Source: Octopus bimaculoides (lineage: Eukaryota). Taken from it: DNA of 60,700 nt. Positions 1 to 60,700 of this stretch are shown here, one piece after another. The DNA is taken from the NCBI RefSeq assembly GCF_001194135.2, contig NC_068983.1, positions 33,405,938 through 33,466,637 on the forward strand, given 5' to 3'. The translations under genes and the position numbers were made by a program. The notes beneath the pieces were generated by a model, which worked only from the letters and a program-made list of their open reading frames with translations, had not been told where the DNA came from and made no database searches. Every line of letters starts with the position of its first letter. The first letter of the stretch is position 1.

Positions 1-566
1 TATATATATATATATATATATGTGTATGTATGTATGCATGTATGCATATATATGTGCGTGTGTGCATGTATGTGTGTGTATATACTATCACACAAAATTT
101 AGAAATAACCGTTAAGCTATGAAATCTATACTTCAAAGAACTTAATGCTTTTTACTTGTAGATTATTATCACTGATATATTCAATGTATTCTTATAAACT
201 GTGCTTTGTTTCACCTACCATAAAGCTTTTCCAGAGCAAGTTGAAAGCTATTTATAGATTTGTATTTCGTAAAGAACAATATACATTAGCAGTGACGCGC
301 GCACATACACATATACACACACACGCATATGTATGTATGCATATATACATACATGTGTAGATATATATGCGTGTTTGTTTGCTATATGAACATGAGAGTC
401 ATATGTTTATATTATACTGTCACGCAGGCACACAGAATGAAACGCACCCACGCATACACTCACAACATACACACTCATATAATATGATTTCATACCTATA
501 TGAGTACTCTTAGGAATTTGACGATCATCCACTGCATGTCAGTATGGAAAAGCCGATACAAAAAAC

Positions 567-604
<38 letters not shown>

Positions 605-636
605 ATTATTATATATATATATATATATACATAGCA

Positions 637-931
637 GCACTCCGTCGGTTACAACGACGAGGGTCACAGCTGATACGATCAGTGGAACAGCCTACTCGTG
701 AAATTAATATTCGAGTGTACACTTCTTGTAGCTCTCAGGGAGATTCAACGTGACGCAGAATGCGACAAGGCTGGCCCTTTGAAATACAGGTACTACTAGT
801 TTTTGCCAGCTGAGTGGACTGGAGCAACGTGAAATAAAGTGTCTTACTCAAGGACACAATGCGTCGCTGGGAATTGAACTCATGACTTTATGATCGTGAG
901 TCGAATGCCCTAACCACTAAGCCACGCGCCT
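637..931 (-). mobile_element. tRNA-derived SINE, family B variant (shares its 3' half with family B but has a different head)
   Basis: The minus strand begins ggcgcgtggcttagtggttagggcattcgactc (tRNA A/B-box-like). The 3' half (tacctgtatttcaaagggccagccttg...cgacggagtgc) matches the copies at 7143, 27052 and 31621. Confidence 0.8.
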
Positions 932-1120
932 ATATATATTGCTCTTCATAATTTGCTTATACCTATATTTACTTGCCGAAACTGTAAGGATAATCTGAAA
1001 ACTTGAATGAGGAGAGAAGGTCACGAATGGTCCATCCTTGTTTTGTCCTGTCCGTCTTCGTATCGCCTTTCTATCCGGATGTTTTATTGTCGGCTGTTGC
1101 GTTCTTGTTCCATTTTTTGG

Positions 1121-1204
<84 letters not shown>

Positions 1205-3124
1205 TAGCGTAGTATAATTTANNNNNNNNNNNNNNNNNNNNNNNNNNNNNNNNNNNNNNNNNNNNNNNNNNNNNNNNNNNNNNNNNNNNNNNNNNNNNNN
1301 NNNNNNNNNNNNNNNNNNNNNNNNNNNNNNNNNNNNNNNNNNNNNNNNNNNNNNNNNNNNNNNNNNNNNNNNNNNNNNNNNNNNNNNNNNNNNNNNNNNN
1401 NNNNNNNNNNNNNNNNNNNNNNNNNNNNNNNNNNNNNNNNNNNNNNNNNNNNNNNNNNNNNNNNNNNNNNNNNNNNNNNNNNNNNNNNNNNNNNNNNNNN
1501 NNNNNNNNNNNNNNNNNNNNNNNNNNNNNNNNNNNNNNNNNNNNNNNNNNNNNNNNNNNNNNNNNNNNNNNNNNNNNNNNNNNNNNNNNNNNNNNNNNNN
1601 NNNNNNNNNNNNNNNNNNNNNNNNNNNNNNNNNNNNNNNNNNNNNNNNNNNNNNNNNNNNNNNNNNNNNNNNNNNNNNNNNNNNNNNNNNNNNNNNNNNN
1701 NNNNNNNNNNNNNNNNNNNNNNNNNNNNNNNNNNNNNNNNNNNNNNNNNNNNNNNCACTCACACGCTCGCGTACACTTACCTTCGAGTATAAGCAGTCTC
1801 ACATACACATGTAATAGTTATAACAATATACTTTGTGGTGCTGTTACATAGTTGTTCTGGTACACATATTGCAATATGTTGAACACATGATATCGAACGA
1901 TATAAAGGCAATATGAAAAAGAGCTGTGTACTTTGCTTGTGGCTGCACAGATCAATGACAAGCCAGTAGACTGAAATGGCAATTGATTGGTTTACTGATC
2001 CTCATATCTTCTATTTGTGTTATAAACACAAATTTGAGTTTGTGCACATGCACACATGCACACATTCAACATATACATCCTTTCCCCCTGACGCTTAGAA
2101 ACTTTAAAAGATCTTAGAGAATTTTGATCAGGTAAATAGGTAAACATTAAAAAAATAATCAACGTTTCGAACCTAGAACCGTATGTCGTGTTTCATTCGA
2201 TTTGTTTCTGTCGGTATTTCCGTTAAATTACTTAAGTAATATATTTCCACGTCTAAATATATCAACAATGTATTAAGTATGAGAAAACAAGTTGGTGATG
2301 TATTGTGATAGAAGAGAGGCGTCTTCTACTGAGCTACGTATGTTACTAATTGGCAATTATAAAAGGAAGCAAAACGTCACCCTTTGAAAATGAGGCACAA
2401 TCTTCAGAGAACAGGACAAAGAACTTTCTGTCTTTATATTCATAATTTTTCTTCTAATCGTTATAAATACATTAGCTTTCGGCATTATGGGTTGAAGAGT
2501 TACAGCTGCAGCTGTTACTTCAATTTCCTTCATTCATTTTCATATTAATATTGGAATAGAGAGAATAGAATTGAAGATTTTAAATTAGAACTTGTGTCAT
2601 ATACTTCTATCACAGGATGAGTCTGCAAGGAACACTTTGACGTCGTAGAGATATTATTAACAATCAAATCTGTTGGTAGTTCTGTGTACCTGAGTGACTA
2701 ACATCGTCCCTCGCAAAGAAGATGAACGTAGAACTACATGCTAACAAAACTACTCAACTTTTACATCACCGCTCACTGAAATGAAATCAACCGAGGAGGA
2801 GTTAGCTGCTGACAGTTAAATGTATCAACATCGATATCACAATACAAAGCGTTCTAAGTCAGGTTTGTCATTCGATATTCTCTTGACTCGGACATGTCTG
2901 GCTTACTTTAGATATTGCAATACTTGTTAAAAACAGATTTTATAGAAATAGATGAATGAAATAGGGGTCTCATTTTGAACAGGTATAAAGGTACTCTATG
3001 CTAAGCGATGTAGAGGGATACCGCATAGTTTATTCCATTACTTTGGCTATTTTAGATGTAAATTACAACAGCTAAGAACTTAATGTGTTACGATATTGAC
3101 TTACCAGACTAGTATAATACAGTG

Positions 3125-3310
3125 TAGTTGCTGTTTGGCACAAGAGTAGCTCTGACTGATCAAAAGTGTTCTAGCACAACCGACTTATCTTTTATTCACT
3201 CATAATCTTTCTAGAACCATATTAGAAGATATATTCTTTTAAGGTGATGGCGTGTGAAGGAGATTTGGTTGCTATTTCTAGCAGTTTGAGTAACTCTGTA
3301 AATTCTCTCC
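3125..3310 (-). mobile_element. Short interspersed repeat, family D (degenerate)
   Basis: The motif ggagatttggttgctatttctagcag and its flanks recur at 20530, 36619 and 56085-56390. Confidence 0.55.
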
Positions 3311-3639
3311 CATAGTAGTATCACTAGAACTGTATTATGTCTGTGTCTAAGTTACGTCCTGTTTATCTAGTTGCAAAACAGCAGCATCTGTACAATAGCA
3401 GTCAAAATATGATATTAGTTTATAATATGGATACAATATTACACAAGAGAGGAGCCGACCAAATTTCCCTCCATATTTATCTGTTTCATTATTATATCGT
3501 TTTTGAAAGGCCATAAGACGAAGAAGATCTCAGTGATATTTGAACTCAGAACGCTGATAACCAAAGCTGTGTGATGCTCTGACATTTCTGTCTCTTAACT
3601 TTTCTATTCCTTAACTGCTTTAAAATCGTTGTAATATTG

Positions 3640-4262
3640 ATTTCAAATTTTGGCACAAGGCCAACAATTTTGTGGGAGGGAATAAGTCGATTACATTCGA
3701 CGCCAAAGTTCAACTGTTACTTATTTCATCGATCCCGAAAGGATGAAAGGTAAAGTCGACCACGACGGAATTTAAAGTCAGAGCGTAAATGGCTGTGTGG
3801 TAAGAAGCTTGCTTCCCAACCACATAGTTCCGGGTTCAGTCCCACTGTGTGGCACCTTGGGCAAGTGTCTTCTACTATAACCTCGGGCCGACCAAAGCCT
3901 TGTGAGTGGATTTGGTAGACGGAAACTAAAAGAAGCCCGTCGTGTATATATATATATATATGTGTGTGAGTGTGTGTGTGTGTGTGTGTGTGTATGTATT
4001 TGTGTGTGTTTGTTTGTTCCCCCCGCTGTCACTTGACAACCGATGTTGGTTTGTTTACGTCCCCGTAACTTAGCGGTTTGGCAAAAAAGACCGATAGAAT
4101 AAGTACTTGACTTACAAAGAATAAGTCCTGGGATCGATTTTTCCGACTAAAGACGGTCCTCCAGCATGGCTGCAGTCAAATGACAAACAAATAAAAGAAT
4201 AAAGGAATGGACAAATGCTGCTAAGCATTTTCCAGACGTACTAAAGATTCTGCCAGCTCGCC
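3640..4262 (-). mobile_element. tRNA-like SINE family C, split by a family A insertion (C pieces about 3640-3788 and 4206-4262)
   Basis: The two halves join into the same sequence seen uninterrupted at 18146-18268 and 23408-23600. Confidence 0.75.
3790..4205 (+). mobile_element. SINE family A (tRNA-like head, CORE-like ggcaccttgggcaagtg, internal (TA)/(TG) tract)
   Basis: ggctgtgtggtaag...gttccgggttcagtcccac head and ...gcagtcaaatgac...aaataaaag tail; about 11 copies or fragments in the window. Confidence 0.88.
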
Positions 4263-4759
4263 ACTTTAATTCGTTGTAATATAAACTATCAACGTTTAGA
4301 TTTTAAATTCTCCCATCAGTATAGTTTGTAAAGGGATGCCATTTTCTCAAAATGATTCGGGATAGATAAAGTACTCGATGATCACTTCACTAGATTCTAC
4401 TCTGGACACTGGTCAAAACATTGATTGTTAGACTAAAATTTTCTGATATACAGGTATATTCAAATATATATCATATACATAATGTGATCTAATTTCCTAT
4501 GTGCATATATTTATGTACTCTAAATTTGGACGCTATCTTTACTGCTTATTAAATATAGAGTGCTTATGTTCCGACATTGAGTGAATGTTAAATTAATAAT
4601 CAGTAATCCTCTGAGTCGTTAAAGGAGTTATTGATACCGAAGTGTTAGTCTCTCAGGGATGACTCAAGGAAAAACACACTTGATTGATATTTCTCTTTGA
4701 CTTTACCAAACTCATAAAAGGATTTCTTGTAGAACACTTTCACACATCTTGCAGTGGTA

Positions 4760-4900
4760 AAGGGACATGGTCTAATTGTTAGGGTGTTGAGATCACGAAT
4801 ATAAGGTCATGGATTCGATTACTGGTTCAGGTGGTGCATTGTGTTCTTGGACAAAGTACTTCTTTTCATGATGCTCCAGTCAATTTAGCTGAAAAGATGT
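4760..4900 (+). mobile_element. 5' part of the SINE family B variant
   Basis: gggacatggtctaattgttagggtg...ggattcgat...gcattgtgttcttggacaaagtac resembles the reverse complement of 790-931. Confidence 0.55.
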
Positions 4901-4921
4901 ATTAGCGTATTGCTGGTGCGG

Positions 4922-4981
<60 letters not shown>

Positions 4982-5432
4982 CATTGTCATATTCTCAATG
5001 TTTTGCTAGGTCAAATGTGAGAAGGAACCGAGTGAATGTCTATGTCTCCTTGTGAGTACACGGACACCTAAAACAATCAGTGAGAGCATAGTACATGCTA
5101 TCAAGTCATACTGGTTTGTAATTGTCAGCTATGATTTTTGGCATAGCTTGATATATTAGTCTATCAAGAAATAATAGCATTATCAAGAGCACAATGCAAT
5201 TATAGTAGAGTTGTAGTACATTACTAGAAAGCTTAGACTGGGTTGAAAGCTCGATTACCTTTGGCGACCTAACAACTCATTAAGAGTTCCAGGAAGTTTT
5301 CTTCTCAAGAACACAATACAACGTCGATAACGGGTTACAAAATATAAAGAAAAGTAGCTGTGATTCTTGTTTGTGATGTGGTGACAGCAACAGTGGTGAA
5401 GTTGGCAGTAAGTAATAATTTAGTAATACACA

Positions 5433-5464
<32 letters not shown>

Positions 5465-6040
5465 CACACGTGCTTACATATATGTATATGTATGAACAGT
5501 CACACACATACAAAGCTATACGTACATTAATTAAGCGAGGTGAATAAAAGAATAACAGTTCATGTATATGAAAGCTAATTATAAATATTTCTCAGAGAGA
5601 ATGATTGAATGATAGCAATAACAAAGAGAGGAGAATTTCTGTTGAAAGGAAGTTGAGAAAAGACGAAACGTGTCTTAGAAGTCAAACTAAGAAACAACAA
5701 AGCAAATTTAACAATAACTAAACAACTATTTGTCACATTTATGACAAAATGAAAATTAGATTCATTGTCGGGCAACATTGAATTTTTAGTTATTACTGTA
5801 TGAACTCAAATCAATATGGGCGATGGAATCGATATTATGGGTCTGATAGTTATTCAAGCTCTGCATGATGTATGTACCCCTTTAACTGGTATTAGAAAAC
5901 AGTTTCAGTTCTTACTTTAGCTCATACATTGATTTCAAAAACATTCTCTTTGCCCCTGACGTGTAACCAATAGCCTTAGTGTTTGAAGGATACCACTAAA
6001 AAATAGTGATATAATATGAATCATTTGCCTTAATTATGTT

Positions 6041-6082
<42 letters not shown>

Positions 6083-6572
6083 CGTGTGCGTGTGTGTGAA
6101 GGTAAATTATATTCCCTAAACTTATTTCAAAACCTATTTGGGTTGACGGAACATATATCTGCTATATTGCACATTAATCAATCAGTGTTGACGATTATGT
6201 CCAGGTATCTATCACATCATATAGAGTGTTTCTACGCAGTAATATAGTGAAGAACTGACTAAGAGTAGGGCTATGAAAGTAGGCTAATAGGCAGAGTCAT
6301 GAACCGTAAAGCCAAATGTACTACAATAACTAAGACTTACAAATTGTTACCCCATTCCACCGGAAGTGTCATCATTCTCAACAAGAAAGTACCATTCTTA
6401 GATGGAGTTTATGCAGAATTAACAGAGTGAGAGACAAATTGACCAGATACGAAACCATTCTATATTGTATGCAATTCATCTCGTTAAAGGAATTGAACTA
6501 AGTACTACAAGATATTATCCGACTGTCTTCTAGCTTTGTGTATTTTTTCATCTCGCACTTCTTCAAGGAAAC

Positions 6573-6750
6573 GAGCTGACAGAGTAATTAGCATGCTGGG
6601 TAAAATGCTTAGTGGCATTTCGTCCGTCCTTACGTTCCAAGTTCAAAATTCGCCGAGGTTGACTTTGCCTTTCATCCTTTTGGAGTCGATAAAATAAGTA
6701 CCAGTCGAACACTAGGGTCGATGTAATCAACTACCTCCCTCCCCCAGAAT
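6573..6750 (+). mobile_element. SINE family C
   Basis: gagctgacag...aaatgcttagtggcatttcgtc...gttcaaa...gccgaggttgactttgcctttcatcctt...gataaaataagtaccag. Confidence 0.8.
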
Positions 6751-7142
6751 TAATTACTATCTTCTTAGAGTTGAATGAATTTGGCTTTGAAATAGGAACT
6801 GAAAGCTTGAATTGCTGAGAGGACATAGAGTGCTGATCACTCTCATGATTTTTCGAAATGCTATCGTGTAAGTGTGAGAAATTATTGCTCATGACAGACT
6901 GATATACTTACAAGATTTTCTTAGTATATAATTCAAAGACATGAAACAAGAGCAAAGTACTGGCATTAGAACCAATAAAGTAACTTTCTCTTTGTTCACA
7001 ATACTACAGTCATGTGAGTTTTAGAATGCTGAATTTTATGAATCATAATTTTAAATGAGAATTGATTTTCATGAATGGCAACAGCATTCGAATTGCTGAT
7101 TCTAAATGATCAAGCCTTCTGCGCTCTCCTTACGACTAAGTT

Positions 7143-7513
7143 GTTGTTGTTGGCACTCCGTCGTTTACGACATCGAGGGTTCCAGTTGATCCGATCAACG
7201 GAACAGCCTGCTAGTGAAATTAACGTGCAAGTGGCTGAGCACTCCACAGACACGTGTACCCTTAACGTAGTTCTCGGGGATATTCAGCGTGACACAGTGT
7301 GACAAGGCTGACCCTTTGAATTAGAGGCACAACAGAAACAGAAAGTTGTGGTGGAAGAGTACAGTAGGGTTCGCCACCATCCCCTGCCGGAGCCTCGTGG
7401 AGCTTTAGGTGTTTTCGCTCAATAAACACTCACGACGCCCGGTCTGGGAATCGAAACCGCGATCCTATGACCGAGAGTCCACTGCCCTAACCACTGGGCC
7501 ATAGCGCCTCCAC
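7143..7513 (-). mobile_element. Full-length SINE family B with a 15-bp target-site duplication
   Basis: tRNA-like head gtggaggcgctatggcccagtggttagggcag and (AAC)n tail. The TSD ccttacgactaagtt is at 7128-7142 and 7514-7528. Confidence 0.92.
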
Positions 7514-7999
7514 CCTTACGACTAAGTTATCGGTAATAACGTATAAACTGAAACTTTCGCTTCTATTTTCCCACTCGATATGAATACAAATAGGCTTCCG
7601 ATACAATCAAGAAATATTGTTACTGTTGTCGATGTCACTACTGTTCCTGTTTAGTTCCAGTCACACCTGATCAACCAAACAAATGATCATCATGATCTAA
7701 ATTCTAATTATAAGGTACTGTAACATTTAATGGACTGAGGACTATAACGAAGGGCCAATAAGACCTCTGACTGTATGTAGACTGTTACAGTCAAATCTAC
7801 CCTGAATATTGACTACAACTAAAAATAAAAAGCAAGTAAAATTAGAATGAATCACTCGATATAATATTGAGGACGATGACGCGATTTGTTGGAAACTTAG
7901 ACTGTATTGTAAAATTGTAAACCAAGCATAAAGTTATTTCAAGGGCCTGTGATTAAGCCAGAGAATTCTCAGCTTTTAGCGAGAAACAGAAAGGAGGAT

Positions 8000-8068
<69 letters not shown>

Positions 8069-8114
8069 NNNNNNNNNNNNNNNNNNNNNNNNNNNNNNNN
8101 NNNNNNNNNNNNNN

Positions 8115-8174
<60 letters not shown>

Positions 8175-8732
8175 GACTCAACTAATAGATTATATAGTTT
8201 ATTTCTCCAGAGAAAGAGTTAGTAAACGGATCCTGACTATGGCTTTAACGAAAGTTGAGACCAATTCATTTGTAGATTCGATATTGTTTCCCGGCTACTG
8301 TTAATCTCTCTGGCTTAAGTACCGTGTCTAATTTCTCTAGTAAAGCAAAGCATATGTATGTTAACTGTATGAGCGTAATTTTACATTATTGAAATATATA
8401 ATATATCATGTTCCAGTGCTCCAGTTAACTATATTCTGAGGCACCTGCACTGCATTCTCCGAAGTGTCGCTGAAACATGTAACCTGAAAATATCTCTGAA
8501 TACCTCCTGTATAAAGTCACTTACAAATGACCAAGTGATGTTTCAATGTCTTTTATAGACTTAAAAGAAATCAATAATAATGTGATTGAATACATTGGAG
8601 TAACTATTTCGTAAAGGATTGTTTAATCAGATCGATTCTACGATTGTAGTTTTGGCTGGCTTCCTCGGTTCAATATGTCACATTTCGAAGAGCATGAAAA
8701 AGATAATGCAAGCGAGAGACGTTAACTGTATG

Positions 8733-8771
<39 letters not shown>

Positions 8772-9213
8772 NNNNNNNNNNNNNNNNNNNNNNNNNNNNN
8801 NNNNNNNNNNNNNNNNNNNNNNNNNNNNNNNNNNNNNNNNNNNNNNNNNNNNNNNNNNNNNNNNNNNNNNNNNNNNNNNNNNNNNNNNNNNNNNNNNNNN
8901 NNNNNNNNNNNNNNNNNNNNNNNNNNNNNNNNNNNNNNNNNNNNNNNNNNNNNNNNNNNNNNNNNNNNNNNNNNNNNNNNNNNNNNNNNNNNNNNNNNNN
9001 NNNNNNNNNNNNNNNNNNNNNNNNNNNNNNNNNNNNNNNNNNNNNNNNNNNNNNNNNNNNNNNNNNNNNNNNNNNNNNNNNNNNNNNNNNNNNNNNNNNN
9101 NNNNNNNNNNNNNNNNNNNNNNNNNNNNNNNNNNNNNNNNNNNNNNNNNNNNNNNNNNNATATAAATATATATACATGAACATACATTTTTAAAATGTAA
9201 ACATACATACATA

Positions 9214-9587
9214 GGTGCAGGAGTGACTGTGTGGTAAGTAACTTGCTTACCAACCACATGGTTCCGGGTTCAGTCTCACTGTGTGGCACCTTGAGCAAGT
9301 GTCTTCTACTATAGCCTTATGAGTGGATTTGGTAGACGGAAACTGAAAGAAGCCCGTCGTATTTATGTATATATATGTATGTTTGTGTGTGTATTTGTCC
9401 CCCCAACATCGCTTGACAATCGACGCTGGTGTGTTTTACGTCCCAATAATTTAGCGGTTCGGCCAAAGAGCCCGATAGAATACTAGGCTAACAAAGAATA
9501 AGTTCTGGGGTCGATTTGTTCGACTAAAGGTGGTGCTCCAGTTTGGCCGCAGCCAAATGACTAAAACAAATAAAAGAATAAAAGAAG
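9214..9587 (+). mobile_element. SINE family A, near full length
   Basis: Same head, body and tail as the 3790 copy; lies about 170 bp from the exon e donor. Confidence 0.88.
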
Positions 9588-9756
9588 ATATATATATATA
9601 TGTATGTGTGTGTATGTGTGTGTGTGTGTGTGTGTGTGCGTGTGCGTGTATGTTTGGGTGTGTATGTGTGTCTGTGTATTTGTAAGATTGTGCGAATGTA
9701 TATATGTACATGCGTGAATACATTCGATGGAAATTTCGTCAATATAATTCACTTAC

Positions 9757-10678
9757 CTTAAAATCTTGGTTAGCTCCAAAGTAGATAGGTATGAATGCCA
9801 ACCACACTATACATGTGCTGTACATGGTAAAAGCTATGTATTTAGCTTCGTTGAAGTTCTGTGGGATCTTTCGTGTTTTGAAAGCATATACCGTACATAA
9901 GATAATGAGGAACATATTGTAGAAAAGGGAGATAACTATTGCTATCTGACTTGTCTTGCACTTTAAAATTAAGGCGTCTTTTCCTTGGAGGACGTACATA
10001 ATATCTGGTCTTTCGAAGCCAATCCATGTAAAAGCTCCAACTACTTGAACAGAGACCAAGGAGAAACAAATAATTACTTGTGACCTTGGACTTGTATAGC
10101 TTGGCCTTTTCACAACTGCTCGAATACCACGATTGAAAATTCGGTAAATTCGGTTGGTTTTGGTTAACATTGAGGCATAAACGAGGCTTAGAGAGGATCC
10201 AAGACCTAAACGCATAATAGTGCAAATTGCTATCGATGGCCTGGCAAGCATCACGAATGATGTGCCGTATGAAAGGAAAATACCCAGAAAAAGTATATAA
10301 CACAGCTCTCGGCCTGATGCCATGATTACTGGCGTTTTGCTATATAATATGAATGTAACTAAAACGAAAATTGTTGAAACTATTCCTAAAGCAGAGAATG
10401 TAATGGGCAGAATTGCCCATAATGTTGTCCATTGAAGATGGAGGACTGGTAGACGTACGCATGAAGTTTTGTTCGCATCAGGGCGAAAGCCTAATGGACA
10501 GTCTTTGCAGGTGCTGACGTTCTCTAGAATTTGGTAGTCATTGCAGCGAACACACACCCAGCAGCAGGCATCACTGCCACTTTTAGCATAGCCAAGACCG
10601 CACGGCTCTGAACATATCGATGTCGGAGTAACATTTGATCCATTTCGCCATGAAATCTTGTCTTCAAATAAACGGAGA
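9757..10678 (-). CDS. GRM: mGluR-like gene, coding exon e: cysteine-rich domain (9 Cys) plus TM1-TM6
   Basis: Acceptor tttttctctag|T (phase 2, completing AG|T Ser from exon d) and donor AAG|gtaagt (phase 0); 922 nt. Contains SICSEPC...CCWVCVRC...C..C...C, TPVIMASGRELCY, LTKTNRIYRIF and KTRKIPQNFNEAKYIAFTMYSTCIVWLAFIPIYFG. Confidence 0.97.
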
Positions 10679-13619
10679 CTAGAGAAAAATAGAAATAGAA
10701 AAAGAAGATATTGAATTTGAAGTGTTATTGATAAACATTTCGGGAATATAACTGTTCATAACATTTAAACATTTCGGGAATATAATTCTTCATAATATTT
10801 AAGCATCTTTTAATTGTTACAAATGTTCAGTTTTCTCTTTCTGCTATTTCGTGATTGGCTTAAAACACCGCATGCCTTACAACATATTACGAAGTTTTGA
10901 TGGAAAGCAAAATTTCACCGAAAGAAAATTGAATATCGAAGATGAAACTAAAACGAAACAGTGAGGAGGAAAAAATCAGTCATTAATAAGTGTAATGAAT
11001 TTGAAGGGAAGAGAGAAGTTTACAATCAGTGAATACAAATATCTAAAAAAAGAACAAAAAAAAAATACAATTCATCGTTTAAATATACAGGTTAAATACA
11101 TTTTCAGATTGAAACTAAAACTCACAAGACCCACACAATTTTGATCGCAAATCCACAGTTTATAATGAGTATTTCGTTAGCTGTTTCTGAGGTCTAAACA
11201 TATGTATTCATTAATATGGACTTTGCTGTGTACCTAACCAAGCTTATTCATTCTCATCGAATAACACTTTTCTCCAGCTCTAAATTGGTATCATGTTTGG
11301 AGTAAGTGAACTGTAGAGTTTAATGAAATTTTTAGTAGACTATGAGATCTCAGTAATTTTTAAATATTTTTCACTGGGGAAGTTTATTAAGATTTGAAAG
11401 ATTTTGTTTTGTAAGGATGAAACCAGCATCTGATGTGAAATAGAATTAATCTAGAACATAGACGAGTTCTATATCTAACAAATGTGGATAAGAGTGAGAA
11501 GTGCTGACAATGACCTTAATATTTAATTTTGTACTTTGGACGAAAGTATCTCTGCTTCTCTAGTTGATTCCAGTTTCTCTGTACATCAACAAAACAAAAA
11601 AACAAACAAACAAAATAAGCAAACAAACAAAAAAGAAAAGGGAAGAAGAAAAGGGCAATATAACGTACTAGATGGCGTCAGGAGTGGGAAATATGTTATT
11701 TGAATGATTCAAAATTACTATATCAAAGATATTAAAAAACCCAGCTCTTATGTTGAATTAGGAATTCACTGTAAGAAGACGTTCATGACACTTTCTAATT
11801 GTAAATATCTTGTTGCTTCTGCGGTTTTGGAGTCCTAGCTTAGAGTTAAAATAATTCTACTACACAACCTAAGTTGGATCAACAAGTTACGTCTAAATAA
11901 AATCTCCCGGTGAAGAACATGTTACTGAAAGAGTTCAGCTTGGTGAACGTATATTTGTTGATTGCCTCCATTTTTTTATTTTCTCTTTACATCAACTTAT
12001 TCATAGATGACTTTAAAACACCTCATTTTGGCTAAATCATTAAGAATATAAATATAATTGTTCATATTTATTGTACTCGGGAGATATAAATATGGTGAAA
12101 AGTGCGTAGGTGATAGAAAACAGAAGTAACAACATACATTCATTTACTTTAACTTTAGTTGAACTTTTACCGATGTTTTACAAATATTGAAAAAAAGAAA
12201 GAGAAAAAGAAAAGAAAAGGAAAGAAAAAGCACACACTCACGCACATACCGTTCTTTTCTGAAATATAAAACTTTTTCCAATACTTTTACGCTGAACAAT
12301 GAATAATTATTTCTACCACAAAAGAAAACGTAAACTATTCTATTAGATGGAAAACAATATGAAACTGAAAATATGTCACGTGAATTAAACAGAATATATA
12401 TATANNNNNNNNNNNNNNNNNNNNNNNNNNNNNNNNNNNNNNNNNNNNNNNNNNNNNNNNNNNNNNNNNNNNNNNNNNNNNNNNNNNNNNNNNNNNNNNN
12501 NNNNNNNNNNNNNNNNNNNNNNNNNNNNNNNNNNNNNNNNNNNNNNNNNNNNNNNNNNNNNNNNNNNNNNNNNNNNNNNNNNNNNNNNNNNNNNNNNNNN
12601 NNNNNNNNNNNNNNNNNNNNNNNNNNNNNNNNNAAACAAGTATATTTTAGCATATTTTTCTGGATATACAGAGAAATGGTTGTGCACACACTACATATAC
12701 TACTGCATACATATGCGCATAACATAAATAGCAATATAACGGAATAATTTAATTGCATAAAAGATGCTTTAATAAAATATAAAAAAAAAACCTGCTGTGC
12801 TTTACCATTACTGCCAAGACTAGCAACAGAAAATTAACAACAAGAAAACTATTCTGTATCACGACTGAGGACAACAACATTTTTCGCAAGTTTCTAGTCC
12901 CATGCAGTGTCAGACATAATGAATTGATTCATATGAATAGAAGAAGCCAAACGGACTGTATAGAAAAAATATAATAACGGACTGTTGAAATATCTTGCAG
13001 GCTTCAAGCAAAAAATTATATTCATTTGACACATGAACATACAGGAACTTTTCCAAGTATTGTTCTGCACTTTATTACAACGATCTTACAGTTAAATATA
13101 GTTTGCAACAAAGTGAGATACTTTTTATGAAAATATTTTAACCAGGTTAAGATGGAAAAGTTTTACACTAACGTGATAAAAACTACAACACTCACAAAAT
13201 AGCAGAAAAAAAATCAAAAGAAAAATTAAAGCTAAAAATGATTGTATTAATATGATAATATTATTTATTGTATTCTTATGTAAGAATGTCCTACTTTCAC
13301 GGCAACTGTCCATCGCACAAAATGTTCTTTAGAAGTATTTGTATAGATACATTATAGATTTTATTACGTGTTTCTATAGACTTTTACAATGCGCGCGTGT
13401 GTGGACCTTATGTTTTGATTTATGTTTGTAACCACATACATATTGCTTTCTCTTTTATAGTTGCCAAGTCTGGAAGAAGCAGCAGTAGTCATGAACCTTA
13501 CTGGCTTTCCCAGTCTGGCAAGACTGATGCTGTTTACACTGTTACATATCAACATTTGTTCATAAGATATGAGCTGGGAGAAGATTCAAAAAGGATGTTA
13601 ATCTGAAAATGAAGGATTG

Positions 13620-14690
13620 GACATAGCATTTATAGTGGGGAGAGGAGTGGTGAGGGCTGAGTGAAAGTTGGTGAGAGGTGGAGAGACGAATAATTTTAGA
13701 GTGCGCGAGTGGTGGAGGTACGAGACTTCAATGACTTACGTTTGTGAGTTAAAGGTAGGAGTTTATTAGTGATGGAATGCCATTCAGCCGAGTAGCTCTT
13801 CCCTGGATGCGGTCCTGCATATCAGGGTGCAGAGCAGTACCGCCCCAAATGTAGGTGAAGTATTCCATTGTGGGCCTCACATAAGCCTTGAAAAGTATCA
13901 GCAGCTGTTAGGGTTGGCATTTCTTTTGGTCCTAAAAGATATATGCAGTACTAGCTATGCTTGTAGGATGCGGTACTAGCTATGCTAAGGATGTTCTTTT
14001 GCCAGAAGTGATCCTCAGTTTATTGAGGTCCTGCATCTGGAGCAGCTGCGAAGGCTCTCGCTTAGCGTCAATCAAATTTAGAGATACAGAGTTGAGGGCA
14101 TTTTTTAAATATGATTGGGGGTTGATTTTTGTTTCTGATTTTAAAAGACATTAAGTTGGCACGGCTCTATTGAAGGAAGCTCTCAATGTCTCCGTTTACG
14201 GAATCAATGTGAGTTTAGAGCATTATACTTAAATTTGCGAGAGGATGATGTATGGTTAGGAAAGCTTATAGACGAATGAAGGGCCGTGTTTTCTAATAAG
14301 GGTGGGTATTCTTCGACATGACGGTAATTTGTTCATCGAGATATTGAGGAAAGAGATTGTCCTACAGAATCTATCCCTGAAGAACACAGGAGTTGATTGA
14401 GAGTAGAGCAGAAAGAACTCCGTCAACACATGTTGCAATAATGCGATTTGAGAGGAAGCTTCTGATCCAAAAGGTGACAAATGGATGGGACCCATAGACA
14501 GTTAGTTTGAAAGAAATTTGCATGTCAGGTACAGTTGCGATTCCCTTGAGGAGAAACATCGTTATTGCAGGACATCTTCAGAACAAGAACCCACCGGTGA
14601 GTGATATAAGAGAGGGTCCCAGTGGATCTGACTCTACGGAAGACAAACTGGTAGTTATTGAGGAGAGACAGGGATTCTAGACCTACAGTT
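13620..14690 (-). mobile_element. Decayed non-LTR retrotransposon (Jockey/CR1-like reverse transcriptase 3' part)
   Basis: Broken frames give LESLSLLNNYQFVFRRVRSTG.LSYITHRW (compare QYGFR..RSTG) and KLTVYGSHPFVTFWIRSFLSNRIIATCVDGVLS...INSCVLQG (compare RT domain 4 VPQG); many stops and frameshifts. Confidence 0.8.
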
Positions 14691-14778
14691 TTATATATAG
14701 GTTGTCATATTTACAGTTGCAATCCTAGATAATTTATGTCTGAGTAAATAACATAGTCCATTTGCGAATATACAGTTC

Positions 14779-14819
<41 letters not shown>

Positions 14820-15141
14820 GTAATAGAGTCAAAATTAAAAGAAGAGTGCCATTTTCTATCTCGTGAACAATATTTCGACATCTTGCGTGTCTTCCATTGG
14901 TTCAAAAAATAAATTTGTCAATCTACTTCATTTTGGTTAATATAGAAAGGATTGANNNNNNNNNNNNNNNNNNNNNNNNNNNATAAAGTCAAAATTAAAA
15001 GAAGAGTGCCATTTGCTATCTCGTGAACAATATTTCGACATCTTGCGTGTCTTCCACTGGTTGAAAAAATAAATTTGTCAATTTTTTTTCTTTTAATTTT
15101 GACTCTATATCTTCAGGAGGAGTTACCTCAATCCTTTCTAT

Positions 15142-15224
<83 letters not shown>

Positions 15225-15473
15225 TAACACAATCGAAAAATATCATAGGAATGGGAACCCAAGTTCGAAATTTCCACAAGACACCTGATGAATACTGTGG
15301 AAGGTACATCAGCTGAAACTTTGTGTTAACAATAAACAAGTTGAGGACAAATATCCGTCAAATGTAAATAATGTACATTTGCGAATATGTTTAAACGTAG
15401 ATCTCTTTTCTATCATTACTGATAATGAGCTAAAGAAACACAACAGTATTAACTTCAATGATACATATCTTAC

Positions 15474-15597
15474 CTGCCCGTCCATTCTCCAATCCTAATA
15501 TATTTATATTCAATATCATCTTTTTGATACTGGTAAACATCATAGCGACCTGGTCCATCGCCTTTTTCATTAAACTCTACTGTTTCATCAGCGATAC
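15474..15597 (-). CDS. GRM: mGluR-like gene, coding exon d: (G)[40 protein letters not shown](S)
   Basis: Not in the ORF track. Acceptor cattgcag|GT and donor AG|gtaaga; 124 nt, phase 1-2. Matches the V.FN..GD.PGRYD..QYQ...IG.W motif at the end of the Venus-flytrap domain. Confidence 0.95.
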
Positions 15598-15649
15598 CTG
15601 CAATGGATTATAAATTTAAAAAGTTATATATATATATTTATATGTATAT

Positions 15650-16790
15650 GGCAGTAAGATATCATCCGGTGTTGCTCTAGAAATAAACGGAGATTGATAT
15701 ATTAAAAAAAAAAAAAATGAATTGTCATGGTAATTCTGCATAAGTATCTTATTTGAAACATTACGCTTATATTCCTTGTAACAAATATACATAGTTCAAT
15801 AGATACTTACCTACAGCAAAACACAGAGAGACAATTCTTAGCGAAAGGCACCATGAAAAACTAAAACCAGCATTACAAGTTTTGTTTTTTTCACCTTGAG
15901 CATTGTCATGAAAACTATTCTCACTTTCAGCATCTAAGCAACCAATGAATTGCTTTTCATGAGAGGAGCAGGTCCTTTCCAAATACTCCTCGGCTACTTT
16001 CAGCATTCGGCCTTGCGTTACATTGACGTCCATTGCGAACACTAAGCGTATGGCGATATGGAGTATTTTTAAGTGAAATAGTAAATCAGCAGGAATTCTA
16101 AGGATTATCACAATGAATATATTTTCTCCTTTACTACACTCACCAGATATAGTAGTCTTCAAAATTCTTATTACATAGTCATGGCGGATTTAAGTTACAA
16201 AGAAGTTTGATGGGAGTGCTTATCTCGAAGCAATATAGTGGAATTCTTGAAGGTTCTATTAAATCTAGACACTTCTTGACGTCGATTAGGAACTGTATGG
16301 AATGACTTAAAGTCGTAATTCTTACAAAGTAAACACTACAAAAGTGTTTGTTGATGACCTTATTAATAGCATTGACTTTGGAGCTAGTAGCAAGTTTCAA
16401 GCAATCATCTGTATTTCTGATAGTTTTCAGAAACAATCAAGAAGATCATTTCTTTCAGTTCACTAAAAGATGATTTTGTTGGTGTCATATCAACTCTGTC
16501 TTGTGCTTCTGGTTTGAATTTATTATTGACTACTTGTAGAAATTTGTAAATTTCCATGTAGATGAGTCTCATATTAGCAGATAAAAGTAATTTTGTTACC
16601 ATTTTTTCAAGGATACAAAGACTTTAAACAAAATTTAAGTCCATCTGTTGGATGACAGCGATTGTCTGAAATCATTTACTTCTATTATATTTCCTGTTTC
16701 CAGAAAAATGCCACAATTTTTCTTTCATATTTGAACGCAATTGAACGTGGTGTCATTTGAAGTAGATGCAGTTGAAACCATGGGAAAGAA
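15650..16790 (-). mobile_element. Helitron remnant: PIF1-type helicase C-terminal half, pseudogenised
   Basis: Fragments DFRQSL (compare GDFRQ), VTKLLLSANMR, IEPSRIPLYCFEISTPIKLLCNLNPP (compare LEPPGLP...GAPIMLLRNL.PP) and AIRLVFAMDVNVTQGRML...CSSHEKQFIG (compare PVRLAFAMTINKSQGQTL...CFSHGQLYVG) occur in the correct order. Confidence 0.82.
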
Positions 16791-16832
16791 GAGCAACAAA
16801 GCTTTAACGGTTTCTGAAATACGGATTTTAAA

Positions 16833-18268
16833 TCTTGGTACAAGGCCAGTAATTCAGGATGAGGGAGTAAGTCGATAACATCTACCCTACTGCTCAACTG
16901 GTATTTATGAGGTGGTATCAAAAAGTTCTCGGACCAGTTCTGTTGCGCACCAACAGATGGAAGCATACGGCAGCGTGCGTAATGAGAGCTAGCAGTGACC
17001 CTCATAACGCAGTGTGCCGAGTGACATCGCTGTGTTTACTTCACAAGTTGTAAAATTTGTGTTTTTGTAATCACGTGTATGCTGTAGTCTGTGATTTTTT
17101 CATGGACAATAAGTTAGAACAAAGAACCAGCGTGAAAGTTTGCGCTAAACTTGGGAAGTCTGCTACTGAGACATTGAGCATGTTTCGGTAAGCTTACGGC
17201 GACGAGGCAATGGGTCGTACGCAATGTTCCGAGTGACACAAGTGCTTCAAAAGCTGAAGAACGTCCCTGGAAGTCGAAGAGCGATCTGGAAGACCTGCCA
17301 CGAGCGTCATCTTTGGAACTGTGGAGAAAATTCATCAGCTTGTGCATGCAAATCGCCGGAAGACAATCAACGACGTTGTTGATGTAGTTGGTCTGTCATA
17401 TGAGTGCGTGTGGGCAATCCTAACGTCTGAATTGAACATGCGGCGTGTCTTCCCAAGTTTGTCCTTCGTCTGCTGACCACTGATCAGAAAGAACATCACG
17501 TCGAAGACTGGAAAGATCTCCGTCAGCGTGCCGCTGATGGCCCATCTTTCATATCGAGGATCATCACCGATGACGAGAGGTGGGTTTACGGGTACGAGCC
17601 TGAGACGAAGAAGTAGCTGTCACAATGGAAGAGGTCTTCATCTTCATGAGTGAAGAAAGCATGATAGAGCCGCAGCTCAATGAAGAGCATGTTCATCGTT
17701 GTTTTCGACATCCGCGGTATTATACATCTAGAATTCGTCTCCCAGGGCCAGAAGCTCAATCGAGCGTTCTACTGCGACGTTTTGAAGCGTTTGAGGGAGG
17801 ACATTCAGTGAAAGTGACCGGATCTGTAGAGCACGAAGAATTGGATTCTTCAAGACGACAATGCACCCTACCCCCGAGCTCTCCTCATTCGTGAGTTTCG
17901 TACCAAAAGCTCAGAGGTCGCCGTTCTAACATCGTCCTCGAAGTCCAGAGCGAATCACAGAAGGTCTCCGACTCACTTACGCAAAAAGACTTCTAGGTCG
18001 GGTTTCAAATGTAGCAGGAACGCTGGGACCGGTGTCTTGCTGCGTCAAGTGACTTTTTCGAAGGAAATGATGTCAAAACTCAAGTAAATAAGTTATTTTT
18101 TGATTAAATATAAATAGGCCGGGAACGTTTTGATACCACCTCGTACTTTATCGACCCCAAAAGGATAAGAGGTAAAGTCGACGACGGTGGAATTTGAACT
18201 GAGAACGTAAAGATGGACAAAATGCTGCTAAGTATTTTATCTGACACGATAACGATTCGGCTAGCCTT
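16833..18268 (-). mobile_element. SINE family C split by a mariner (C pieces about 16833-16907 and 18144-18268)
   Basis: The left flank ...tgctcaactggtattTA and right flank TActttatcgacccc... join into the family C sequence seen at 23455-23490. Confidence 0.8.
16908..18143 (+). mobile_element. Near full-length mariner (Tc1/mariner) DNA transposon, 1236 bp; transposase pseudogene from ATG 17102
   Basis: TIRs TA|tgaggtggtatcaaaaagttctcgg ... ccgggaacgttttgataccacctcg|TA with TA duplication. Translation MDNKLEQRTSVKVCAKLGKSATETLSMFR*AYGDEAM...ERSGRP, RIITDDERWVYGYEPETK and DDNAP, with multiple stops. Confidence 0.93.
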
Positions 18269-19612
18269 AATGATTTCTGAAATATTCTTAAATAATATTT
18301 GTTTACGAATATCAAAGAATTAAATGAAACACACTGAAGCTTTACAGATCGATAAAAATGTTGGAGCAACAGTCAGATGAAGACTAATAGTATATACATG
18401 ATTTTCTGGGTATTGTTCTTGTAGTCTGTTTTCAGATAACACACCATATACGAATAAATTCACATACGCACACGCACACACTAACACACACACACACATA
18501 CACACACAGACACAGACATACACACAGACACACAGACACAGACACGTACACAGACACACACACACAGACACACACACAGACACACACACACACACACACA
18601 CACTCACACACACACACACTCACGCACAATTTTATGTTGATAAAAAATAATATTTATGTGAAGCATAAGTATCTATGAATCAGACACGCCATCGTTTATC
18701 AGCCAGTAAATAACAAAAATTAACCATTTTCTCCGAAAGTGTCTTCTTTTTAACAAGGACTTTCTTGACCTACAGTTCCATCAGCCATAGGTTTGTTTGC
18801 TATCAAATCTGTGTGGTAAACAGATTTACTACACAGCTTGCCTAATACAAATATTCTTGATTTTGTTAATTCTTACACCAAAACTGATTTATAAGACTAG
18901 ATTTTGACTTAGTACAAAACTCTCATTTACCGTTTCTGCATTTCGAATAATAATCAGGAAACACTTGAGACATGCCAGGTAAGCTTCCTCCAGATATTAA
19001 ACATTTAAACAGGATTGTACTGCATTACTAAATGAACCAAGAGGAGGTCACTTAATTTTGACTGCAGAGAAATGCAATGAGAGAAGATGGAAATTTACAG
19101 CTAAGCTAAGAGTTAGCCGTAAGGTGGCGCTTGACCGTGTCAAAAAGTGAATATTTTGTGCTGATGTTCCTGGCCTTCTCAGAAAACAGCAAGGAAATGG
19201 CAAATCGAAATGGAGAAAAAAATGTTGGTATGAAAGATTTCATAGTCTGGGTTCTGCTGTAATATATTATCCCATTGTATGTTGACAGATTAGTTTGGTC
19301 CACGGCTTCTTATTCAGTGTTATCGAAGAAAAACTTTTTCTGTTAGATTTGCGATCTGCTACCCAAGAGACGAGCAACTCAGCTGATCCAATTTGAAACT
19401 GAACTTCTCACAATAAATAGAATCATTAATTTAGATTTGCTGAGATATAGTGAAATAAGTCTATTTCACTGACACACACTCAATAACACACTATACATAT
19501 TTCTAACATAACTCTGTATTAAAAACTAAAAATGTTAGTGGCTATGTGTGCGTCTGAATTACTAAAGGCAATTTAAATGAGTACACACAAACACACATAT
19601 GCACATAATATG

Positions 19613-19658
<46 letters not shown>

Positions 19659-20529
19659 AACACACAATACACACACACACACACACACACATTGCAATTA
19701 TGTGTGCAAGAATGTATGTGCGTGTGTCTAAAAAGGCAACACTGCAGGAAGCTAACAAAGCACTCATTATTTTTACTCTCTGTAGAGTTTGAAATTGTTC
19801 CTATTCTGTGGTACCAATTTACAGCTAGGTGATCTAAAGCATTTACAATATAATACTTTCATGATAACTTCAACGCTATACGAAAAATAGCATACGAACA
19901 GTCTTGACTGGAAATCGTTTTGACTGGAAATCCGCCAGCCGAGTTACTCAGTTGAACGACACTGATTCTGTGTTTAAAATACAGCTCCTTTTTCTAGTTG
20001 ATGAACATGCAAAGTTACTTGAGCATAGAAAATACCTTGTCCCACCTCTCTGCGTACAGAGTTTAAATTGTACTAAGCTGCTTACCCACACTTGGATTGA
20101 TGGGATAATAAATACATCTGATTAAAGTTTTTGAGTGCCTATTCTTTGTGTACTGAGTTCTTGAGGGGAAGACAATCCCTCGCTCGGTTTAATATCCCTA
20201 CTTTATGTTTTGGGTGTCTTTCCTTAATCAATTGTTTGAAGGTAATTTCTTCCTTTCCTCCAAATCAGTTTTGAAAATATAAAGGATCAAAAGAGTTATT
20301 CTTCCTTCCCAGACTAAAAGATAAAAAAAATTGCCAAATTTTTCTCCGAAAGTTTGTAAAGGAATGTGTGTGTTCGTTGGATATAAACTTTACAGAGAAG
20401 ATATGAAGATATGAGAAACCTATCAGCATCAGAAATTTTGGGACAGATTTCTTTTCGTAATCAGCAATATGATAATGTTTATGAATTTATAAGTAACAAG
20501 TGAAACGAATATGAACCTATAAGACATTC

Positions 20530-20700
20530 ATTGCAGCCAAATCACCCTCAAATTAAAAACTCCCTTCTTAAAAGTAGAAACGCATACCAGATAATGAAAA
20601 GGATAATGTAGTGATAATTCACATATGTGTGAAAAAGGGGAAGGTCACAACCGGAAAGTCATTGTTCTTAGAGAGTCTCGATCAAGTTTGATAACAACAA
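20530..20700 (+). mobile_element. Short interspersed repeat, family D
   Basis: gcagccaaatcaccctcaaat...ggataatgtag...acaacaa; opposite orientation to the 3125 copy. Confidence 0.55.
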
Positions 20701-21329
20701 TTAAAGACTTAAGAAATTAAATAAATTAAAATATGCAAGAGTAAAGCAATTAGCCAATTACTCTATCAACGTATCCATTTAATAAAAATAATGACATCTC
20801 AGGCGATTAAGAACTTATCAGAAGCAGACATTCCGAATCCAAACTGTCTGTTCGCCTTCGGTTGTAAGAATTAAGAAACCTGAAAATAAATAGGATTAGC
20901 GCTTGCAAATTTAATTGAGAGAATCAGGCAACCACAAGTCAGCGAGTGAAGTGAGCAACTGTTGAACAGAGGATTATGACTAAACAGTGTCGATTGGAAA
21001 TTTTCGATAGCTCAGGATTAATTATTTCTGAATATCATCGAACCACAATCAATCGCTAAAAGCATGCACTCACATTTCTACTGTTGATTTTTGCAAGTAT
21101 TTCGTCTAATATTTTCCCAGCGACAATGATTTGTATAAGTAACACTAAGCGATATGCTGACACATACAGTGGCACACTAGCAAACAAAAGCACACAAGTA
21201 TAGTGTATGGGCGTGCGTGTAAACATATATGCATAGATACATACATACATACATACATACATACCTACATACACATATGTATGTATATATGTATGCATGC
21301 ATCTATATATACCGTACTAAATTATGAGC

Positions 21330-21690
21330 AACGTGGAACTATAGTTACTCACAATCACTCCAAATGCCAAAAGTCAGAGACTCACTGTATCCATACCCAG
21401 GGAAGCAAGGCATTCAGAGTGTGGTAGATACCTGATGGATGGGATTCGCTTGGCTGCACGGCTCTGACCAGTTTCCAAGAGGTCGATGTCCTAAGTAAGA
21501 TAGGGGTTGCAGACTGGTGATGCAAGTTCCAAGTGTGGCCGCATCATAACCATACAGAGCTGCTGACAAAGGTCTTATTGAATGATGCCTAGACACCCTC
21601 GGCCTTCTGACAACTCTAGAGATGTGCTGTGTCCAGCGCAAATCTCTGCTGACAGTAATGCTCAGGACACCTCCACAAGAAGATTTTTTT
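21330..21690 (-). mobile_element. CR1/L2-type LINE fragment (region downstream of the RT core)
   Basis: Frameshifted DLRWTQHISRVVR..., MRPHLELASPVCNPYL, DIDLLE..QSRAAKRIPSIRYLPHSECLASLGMD, following the usual RPHLE.ASPVW.PYL..DI..LE.VQRRATK pattern. Confidence 0.72.
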
Positions 21691-21725
21691 ATTTTAGTAT
21701 TGTGGAGAGAGTATGTGGACGCTGG

Positions 21726-21871
21726 GTAACATAGCGGTTCGGCAAAAGAGTCCGATGGAATAAGTACTAGGCTTACAAAGAATAAGCCCTAGGGTCGATT
21801 TCTTCGACTAAAAGAAACACTAAGGAGGCGGTGCTCCAGCGTCGCCGCAGTCAAATGACTGAAACAAGTAA

Positions 21872-21874
<3 letters not shown>
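21726..21874 (+). mobile_element. SINE family A, 3' fragment
   Basis: gtaacatagcggttcggcaaaagag...gcagtcaaatgactgaaacaagtaaaa. Confidence 0.8.
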
Positions 21875-21918
<44 letters not shown>

Positions 21919-22667
21919 NNNNNNNNNNNNNNNNNNNNNNNNNNNNNNNNNNNNNNNNNNNNNNNNNNNNNNNNNNNNNNNNNNNNNNNNNNNNNNNNNN
22001 NNNNNNNNNNNNNNNNNNNNNNNNNNNNNNNNNNNNNNNNNNNNNNNNNNNNNNNNNNNNNNNNNNNNNNNNNNNNNNNNNNNNNNNNNNNNNNNNNNNN
22101 NNNNNNNNNNNNNNNNNNNNNNNNNNNNNNNNNNNNNNNNNNNNNNNNNNNNNNNNNNNNNNNNNNNNNNNNNNNNNNNNNNNNNNNNNNNNNNNNNNNN
22201 NNNNNNNNNNNNNNNNNNNNNNNNNNNNNNNNNNNNNNNNNNNNNNNNNNNNNNNNNNNNNNNNNNNNNNNNNNNNNNNNNNNNNNNNNNNNNNNNNNNN
22301 NNNNNNNNNNNNNNNNNNNNNNNNNNNNNNNNNNNNNNNNNNNNNNNNNNNNNNNNNNNNNNNNNNNNNNNNNNNNNNNNNNNNNNNNNNNNNNNNNNNN
22401 NNNNNNNNNNNNNNNNNNNNNNNNNNNNNNNNNNNNNNNNNNNNNNNNNNNNNNNNNNNNNNNNNNNNNNNNNNNNNNNNNNNNNNNNNNNNNNNNNNNN
22501 NNNNNNNNNNNNNTTCTTCTTCTTCTTCTTCTTCTTCTTTCGACTATTTCGCAGTCATTCACCTCATCTTATTTTATCAAGAAACCATCTCCAATAAATG
22601 TCTCAACGCTAAGAACCCATTGAAAATCTTTTATAGCTACGTTTGAGCTCCTTAACTGTATTTGTTC

Positions 22668-22880
22668 AAGGCAGCAAGCTGACAGGATTGTTATCACGCA
22701 GGATAAAAATTGCTTAGTGGCATTTCTTCCGACTTAACGTTCTGTGTTCAAATTTCGCCGAGATCATCTTTGCTTTCACCCTTTCGGAGTTGATAAAATA
22801 AGTACCAGTTGACCACTGTAATTGATGTAATCAACATACGCCCAATACCCTCGAAATTGCTGGACTTGTGTCAAAATTTG
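22668..22880 (+). mobile_element. SINE family C
   Basis: Homologous to 6573-6750, with tail aaattgctggacttgtgtcaaaatttgaaa. Confidence 0.78.
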
Positions 22881-23260
22881 AAACTAATATGATTTGTCCA
22901 CTTCAGTTAGCCTAGTGGCAAACGATTCTCTTGTCACCCAACTCATTTCTGTTGGCATCATATTTAACTGAAAGATAATTTACATTGTTGAAGCCTCTTT
23001 AATCATTTATCGTCCAATAACAAGAAATATAATTTCTCAGCTTCTTATATCACTGATAAGAGTTGTTTTGACTTCTTTCCTCTTTTGTAGGAGTGTACTC
23101 TGGTTGTTAGAATACGTTGCGGTAACAACTGATGAAAAGGAACACTTATTTCCTCAATATTAAATATAAATTTCTCACGAAGAAATAATTTTAATTCCAC
23201 TTTATTTTTGTACTTAATCCCTTGTTTGTATTGAAACACATATTGTATTATCGTGTCTGT

Positions 23261-23291
<31 letters not shown>

Positions 23292-23407
23292 CTTTAACAT
23301 CAAAATATTTTTGGGCGTCGAAAATCAGTGTGTGATAGAAAGTGATAGCAATGTAGATAATTAAATGTGATAGCAATGCAGATTATCAAATATATAAACA
23401 AAATTAC

Positions 23408-23600
23408 GACAATATTGGTTTCAAATTTTGGCCCAAGACCAGCAACATCGACACGCAGTGCTCAACTGGTACTTATTTTATCGACCCTGAAAAGACGAAA
23501 GGTAAAGTTGATCTCGGCCGAATTTGAACTCACAAAGCGAAAGCGGACAAAATGCCGTTTAGCATTTCTAGCTCCGAGTCAACGATTCTATCAGCGCGCC
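23408..23600 (-). mobile_element. SINE family C
   Basis: Reverse-complement match to the 6573 and 22668 copies. Confidence 0.75.
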
Positions 23601-25044
23601 ATCTTACACGATATTGAAATATTACTTCAAAAGTGCTTTATTTAATTAGTTAGGATATTACTGTTTAAGACCTTTACTATGGATTCCAGAAACGAGGGAG
23701 AGAGAGAGAGAAATTTTATCCCCTTCAGTTTGCGTAGTGGCATTCGAATTGCCACGTGTATAAAGGTATAGAATTCGGAGCGGTATTTTGCGTTCCACAA
23801 GCTGTTAGAAGATCAGTTAATTATGATTCACACACTTATTGTGCGGTCCTTCAGTCGTTCTAACCCTTTTAAATGAACTCGAAAGGTTGGGCACCCAAGC
23901 AGGCTTTCGTGATATCCTTAAAGCCAGGAACTTTACAGCACCATCTCGTATGTGTATATATTATATAAATAAGTTATGCACATACATAAATATTTGGTTC
24001 CTACGTCCGTTTCACCCTCGCAGTTATTTTGATCTAAAACTTGGACTTTCCAAGTGCACTTTCGTGACGAACCGTGATGGATTATCAAGGGAACGCTATT
24101 TTGCATTCTGTTACAGAAAGCCAATATGTATTATAAACATATATATTCGTACATATGTATATATCTGTCTAAATCCATAATTTCGCAGTAGATGTTGATT
24201 GTGGATAGCTTATGAATGTAAACAATTACAGCAAAGATATAGAATCAATATTCCTTTTATTGGTCAGTTAATGTATTGCATCTGTTTCCATACATTCCCT
24301 TACTGATTAAAGATTGAACTGCCTTTGAAGACAAACGGGAATGTAAAGTAGAGAAATACTGATGTAGGTATACATACATATATACGCACACACATGATTG
24401 CATACATACATACGCGATGGCGTAGAGGGCTGTTTAAAAAGTATTTTTCTGTATTTATGCAGGCTTCTCCAACCTAAATCAGTAACTTGTTTATCCCTCC
24501 CATTATAGATAAGAGAAACACCTTATACCTACCAACGTAGCATTATTCCTATCGGATTTAAAAATATACCTTTTATTACGTGGAATTTTATTTGCACGAT
24601 TATGGCTGAAACCACCACCGCCACATCTATATCTATATCTATAAATATATGTGTGTGTGTAAATATATATAGATATATTCGCACCCACACATACACACAC
24701 CAACGTGCGCTCACACTAATGCACATTTGCACATATCTTTATATAATTCTATATATTTGACCTTATTCTGACGTGAATGTTCCGGTCTAAACTAGGGAAA
24801 AGAAAATGGTGTTTTGAAATACTTAGGTCCTATTAATTTCAATGCTATTAAACACTCTTAAGTTCTCTTAAGGTGTTATTAACCTCTAAATTATTTTAGA
24901 TCAGGCGAGACAGCTTATATTATGGAGAATTAAATAACTATATGCTCAATGGTGTGTTATCTAATTTTCAACGAACTCTTAATTAGCAAATTTATATCGC
25001 TAGAATGATATATTAGGAATACTGAATGGATAAAATAAATAAAT

Positions 25045-25196
25045 AGGCGCAGGAATGGCTGTGTGGTAAGTGGCTTGCTTACCAACCACATGGTTCCTGG
25101 TTCAGTCCCAGTACGTGATAACTTGGGCAAGTGTCTTCTACTATAGCCTTGGTCTGATCAAAGCCTTATGAATAGATTTGGTAGACGGAAACTGAA
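25045..25196 (+). mobile_element. SINE family A, 5' half
   Basis: aggcgcaggaatggctgtgtggtaag...ggtagacggaaactgaa, then unrelated sequence. Confidence 0.82.
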
Positions 25197-25408
25197 TAAT
25201 TATATTAAATCGAGACAAGACTTATCTCCTCCATACTGAATTAATGTCCAGTCTTTTTCGGTAGCTTCGTAATATTTAGACATTTATTCAGTATGGATGA
25301 GATAAATGTTGCTTCGAATTCCTCCCTTAGTATAAGTATGTATGTATGTATGTATGTATGTATGTATGTATGTATGTATGTATGTATGTATGTATGCATG
25401 TATGTATG

Positions 25409-25452
<44 letters not shown>

Positions 25453-25640
25453 CATACATATACAATATATATNNNNNNNNNNNNNNNNNNNNNNNNNNNN
25501 NNNNNNNNNNNNNNNNNNNNNNNNNNNNNNNNNNNNNNNNNNNNNNNNNNNNNNNNNNNNNNNNNNNNNNNNNNNNNNNNNNNNNNNNNNNNNNNNNNNN
25601 NNNNNNNNNNNNNNNNNNNNNNNNNNNNNNNNNNNNNNNN

Positions 25641-25665
<25 letters not shown>

Positions 25666-25673
<8 letters not shown>

Positions 25674-25880
25674 TCGTGTGTCTGTGTCTGTCCCCCATCG
25701 CTGCTTGACAACCTATGTTGGTGTGTTTACGTCCCCGTAACTTAGCGGTTCGACAAAAGTAACCGATAGAATAAGTACTAGGCTTACAAAGAATAAGTCC
25801 TGGGGTCGATGTGTTCGACTAAAGGCGGTGCTCCAGCATGGCCGCAGTCAAATGACTGAAGCGAATAAAAGAATCAAAGA
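25666..25880 (+). mobile_element. SINE family A, 3' half (after a gap)
   Basis: gtcccccatcgctgcttgacaacc...gcagtcaaatgactgaa. Confidence 0.82.
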
Positions 25881-26979
25881 AAATACACATACACAGAGAG
25901 ACACACATATAGACATGCATATGCATATATACATACATGCATATGTATATGTGTGTGTGTGTGTCTATACACACAAATACACGCATACATATAATAAAAA
26001 AACACACACGTACACACATCTATGGGTATATATTTATATATATATATATGAATACACATACAGAGACACACACTCACACACACACACGAACGCACACACA
26101 CACACACACACACCCATACACACAGACACAGACACACACACATATGGGGAGAGAGTTACTAACATTCAGATACACATATACTTGTGTAGAAACACAGGCG
26201 TAGATAAACATTACTATATCTGCATATGTATGTTCATATGTCGCTCTACATATAAGTATAAACATATATTTGTGTATATGTTTCTGTATGTGTGCATGAG
26301 TACATTAACATATGCGTGAGTGTGTTTGTGTGTGTGAGCGCATGTGTGTGAATATGTGTGTGTTTGTGTGTGTGTGCTTATACATGGATTTATATATATA
26401 TGTGTGTATCTGTAGTCTATATGACTGTATATATTGTATGTGCCTGTGAATATATTTTAAGTTTTATGTCTATGTTTATAAGAAAAATACAAATTTGACT
26501 GTCTTAGTTTCTGCTCGTATGCCGTGTCGTATCGCATATTTGTCTTGCATCACTCATTACAGTCTGTATGGCTATAAACATCTTTACAAAACATTTCCTG
26601 CTCTTAATGAGATCTTTATGTATTAAGTTGATAATAATTTTTCTGTCTTGAAACATTAATGCAAAAATTGAGTGTCTGGTGTCATGTTTCTAAGTAGACA
26701 CGCTATATATACCGAGCTGCTATATAAAAAGGGACTCATGACAAACGTTTCATTTTTTTAAATGGCAACTCTGGAGATGTGCTGATTTAATGATTGCCTA
26801 AGTACAGAGAACGTATTTCAGCTGTATAATTATAACTGAAACACATGTAACAGTGCTATGTGTAAATGTTTACTGAAGAAATTCTCGAAACTTGTTTGAC
26901 ACGTGCAAAGCAAAATCTTCACTGAGATATTCCTCTGTACTGAAGTGTTTCTGTTAATCATATATGAAGATTACTTTCC

Positions 26980-27044
<65 letters not shown>

Positions 27045-27051
27045 GATGGTA

Positions 27052-27421
27052 GCACTACGTCGGTTGCGACGACGTGTGTTCCAGTTGATCCGATCAGCGG
27101 AACAGCCTGCTCGTGAAATATAACGTGCAAGTGGCTGAGCACTCTAGCAGATACGTGTACCCTTAATGTAGTTCTCCGCGTGACACAGAGTGTGACAAGG
27201 CTGGCCCTTTGAAATACAGGTACAATAGAAACAAGAAGAAAGAATGAGAGAAAGTTGTGGCAAAAGAGTACAGCAGGGTTCGCCACCACCTCCTGCCGGA
27301 GCCTCGTGGAGCTTTAGGTGTTTTCGCTCAATAAACACTCACAACGCCCGGTCCGGAAACCGAAACCGTGATCCTACGAGCGCGTATCTGCTTCCCTAAC
27401 CACTGGGCCATTGCGCTTCCA
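27052..27421 (-). mobile_element. SINE family B
   Basis: Colinear with 7143-7513. Confidence 0.88.
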
Positions 27422-27429
27422 TATACATG

Positions 27430-27965
27430 ATATATATATTCCTCCAGTACTGTTCTGACCTCTTCAGCACAATTCGTATTTTTTTCCATCTAAATGATTT
27501 TGAAGACTGCAGAATAAATGATAATCTGATGGAGTAATGTCCGGCGAATAAGGTGGGTGGGCATTGTTTCTCATTCAAATTGCTTCAGTGTTTGTAGTCA
27601 TCTTCGCTGTATGTGGTCGAGCATTATCCTGATGGAAGAGCACCTTTCGTCTTGAAACCAAAGACGATCGTTTTTCTTCAAGCGCTGACTTGAATGATTG
27701 GTTAATTGACCAAATCCAAGCTTCTCCGCAAGTTCCTCAACAAGTACGATCGGATTTTTTCCCACCAGGGTTTGCAGGACGTGCACGTGAAGCTCTCCAG
27801 ATCTCTCAGTACAAGGCTTGTCATCTAGGCTGTAGTCTCCGACTCGGAATTTCGAGATCCACCTTTGACACTGGTTTACGCTTATTGTTCGATCCCCCTA
27901 CACTGCATTAACATTCTTCGCGCTTTCTCTTGTGTTGTTGCCTTTATTGAACTCATAAAGCAATA
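27430..27965 (-). mobile_element. Internally deleted mariner of a second family (transposase pseudogene)
   Basis: The N-terminal HTH region YEFNKGNNTRESAKNVNAV*GDRTISVNQCQRWISKFRVGDYSLDD is joined to the C-terminal HPPYSPDITPSDYHLFCSLQNHLDG (the mariner YSPDLAPSD motif); most of the DDD core is missing. Confidence 0.85.
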
Positions 27966-28830
27966 TATATAAAATATATAAATTTAAATAATAAGGGGGA
28001 AAATTGAATATTAATTTGATTAATATCAATTTAAAACGAGTGGCCTAGCATATTGAAAAATCTGATTATTCAGAAAAATTATATTACATACATACAGGAT
28101 TTGTGATTAATCTTTATATTTTCTATGTTTTCATTAGCCTTACTCGCTTACGTTCTGGCGTTTGCTGAATTTTCTTGAGAACAATCTTTTCTTAGTGGTA
28201 AGACCATAGGGGGTCGACTTCTAGTATAATGGATGTCCATTTAATGGTCATCCCTCTNNNNNNNNNNNNNNNNNNNNNNNNNNNNNNNNNNNNNNNNNNN
28301 NNNNNNNNNNNNNNNNNNNNNNNNNNNNNNNNNNNNNNNNNNNNNNNNNNNNNNNNNNNNNNNNNNNNNNNNNNNNNNNNNNNNNNNNNNNNNNNNNNNN
28401 NNNNNNNNNNNNNNNNNNNNNNNNNNNNNNNNNNNNNNNNNNNNNNNNNNNNNNNNNNNNNNNNNNNNNNNNNNNNNNNNNNNNNNNNNNNNNNNNNNNN
28501 NNNNNNNNNNNNNNNNNNNNNNNNNNNNNNNNNNNNNNNNNNNNNNNNNNNNNNNNNNNNNNNNNNNNNNNNNNNNNNNNNNNNNNNNNNNNNNNNNNNN
28601 NNNNNNNNNNNNNNNNNNNNNNNNNNNNNNNNNNNNNNNNNNNNNNNNNNNNNNNNNNNNNNNNNNNNNNNNNNNNNNNNNNNNNNNNNNNNNNNNNNNN
28701 NNNNNNNNNNNNNNNNNNNNNNNNNNNNNNNNNNNNNNNNNNNNNNNNNNNNNNNNNNNNNNNNNNNNNNNNNNNNNNNNNNNNNNNNNNNNNNNNNNNN
28801 NNNNNNNNNNNNNNNNNNNNNNNNNNNNNN

Positions 28831-28871
<41 letters not shown>

Positions 28872-31484
28872 ATACACACACACACACAACATACATACAC
28901 GCACATTTGTGTGTGTGTGTGTGTGTGTGTGTTGTGTGTATGTATGTGATTGTGTGTGTGTACAGTGTTATATTCCGTACGCATAATGCTAGTTATATTC
29001 CGTACGCATAATGCATGATTATCTTTTTAACTAAACATTTGATGGAAGTCCAGTGATTTGTATTATCTCTCGGCCCCGTATTTAACTCAAGTTTCCGTAA
29101 TGTCGAGCATATATCAGATGCATGTTCCCATAGCAACAGATCTTTGTTAATTGCAGGGTCTTCAGCATTTTTCAAGAAAAGCATTAGAAATCCTTACTTA
29201 ATTTGGGGTTGAAATTGCTATGTCTTCCTCTTCACGTCAATCGTACTGACGCTGTTTGGAACGATACGGTCGTCTCTACCGTGTGGTAGCTATTAGCAAT
29301 TAAGTAGACTGAGGCATTTCAGAATTGTGTTTTTCTTTATTTGATCATTTATACATTTCAGTGTTACACGAAATTTCAGCTTGTTGTATGTTATTTTGTT
29401 TACTCATTTAGTTTTAACTGTTAGATAATTGAATAATCAGTTCATCATAGCATGTTTAGCGCGTTGCGCTCGTATTTTTATTGTCTTGATATCACGACAA
29501 TAGATAGATTAAAGATGTCACAGCAGATTCGTGCACTTTTACAGTAATGAAGCGACGTTATCTATTACAAAAAATATACTGTATTTAATTAGTGCATGTA
29601 CGTCTGTGTGTGTAAACTTATGTTTGTGTGTATCTGTGTGTTAACGCCTTGAACTAGCGTGTCTATGTGTAAGCACGAGTATTCATGTGTATAAGTATAC
29701 GTATTTATGTATAGTTATATGTATGTATATATGCATGTATGTCTTTAGATGTGTGTATATGTGATATATTACAGTGTGTTTGAATTTGCATATTTGTACC
29801 TACATGACCATATTCCAATATACGTATAGGATTGTATGTGACGTAATCCTCATTAGAAAACAGCTACAAGAGAAAAACAGGAGCAACATTATAGCCTGTT
29901 CATTACATCTATGTATCGGTCAATGACTTTTACTATGGAACTTCTGGAGGATATTTCTGCATAGCTTGATGTTCACTCAATTTCGAATCAATACTCCGCC
30001 AGCCCCATACAAATATGATAGGCCTAGTTATTATTATGGGACGGAGATCTTAGTCGTTCACTGTAAAAATAAGATTCAAATAAAAAAAGTGAGCTGGTTC
30101 TCCTTCTCTTAAATAATTTCCTCACGTGTGTGAATATAATTTCACACAGTAAAAGGAAAGAGACGTGAAAGTCACCATTAGGTTTCAACTCGTCAGGAAA
30201 CTTTTCAGTATCAGGTCACTACCAGGTTCAGCCGAAAATAGCATTGAAATGCATTTTACTATTATATATTCATGACTGTACTCTTGTAGATCAAATTCCA
30301 CAAACTGTACTGGCTATCGTCTTTTATAAGCAGTTATAGCTTATGAAAGAATAGTCAAGAAAATTAATGCCAAGAAAACTGGTTCATCTGTGAATTGTAC
30401 ACTTCACCATGACTCTTTCTCCGACTTAGCTCAACAGGCAGCAACATTGCTTACGACTAAATAGTGAAGGAGAAGTTAGAGTGCCCCAAAGAGGTCTCTA
30501 TTTGAATGAACCAGAACGGAGAGATTCTCTAAACAACAATCTGTCTCTATATCGAGTTTCTCGACTACCATTAAAATTATGGAGGGATTTAATGCTCAGT
30601 GTTTTCAGAAGATGAAGTTAAGATTACATAGGAATCCTCCGTCAAACCAACGTTAGAATGAATCGAATCCATATTAAACACACATCAACTGAGACAGCTT
30701 AGACATGCAGTGTGTTTGTGAGTCTTGCGTATTTTCCATGGAATTGTCCACGGCCCGCTATACTATATTCAATGTCAGTTCAAAGGAAGAAAGAACAATC
30801 CAGTAGTCACTTTGAGGAAGAGTAATAACAAAGTTATAAGAATGGTACACAACATTATCCTTCGCTCACATTGATATCGATACTGTTGTAGAAGAGGCTG
30901 ATGATATAAAGGAGAAGTACACCCAGTAATACCAGGACGAGAGGGAAATGACACATTCACGTGGAATTATCACTGGCCTCCCTAACCAAATATTTATATG
31001 TTTGTTTTACGAACTAATTTCTATATCCTGTGTTATGATCTACGATCATCAAAGGAGCCACAATTGAGGGGGAAATTAGATGGACATTATTAGATTCGAC
31101 GGTCATCTATTAACAAATGAGGATACAAGTATAACTATATGCATATAATTGAATGCGAGTCTGTGTACGTGTATTTGTATGTGTAAGTATATGTATGTCT
31201 ATATGCGTGTTGACATGGGTATGTTTATGCATACATGTCCATGTTTCAGTATGTATATGAGTGTTCATGTGTGCGCGCGTGTGTGTGCGCGCACGAGCGT
31301 GCATACGTTTGTGCTTGTGTGAATATTATCCATTCGAATGTATTCCCAATGGTAAAATAAATCATGTTCCAGACTTCCAATTAATGGGCTGCTAATTAAT
31401 AAGCAATAATTCAGATGAGAAATTATTATTGAGGTTTGTGTGCATGTGTGTATGTGTGCGTGTGAACGTGATATATACATATAC

Positions 31485-31518
<34 letters not shown>

Positions 31519-31620
31519 GTGTGAGTGTGTGTGTGTGTGNNNNNNNNNNGTGTGTGTGTGTGTGAGTGTGTGTGTGTGTGTGAGTGTATTTGATGATATC
31601 AAGTTAGCAATTTTATCGTG

Positions 31621-31988
31621 GCACTCTGTCGGTTATGACGACGAGGGTTCCAGTTGATCCGATGAACGGAACAGCGTGCTCGTGAAATTAACGTGTAAGT
31701 GGCTGAGTACTCCACAGACACGTGTACCCTTAACGTAGTTCTCGGGGAGATTCAGCGTGACACAAAATGCGACAAGGCTGACCCTTTGAAATACAGGTAC
31801 AACAGAAACAGGAAGAAAGAGTGAGAGAAAGTTGTGGAAGAGTACAGCAGGATTTGCCGCCACCCCTACCGGAGCCCCATGAAGCTTTAGGTGTTTTCGC
31901 TCAATAAACACTCACAACGCCGGAATCGAAACCGCAATTGTACGACCGTGAATCCGCTGCCCTAATCACTGGGCCATTGCACCTCCAC
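31621..31988 (-). mobile_element. SINE family B
   Basis: Colinear with 7143-7513. Confidence 0.88.
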
Positions 31989-32604
31989 AGGGATTTTATA
32001 CTAATTACACATCCATATAGTCATTTATTGTTGCACGTAAATATTTCCAGACATTACATCCAAACAGTACAAGTGGAGCCATCTGTCGGTCGTAAGTGAA
32101 TATGATTTAGTAACATGTACCGTAAATATGCTAATTGATTCGGGGGCTTATGTAATGGTGAACAGATAATAAAAACAATTTTTGTTGACGCAGATCGACA
32201 CTGGTTTCTGCGGAGAGTTTCTTTTCTTTTTCTTATTTGTATCTATTACTCGTTGTAGCCCAAATCCTTCGTGTTGCACGAAATGTTTCTCCAATTTCAT
32301 GATCGATCGTTCTTTTCCTCAAACAATATCCCATCATAATTCTTTTCTCTAAACATGTTTTTATTCTCGGTTTATCGGTTTAGCATGAACTTTAACATCA
32401 CTAACTTGTTTCTGTTTTCACACGATCTAAGAAAAATCCAGATAAGAAATAGTTACTTATTTCCTTCTTCTTCTTCTTCTTCTTCTTCTTCTTCTTCTTC
32501 TTCTTCTTCTTCTTCTTCTTCTTCTTCTTCTTCTTCTTCTTCTTCTTCTTCTTCTCCCTACTCCTCCCTCACCTATTATGTCTCACTACACTCACAAAAA
32601 ATAA

Positions 32605-32635
<31 letters not shown>

Positions 32636-32639
32636 CTTC

Positions 32640-33134
32640 NNNNNNNNNNNNNNNNNNNNNNNNNNNNNNNNNNNNNNNNNNNNNNNNNNNNNNNNNNNNN
32701 NNNNNNNNNNNNNNNNNNNNNNNNNNNNNNNNNNNNNNNNNNNNNNNNNNNNNNNNNNNNNNNNNNNNNNNNNNNNNNNNNNNNNNNNNNNNNNNNNNNN
32801 NNNNNNNNNNNNNNNNNNNNNNNNNNNNNNNNNNNNNNNNNNNNNNNNNNNNNNNNNNNNNNNNNNNNNNNNNNNNNNNNNNNNNNNNNNNNNNNNNNNN
32901 NNNNNNNNNNNNNNNNNNNNNNNNNNNNNNNNNNNNNNNNNNNNNNNNNNNNNNNNNNNNNNNNNNNNNNNNNNNNNNNNNNNNNNNNNNNNNNNNNNNN
33001 NNNNNNNNNNNNNNNNNNNNNNNNNNNNNNNNNNNNNNNNNNNNNNNNNNNNNNNNNNNNNNNNNNNNNNNNNNNNNNNNNNNNNNNNNNNNNNNNNNNN
33101 NNNNNNNNNNNNNNNNNNNNNNNNNNNNNNNNNN
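32640..33134. other. Assembly gap that truncates mGluR exon c
   Basis: A run of 495 N starts directly after codon CAT (His) of exon c and is bordered on the other side by (TTC)n. Confidence 0.95.
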
Positions 33135-33310
33135 ATGACGTAACAGTTCTTCTCCGGGTAAATTGCGGCTGGCTCGGCACAATTTCACTTCGCTATTACA
33201 TTTTTCTTTGATCATATTTTCAACCGCATGTGCCAATGAATAGACGGAATCAATTACAAATTGCACCAATCCTTCCTGTTGGTAGCTGACCCTGTCAAGG
33301 CTTTCGTCGC
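33135..33310 (-). CDS. GRM: mGluR-like gene, coding exon c (3' end hidden by an N gap): (G)DESLDRVSYQQEGLVQFVIDSVYSLAHAVENMIKEKCNSEVKLCRASRNLPGEELLRH...
   Basis: Strong acceptor ctctttccttctctgttgcag|GC at 33311/33310, phase 1. Matches the mGluR motif YEQEGKVQFVIDAVY..A.AL..M. The reading frame runs into the gap 32640-33134. Confidence 0.93.
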
Positions 33311-33540
33311 CTGCAACAGAGAAGGAAAGAGAGAGGTTATGAGTGAGAAAAAAAAAAGAAAAAAAAGAAGAATGTTTCCAATATTATGACATCAGTATTT
33401 CTGAGGATATACTTGTGTTGTTTTCAGTTGTTTTAAGCTGCTGCCATGCCGGGTATTGCGTACAAATCTTTCAATCGATCATATACACATCAGTACTTAT
33501 TTCACTTCGGTGTTTTTTTAACCAATTATACATATTGAAT

Positions 33541-34112
33541 GTGTGGTAAGTAGCTTGCTTACAAACCACATGAATCCGGGTTCAGTACCACTGCGTGACA
33601 CCTTGGGCAAGTGTCTTCTACTATAGCCCCGGGCCGACCAAAGCCTTGTGAGTGGATTTCGTAGACGGAAACTGAAANNNNNNNNNNNNNNNNNNNNNNN
33701 NNNNNNNNNNNNNNNNNNNNNNNNNNNNNNNNNNNNNNNNNNNNNNNNNNNNNNNNNNNNNNNNNNNNNNNNNNNNNNNNNNNNNNNNNNNNNNNNNNNN
33801 NNNNNNNNNNNNNNNNNNNNNNNNNNNNNNNNNNNNNNNNNNNNNNNNNNNNNNNNNNNNNNNNNNNTGTGTGTGTGTGTGTGTGTGTGTGTAAGTGTGT
33901 GTGTGTGTATGTTTGTGTGTCTGTGTTTGTCCCCCCAACATCGCTTGACAACCGATGGTGGTGTGTTTACGTCCACGTAACTTAGCGGTTCGGCAAAAGA
34001 TACCGATAGAATAAGTACTAGGCTTCCAAAGAATAAGTCCTGGGGTCGATCTGCTTGGCTAAAGGCGGTGCTCCAGCATGGCCGCAGTCAAATGACTGAA
34101 ACAAGTAAAAGA
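33541..34112 (+). mobile_element. SINE family A (an N gap covers the central microsatellite)
   Basis: Head 33541-33677 and tail 33905-34112. Confidence 0.85.
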
Positions 34113-34439
34113 GAGAGAGAGAGAGTAACTAAATTACACATTTTATTAGAACGACGGTTTTAAACCGGTAAATATTATATAGCCACGAATACAAAGAAAC
34201 ACATCTCACTAGTGTAATTGTACTGGATTCTGAAATGCCTACACCATCATCCTTCTTTATTCTACTTTTTCCCGACCCCACCTTGAGTACTGTTGCCCTT
34301 GAGTATGTGGTCCCCCCATACAAAGCAACTCATTATGAAAATAGAAGCACTTCAGAGGTCAATGACAAGAAAGACGACATGAGAAGCATTGATTATTGGG
34401 GGTCGACTAAAAAAAACTCAATTTCTACGTTCTCCGACG

Positions 34440-34800
34440 CCACCGAGAGCGCTAGCATTTGTGTTATGTGGAAAATATTCCATCAATATTTCACAAATAA
34501 TGTTGGCATCAATTTTAAAATCCATCCAAGACTTGGCCACCGCGCTATCCGCCCACTTCAAAAATCAAACTCGATACACATAGCAACATTACGTCACAAT
34601 TACTTTACCTCAACCGGTCCAGCTCTTTTTAATACCATACCAAAATACATCAAAATGGAAACGGATCCCATAAAATTTAAATATTCACTGGACAAATTTC
34701 TTCATAAAATCCTGGACCAACCTCCTACATCCGTATATGTCTCCAACAATAATAACTCTTTGCTAGAGTGGGCTATGGTGCCCTATACATGACTAAAAGA
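34440..34800 (+). mobile_element. 3' end of a CR1/L2-type LINE ORF2
   Basis: ICVMWKIFHQ...HPRLG...YFTSTGPALFN.IPK.IK...FK.SLDKFL.KI.DQP...NSLLEW* resembles the typical C-terminus of this LINE group. Confidence 0.7.
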
Positions 34801-34989
34801 TTTCACCAGGTGGTGCTACTGGGTTAGACATGGCCTGGGCCAGTATAGGCCGAAACCTATTAAAAATAACAAAGTATGGAATTCAAATAGATCTCTAGCT
34901 CGTCAATGGTGATACTTGCTGACTATCAGCTATATGGACTAAAATAACCAGCTAAGCAGGGCACATAGCACCTGCTATTCATGCATCTC

Positions 34990-35800
34990 CTGTCAACATA
35001 TAACAGAAATTCAACAACATTGACGACCACATTAAGTTCCGGATTGAAAATCTAACAACACCTGGTCCCTTTCTTCTGCTTGATTCTCAACTCTATATTA
35101 CAAAGAAGGGATCTGTCTAAACCAATTGTTTTGAAAAAGTGGCCAAGAGGAACCTATTCGTGGACTACTTATCGGCCGTTCCTACCAGAATCAAAGACGC
35201 TTATGTACAAAATGAAATTTCTCGGATGTGTAACAAATGCAGCGAGGCAACTGATAAAGCTGTCAATACCAAAAAATTTGAAAGGGATTTACAAAGTAAC
35301 ATGTCCATCATCTTTCCTCAAACGTCGAGAAGTTCGTACACACTGAAGAAAGACGTATACTCCCAGTGATGGAACGTGTTTCTTAAGACTCGCTATATTT
35401 CGACAATAGAACAGCTACTACAATTCAACAAATGATCAATAAAGAACATTTAAACATTGAGTTGGGAAACACCAGGATCTCTTTGAGGATATTCCTGTTT
35501 GAAAATCGACAACCAGACAGTAACTAAATATGCACACTTGTTAACTGCCCCGTACATGTGACAGTTCATGTTTCGGAAACACCGCTCGAAAACTACATAA
35601 ACACATCAAGGAACACAAACAGATAAACAGATCATTCATAAACATCAGGAGAAATGCTTACAGGTAGAATGTTTCGGTTACCATCAAGATAACAGAGTGT
35701 AACATGGGTATTTCGAAAATCTAAGCAGCCCTTTTTATAACAATGGTGAAATCTTCGACCAAGAGCAGACGTGAGATAAATGCGGTGGATTAGCTATTAT
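34990..35800 (+). mobile_element. Penelope-like retroelement fragment (RT thumb plus degenerate GIY-YIG endonuclease)
   Basis: FNNIDDHIKFRIE...PFLLLD...DYLSAVPTRIKDAYVQNEISRMCNKCS...KFERDLQSN (compare PLE IKFT.E...LPFLD...YL...S.HP..K), then C..CDSSCFGNTARKLHKHIKEH (compare C..C...YIG.T.R.L..R..EH). Confidence 0.72.
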
Positions 35801-36618
35801 AACAATACTATTTTGCGCATGTCACAAATTCCCCCTCTTTCCATACTTCTGAGCAAAAGATAGTGGCACAACACCATTCTTCATTTTCTCTTGAAGGATA
35901 ATTAATCTCGAAATATAGAAACGTAAAGTAAAGTACAAAATGTTGTTCTATTTTCCTTACTTCAGTTTACACTAATATATTCCCATTTGCATTGTATTGG
36001 CTTTTGAACAATTTCAGTCTTAACTTTGAATATTTCACAATGCTTCTCTATACTTATATACATACATTACTACAAACTACACTATACGGTACACGTACAT
36101 ACATACATACATACATACATACATACATACATACATACATACATAGAAATCAACCGATTTGCACATTACAAATACTATCTGTAAGTAGAACAGTAAAATT
36201 ATACAAGACTTTACTCAGGTTTAAAATGTAACATTATTTTCGTTATCTACATTTCAATGATGGAGTTTTGTATCTTTGTTAGAAATCAGCTCCATCTTCA
36301 GAGGAAGAATTTAAATGAGCACGTACATACATTGATATAAGCAACGGACTTATGCAAAGTTTCCGTCGACCAAATTGCATCGACAAACATCAACCAAACC
36401 AACGCTACAGGAAAAGATACTCTAGTCTAAGGCGCCACGTAGGTGGATCCAGAATCATTTTGTTGCGAAGTGAACTTAATTACACAAAGGTCTGCATACT
36501 AGTGCACGAAACTGTCTCCTCTCTCTCTAACTCTGTCTGTCTCTCTTTCTCTCTCTTCATCCATTTTAATCATCTGGAATTAGGAACACTGAAAACGTTT
36601 GATACTTAAAAAAGAAGA

Positions 36619-36830
36619 GAGCCTTCTATGTGGTGGCTTGATCTGTTAAAAATAACAGACAGCAACTTCTGCTTGTCTACCTGTCTGTCATTTTCTCTCT
36701 GTCACTCTCTCTCTCTCTCTTTCTTTCTCTCTAACGTTACATTCCACCCAAATAACGCATTGGATATCGTATTCCCAGATTAAAAAAAAAACCAAAATGT
36801 ATATGTTGGTCACTAACGGAAATCTTATGA
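36619..36830 (+). mobile_element. Short interspersed repeat, family D (degenerate, with a (CT)n insert)
   Basis: agccttctatgtggtggcttgatctgttaaaaataacagacagc...cattggatatcgtattcccagat. Confidence 0.45.
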
Positions 36831-37421
36831 GAGATTCGTTCGATTAAGGCTGACTTGTAGTAAGAGAAAATAAACAAAAACAATAACAAAAACAACCACT
36901 TGATTACTGCAGTAAATTTCTATAACGATTTGCTTCAGTTACTCAACGTTTAAACCTGACTGGTGTCAATTTTGCATTTTATTCCTCTGAGCCAGTTGAA
37001 ATAATTACCTGGCATATCCATGAATCGATTCAATCGATTACACTTTTCTTAACGAATGAGTAGCTTCTTATCAAAATGTGAAATCAATATCTTATAGGAT
37101 GTTCTCTCGATATTCGCCAGACATATCAATAGGTCATGACTCAGTTATAAGGTAATTCATATCGCTGTCTGACAGCATGATATCCACACCAAAACTTTAA
37201 ACGTTCATGTTTTACAGAGTTTGTAAAAGAAGAGGAATAGTATTCTATACTGAAATTCCCATTGCTGAGATCACAGATATATGATACATAATATCTATTC
37301 CTCATGAGATGTCAAGCTAGGCTTTAGATCTAGAAGCCAAGAAATTCAAAGCGATCTTTAATGCAAAATAATTACTGAAGTGGAACAGCAGAGTAAAACA
37401 ACAGTCTGTTTCTCCATAAAA

Positions 37422-37468
<47 letters not shown>

Positions 37469-37934
37469 ATGACGGTGGTAATGGTGGTGGTGGTGATACT
37501 TATAATGATCGTTTTTTTTTTGTTATTGCCACTAGAGGAGACCTTTCAGAAATAAAGTAAAATCGAGAGGTTACAAACGTGTAGAGATATTTATATAAAG
37601 TTATATGAAACACAAAGAGTTCTATAAAAACGAAAAGGGTATCAGTGAGGTTATTTAATAAATAATTGAAGATTTTGAAAGAACTTGACATAAATCAAAC
37701 ACAGGCTATAACTAATTATACAAAAGCACTCTATAGCAAAAATAAAATAGCTTAATAAATATTTGATGAACATATAATAATAAATATTATAACATATGAT
37801 GAACATTTTGATTTGTCTTTTTTCTTGCTTTTTTTTTCTTCTGTGGAAATGAGGAATTCACACAAATTAAATGATGGAGGGGCCGAGTAAAACAAAATAG
37901 AAAGAGAGATTATTAATTCCACTTTCCTTCTATG

Positions 37935-38410
37935 TATGTGTGGAAAGAAGCTTGCTTCCCAACTACATGGTTCCGGATTCATTTCCACTGTGTGGCACCT
38001 TGAGCAAGTGACTTCTACTATAGCCCCGGGCCGATCAAAGCCTTGTGAGTTGATTTGGTAGACGGAAACTGAAAGAAGCCTGTCATATATATATGTATAT
38101 ATGTTTGTGTGTCTGTGTTTGTTCCACCACCATCGCTTAACAACCGATGTTAGTGTGCTTACGTCCCCGTAACTTAGCAGTTCGGCAAAAGTAACCGATG
38201 GAATAAGTACTAGGCTCACAAACAATGAGTCCTGGGGTCAATTTGTTCGACTAAAGGTGGTACTCCAGCGTGGCCGTAGTCAAATGACTGAAACAAGTAA
38301 AAGAGTAAAAGAGTAAGTGTAACCCGAACTTAGCGGTTCTGAAAAAGGGACCGATAGAGTAAGTACTAGGTTTACAAAGAATAAGTCATGGGGTCGATTT
38401 GTTCGAGTAA
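37935..38410 (+). mobile_element. SINE family A plus a second partial tail (about 38320-38410)
   Basis: Full copy to about 38312, followed by a repeat of the aacttagcggttc...ggggtcgatttgttcga segment. Confidence 0.82.
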
Positions 38411-38448
38411 GCGTAACCCATGCACAGGTGGATTCGAATGTACAGTAG

Positions 38449-38530
38449 AAGATACTTGTCCAAGGTGCCACACAGTGGAACTAAACCCGGTACCATGTGG
38501 TTGGGAAGCAAGCTTCTTACCACACATCCA
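38449..38530 (-). mobile_element. SINE family A head, inverted
   Basis: Reverse complement tggatgtgtggtaagaagcttgcttcccaaccacatggtaccgggtttagttccactgtgtggcaccttggacaagtatcttc. Confidence 0.82.
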
Positions 38531-39700
38531 GACATAGTAAAGCTTCTTACGATACATACATACATTCGAATGTTCCAACGTATTTAACTTGGTGTATCCG
38601 TTAGTGCTTATGAGTATTTTGGGGGGGGGGGTGAATTCAGTAAGAAATCTCTGATTTCATCCATGAAGCTCCACATTATTAGTGTGACCCACCTGCGTCA
38701 TTTTCATTAGCTACATATTTGAATGCTCCACTATATTAGAGCCACCCTCATTCTCAATCAACATGTTTCGACATTATTTCTTGATCTATTTTAGTAGTTC
38801 TGTTAGTTCCTTTGTTTTGCGAAGAACTGTGGACTTAATTTCGATTTAAATGGGATGAGAAGAGTTTTTTAAGGATTTTTGGCTTGCCTTCTGTCTCTAC
38901 CCGCCAGTCAGTGCTCATAACGAAACCTGGTGTGTCTATAAGGCACCAGAGAATATTTTGTGGTTTGAACGTTGAATGACACTTTTCTGTGTCCTCTATA
39001 CAGGCTAATTTTAAGTAATAATTAAAAGTGCAACAAATATTTTTTCTGGTTCTATTTCCACTTCCCGAGTAAGTAACTCTTCCTCGCCGTTTTGCCTGAA
39101 GTCTTCTATTAGTTGAATGAAGAAACAGCTTCTTCAAGAGGAACACTCTCGCACATTTTATTTACCTTCACTTGAGATAGTCGCATTTCTTACTGGGAGT
39201 TTTAATTTAATTTATTTTTTACCCTTTAAACTAACCCTGAAATACTATATGTTCGCCAATGTCATCCACATGATCAGGAGACAAAGTGAAAGAGTTAGTG
39301 AGTGACCTGAGGTAGATGACCATTAGAGTCAGTACAACTTTTGTACACTACAAGTTGTAGTCAGTAAGGAGGACCACGCGACCATCGACTTTTGTTCTTG
39401 AGGGCGAGCAAACCTTTTCAGCCGTTTCAGTAGTGACAACCGAGGGCAGTATTGTCTAGACAGCAGTATACTATCGTTACTGCTAGTTTTGCTGTTGTCA
39501 CTGCTCTCTTTCTTTGCCTTTCATGTTCTTTGTTAGTTAAAAAAAAAGCCCCAAGTGTCTACCTCTGCTATATGTGTAATGCTGACCCGTTTTACTTTAC
39601 ACCGATGATATCATTGTTGTTGTTTCTGCTTCCTCAGAGGTACACGGATCTGGAACAGGCCTTGGTTTTGGGAGCCATGAGGAAATGTAATCCAAATTAA

Positions 39701-39872
39701 CAGGAGTGGCTGTGTGGTAAGTAGCTTGCTTACCAACCACATGGTTCTGGGCTCAGTCCCTCTGCGTGGCACCTTGGGTAAATGTCTTCTACTATAGCCT
39801 CGGGCCGACCAAAGCCTTGTGAATGGATTTGGTAGACGGAAACTGAAAGAAGCCCGTCGTATATATGTACAT
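39701..39872 (+). mobile_element. SINE family A, 5' half up to a gap
   Basis: caggagtggctgtgtggtaagtagc...gaaagaagcccgtcgtatat. Confidence 0.85.
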
Positions 39873-40403
39873 ANNNNNNNNNNNNNNNNNNNNNNNNNNN
39901 NNNNNNNNNNNNNNNNNNNNNNNNNNNNNNNNNNNNNNNNNNNNNNNNNNNNNNNNNNNNNNNNNNNNNNNNNNNNNNNNNNNNNNNNNNNNNNNNNNNG
40001 TAACTCCCGACCATCTCTAGTGACCTCTTCATTCACGACCTGTTCAAAGGTCAAAATCACTGATTGTACACTATGAGGTGGGTGTGTGGGCAAGCAGCCC
40101 GGGCTCTTCCTCCAGAGCGTTAAAAACCAGGCAAACACATTTTCGCCGTTTGACAAGCAAGCCTCATCTTCCATACATAACCAAATCTAGGCCACCTGAA
40201 AATGTTCATTTGAGGCGATGTAAGTGCCAAAATCCAGTTGTTATTAGTGCACAGAAATGTTATCTTCCTTCTTGCTCGAGCAAGAAGGTATTATCTTTCA
40301 TAACAAATATAGTAAGTCATCTATCACGCTTTAACACTCTGCAATTTATCACCTTTGTATATACGATACTTGCTTCTCTAAAAAGAAACCAGTGCTGTGA
40401 CTA

Positions 40404-41072
<669 letters not shown>

Positions 41073-41495
41073 TGAAAGAGCTAAAACTGTGTATNNNNNN
41101 NNNNNNNNNNNNNNNNNNNNNNNNNNNNNNNNNNNNNNNNNNNNNNNNNNNNNNNNNNNNNNNNNNNNNNNNNNNNNNNNNNNNNNNNNNNNNNNNNNNN
41201 NNNNNNNNNNNNNNNNNNNNNNNNNNNNNNNNNNNNNNNNNNNNNNNNNNNNNNNNNNNNNNNNNNNNGTGAACCACTCTCCCAGTTTTCCAACGATCCC
41301 GAGTCTCTGTAGCATGTGACATATCATTCCATGTTCGACCTTATCAACGGGCTTTGCAAAGTCAAGATATATCAGATCTATCCATCTATCAATACATACA
41401 TACATACATACATACATGCATACATACATAATACATGCATACATACATACATCTCCAGCGTTAGAAGCTGTGCAAAGACAATAAACAAAAATAAA

Positions 41496-41528
<33 letters not shown>

Positions 41529-41599
41529 TGAAAGAGCTAAAACTGTGTATCATAGCAATAACAGGTAAGCTTTCTAGTTATCAGAAAAGAATACATTAG

Positions 41600-42640
41600 C
41601 GTCAACAGAATCGACTGTGTGAGACAGAGCAGAGGAGACTTTATTGCCAAATAATGTAGAAGAAACTACTAAAGCAGAGAAGCCTAATGCGCAAGAGTAA
41701 TGATCAGTTCATGAGTTAGTATAGCCTCTGATGACACGATTTGCTGCTAACCATTCTAGAATCTTCCATATGTATATCATTGCATACCACCTCTCTTGTC
41801 TTCGTTCCGGGGAGTAGATTTGTTTCTCTTTTGGTCTCTCCCAGTAGCTCAGCTGCTCCATTGATGCAAACTTGAGCTCAAAGCAGCAGCTCAACAATCC
41901 GAACATTAGTACGTGACTTCCCACTCACCATTCTCTGCAATTCCGCTATCAATTTCATCCTGTTGGGTGACTAAAGTCGAGAGCAATAGTCCAAACACAT
42001 GTCCTCCATAGTTTCCTGATCCCTTGTTCTGAAGGTTCTCAGAATCCGCCCGGCCCTTCACTTGCACTTTGCTACCATCCTGGTGAAATGTACGTGACAC
42101 GAGGCGTCGTTGCTCATATCAGTCCCCAGATCACGCACTGTACTTGACCCTAGGATTGTCGCTCCTTTTGGTTCAAAGTATTGCTGTTGTGACACGTGAG
42201 CATTAGCTAGCTGTGAGATTAGGCCTGGAATTTATATTCATTAAATTTATTCATTAGTCTTCATTAAATTTATCTGCATGTTGTGTTCTTCATCCCATTT
42301 ATATATGACATCTAGGTCATTCTGGAGAAGATTTTCATCAGAAGGTCCTTTGACTGCTTGTGTCGTCGGCATAGCTAATCAGCATGGCTGCCTGCGCAAC
42401 TGATGGCACGTCTGAGAGAGCAACCGTAAACAACAGCAGCCCCCAAGACAGATATCTGAAGCAATCCACTTTCTATTACTGTCCCCCTCGCCACCGCCTG
42501 GCTTCTGTCTTTTAAGAAGTCATGTGAACCACTCTCCCAGTTTTCCAACGATCCCGAGTCTCTGTAGCATGTGACATATCATTCCATGTTCGACCTTATC
42601 AACGGGCTTTGCAAAGTCAAGATATATCAGATCTATCCAT
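41600..42640 (-). mobile_element. Decayed CR1/L2-type LINE, RT to C-terminus
   Basis: IDLIYLDFAKPVDKVEHG (RT domain 3), SYADDT catalytic motif at about 42361-42376, and ERRQER.YAMIYIWKILE; stops and frameshifts throughout. Confidence 0.88.
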
Positions 42641-43469
42641 CTATCAATACATACATACATACATACATACATGCATACATACATAATACATGCATACATA
42701 CATACACACACATATATGTATGTATATATACATATATATATGTATGTATATATANNNNNNNNNNNNNNNNNNNNNNNNNNNNNNNNNNNNNNNNNNNNNN
42801 NNNNNNNNNNNNNNNNNNNNNNNNNNNNNNNNNNNNNNNNNNNNNNNNNNNNNNNNNNNNNNNNNNNNNNNNNNNNNNNNNNNNNNNNNNNNNNNNNNNN
42901 NNNNNNNNNNNNNNNNNNNNNNNNNNNNNNNNNNNNNNNNNNNNNNNNNNNNNNNNNNNNNNNNNNNNNNNNNNNNNNNNNNNNNNNNNNNNNNNNNNNN
43001 NNNNNNNNNNNNNNNNNNNNNNNNNNNNNNNNNNNNNNNNNNNNNNNNNNNNNNNNNNNNNNNNNNNNNNNNNNNNNNNNNNNNNNNNNNNNNNNNNNNN
43101 NNNNNNNNNNNNNNNNNNNNNNNNNNNNNNNNNNNNNNNNNNNNNNNNNNNNNNNNNNNNNNNNNNNNNNNNNNNNNNNNNNNNNNNCCCCTCCCCCTCT
43201 CTATATATATATACACACACACACACACGCACACATACATACATGCATACATACATACATACATACATACATACAAACACACACACACACATATATATAT
43301 ATATTATACATATATACATATATGTATGTATGTTTTATATACACATATGAATGAAGAAGAAAAAGAAAGAAAAAGAAAGGAAAAGTAAAAGAAACAATGA
43401 ATGCAGTTAAGAGCAGCGTTTCTGAAATTGTCCTGAGATTTTGCAATCTCAGAAATACAATCGACGTTT

Positions 43470-43545
43470 GGAGGGAATGGTGAGTGGAAAGTCACGTACG
43501 AATGTTAGGATTGTTGAACTGCTGCTTTGAACTCAGGTTATATGT
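43470..43545 (+). mobile_element. Short fragment of the same CR1-type LINE, opposite orientation
   Basis: Its reverse complement matches 41875-41935 (ttcaaagcagcagttcaacaatcctaacattcgtacgtgactttccactcaccattc). Confidence 0.65.
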
Positions 43546-44548
43546 GTGATAGCATGTCTATATATGTGTGTATGAACGAGTCTATGTAATAATATGTATA
43601 CATTTATAAGTAATGTTTCTGTGTTTGTGTGCGACTATAGGTGTACCTCTAGAATGATATATGTATAATCGTTTATGTATGGATGTGTAGATGGGTGTCT
43701 CTTTAACAGTATGTACATATATGTGTATGTAATCGTTGTGCTTGTTCGTGTGTGACTATGTAACTCTATAATGGTACGTACATCGGTGTATGTATGTACG
43801 TATGTATGTATGTACATATTATGTATGCACATATGCATGTATCTATGTACGTACGTATGTTTGTATAATATTGGTGCGTGCGTGTGTACTTCTTTAATAA
43901 TATACATCAATCTGAATATCTGAATAAGTATGCGTGTTTGTGACAATATTACTCTGTATGCATGTATGTATATGCAGTCTGTGTGTGTTTGTGCATGTGC
44001 CTCAATAACGATATGGATGTGCAGTTTTTTTAATCTTTACAGGAATGATGAGTGTGACAGTATGTGCAATCTTTGTTTGTGGGTATGTGCTTCTATAAGG
44101 ATATGTGTACATCTGTATATGTTAGTATGTATACATGTACGAATAAATGTGTGTATGCATAATGTTTGTGGTGTATGTGTGTGTGTGCGTGTGTATATGT
44201 GTGTTTGTATGTATGCGTGCATGTGTGTATGTATGTAAGTGCCTCATAATAACATGTGTATGTCTGTGTATCTCAATATATATGCTTGCTTTTGCTAATA
44301 TAAAACGTGCGCATATATTTCAATGTTATGCGTGTGTTTGTGTATGGTCCTCTAACAGTCTGTTAGAATATCTCAACCAGTCAACATGCAACATCCTTAA
44401 TGTCCTTTCACCCTGATGATATTCCACAACGCTTCTAAAAGCAAACTTCGTTTGTTTATTTACGTTTGTCGTGATTTGAATTTAACATATGAGAGCATCT
44501 CATAAAGCGAGATTTATATATCTTAAATTTTCAGAGGAATTTGTAGTG

Positions 44549-44623
44549 GGTAGTTTAGCTTAATCGGTCAAAGTATCGTGACGCGTAATCACGGGGATGT
44601 GATTTCGAGTCCACAACTAACCA
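44549..44623 (+). pseudogene. tRNA-like sequence (Thr-CGT-like): tRNA pseudogene or SINE head
   Basis: ggtagtt-ta-gctt(aatcggtca)aagt, anticodon arm cgtga-cgCGTaa-tcacg, T-loop ttcgagt, 3' aactaacca. Position 33 is G rather than U, and the T stem and acceptor stem are imperfect. Confidence 0.5.
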
Positions 44624-45082
44624 CCTACCCATTTCTCTGCAAAATAGGGGGAGTTTATCCTGTTCAGGCTATATTATTAGCATTATTCTGCGATTGAGGA
44701 TTTAAAATCAATTTGTTTTATAATTTTGACTAAGCCAGACTGTATAGTCTGGTTAAGTCATTTTTTTTTTGTATTCATCCTTTCTACTTGGAGAGTTTAA
44801 ATGTAGTTACAAAAATATGTCCTTCTGTTGAAATGAAATTTCAGTAAATTTCTATATCTTTGTGCTGCTGCGGATTGCTCTGCATTTTACATTTGATGTA
44901 ATGTTCNNNNNNNNNNNNNNNNNNNNNNNNNNNNNNNNNNNNNNNNNNNNNNNNNNNNNNNNNNNNNNNNNATGAAACGATCGTACTGCAATAACTTTGG
45001 ATATTCTTGTTGCTTTTTTTGATTTTACACACACACACACACGCGCGCACACGCACCCCCCCCCACATATATATATATATAT

Positions 45083-45243
45083 GATGGGCTTCTTTCAGTT
45101 TCCCTCCACGAAATCCACTCACAAGGCTTTTGTCGGCCGGAGGATATAGTAGAAAAAACTTGCCCAAGGTGCCAAGCAGTGGGACTGAACCCGGAACCAC
45201 GTGGTTGGTAAGCAAGCTACTTACCAGACAGCGATTCCTGCGC
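45083..45243 (-). mobile_element. SINE family A, 5' half, inverted
   Basis: Reverse complement gcgcaggaatcgctgtctggtaagtagc...gaaactgaaagaagccc. Confidence 0.85.
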
Positions 45244-45967
45244 ATATATTATTTTATTTTATTAAACCTTAGGGCTTATATAAACAGGAGCAAATGATGT
45301 AAGCTTTACTTCAAATAATATATATATATATATATAGGGAGAGAGAGATTATTTGGAATCATCTTTCTGAATAAGAACTATAGCTACCAAGTAAATGTGG
45401 TATCACAATGTATATTTGTGGCATTGGATGGGTGGAAAATATTGTTATGAGAAAATAAGTAATAGAACTAGGGCGCCTAAAGATTTTATTGGTTATTCAT
45501 GCTGTTAGACATCATTTCAACACCATGTAAATGCAGGTGATGAAAGTGAGATTTGTATAACGACACAAGCCATAGATTACGTCACAGACAGGTCACATTC
45601 TCCGGTTTGTGCTGGAAGCTTTGTTGAGTCGCACTAGGCAATTTTTGTTGGGTTGGTTATATTTATTATTGCTTATTAAAACTGTTTTGCTTTTGTTATT
45701 CTTGTATTAATTCAAGTATGTATGTAGATATAAACCCGACAAGGGTGATCTGTATAGAAATGCAGGTCAGACATGAGTCAAATTCAATAGTCTATACTTG
45801 AAAATTGCCTTCTGACATGTCTTTAACTAATACCTTGCGCCATTTGGATACTGGCATTCAGTTATTTGTTGCGTATATAAAACTTTCATCGGTAGCTGAT
45901 GGATATATATATATATGTGCGCGCGAGTGTATGTGCGTGTGCATATTAGTATATATGTGTGTATGTA

Positions 45968-46317
45968 TATTTCAAGATTTTTTTCTCAATAGAGAAAGAG
46001 CGTGTTTCTAATCTAACCTAGAACCAAGACTCCTTCACTGAAATTTCAACATCAGCAGGAGTATTTTTTAATGTATGTATATGTGCAGATTTGTATGTTT
46101 TGTTTTATGTATGTATGTATGTATGTATTTATGTATGTGTGTATGTATGTACGTACGTCCGTACGTACGTATGTATGTGTGTGTGTGTATGTATGTATGT
46201 ATGTATGTGTGTGTGTGTGTATGTATGTATGTGTGTGTGTATGTATGTATGTATGTATGTATGTGTGTGTGTGTGTATGTATGTATGTGTGTGTGTATGT
46301 ATGTATGTATGTATGTA

Positions 46318-46348
<31 letters not shown>

Positions 46349-46491
46349 GTGCATGCATGTATTTATGGGTGGATGGATTTATGTCGTTCAGTTTTATTTC
46401 AAGATTTCTTGCCAATAGAGAAGAAGCCTGTTTCTAACCTAGATCCAAGGCTCCTTCATTGGAATTTCAACATCAACAACATAGTATTTTT
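45968..46491. repeat. Two diverged copies of a ~100-bp repeat (45968-46068 and 46381-46491) around a compound (TATG)/(TG) microsatellite
   Basis: The pattern atttcaagattt..caatagag...tttctaacctaga.ccaag.ctccttca.tg.aatttcaacatca is present twice. Confidence 0.75.
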
Positions 46492-46615
46492 GTATGTATG
46501 TATGTATGTATGTATGTATGTGTGTGTATGTATGTATCTATCTATCTACCTACCTACCTCTCTCTCTCTCTCTCTCTCCATCCATCCATCCATCCATCCA
46601 TCCATCCATCCATCC

Positions 46616-46666
<51 letters not shown>

Positions 46667-46828
46667 NNNNNNNNNNNNNNNNNNNNNNNNNNNNNNNNNN
46701 NNNNNNNNNNNNNNNNNNNNNNNNNNNNNNNNNNNNNNNNNNNNNNNNNNNNNNNNNNNNNNNNNNNNNNNNNNNNNNNNNNNNNNNNNNNNNNNNNNNN
46801 NNNNNNNNNNNNNNNNNNNNNNNNNNNN

Positions 46829-46868
<40 letters not shown>

Positions 46869-48985
46869 CATGCACACGCACAGCGCATGAGCACACACAC
46901 ACACACACACACACACCCATACACATACCGTTATAAATTCATATAAATATCTACATCTAAGCACGTCTGTACATACGCTAAAGGATCAAAAACAACTTGC
47001 TAGATTGAACCATAAACATTGCGTAAATAAAAAATTATCTCTTTAGTCATTCATATCGTTTCCACAGATTCAGCTGCCATATCCAAAACTGTCTCTTCAC
47101 CAGCCCTTTCTTTTAAGCCCCACGAATTATGTGCTTGATTTTTCCTTCTCTTTCTCCTTTACATGTCTACCCTTCTTATTCTCTTAGCTTTTCTTTCTCC
47201 ATACCAAGTCTTATTTTCCGCCCTTCTAGTCAAAAAGTCGATAAAGGTATTTAATCTCATATCAGTAATATACTTTGTAACATTTCATTACTTCTCCTGC
47301 AAAGGTGGGTCCCAGACACACACACACACGCACGCACCGCACCAAAAAAAAAAAGAAAAAACACGCACGCACCCCCACACGCACACATACATAAAAAACA
47401 CAGAGACATACACAGTTACAAACACAAACACACTGACCCAGACACACAGACAGAGACAGACAGACAAAGACACACAAACACTCACACACATACACACAGA
47501 CTCCAGATTTGGGAAACCAAACTACCTTGTAGACCGACGACGGCTTAATAGCCGAAATATCAAATTTACTGACAACTACTTTTTTGTAAAAATAAATGTT
47601 AACGCTACTGGAAGCATCGATCCTTAAATCTAATGTTTGACTGTTATATATATGCATACAACAAATCAAATATCGTTTGAAATGCCCCATTTCTGCATTT
47701 GGTGCTTAAAATATATGATATTCTATAGATACATGCACATACTCGAGCATTAATTTCTCTCTGTACTGCATTTTCTCTGTGTCTTTCTTTCTCTTTCTTA
47801 CTCGTTCGCACTCTCGGCGTTTCCTCGTCATCGAAGACGTCATGGTTTATTCCTTGATTTTGTTGATTATTCCTGACTGTGAGTGCCAATGCTTGAGACG
47901 AATCGTTTGTTACTTTATACACTTAATCTACAGCATGTAATTGTTTATTTAATTATTTGTATGTCTAATTATGTAAGTAGGAACGACAATTTATAGGATG
48001 ATGGTGAGAGTAGAACAGGCTGATTTGTTTTGTCTTTGCTATTGGTTAAATTATGTTGGGCGATTTAATTTCCTTTGCTTCTCATTGTTACTCTTTCGCC
48101 TCTTAGAAATGATTTTACAATCTGCGATGCCTGCATCTACTACGGGTGCAAATGGGTATTTGAGTGGGAATGGGTGCAAAAACTAGGGTAAATATATGCC
48201 TTATTAAAATCACTTTCCAGAAAAAGAAATTATCTACTTCTTGAAAAAAAAAATATCCTTTTAAACGACCAAGAAATTTATTATTCTACAGATCTAGATT
48301 TAACCAATAAGAGATGATGTCTATGAACTTGTATTCATTTCCATCTGCAATTATATACTTGTACAGCTCTGATTATAGCTCTCTGTCGTCAATGAAGACA
48401 AAATCTAGGAATTGCATGAATCCACAGTAGGATTCTGCTGATCACAATCAGCAAAAAAGTTCAACATTTTGATAAAGTCATGAACGAGAAGCAGGAACAA
48501 AGAAGTCATTGAATTTTATCATCGCAATTATAATTGATTTCACTGCCTATGGCTTTTCTTTTTCAAACTTATTTAATTTACATTTACATTTTATGCACTG
48601 ACTCAAACCTTATTTCATGTGTTTAATTTGTTCTCTAACTGTATTGTGCATGGTTAAATTTAAAATACACTTAGATATAAAATAATTAAGATTTTCATTT
48701 ACAAATAATAAAGATATTGTGATAAAGGATGTAAAAATTAATCTCCAAGGAGTGAATAGAAAAGGTTAGGAAATACTGACTTATAAGAACATTCCGAATT
48801 TTATTTCCTTTCAACTCTATAAATAAACTGCATTAACACAGGAGTCCCAATCTATAGAAATATCCACATACATTAGGGCAATGACATTGAGTAATGACAT
48901 GATTTCTCTAAATGATCCCCAAGACTTTTTCAAAGGCAGAGAGAAGCAGCTGGTAAAGCACCGTTATATATATATATCTAGGAAT

Positions 48986-50164
48986 TGCATTCTTTTTTTT
49001 ACCCACTTATTTTCAGTTTCATTCGTTTTCAATTGAGAACAGATAGAGAACGGTGAAGTGGAGGAGAATAATTAGAGAAAGGGTGGGAGAGAAAAAGAAT
49101 AAGAAAGAGGAGCAGAGAGAGGAATAGAGATAGTCATAGATTAGTGTCGCATCAGAATTATTAAGTTAAAACTTACTTGAAAATGGATGGGTGTCGTTCG
49201 ATCATATAATAATATAAANNNNNNNNNNNNNNNNNNNNNNNNNNNNNNNNNNNNNNNNNNNNNNNNNNNNNNNNNNNNNNNNNNNNNNNNNNNNNNNNNN
49301 NNNNNNNNNNNNNNNNNNNNNNNNNNNNNNNNNNNNNNNNNNNNNNNNNNNNNNNNNNNNNNNNNNNNNNNNNNNNNNNNNNNNNNNNNNNNNNNNNNNN
49401 NNNNNNNNNNNNNNNNNNNNNNNNNNNNNNNNNNNNNNNNNNNNNNNNNNNNNNNNNNNNNNNNNNNNNNNNNNNNNNNNNNNNNNNNNNNNNNNNNNNN
49501 NNNNNNNNNNNNNNNNNNNNNNNNNNNNNNNNNNNNNNNNNNNNNNNNNNNNNNNNNNNNNNNNNNNNNNNNNNNNNNNNNNNNNNNNNNNNNNNNNNNN
49601 NNNNNNNNNNNNNNNNNNNNNNNNNNNNNNNNNNNNNNNNNNNNNNNNNNNNNNNNNNNNNNNNNNNNNNNNNNNNNNNNNNNNNNNNNNNNNNNNNNNN
49701 NNNNNNNNNNNNNNNNNNNNNNNNNNNNNNNNNNNNNNNNNNNNNNNNNNNNNNNNNNNNNNNNNNNNNNNNNNNNNNNNNNNNNNNNNNNNNNNNNNNN
49801 NNNNNNNNNNNNNNNNNNNNNNNNNNNNNNNNNNNNNNNNNNNNNNNNNNNNNNNNNNNNNNNNNNNNNNNNNNNNNNNNNNNNNNNNNNNNNNNNNNNN
49901 NNNNNNNNNNNNNNNNNNNNNNNNNNNNNNNNNNNNNNNNTATATGATCGAACGACACCCATCCATTTTCAAGTAAGTTTTAACTTAATAATTCTGATGC
50001 GACACTAATCTATGACTATCTCTATTCCTCTCTCTGCTCCTCTTTCTTATTCTTTTTCTCTCCCACCCTTTCTCTAATTATTCTCCTCCACTTCACCGTT
50101 CTCTATCTGTTCTCAATTGAAAACGAATGAAACTGAAAATAAGTGGGTAAAAAAAAAGAATGCA
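48986..50164. repeat. Near-perfect 223/224-bp inverted duplication (48986-49208 and 49941-50164) flanking a 722-N gap
   Basis: The arms appear identical in reverse complement except for one base in a T/A homopolymer. Confidence 0.93.
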
Positions 50165-50975
50165 TGGACAATTTCATAGGGATGTTGAAGATAAGACAGT
50201 CAGGGAAAAAAGATGGCTGTGGATGACTAAAACTGATTTAAAACCGAAAACGGAGGCTGTAATCTGTGCTGCCCAAGGCCAAGCACTAAGAACAAACTAC
50301 ATAAAATACAGAATAGACAACATATCAGAAAGTGATAAGTGCAGAATCTGTGGACAAAATGGTGAAACCGTATGACATATTACCAGGCAGTATACGCCAC
50401 TAGCCCAGAAAGAATATAAGAGACGCCACGACAATATAGCAAGGCTTCTCCATTAGACTCTTTGCAACAAGTATGGAGTTGACAGAGCAAAAAAAATGGT
50501 ACGACAACAAACCCGAAGGCATCATCGAAAATGATAATGCAAAGATCCTATGGGATTTTATGATTCAGTGCGACCATGATATAGAGAATAGGAAGCCAGA
50601 TATAATCTTAATTGAGAAAGAAGGCAAACTATGCTGGATCAGAGATATAGCATGCTCAGTTGACAACGAGGTATGCGATAAGGGAGAATGAAAAGTCGAT
50701 AGATACGACAGGTTAGCTTGGGAAGTTAAGCAGTTGTGGTTGATGAAAAAGGTGGCAGTAGTACCAATAATTTTCGGATAAAATGTTGAGAAATCCTTTG
50801 AACAAATATGGGCTGCAATAAGGGTGGAGCACTTGCAGAAAACAGCACTGCTTGGAATCGCTCGAATACTCCTGATGGTGCTCGAAAAATAAGAGGTGTT
50901 ACTTTGGTTCACTGGTAGTGAATAGCTGACACCGTAGTACATCTCCAGCGTTAGAAGCTGTGCAAAGGCAATAGT
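50155..50975 (+). mobile_element. 5'-truncated R4/Dong-type non-LTR retrotransposon (CCHC knuckle plus restriction-like endonuclease), pseudogenised
   Basis: MHGQF...DLKPKTEAVICAAQGQALRTNY...DKCRICGQNGETV*HI...KRRHDNIAR, ENDNAKILWDFMIQCDHDIENRKPDIILI...DIACSVD (PD..D-type RLE); (TAA)n tail from about 50975. Confidence 0.9.
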
Positions 50976-51075
50976 AATAATGATAATAATAATAATAATA
51001 ATATATACATATATATATTTATGCATATATATGTGTGTGTGTGCATGTATGCATGATTTATTAAGCTCTCTCTCT

Positions 51076-51116
<41 letters not shown>

Positions 51117-52300
51117 NNNNNNNNNNNNNNNNNNNNNNNNNNNNNNNNNNNNNNNNNNNNNNNNNNNNNNNNNNNNNNNNNNNNNNNNNNNNNNNNNNNN
51201 NNNNNNNNNNNNNATAATAATAATAATAATATATACATATATAATGTCCGTATCTCAGTTTTATGCATTACTCATACCATTAGTTTAGAGTTGACGCTCC
51301 TCATAGAATTATTTCCCAGTTTTGTAGAAAGATTTAATGGTGTTGTTGCAAAATGTTTGTTGACAAAATGTATGTTGACCTCGGTCAGTGGGGAAAGAGT
51401 GACTGTAATTTAGGAAACAAAACACATGATTTCTTTACGTCTTTTATCGCAAGAAGGAATGGTATTTTCTGATGATATTTGAGAAGCTATTGGTATACAG
51501 ACTTTGATTTTCCTTCTTTCATTTTAATGCTTGGTCTAAGCATTTTCTCTTTTTAATAATGATTAGTTGATGAAAGCACATATAAAAAGAGAAGACGAAA
51601 CGTACTGTAAATCCTTAGTTCCTAGAACTTCAAAAGAGTCTTTCTTTCAAAGATTATAGTTATACCAAAGCCCAGTACTCACTTCAGTCGGGTACTATTT
51701 TATCGATCACTTTGTTTTGCGAATTGCTATGATACTAGTCAAGAAGTAACACAATGCAAAGACACCACTGGTTTGAACAGAAGCATACGCACATATATAC
51801 ACGCATGCAAAGGAAAATGTACATATATATAAAACTGGATTCTGGACAATTTACATCTTCCAAATTCCACCCCCAAGGCATTGGTCAACCCGAAGCTTTT
51901 GTAGCTGACACTTGACCAAGGTATTTTGCACGGAATCTATTCTGGAAGCGAGATTGTTAATCACACATCGATGCTTAGTCCCTATATGAAAACTGTTCAA
52001 AAAAATTCTCTCGGAAATAACTCTGTACTCAGGGTCTGTTACAGACTGAAGCAAAAAAATAAAAAAGGGAAAAATTCCAGTTTACCTTCTACAAATCGAA
52101 GAATACACTGTTAAATATGACTTACATCACCAGCTTTAGCACGATTTGAAAGCCGAACTCTTGTTTAATACACTTCTCTACAAAATGGAATTAACTGTTA
52201 ATCTTATTACACACACATATACACATGCGCGCTTGTGCTTACACACATTTATATCTTATAAAAGAAAGTAACTAAAATAAACAGGCTTTACTAACGAAAC

Positions 52301-52473
52301 ACAACTATTGTTTCTGTGCAGTGGTAATAGCTGCTAGATGGTGAGTTTTCCATAACATAATATCACATAAATTATCATTTTATTTCATAATATCACATAA
52401 ATTATTTTATACATAAATATATGGAAAGCTCAGCTACTAACAGCTATTACCCCTGCAGAGAAACAATTGTTGT
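52301..52473. repeat. Fold-back / MITE-like element: 54-bp imperfect inverted repeats (46/54 matches) with an internal 20-bp direct repeat
   Basis: Arms at 52301-52354 and 52420-52473; cataatatcacataaattat occurs at 52356 and 52386. Confidence 0.8.
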
Positions 52474-52639
52474 ATTTTGATATTAAAGCTTGTTCATTCC
52501 ATCTTGCTCTATAAATTTTTATATAAGTTCTGTATACACTAATAGATTTCCACATGTATGTTCAGTAAAAAGAATAACTCTGCTGCATGATAGCATAAGG
52601 TAGCCTATAACCGTACTGGAGCTTTTGAATGCACGTATT

Positions 52640-54020
52640 ATTACCATTTTAATTGTGGTCTCTGTTGTGGCCCTAAGCCTTTATTCTGTTTATTGTTTTG
52701 TCCCTCGTCTGTTGACTAACGGTCTCGTCTCGAGCCTGTCTCACTTTGTTATGTTTTGGTCCCGTTACCAGCAAGTTTCTTACCAGTGCCTCCAAAGTGG
52801 AAGCAATATTATCGATAATGACCGAAATTGCGCTTGACACAGTCGCCGATAACTGAAGAGTTGGTGACCTTCTATGTTTTCTGCTTGTCTGTGCATTTAG
52901 TATATGTTCGTATGTTTATGTACTACACGTTCTTTTTAATATATGTATATATATATATATATANNNNNNNNNNNNNNNNNNNNNNNNNNNNNNNNNNNNN
53001 NNNNNNNNNNNNNNNNNNNNNNNNNNNNNNNNNNNNNNNNNNNNNNNNNNNNNNNNNNNNNNNNNNNNNNNNNNNNNNNNNNNNNNNNNNNNNNNNNNNN
53101 NNNNNNNNNNNATATATAGACACACAAGTATGTCATATTTTCCATTCGTTGTCTTATTATTTAATCCTGAATGTTTTATTTATGTAACGCACGCACTCAT
53201 TAATTTTTTTTTACCTATTCGTAGAAATATTCTTGGAATATTTTTTTGCCACTCTGTCTCTTTACTTTGCCTTTCTTAATTTCCTTTCTCTGTCTGTCTC
53301 TCGCTGTCTGTCTTTCTCTGTTACCATCCTCCCACTAAGACGTGATCCCTGACGGCCTAAGGCAGTGTCATTCTTTTAGCGTTGCCTTCGACCGGGCTGG
53401 TCACGATTTTTCTGAGGTCCTTGCTTCACTTTTTCATTTGTTTTTCTCTTTCTCTCTGTGTGTCTTTCTCAGATACCGTCATTCTCATTTGCCCCCTCCC
53501 TATCTCTCTCTCTGTTTGCCTTTCTCTGCCACCCTCTCCCCACTATCACGTAATCCGTGGCGGATTGGTCACGATTTTCTGAGCTCCTCGCTCTACTCCT
53601 TCCGTGTTTATGGTCCTTTAGGACAGATTTCATTTCTCCTTTGCGTTACCCATTTTTGTCTTGTCTTGCAGCCCTAAAGCTCTTTTTATTTACTGTATAT
53701 GTATTATTATCATTTTAATTGTTATCTCCGTGTGGCCCTAAGCCTTTACTGTGTCTGTTGTTTTATCCCTCATCCGTTCGCTAACGGTCTCGTTTCGAGT
53801 CCGTCTCGCTTTGTTATGTTTTGGTCCCGTACGCGGCAAGGTTTTTGCGAGTGCCTCCAAAGGGGACACAATGTTATCGATAATTACCGAAGCTGCGCTT
53901 GACCCTCTGGCCGATAACTGAAGAGGAGGTGGTAACCTGTGTTTTCTGTTCGTCTGTATATTTAGTATATGTTCGTATGTTTATGTAGTAGACGTTTTTT
54001 TCAGAATAAAGTTTAATGCT
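52640..54020 (+). repeat. Two diverged direct copies of a ~300-bp unclassified repeat (about 52640-52935 and 53705-54000); the second ends in AATAAA
   Basis: Shared ggccctaagccttta...ctaacggtctcgt...tttgttatgttttggtcccgt...gtgcctccaaag...ccgataactgaagag...tttagtatatgttcgtatgtttatgta. Confidence 0.8.
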
Positions 54021-54139
54021 TTTCGATCAGCAGATTACTACTTGTTCATGCATGTGAATAGGGAGGCTTATTTTCGTTAATTTAATTAGTGTCGTGGAAT
54101 TTTGGTCATCAGAATTACCATCAGAATTATTATTATTAT

Positions 54140-54667
54140 AATTGTTCAGTAGTTTTATTTTTTTAACGTGCTTTCACTTCACTACTGAGCGCAGCTCTGT
54201 GTGCCTTGGGTATGTGCTGTGGTTTGCTGTGATGCTCTTATGGTTACTGTATTGAAAGTGTTTTGCGTAGGATGTGTGCAGTGCCCAGTAGTGCAATTTT
54301 CTGTATGTTATATATATTTGTAAGTCCTGGTGTTTTTGTTATGTATTTGTCTGAATATTTTTTTATTATACCTAAGGCACCTACTATGATAGGAATTGTT
54401 TCTGTTTTNNNNNNNNNNNNNNNNNNNNNNNNNNNNNNNNNNNNNNNNNNNNNNNNNNNNNNNNNNNNNNNNNNNNNNNNNNNNNNNNNNNNNNNNNNNN
54501 NNNNNNNNNNNNNNNNNNNNNNNNNNNNNNNNNNNNNNNNNNNNNNNNNNNNNNNNNNNNNNNNNNNNNNNNNNNNNNNNNNNNNNNNNNNNNNNNNNNN
54601 NNNNNNNNGGCATATCCCAGAGTATGGTTGCTTTCTCGTTTTCTGTGACCTCTCGTTTTCTGTGACC
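54140..54667 (-). mobile_element. 5'-truncated R4/Dong-type LINE of a second family, embedded in (TAA)n
   Basis: KVTENEKATILWDM [gap] KTETIPIIVGALGIIKK...IQKIALLGTAHILRKTLSIQ*; the 3' UTR ends aaaataaaactactgaac and is followed by (TAA)n, and (TAA)n also precedes the 5' end (54668-54696). Confidence 0.85.
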
Positions 54668-54905
54668 TTATTATTATTATTATTATTATTATTATTGGGT
54701 GAGAGAGCAGTGCGTGCCATCAAAGTGACACCGAGGTCAAATATATCTATTTTTTCGTCTTCCTTCTTGACTATGTGTGGGTCAAACGGGGCAGGCAATA
54801 TCAGCTATAAACCACATGTGGTGTATCTTGTCCACCACCACCACTACTAGGTCCGGTCTGTTATGCTCTAGCACCTGATCTGTTTGGATTGGAAAATCAC
54901 AGAAG

Positions 54906-54908
<3 letters not shown>

Positions 54909-54960
<52 letters not shown>

Positions 54961-54961
54961 G

Positions 54962-55024
<63 letters not shown>

Positions 55025-55092
55025 CTTCTCAAATACTCGGGTCGACGTAATCTCCCCGCAAAATAGTGGACTGCGCTAAAGTTAGAAATACA

Positions 55093-55150
<58 letters not shown>

Positions 55151-55159
55151 ACCATAATA

Positions 55160-55228
<69 letters not shown>

Positions 55229-55240
55229 TGTTATTATCAT
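54909..55240. repeat. Compound trinucleotide array (TTA)n-(GTA)21-spacer-(ACT)19-(TTA)n
   Basis: Read directly from the sequence; the (GTA) and (ACT) tracts are reverse complements of each other. Confidence 0.9.
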
Positions 55241-56084
55241 CTATACACCAAAGTGAAGATATTTCTAAACTTACATGCGAAATTGATAGATTACATTAAT
55301 GGACTGTAGCTTGTTGAAGCTAATTATTATGTTTTTAATTCATACTTTATCCGATAGTTAATATAGTATTTTGATCGTGAATTAACGAGGTTGTTTCACG
55401 TACTATTAGTTTTCAACCAGAGACTATTAATATTGTAATCTGCAGTAGGTTGGAACATTAAAATATGGATTTATTGTTTTTCTAAATTTATTTTTACATC
55501 ATTAATCACCACGTTCTTTCGGATACGTATTTTTGAAAAAAAAAAATTTTTTTTTCGTTTTATGTTCCTATATCTTATGTGACAGCAAACACATTTTTAA
55601 AAAAATGGAGATTGTTTTCCATTTTTATGTTTAGCTTTTCCATTATTGAAGGATCGATCGGTTGTGTTTTTAAACATTCATTCCACAGTTTTCACATTAA
55701 TGCGGTGGAAGGGCATTCAATAGATGCTAATTAATGTGGTTGTTGAAATGTTTCATGGAGAGCTATTTCTATTTGATCTTTAAGTTCTATTGCCTCCGTC
55801 TAACTACTCTTTGCAACTCATTTTTTTGTCCTTTTTTTTAAAAATTATTTTTGTGTTTGTGTTAGCCATGTATGTGTTCAACTTTTTCTCCAAATGTCGG
55901 TGATTTATTGGTTCGGTGGCTAACAGCAGTTTAGATGACATTTAGCAGACGAGAGTCGAATCTCTCCGAATAAAATACAAACCGCATTTTAAATGATTTA
56001 ATAGTTGACAAAGTGAAATGGAGGTAGCTATAATTGTGTAGTGGCTGCTGTAGTGGTGTCGAAGTAGATGTAATTCTTGTTATT

Positions 56085-56390
56085 GTTGTCGTCGTTGTTG
56101 TATAATCCCAGTCAATAATGATCGAGCAGATATATATTGAAATACATTTTATTATTGACCACGCCTTCGTTTTATATCTATCAAGAATTATCTTATCCAG
56201 TGTGACTTTCTGCCCTTAAGACAGTAAAGTGGGATTTGCGGAAAATTTAGGAACTATTCCTAGCAGGCCGAGCAATCATACTAATGCATCTTATCGTAGA
56301 TTCGTAGCTGTAGTTGTTGTTTAACGCTAGGTCAAACCTCTCCGAGAAGACCTTTTTTATCAAAGGCATTTAAGCCATGACCATCTCGAC
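56085..56390 (-). mobile_element. Family D repeat, overlapping partial copies
   Basis: gttgttgtttaacgctaggtc...tcaaaggcatttaagccatgaccatc and ttaagacagtaaagtgggatttgcggaaaattt...attcctagcaggccgagc. Confidence 0.5.
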
Positions 56391-56979
56391 TTTTATGAGT
56401 AAGTGGAACTATTAGCAAAGAGAGGGGGAAAGAGAGAGAGAGAGAGAGGGAGAGAGAGAGAGAAAGAGAGAAAGGGCATAGAGAGGTAGAGAGAGAAATG
56501 ATCTTAAAATGCTCAGAACATATATCTACATACACACACAGGCATACACACACACATATATGTATGCATATGTTTGCGTGTGTGTATCTATGTCTATTGC
56601 GGAAACTATGGCCATTCCAGAATTCTAGGATGAATTATGTACGAAGGTAACAGAAACAGTATTGTCATTGTAATTTTTAAAATCATATATCTTTAATAAT
56701 CGATGTATTCATGGTCTATTAAAACGTCAACTATATAGGGGATAAATAGCAAAAATAATCTTAATAATAATCTAGAAGCATTTATATGGGTAATTAGACA
56801 CGTCAGTGTCCTATGTATCACTTTCCAGCTAGTTTAAATTTGTGGCAACTTACCATGCATACACACATGGGTTTGTGTAAGTGTTCTTATATGTATGATT
56901 AAGCTACATATGAGTAAAGAGCAAGTACGTGAATAGAGACGAAGATAGCAGCATAGATAAAGAGACAGTCATGAAGGAG

Positions 56980-57072
<93 letters not shown>

Positions 57073-57298
57073 AGAGTATGAGGAGAAGAGAGTAATGTTG
57101 AGTGTTTAGGAATGCGTGTAAGAGATGTTCTGGACAATAAATTTCCCAAAAATTCAATATTCATTAATTAGAGTTTTATACATTTGCAAAAATGCCAGAG
57201 CCGATTCCATTAAGACGACGGGTGGTATTTGTTAACCACACTTATCGAACCGTCTGCCTTTTAGCCTTCTTTTCGAAACATTTGCCTAGATCATTGTA

Positions 57299-57359
<61 letters not shown>

Positions 57360-59714
57360 NNNNNNNNNNNNNNNNNNNNNNNNNNNNNNNNNNNNNNNNN
57401 NNNNNNNNNNNNNNNNNNNNNNNNNNNNNNNNNNNNNNNNNNNNNNNNNNNNNNNNNNNNNNNNNNNNNNNNNNNNNNNNNNNNNNNNNNNNNNNNNNNN
57501 NNNNNNNNNNNNNNNNNNNNNNNNNNNNNNNNNNNNNNNNNNNNNNNNNNNNNNNNNNNNNNNNNNNNNNNNGTATGTATATATATATATATATACATAC
57601 ATATACTCACACATACATGAATACATCAATGAGTATGTATCTATGCATGCATGCATGTATGTATGTATGTATGTATGTATGTATCTATCTATCTATCTAT
57701 CTATTTATATAAAGGCATATATGCGTATGTGTGTGTGGGTATGCTGCCATATTTCAAGAGTTTGTACAACTTAATAAAAATATAACGCAGTGCAAAATAT
57801 TGGTGGTGCTCAGCCAGAATAAAATTAATTTGCAATATAAAAAGAATCGTATCATGACTTCTTTTTTTCGTATCCGATCGCCTGTATTTCATTTTGGCGG
57901 TAGTAAAGACAAACATCAGGTGTCACGATTAGTTTGTGATTATATTTATTTCACATTATGTTCATTTCAAACTCAATTATGCCTAGTCTCTCACACTCTT
58001 CCTCTCTCTCTCTCTCTCTCTCTCTCCACACACACGCACACACAGACGCACGTGTGTGTATGTATACATATTTAAATATAAATACAAATGTACGTATATA
58101 TATATGTATATGTATATATATGTGTGTGTGAGTGTGTGTGTGTAGTGCGTGAATGTAAGTATTTGCATATATGTATGTGTGTATACATCGTACATGCTCA
58201 TATAAAGACAAATTGTAGTAAATAACATGATCACGTGAACGTATGTGTGTGAGGTTTGTTCTCAGCGCATTGGTACCAGTTCTCATAGGCTTTTATATCC
58301 TACACAAACCAAGATTCAAACATAACATTAGGTAGGGATATCGTATTTGGTGGGGTATATAACAAGGATGGACATGACATTGACACCACTCATAGGAGAA
58401 TGTGAGTCGGAATACTCAGCCAACTTTTTTTTTATTATTGCATTAAACAGCAAACTAAAATTAGGTAAGCGAATTTACATAGCCACGAGTATTACTCATT
58501 GTTTTAAATGGATGATGAGAGCACTTTAAGTAAGATCCCATTCAAATCCCGATACACAGAGGACATGCATTCATTCCAATATTGGCAGAAATATACGCCC
58601 ACTCACTGTTAAAGGTCATCTGGAACCAGAAGATAAGATAAATAATCCTATAATCAGTTGAAGCATTGGCATGAAGGCAAAGGAATACAACGGGTGACGT
58701 AAGAAGCGCAGTTTAAACATGACTGAAAACTTTGAAGTTGTAAAGTTTAGACAAAAGGGAAGAAGACAGCTCTTCATAAAAATATCAGTGCTATAATCTT
58801 TGACACACAACCCTATCCCGAACATAATTCTGTTGCAATTTGCTTAACTTCTAGTTTCCTTCTTCTCCAATCCCGCAACAAATTGTATCCAAATTTTCCC
58901 CGTTCGACACACCTTTCATACCTTTCCTTTACCTCAGAGACAGCAGCTCAATCCAGTCACTTTACCAACTCTCATCTCTTCCTTTTCATCCCCTCAAATT
59001 CTTCCTTTTCCTTTATCATCCCCATTCACCTCCTCTACAATATACTTCAACATTCAGTAATATGCCATAGGATACCACTGAAAAGCCGCTCGTAGAAGTG
59101 AAGATTCAGCAATGGATCATACGTGTACAATTTACTAACTGTCACGAAGACTAAGTGATTTTTCAAGGGAATTACTTTACAAAAGCATTACCACAGTGCA
59201 ACCTACTATCTACAGACCAACCTGAACACTAACAATGGAGTTTTGAAGAATAGCTACACACACCTTCAAGACTACATCATTTTGACTTTAACGCTTCTTG
59301 ATACCTTTTATGCCATGTTCCCCCAAATAGATTTCCACAATATTTAATAGTTCTGGACTAAAATGTTCAATGAATAAGTTACTGAACTATGCGAGAGACT
59401 ATTCTCAGGATGCAGTTTAAGATGTCTATGTGTACAATAGCACTGTTCCAGACGTGAGAGATTAAGTTTAGCCTTTGCCTGAGATTTGCGAAGTATCAAT
59501 GATTGTTGTAGTATGAAGTATCTTCTGGTTCTAAAAGAAGGGACCAATCGATTGGATGCTACCCTAGCAATGTTAAAGATACGCTCACATTATAAGAGAT
59601 TCTTGGTGATGATATTATCCGATAATTGCAACAATCTTGATGGCTTTTAATTTCGTTATTAAGAAGTGTAGTGTGATGATATGAACTGCATTTATATAAT
59701 AGAGAAAAACATAC

Positions 59715-60002
59715 CCACTATTTTCTGTCTTTTAGGAAGAATCGTCACGGCACTTTCTGCAACACTTTCTTGTTCCAATACTGGATGAATCTTGGCACCC
59801 CAACTATCACTGGCCAAGAAGGATAATTCCGATGTTCTGTTGCTTTTCTTCAAAGCTCGCAAAATACCACGACTGTTGTCTTCGTTTACAAACATCACAA
59901 CCACGCGGGAATTTGCAACACCAAGTAAATCTTTGACCAAATTATCAAACTTCTCTTCGTTCACACTGCGTGGAATCTTTAATGATCGAGCAATACAGAC
60001 AC
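59715..60002 (-). CDS. GRM: mGluR-like gene, coding exon a (Venus-flytrap lobe II): (G)VCIARSLKIPR...FLASDSWGAKIHPVLEQESVAESAVTILPKRQKIV
   Basis: Poly-T acceptor ...ttttgtag|GT at 60003/60002 and donor G|gtatgt at 59715/59714; 288 nt, phase 1-1. The peptide closely follows the group III mGluR pattern GVCIAQS.KIPR...SDSWGSKIAPV.QQE.IAEGAVTILPKR. The paralogue is unresolved. Confidence 0.95.
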
Positions 60003-60648
60003 CTACAAAAAAAAAAAAAAAGAATAAGGTTAAACAAAATAGCACTTGGAATAGAGTCAGAAAAATGCTGAAATGACATAAATTTACATTTAAATATGCA
60101 AGACATATTCAAATATTAACAGGATTAGTCTCTAAGTGATAACATATTGTCACATAACAGCTTTGTATACACGAATCACGTGACAGCCATAAACTTCTAA
60201 GTCGAATAAGTATCACTCACTTGAAAGCATTTATTCCATGTTATTGATAGTTGTTAGTTAGTTCTATGTCATCTCTGATCGTTTTGGCTTGTGATCGAAC
60301 ACGCTTCAACCACGACCATCCTGTTTTATTTTGTAAATTTATGAATACATGATCCACTGTACCCTTTTTGTCAATCAGCACAGTGTGACGGAGGAAGGTT
60401 TCGATGCTATTTCTAACAGTTCTATCAATAATATCAACATACAGATATTCTACGTTGGTGTTATTGGCTTCACAAATCCTGTATCACAGACTGACTTGTT
60501 CTTTCTGCTATGGAAACAACGTGAAGTAAAAGATCTGCTGCCACTCAACGGGTTTTGTGAAGAAAATAACACTATGCTGATATTGTTGATAAAACTATTA
60601 CAAATAACATCTAAATAGCCCACCAATCACACTGTGCTGTATATATGT

Positions 60649-60700
<52 letters not shown>

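Follow-up and report, generated by a model that had tools for sequence, protein, structure and literature searches.

The window, a 60,700-nt stretch of Octopus bimaculoides DNA, contains five internal coding exons of a single gene on the minus strand, separated by introns of approximately 5 to 19 kb. Within their splice boundaries, exons A to E are 100% identical to the RefSeq protein XP_014781654.1 ("mGluR8-like", P0165), and the gene's exons have canonical AG/GT boundaries and open reading frames. Exon A (59715..60002, minus strand), supported by the RefSeq match and its splice sites, encodes lobe 2 of the Venus-flytrap (VFT) domain (GVCIARS...LASDSWGAK...ILPKRQKIV). Exon B (40430..40564, minus strand), also part of the VFT domain and bounded by AG/GT splice sites, matches residues 134-179 of XP_014781654.1 with 100% identity. 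Exon C (33135..33310, minus strand), which carries the leucine analysed below, matches residues 179-236 with 100% identity. Its product reads (G)DESLDRVSYQQEGLVQFVIDSVYSLAHAVENMIKEKCNSEVKLCRASRNLPGEELLRH; it starts at 33310 behind a ttgcag acceptor, and its 3' end is interrupted by, and lost in, an assembly gap of 495 N (32640..33134). Exon D (15474..15597, minus strand), written as (G)...(S), encodes the end of the VFT domain and is supported by the RefSeq match and its splice sites. Exon E (9757..10678, minus strand), for which Pfam adds to the same two lines of evidence, encodes the cysteine-rich domain (NCD3G) and nearly all of 7tm_3 (SLRLFEDKISW...FGANQDFK).

Pfam analysis of XP_014781654.1 identifies ANF_receptor (1.7e-36), NCD3G (5.3e-11) and 7tm_3 (2.8e-67), in that order, corresponding to the class C GPCR architecture of Venus-flytrap, cysteine-rich and 7TM domains. 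The same three families are found in the full-length octopod orthologue from Argonauta hians (GAB1600535.1, P0164; 948 aa), which belongs to the same 90% identity cluster as the RefSeq protein. A search of the window for the 5' exons (signal peptide through EGNYGERG) and for the C-terminal exon or exons found none. The RefSeq model passes from ...GEELLR straight to IADETVEF and omits the segment HIRNVTFQG, which is present in the O. vulgaris and Argonauta orthologues and missing from both the window and the model; this omission arises because the end of exon C falls in the assembly gap.

Several other features accompany the gene in the window, which has about 33% G+C and 21 N runs amounting to 5595 N in total. 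An inverted repeat of 216 nt with 100% complementarity (48993-49208 and 49941-50156) lies on both sides of the N gap at 49219-49940 and includes identical opposite-strand ORFs (49022-49165, minus; 49984-50127, plus); it looks like a scaffold-gap assembly artefact, not like a hairpin of biological origin. Between exons A and B, the intron contains a direct repeat of 278 nt (52666-52943 and 53731-54008; 82% identical, starts 1065 nt apart) with similar minus-strand ORFs, which is probably a dispersed repeat family. Two intronic ORFs, at 50151-50688 on the plus strand and 13752-14577 on the minus strand, presumably resemble the C-terminal part of LINE-type retroelement proteins, and neither has a Pfam match at E <= 0.01. 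Abundant microsatellites (CA/TG, GA/TC, ATT, poly-A/T) create long spurious low-complexity ORFs.

The residue of interest lies in exon C, where the minus strand reads tac caa cag gaa gga ttg gtg caa ttt gta att gat tcc gtc tat, translating to YQQEGLVQFVIDSVY. The initial annotation had read the TTG at 33269-33267 as a leucine within YQQEGLVQFVIDSVY, in the column occupied by a lysine in mGluR1 (K409) and mGluR4 (K405), and both parts of this reading are confirmed. The codon (33267..33269, minus strand) is flanked by GGA (33272-33270) and GTG (33266-33264). Searched against all PDB chains with phmmer, the 58-residue exon C peptide matches only metabotropic glutamate receptors; the top match is mGluR8 (E = 2.5e-10), aligned without gaps and placing the leucine opposite the lysine of SYEQEGKVQFVIDAVYSMAYAL. 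In a 43-sequence MAFFT alignment with human mGluR4, the octopus leucine occupies column 405. The human mGluR4 sequence was taken from the alignment of Ramos-Vicente et al. 2018, with numbering verified at K74, R78, S159, T182, Y230, E287, D312, K317 and K405, and it provides the residue numbers used throughout. By tblastn, exon C is single-copy in the window.

The same leucine is present in O. vulgaris (P0044), in Argonauta hians (P0164), in P0030, a sequence probably from a cephalopod and 75% identical over exon C, and in RefSeq XP_014781654.1 (P0165); the first three all share QQEGLVQFVIDSV. TTG is two positions away from AAG, and the earlier judgement that a single base-call error is unlikely on this ground agrees with these cephalopod data. 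Because the leucine is independently present in other cephalopod sequences, a base-call or assembly error is excluded.

Bilaterian mGluRs are divided into classes I to IV, with Drosophila mangetout (DmXR) in class IV (Ramos-Vicente et al. 2018, PMC6307864). Protein searches used the concatenated exons, including the 7TM exon, as query, since a two-exon query gave mostly exon-sized fragments. The best full-length matches include Lottia LOTGIDRAFT_130755 (P0047) and Capitella CAPTEDRAFT_198326 (P0061), which share 55% and 45% identity with the octopus protein, respectively; LotgiG130755 and CapteG198326 are listed as Grm4-8, i.e. class III (PMC6307864). A search of representative proteins also returned several of 2200-3900 aa (P0167, P0170, P0171, P0182 and others) in which the mGluR query is matched in 4 to 14 separate stretches; these may be genuine multi-VFT proteins, or tandem arrays of class C receptor genes that gene prediction has merged.

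A neighbour-joining tree (654 columns, 200 bootstraps) was built from anchor sequences and 25 sequences from our own searches. The anchors came from the supplementary alignment of PMC6307864 and included human mGluR3, mGluR4 and mGluR5; amphioxus class I-like (label inferred), 4-8 and class IV alpha; Saccoglossus class II-like (label inferred) and 4-8; sea urchin 2-3, 4-8 and class IV-like (label inferred); Lottia 1-5, 2-3 and class IV; DmXR; one further class IV-like sequence; and a Nematostella outgroup. Argonauta P0164 was used instead of O. vulgaris P0044 because the N-terminus of P0044 is spurious, which makes its residues at columns 74, 78 and 159 meaningless. The window protein falls inside class III in 200/200 bootstraps, within a mollusc class III clade (200/200) and a protostome class III clade (199/200). 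Class IV separates as a clade of its own (197/200) that includes DmXR and a Lottia gene; this class IV gene of Lottia is not the one orthologous to the octopus gene.

The pocket residues lead to the same assignment. Class III carries N/D-E at 286-287, S at 313, K at 317, R at 78 and K or L at 405. Class I carries E/Q-G, G, R, R and K at these positions, class II R-S/D/I, G/A, Q, R and K, and the named class IV anchors S-D or V-E, G, R, A/P and Q/L. In exon A of the window, the codons for N286 (59886-59884), E287 (59883-59881), S313 (59805-59803) and K317 (59793-59791), all on the minus strand, encode the group III-specific residues, and K74 is found in Argonauta and Mytilus; classes I, II and IV carry other residues at the group III-specific columns. 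The octopus N286-E287, S313 and K317 are thus unlike the class IV signature of S/T-D at 286-287 (V-E also occurring among the named anchors), G313 and R317. Both R78 and K409 are replaced in all class IV proteins (PMC6307864), whereas the octopus gene has a replacement in the K409 column and its octopod orthologue from Argonauta keeps R78. The initial annotation had suggested membership of a divergent invertebrate class in place of true group III orthology, which is not supported by the phylogeny, the pocket residues or the Grm4-8 orthologues of Lottia and Capitella. The gene is a true class III orthologue and not a member of the mXR class; it is the Octopus bimaculoides orthologue of the vertebrate group III receptors GRM4/6/7/8.

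Comparison with the vertebrate receptors GRM4, GRM6, GRM7 and GRM8 (structures: mGluR8 6BSZ, mGluR4 7E9H) reveals a common domain architecture and approximately 42% identity over the concatenated exons, with vertebrate group III providing the best PDB matches for exon C and sharing the clade in 200/200 bootstraps. Residues K74, R78, S159, T182, D202, Y230, N286, E287, D312, S313 and K317 are shared between these receptors and the octopod receptor. The octopus sequence differs in having leucine for K405 and asparagine for D289 (NEDN versus NEDD). The alpha-amino-binding aspartate of SDSWG, D312, is encoded by the GAT codon at 59808-59806 (minus strand) in exon A, and its reported retention is upheld.

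The N-terminal part of the pocket was read from the Argonauta orthologue, which has KKEKGIQRMEAM (K74, R78), GAASS (S159), YAST (T182), PPDSYQ (D202), EGNYGERG (Y230), FVNEDN, SDSWGAK and YQQEGLVQFV. The upstream pocket residues, which the initial annotation had singled out for inspection (R78, S165, T188, D208 and Y236 of mGluR1), are present in this orthologue as R78, S159, T182, D202 and Y230, and K74 is present as well. R78 and S159 of O. bimaculoides are taken from Argonauta because the 5' exons lie outside the window. The same pocket residues occur in Mytilus, Limulus, Capitella and beetles. In the octopod lineage K74, R78, S159, T182, D202, Y230, N286, E287, D312, S313 and K317 are all kept, and 405 alone differs among the glutamate contacts, so that the full set of contacts including K405 is broken by a leucine at this single position.

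Position 405 was then scored in every retrieved protein that carries E287, D312 and K317, giving 152 class-III-type proteins. Residues were read by alignment to reference columns, as a motif regular expression had missed most representatives. The column holds L, V or I in 74 proteins, Y or F in 50 and K in 28. The L/V/I type comprises molluscs, annelids, arthropods, a flatworm and hemichordates, the Y/F type comprises nematode MGL-3 orthologues, and all Lys-type proteins with an assignable source come from vertebrates, amphioxus, a sea urchin and a crinoid. QEGLVQFVIDSV is found in Gigantopelta, Lottia, Patella, Dreissena, Mytilus, Batillaria, Physella, Aplysia, Mizuhopecten, Haliotis and Babylonia, which are all the other molluscs retrieved; scored across molluscs as the initial annotation had proposed, the column holds leucine in every one of them, making it the normal state. 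QEGLVPFVVDAV occurs in horseshoe crabs, a scorpion, a spider, a mite, myriapods, crustaceans and many insects. Among annelids, Capitella has L and Owenia V, and the flatworm Macrostomum has L. The hemichordates Saccoglossus, Glandiceps and Ptychodera (P0168, P0407, P0410) have L, L and V, respectively, while echinoderms and amphioxus keep K. Lysine at 405 was sought among the protostome sequences scored and none was found, and the distal lysine is missing from 124/124 of the protostome, hemichordate and nematode class-III-type sequences scored.

Two groups within this set are close comparisons for the octopus gene. The protostome Grm4-8 proteins, including LotgiG130755, CapteG198326, Strigamia SMAR008465 and Apis GB44216, are direct orthologues with the leucine motif QEGLVQFV or QEGLVPFV and show no difference from the octopus gene that is relevant to the leucine. 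Nematode MGL-3 (C. elegans, C. briggsae CBR-MGL-3 and Pristionchus mgl-3) carries the class III signature of R78, D/E at 286-287, D312, S313 and K317 and likewise has no lysine at 405. Unlike the octopus receptor, the nematode orthologues (P0334, P0329, P0359) have tyrosine at 405 and glutamine at 74. Taken together, the sampled sequences indicate that the leucine is genuine, inherited from the protostome ancestor, and normal for this orthologue group outside chordates and echinoderms. The variant is a lineage-wide feature of the class III pocket and ordinary for an octopus. The codon neither singles out the octopus gene nor indicates a new receptor class. The gene itself is ordinary, being an annotated octopus GRM4/6/7/8 orthologue whose family and class are already published.

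Conservation of the remaining pocket differs among columns. R78 is R in 23/23 Lys-type, 52/53 Leu-type and 42/42 Tyr-type sequences that cover the column. E287, D312 and K317 are invariant across the types, but these three residues also defined the set. At column 74, molluscs and arthropods carry K, hemichordates and nematodes Q. An 'A' at column 159 in Hymenoptera and Diptera, obtained with mafft --add --keeplength, is probably an N-terminal alignment artefact, because beetles aligned directly show S. Position 289 (NEDD motif) is D in 28/28 Lys-type proteins, N in 69/74 Leu-type proteins and N, H, Q or V in 50/50 Tyr-type proteins. The octopus FVNEDN has asparagine, encoded at 59877-59875 (minus strand) in exon A, in place of the acidic D289, and the one hemichordate checked, Saccoglossus, combines L405 with D289. 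The pair L405/N289 could be a charge-pair co-change of K405/D289; the change at 289 is only a lead, because it tracks phylogeny and so reflects very few independent events. A search of the Leu-type receptors for a new basic residue that might compensate showed K/R gains at several alignment columns, for instance 189, 233 and 275, any of which may or may not line the pocket.

Judged from these residues, the receptor rather likely still responds to glutamate, with agonist potency reduced or otherwise altered and the phosphonate agonists hit most. The flytrap would still close round an acidic L-alpha-amino acid, with L-glutamate the most probable ligand. S159, T182, D312 and Y230 would grip the alpha-amino-acid moiety, while R78, K74 and K317, with S313 and the N286/E287 region, would hold the distal anionic group. 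Position 405 would add nothing, leaving one distal contact fewer, and agonist potency may be lower or altered, above all for phosphonate or phosphate agonists such as L-AP4 and L-SOP, which depend on the complete basic cluster. The ligand class would not be expected to change. An altered affinity or pharmacology is plausible; a ligand switch is less likely, given that the other distal basic residues stayed invariant. The Leu-type receptors have kept the contacts to the alpha-amino-acid moiety, and three of four distal basic residues, fixed since the protostome ancestor, whereas the glutamate-unresponsive class IV replaced R78 too. This difference is the main argument that the Leu-type receptors would still bind an anionic side chain, most simply that of L-glutamate.

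Two experimental results from related receptors fit a retained glutamate response. As summarised in PMC9750798, mutagenesis of mGluR1 (Hara 1993, Sato 2003) shows K409 to be the sole pocket residue whose mutation spares glutamate binding from severe loss. A schistosome mGluR in which six of seven pocket residues are changed is still activated selectively by L-glutamate (PMC9750798, 2022). Against the glutamate-receptor reading, K405 of mGluR7 is described as a glutamate contact (PMC13544217), and none of the eight mammalian mGluRs departs from the distal lysine. Selection for another distal chemistry could also explain why a hydrophobic residue has persisted over hundreds of millions of years. 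Rosemond et al. in 2002 are said to have found that K405A abolishes the binding of [3H]L-AP4 to mGluR4. The searchable literature yielded no mGluR data on K405A, K401A, K377A or K409A and nothing decisive on the pharmacology of any non-chordate class III receptor, whether molluscan, other protostome, hemichordate or C. elegans mgl-3.

The alternative with the strongest claim, although unlikely, is the main inference of the initial annotation: Leu-type class III receptors would have given up glutamate and sense another amino acid or metabolite, as the class IV receptor mXR does with L-canavanine. L-canavanine, but not glutamate, activates DmXR (PMC2695807), and the description of mXR/mangetout in the initial annotation, as lacking the distal contacts, unresponsive to glutamate and responsive to L-canavanine, agrees with the published accounts (PMC2695807, PMC6307864). 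Class IV shows that lost distal contacts can accompany a lost glutamate response. It is also without lysine at the K409 column, with Q in DmXR and Lottia LotgiG133010 and L in amphioxus class IV alpha, and it keeps the alpha-amino-acid contacts S, T, D and Y, as the octopod receptor does. A ligand-contacting lysine that is invariant in mammals has been exchanged for a hydrophobic residue (L, V or Y), which was then fixed across phyla, and the pocket surroundings are altered too, given the change from D289 to N in 69/74 Leu-type sequences. The analogy with mXR drawn in the initial annotation is nevertheless only partly valid, holding for the loss of the lysine in both but failing at R78, which class IV replaced (A in DmXR and Lottia, P in amphioxus), the pattern expected once an acidic group is no longer bound, whereas the octopod orthologue keeps R78 and K74. 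The conservation of R78, of K74 in molluscs and arthropods, and of K317 is difficult to account for unless the ligand carries an anionic distal group. K409 being reported as the least critical mGluR1 pocket residue, and the glutamate response of strongly divergent schistosome receptors (PMC9750798) also weigh against a changed ligand.

It is distinctly doubtful that the protostome and hemichordate class III receptors form a functionally distinct 'Leu-type' subclass, Tyr-type in nematodes, with an agonist profile unlike that of vertebrate group III. Such a subclass would, for example, be unresponsive to L-AP4 or L-SOP, or tuned to another amino acid, and 'group III' pharmacology would then not be transferable to invertebrate nervous systems, the octopus brain included.

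The distribution of residue 405 also bears on the history of the group. Under a scheme of ancient paralogues, which we regard as improbable, Leu-type and Lys-type genes would both have been present in the bilaterian ancestor, with protostomes and hemichordates keeping one and chordates and echinoderms the other. Saccoglossus indeed joins the protostome Leu-type clade and not the other deuterostomes (125/200 bootstraps, neighbour-joining), and the lysine is missing from 3/3 sampled hemichordates (L, L and V), but this grouping is weakly supported (62%) in a tree built by a distance method. Both types are found together in none of the sampled species, and the scheme would need the sister phyla echinoderms and hemichordates to have retained different copies. 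The hemichordate D289, shared with the Lys-type and checked in Saccoglossus, is in keeping with a K-to-L change that arose independently. Finally, an origin of the leucine in sequencing, assembly or alignment error, or in a pseudogene, has practically no chance of being correct. In its favour stand the many gaps of the assembly (21 N runs, 5595 N in total), one of which cuts exon C itself. Against it, the residue is common to four independent cephalopod sequences and dozens of other species, the alignment has no gaps, and the exons show open reading frames, canonical splice sites and a 100% RefSeq match.

The favoured reading is that of a class III receptor that probably responds to glutamate with reduced or altered agonist potency. 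The loss of R78 and K409 has been discussed for class IV only, and the leucine in class III is unmentioned there (PMC6307864); a search for a paper noting the class III leucine found none in the searchable literature, which is not proof of absence. The distal lysine is treated as invariant in mGluR pharmacology. Yet none of the class III orthologues sampled has it in molluscs, annelids, arthropods, flatworms, nematodes or hemichordates, with the other residues of the basic cluster kept. If the leucine alters agonist potency or selectivity, invertebrate experiments with vertebrate group III drugs such as L-AP4 would need to be re-read.
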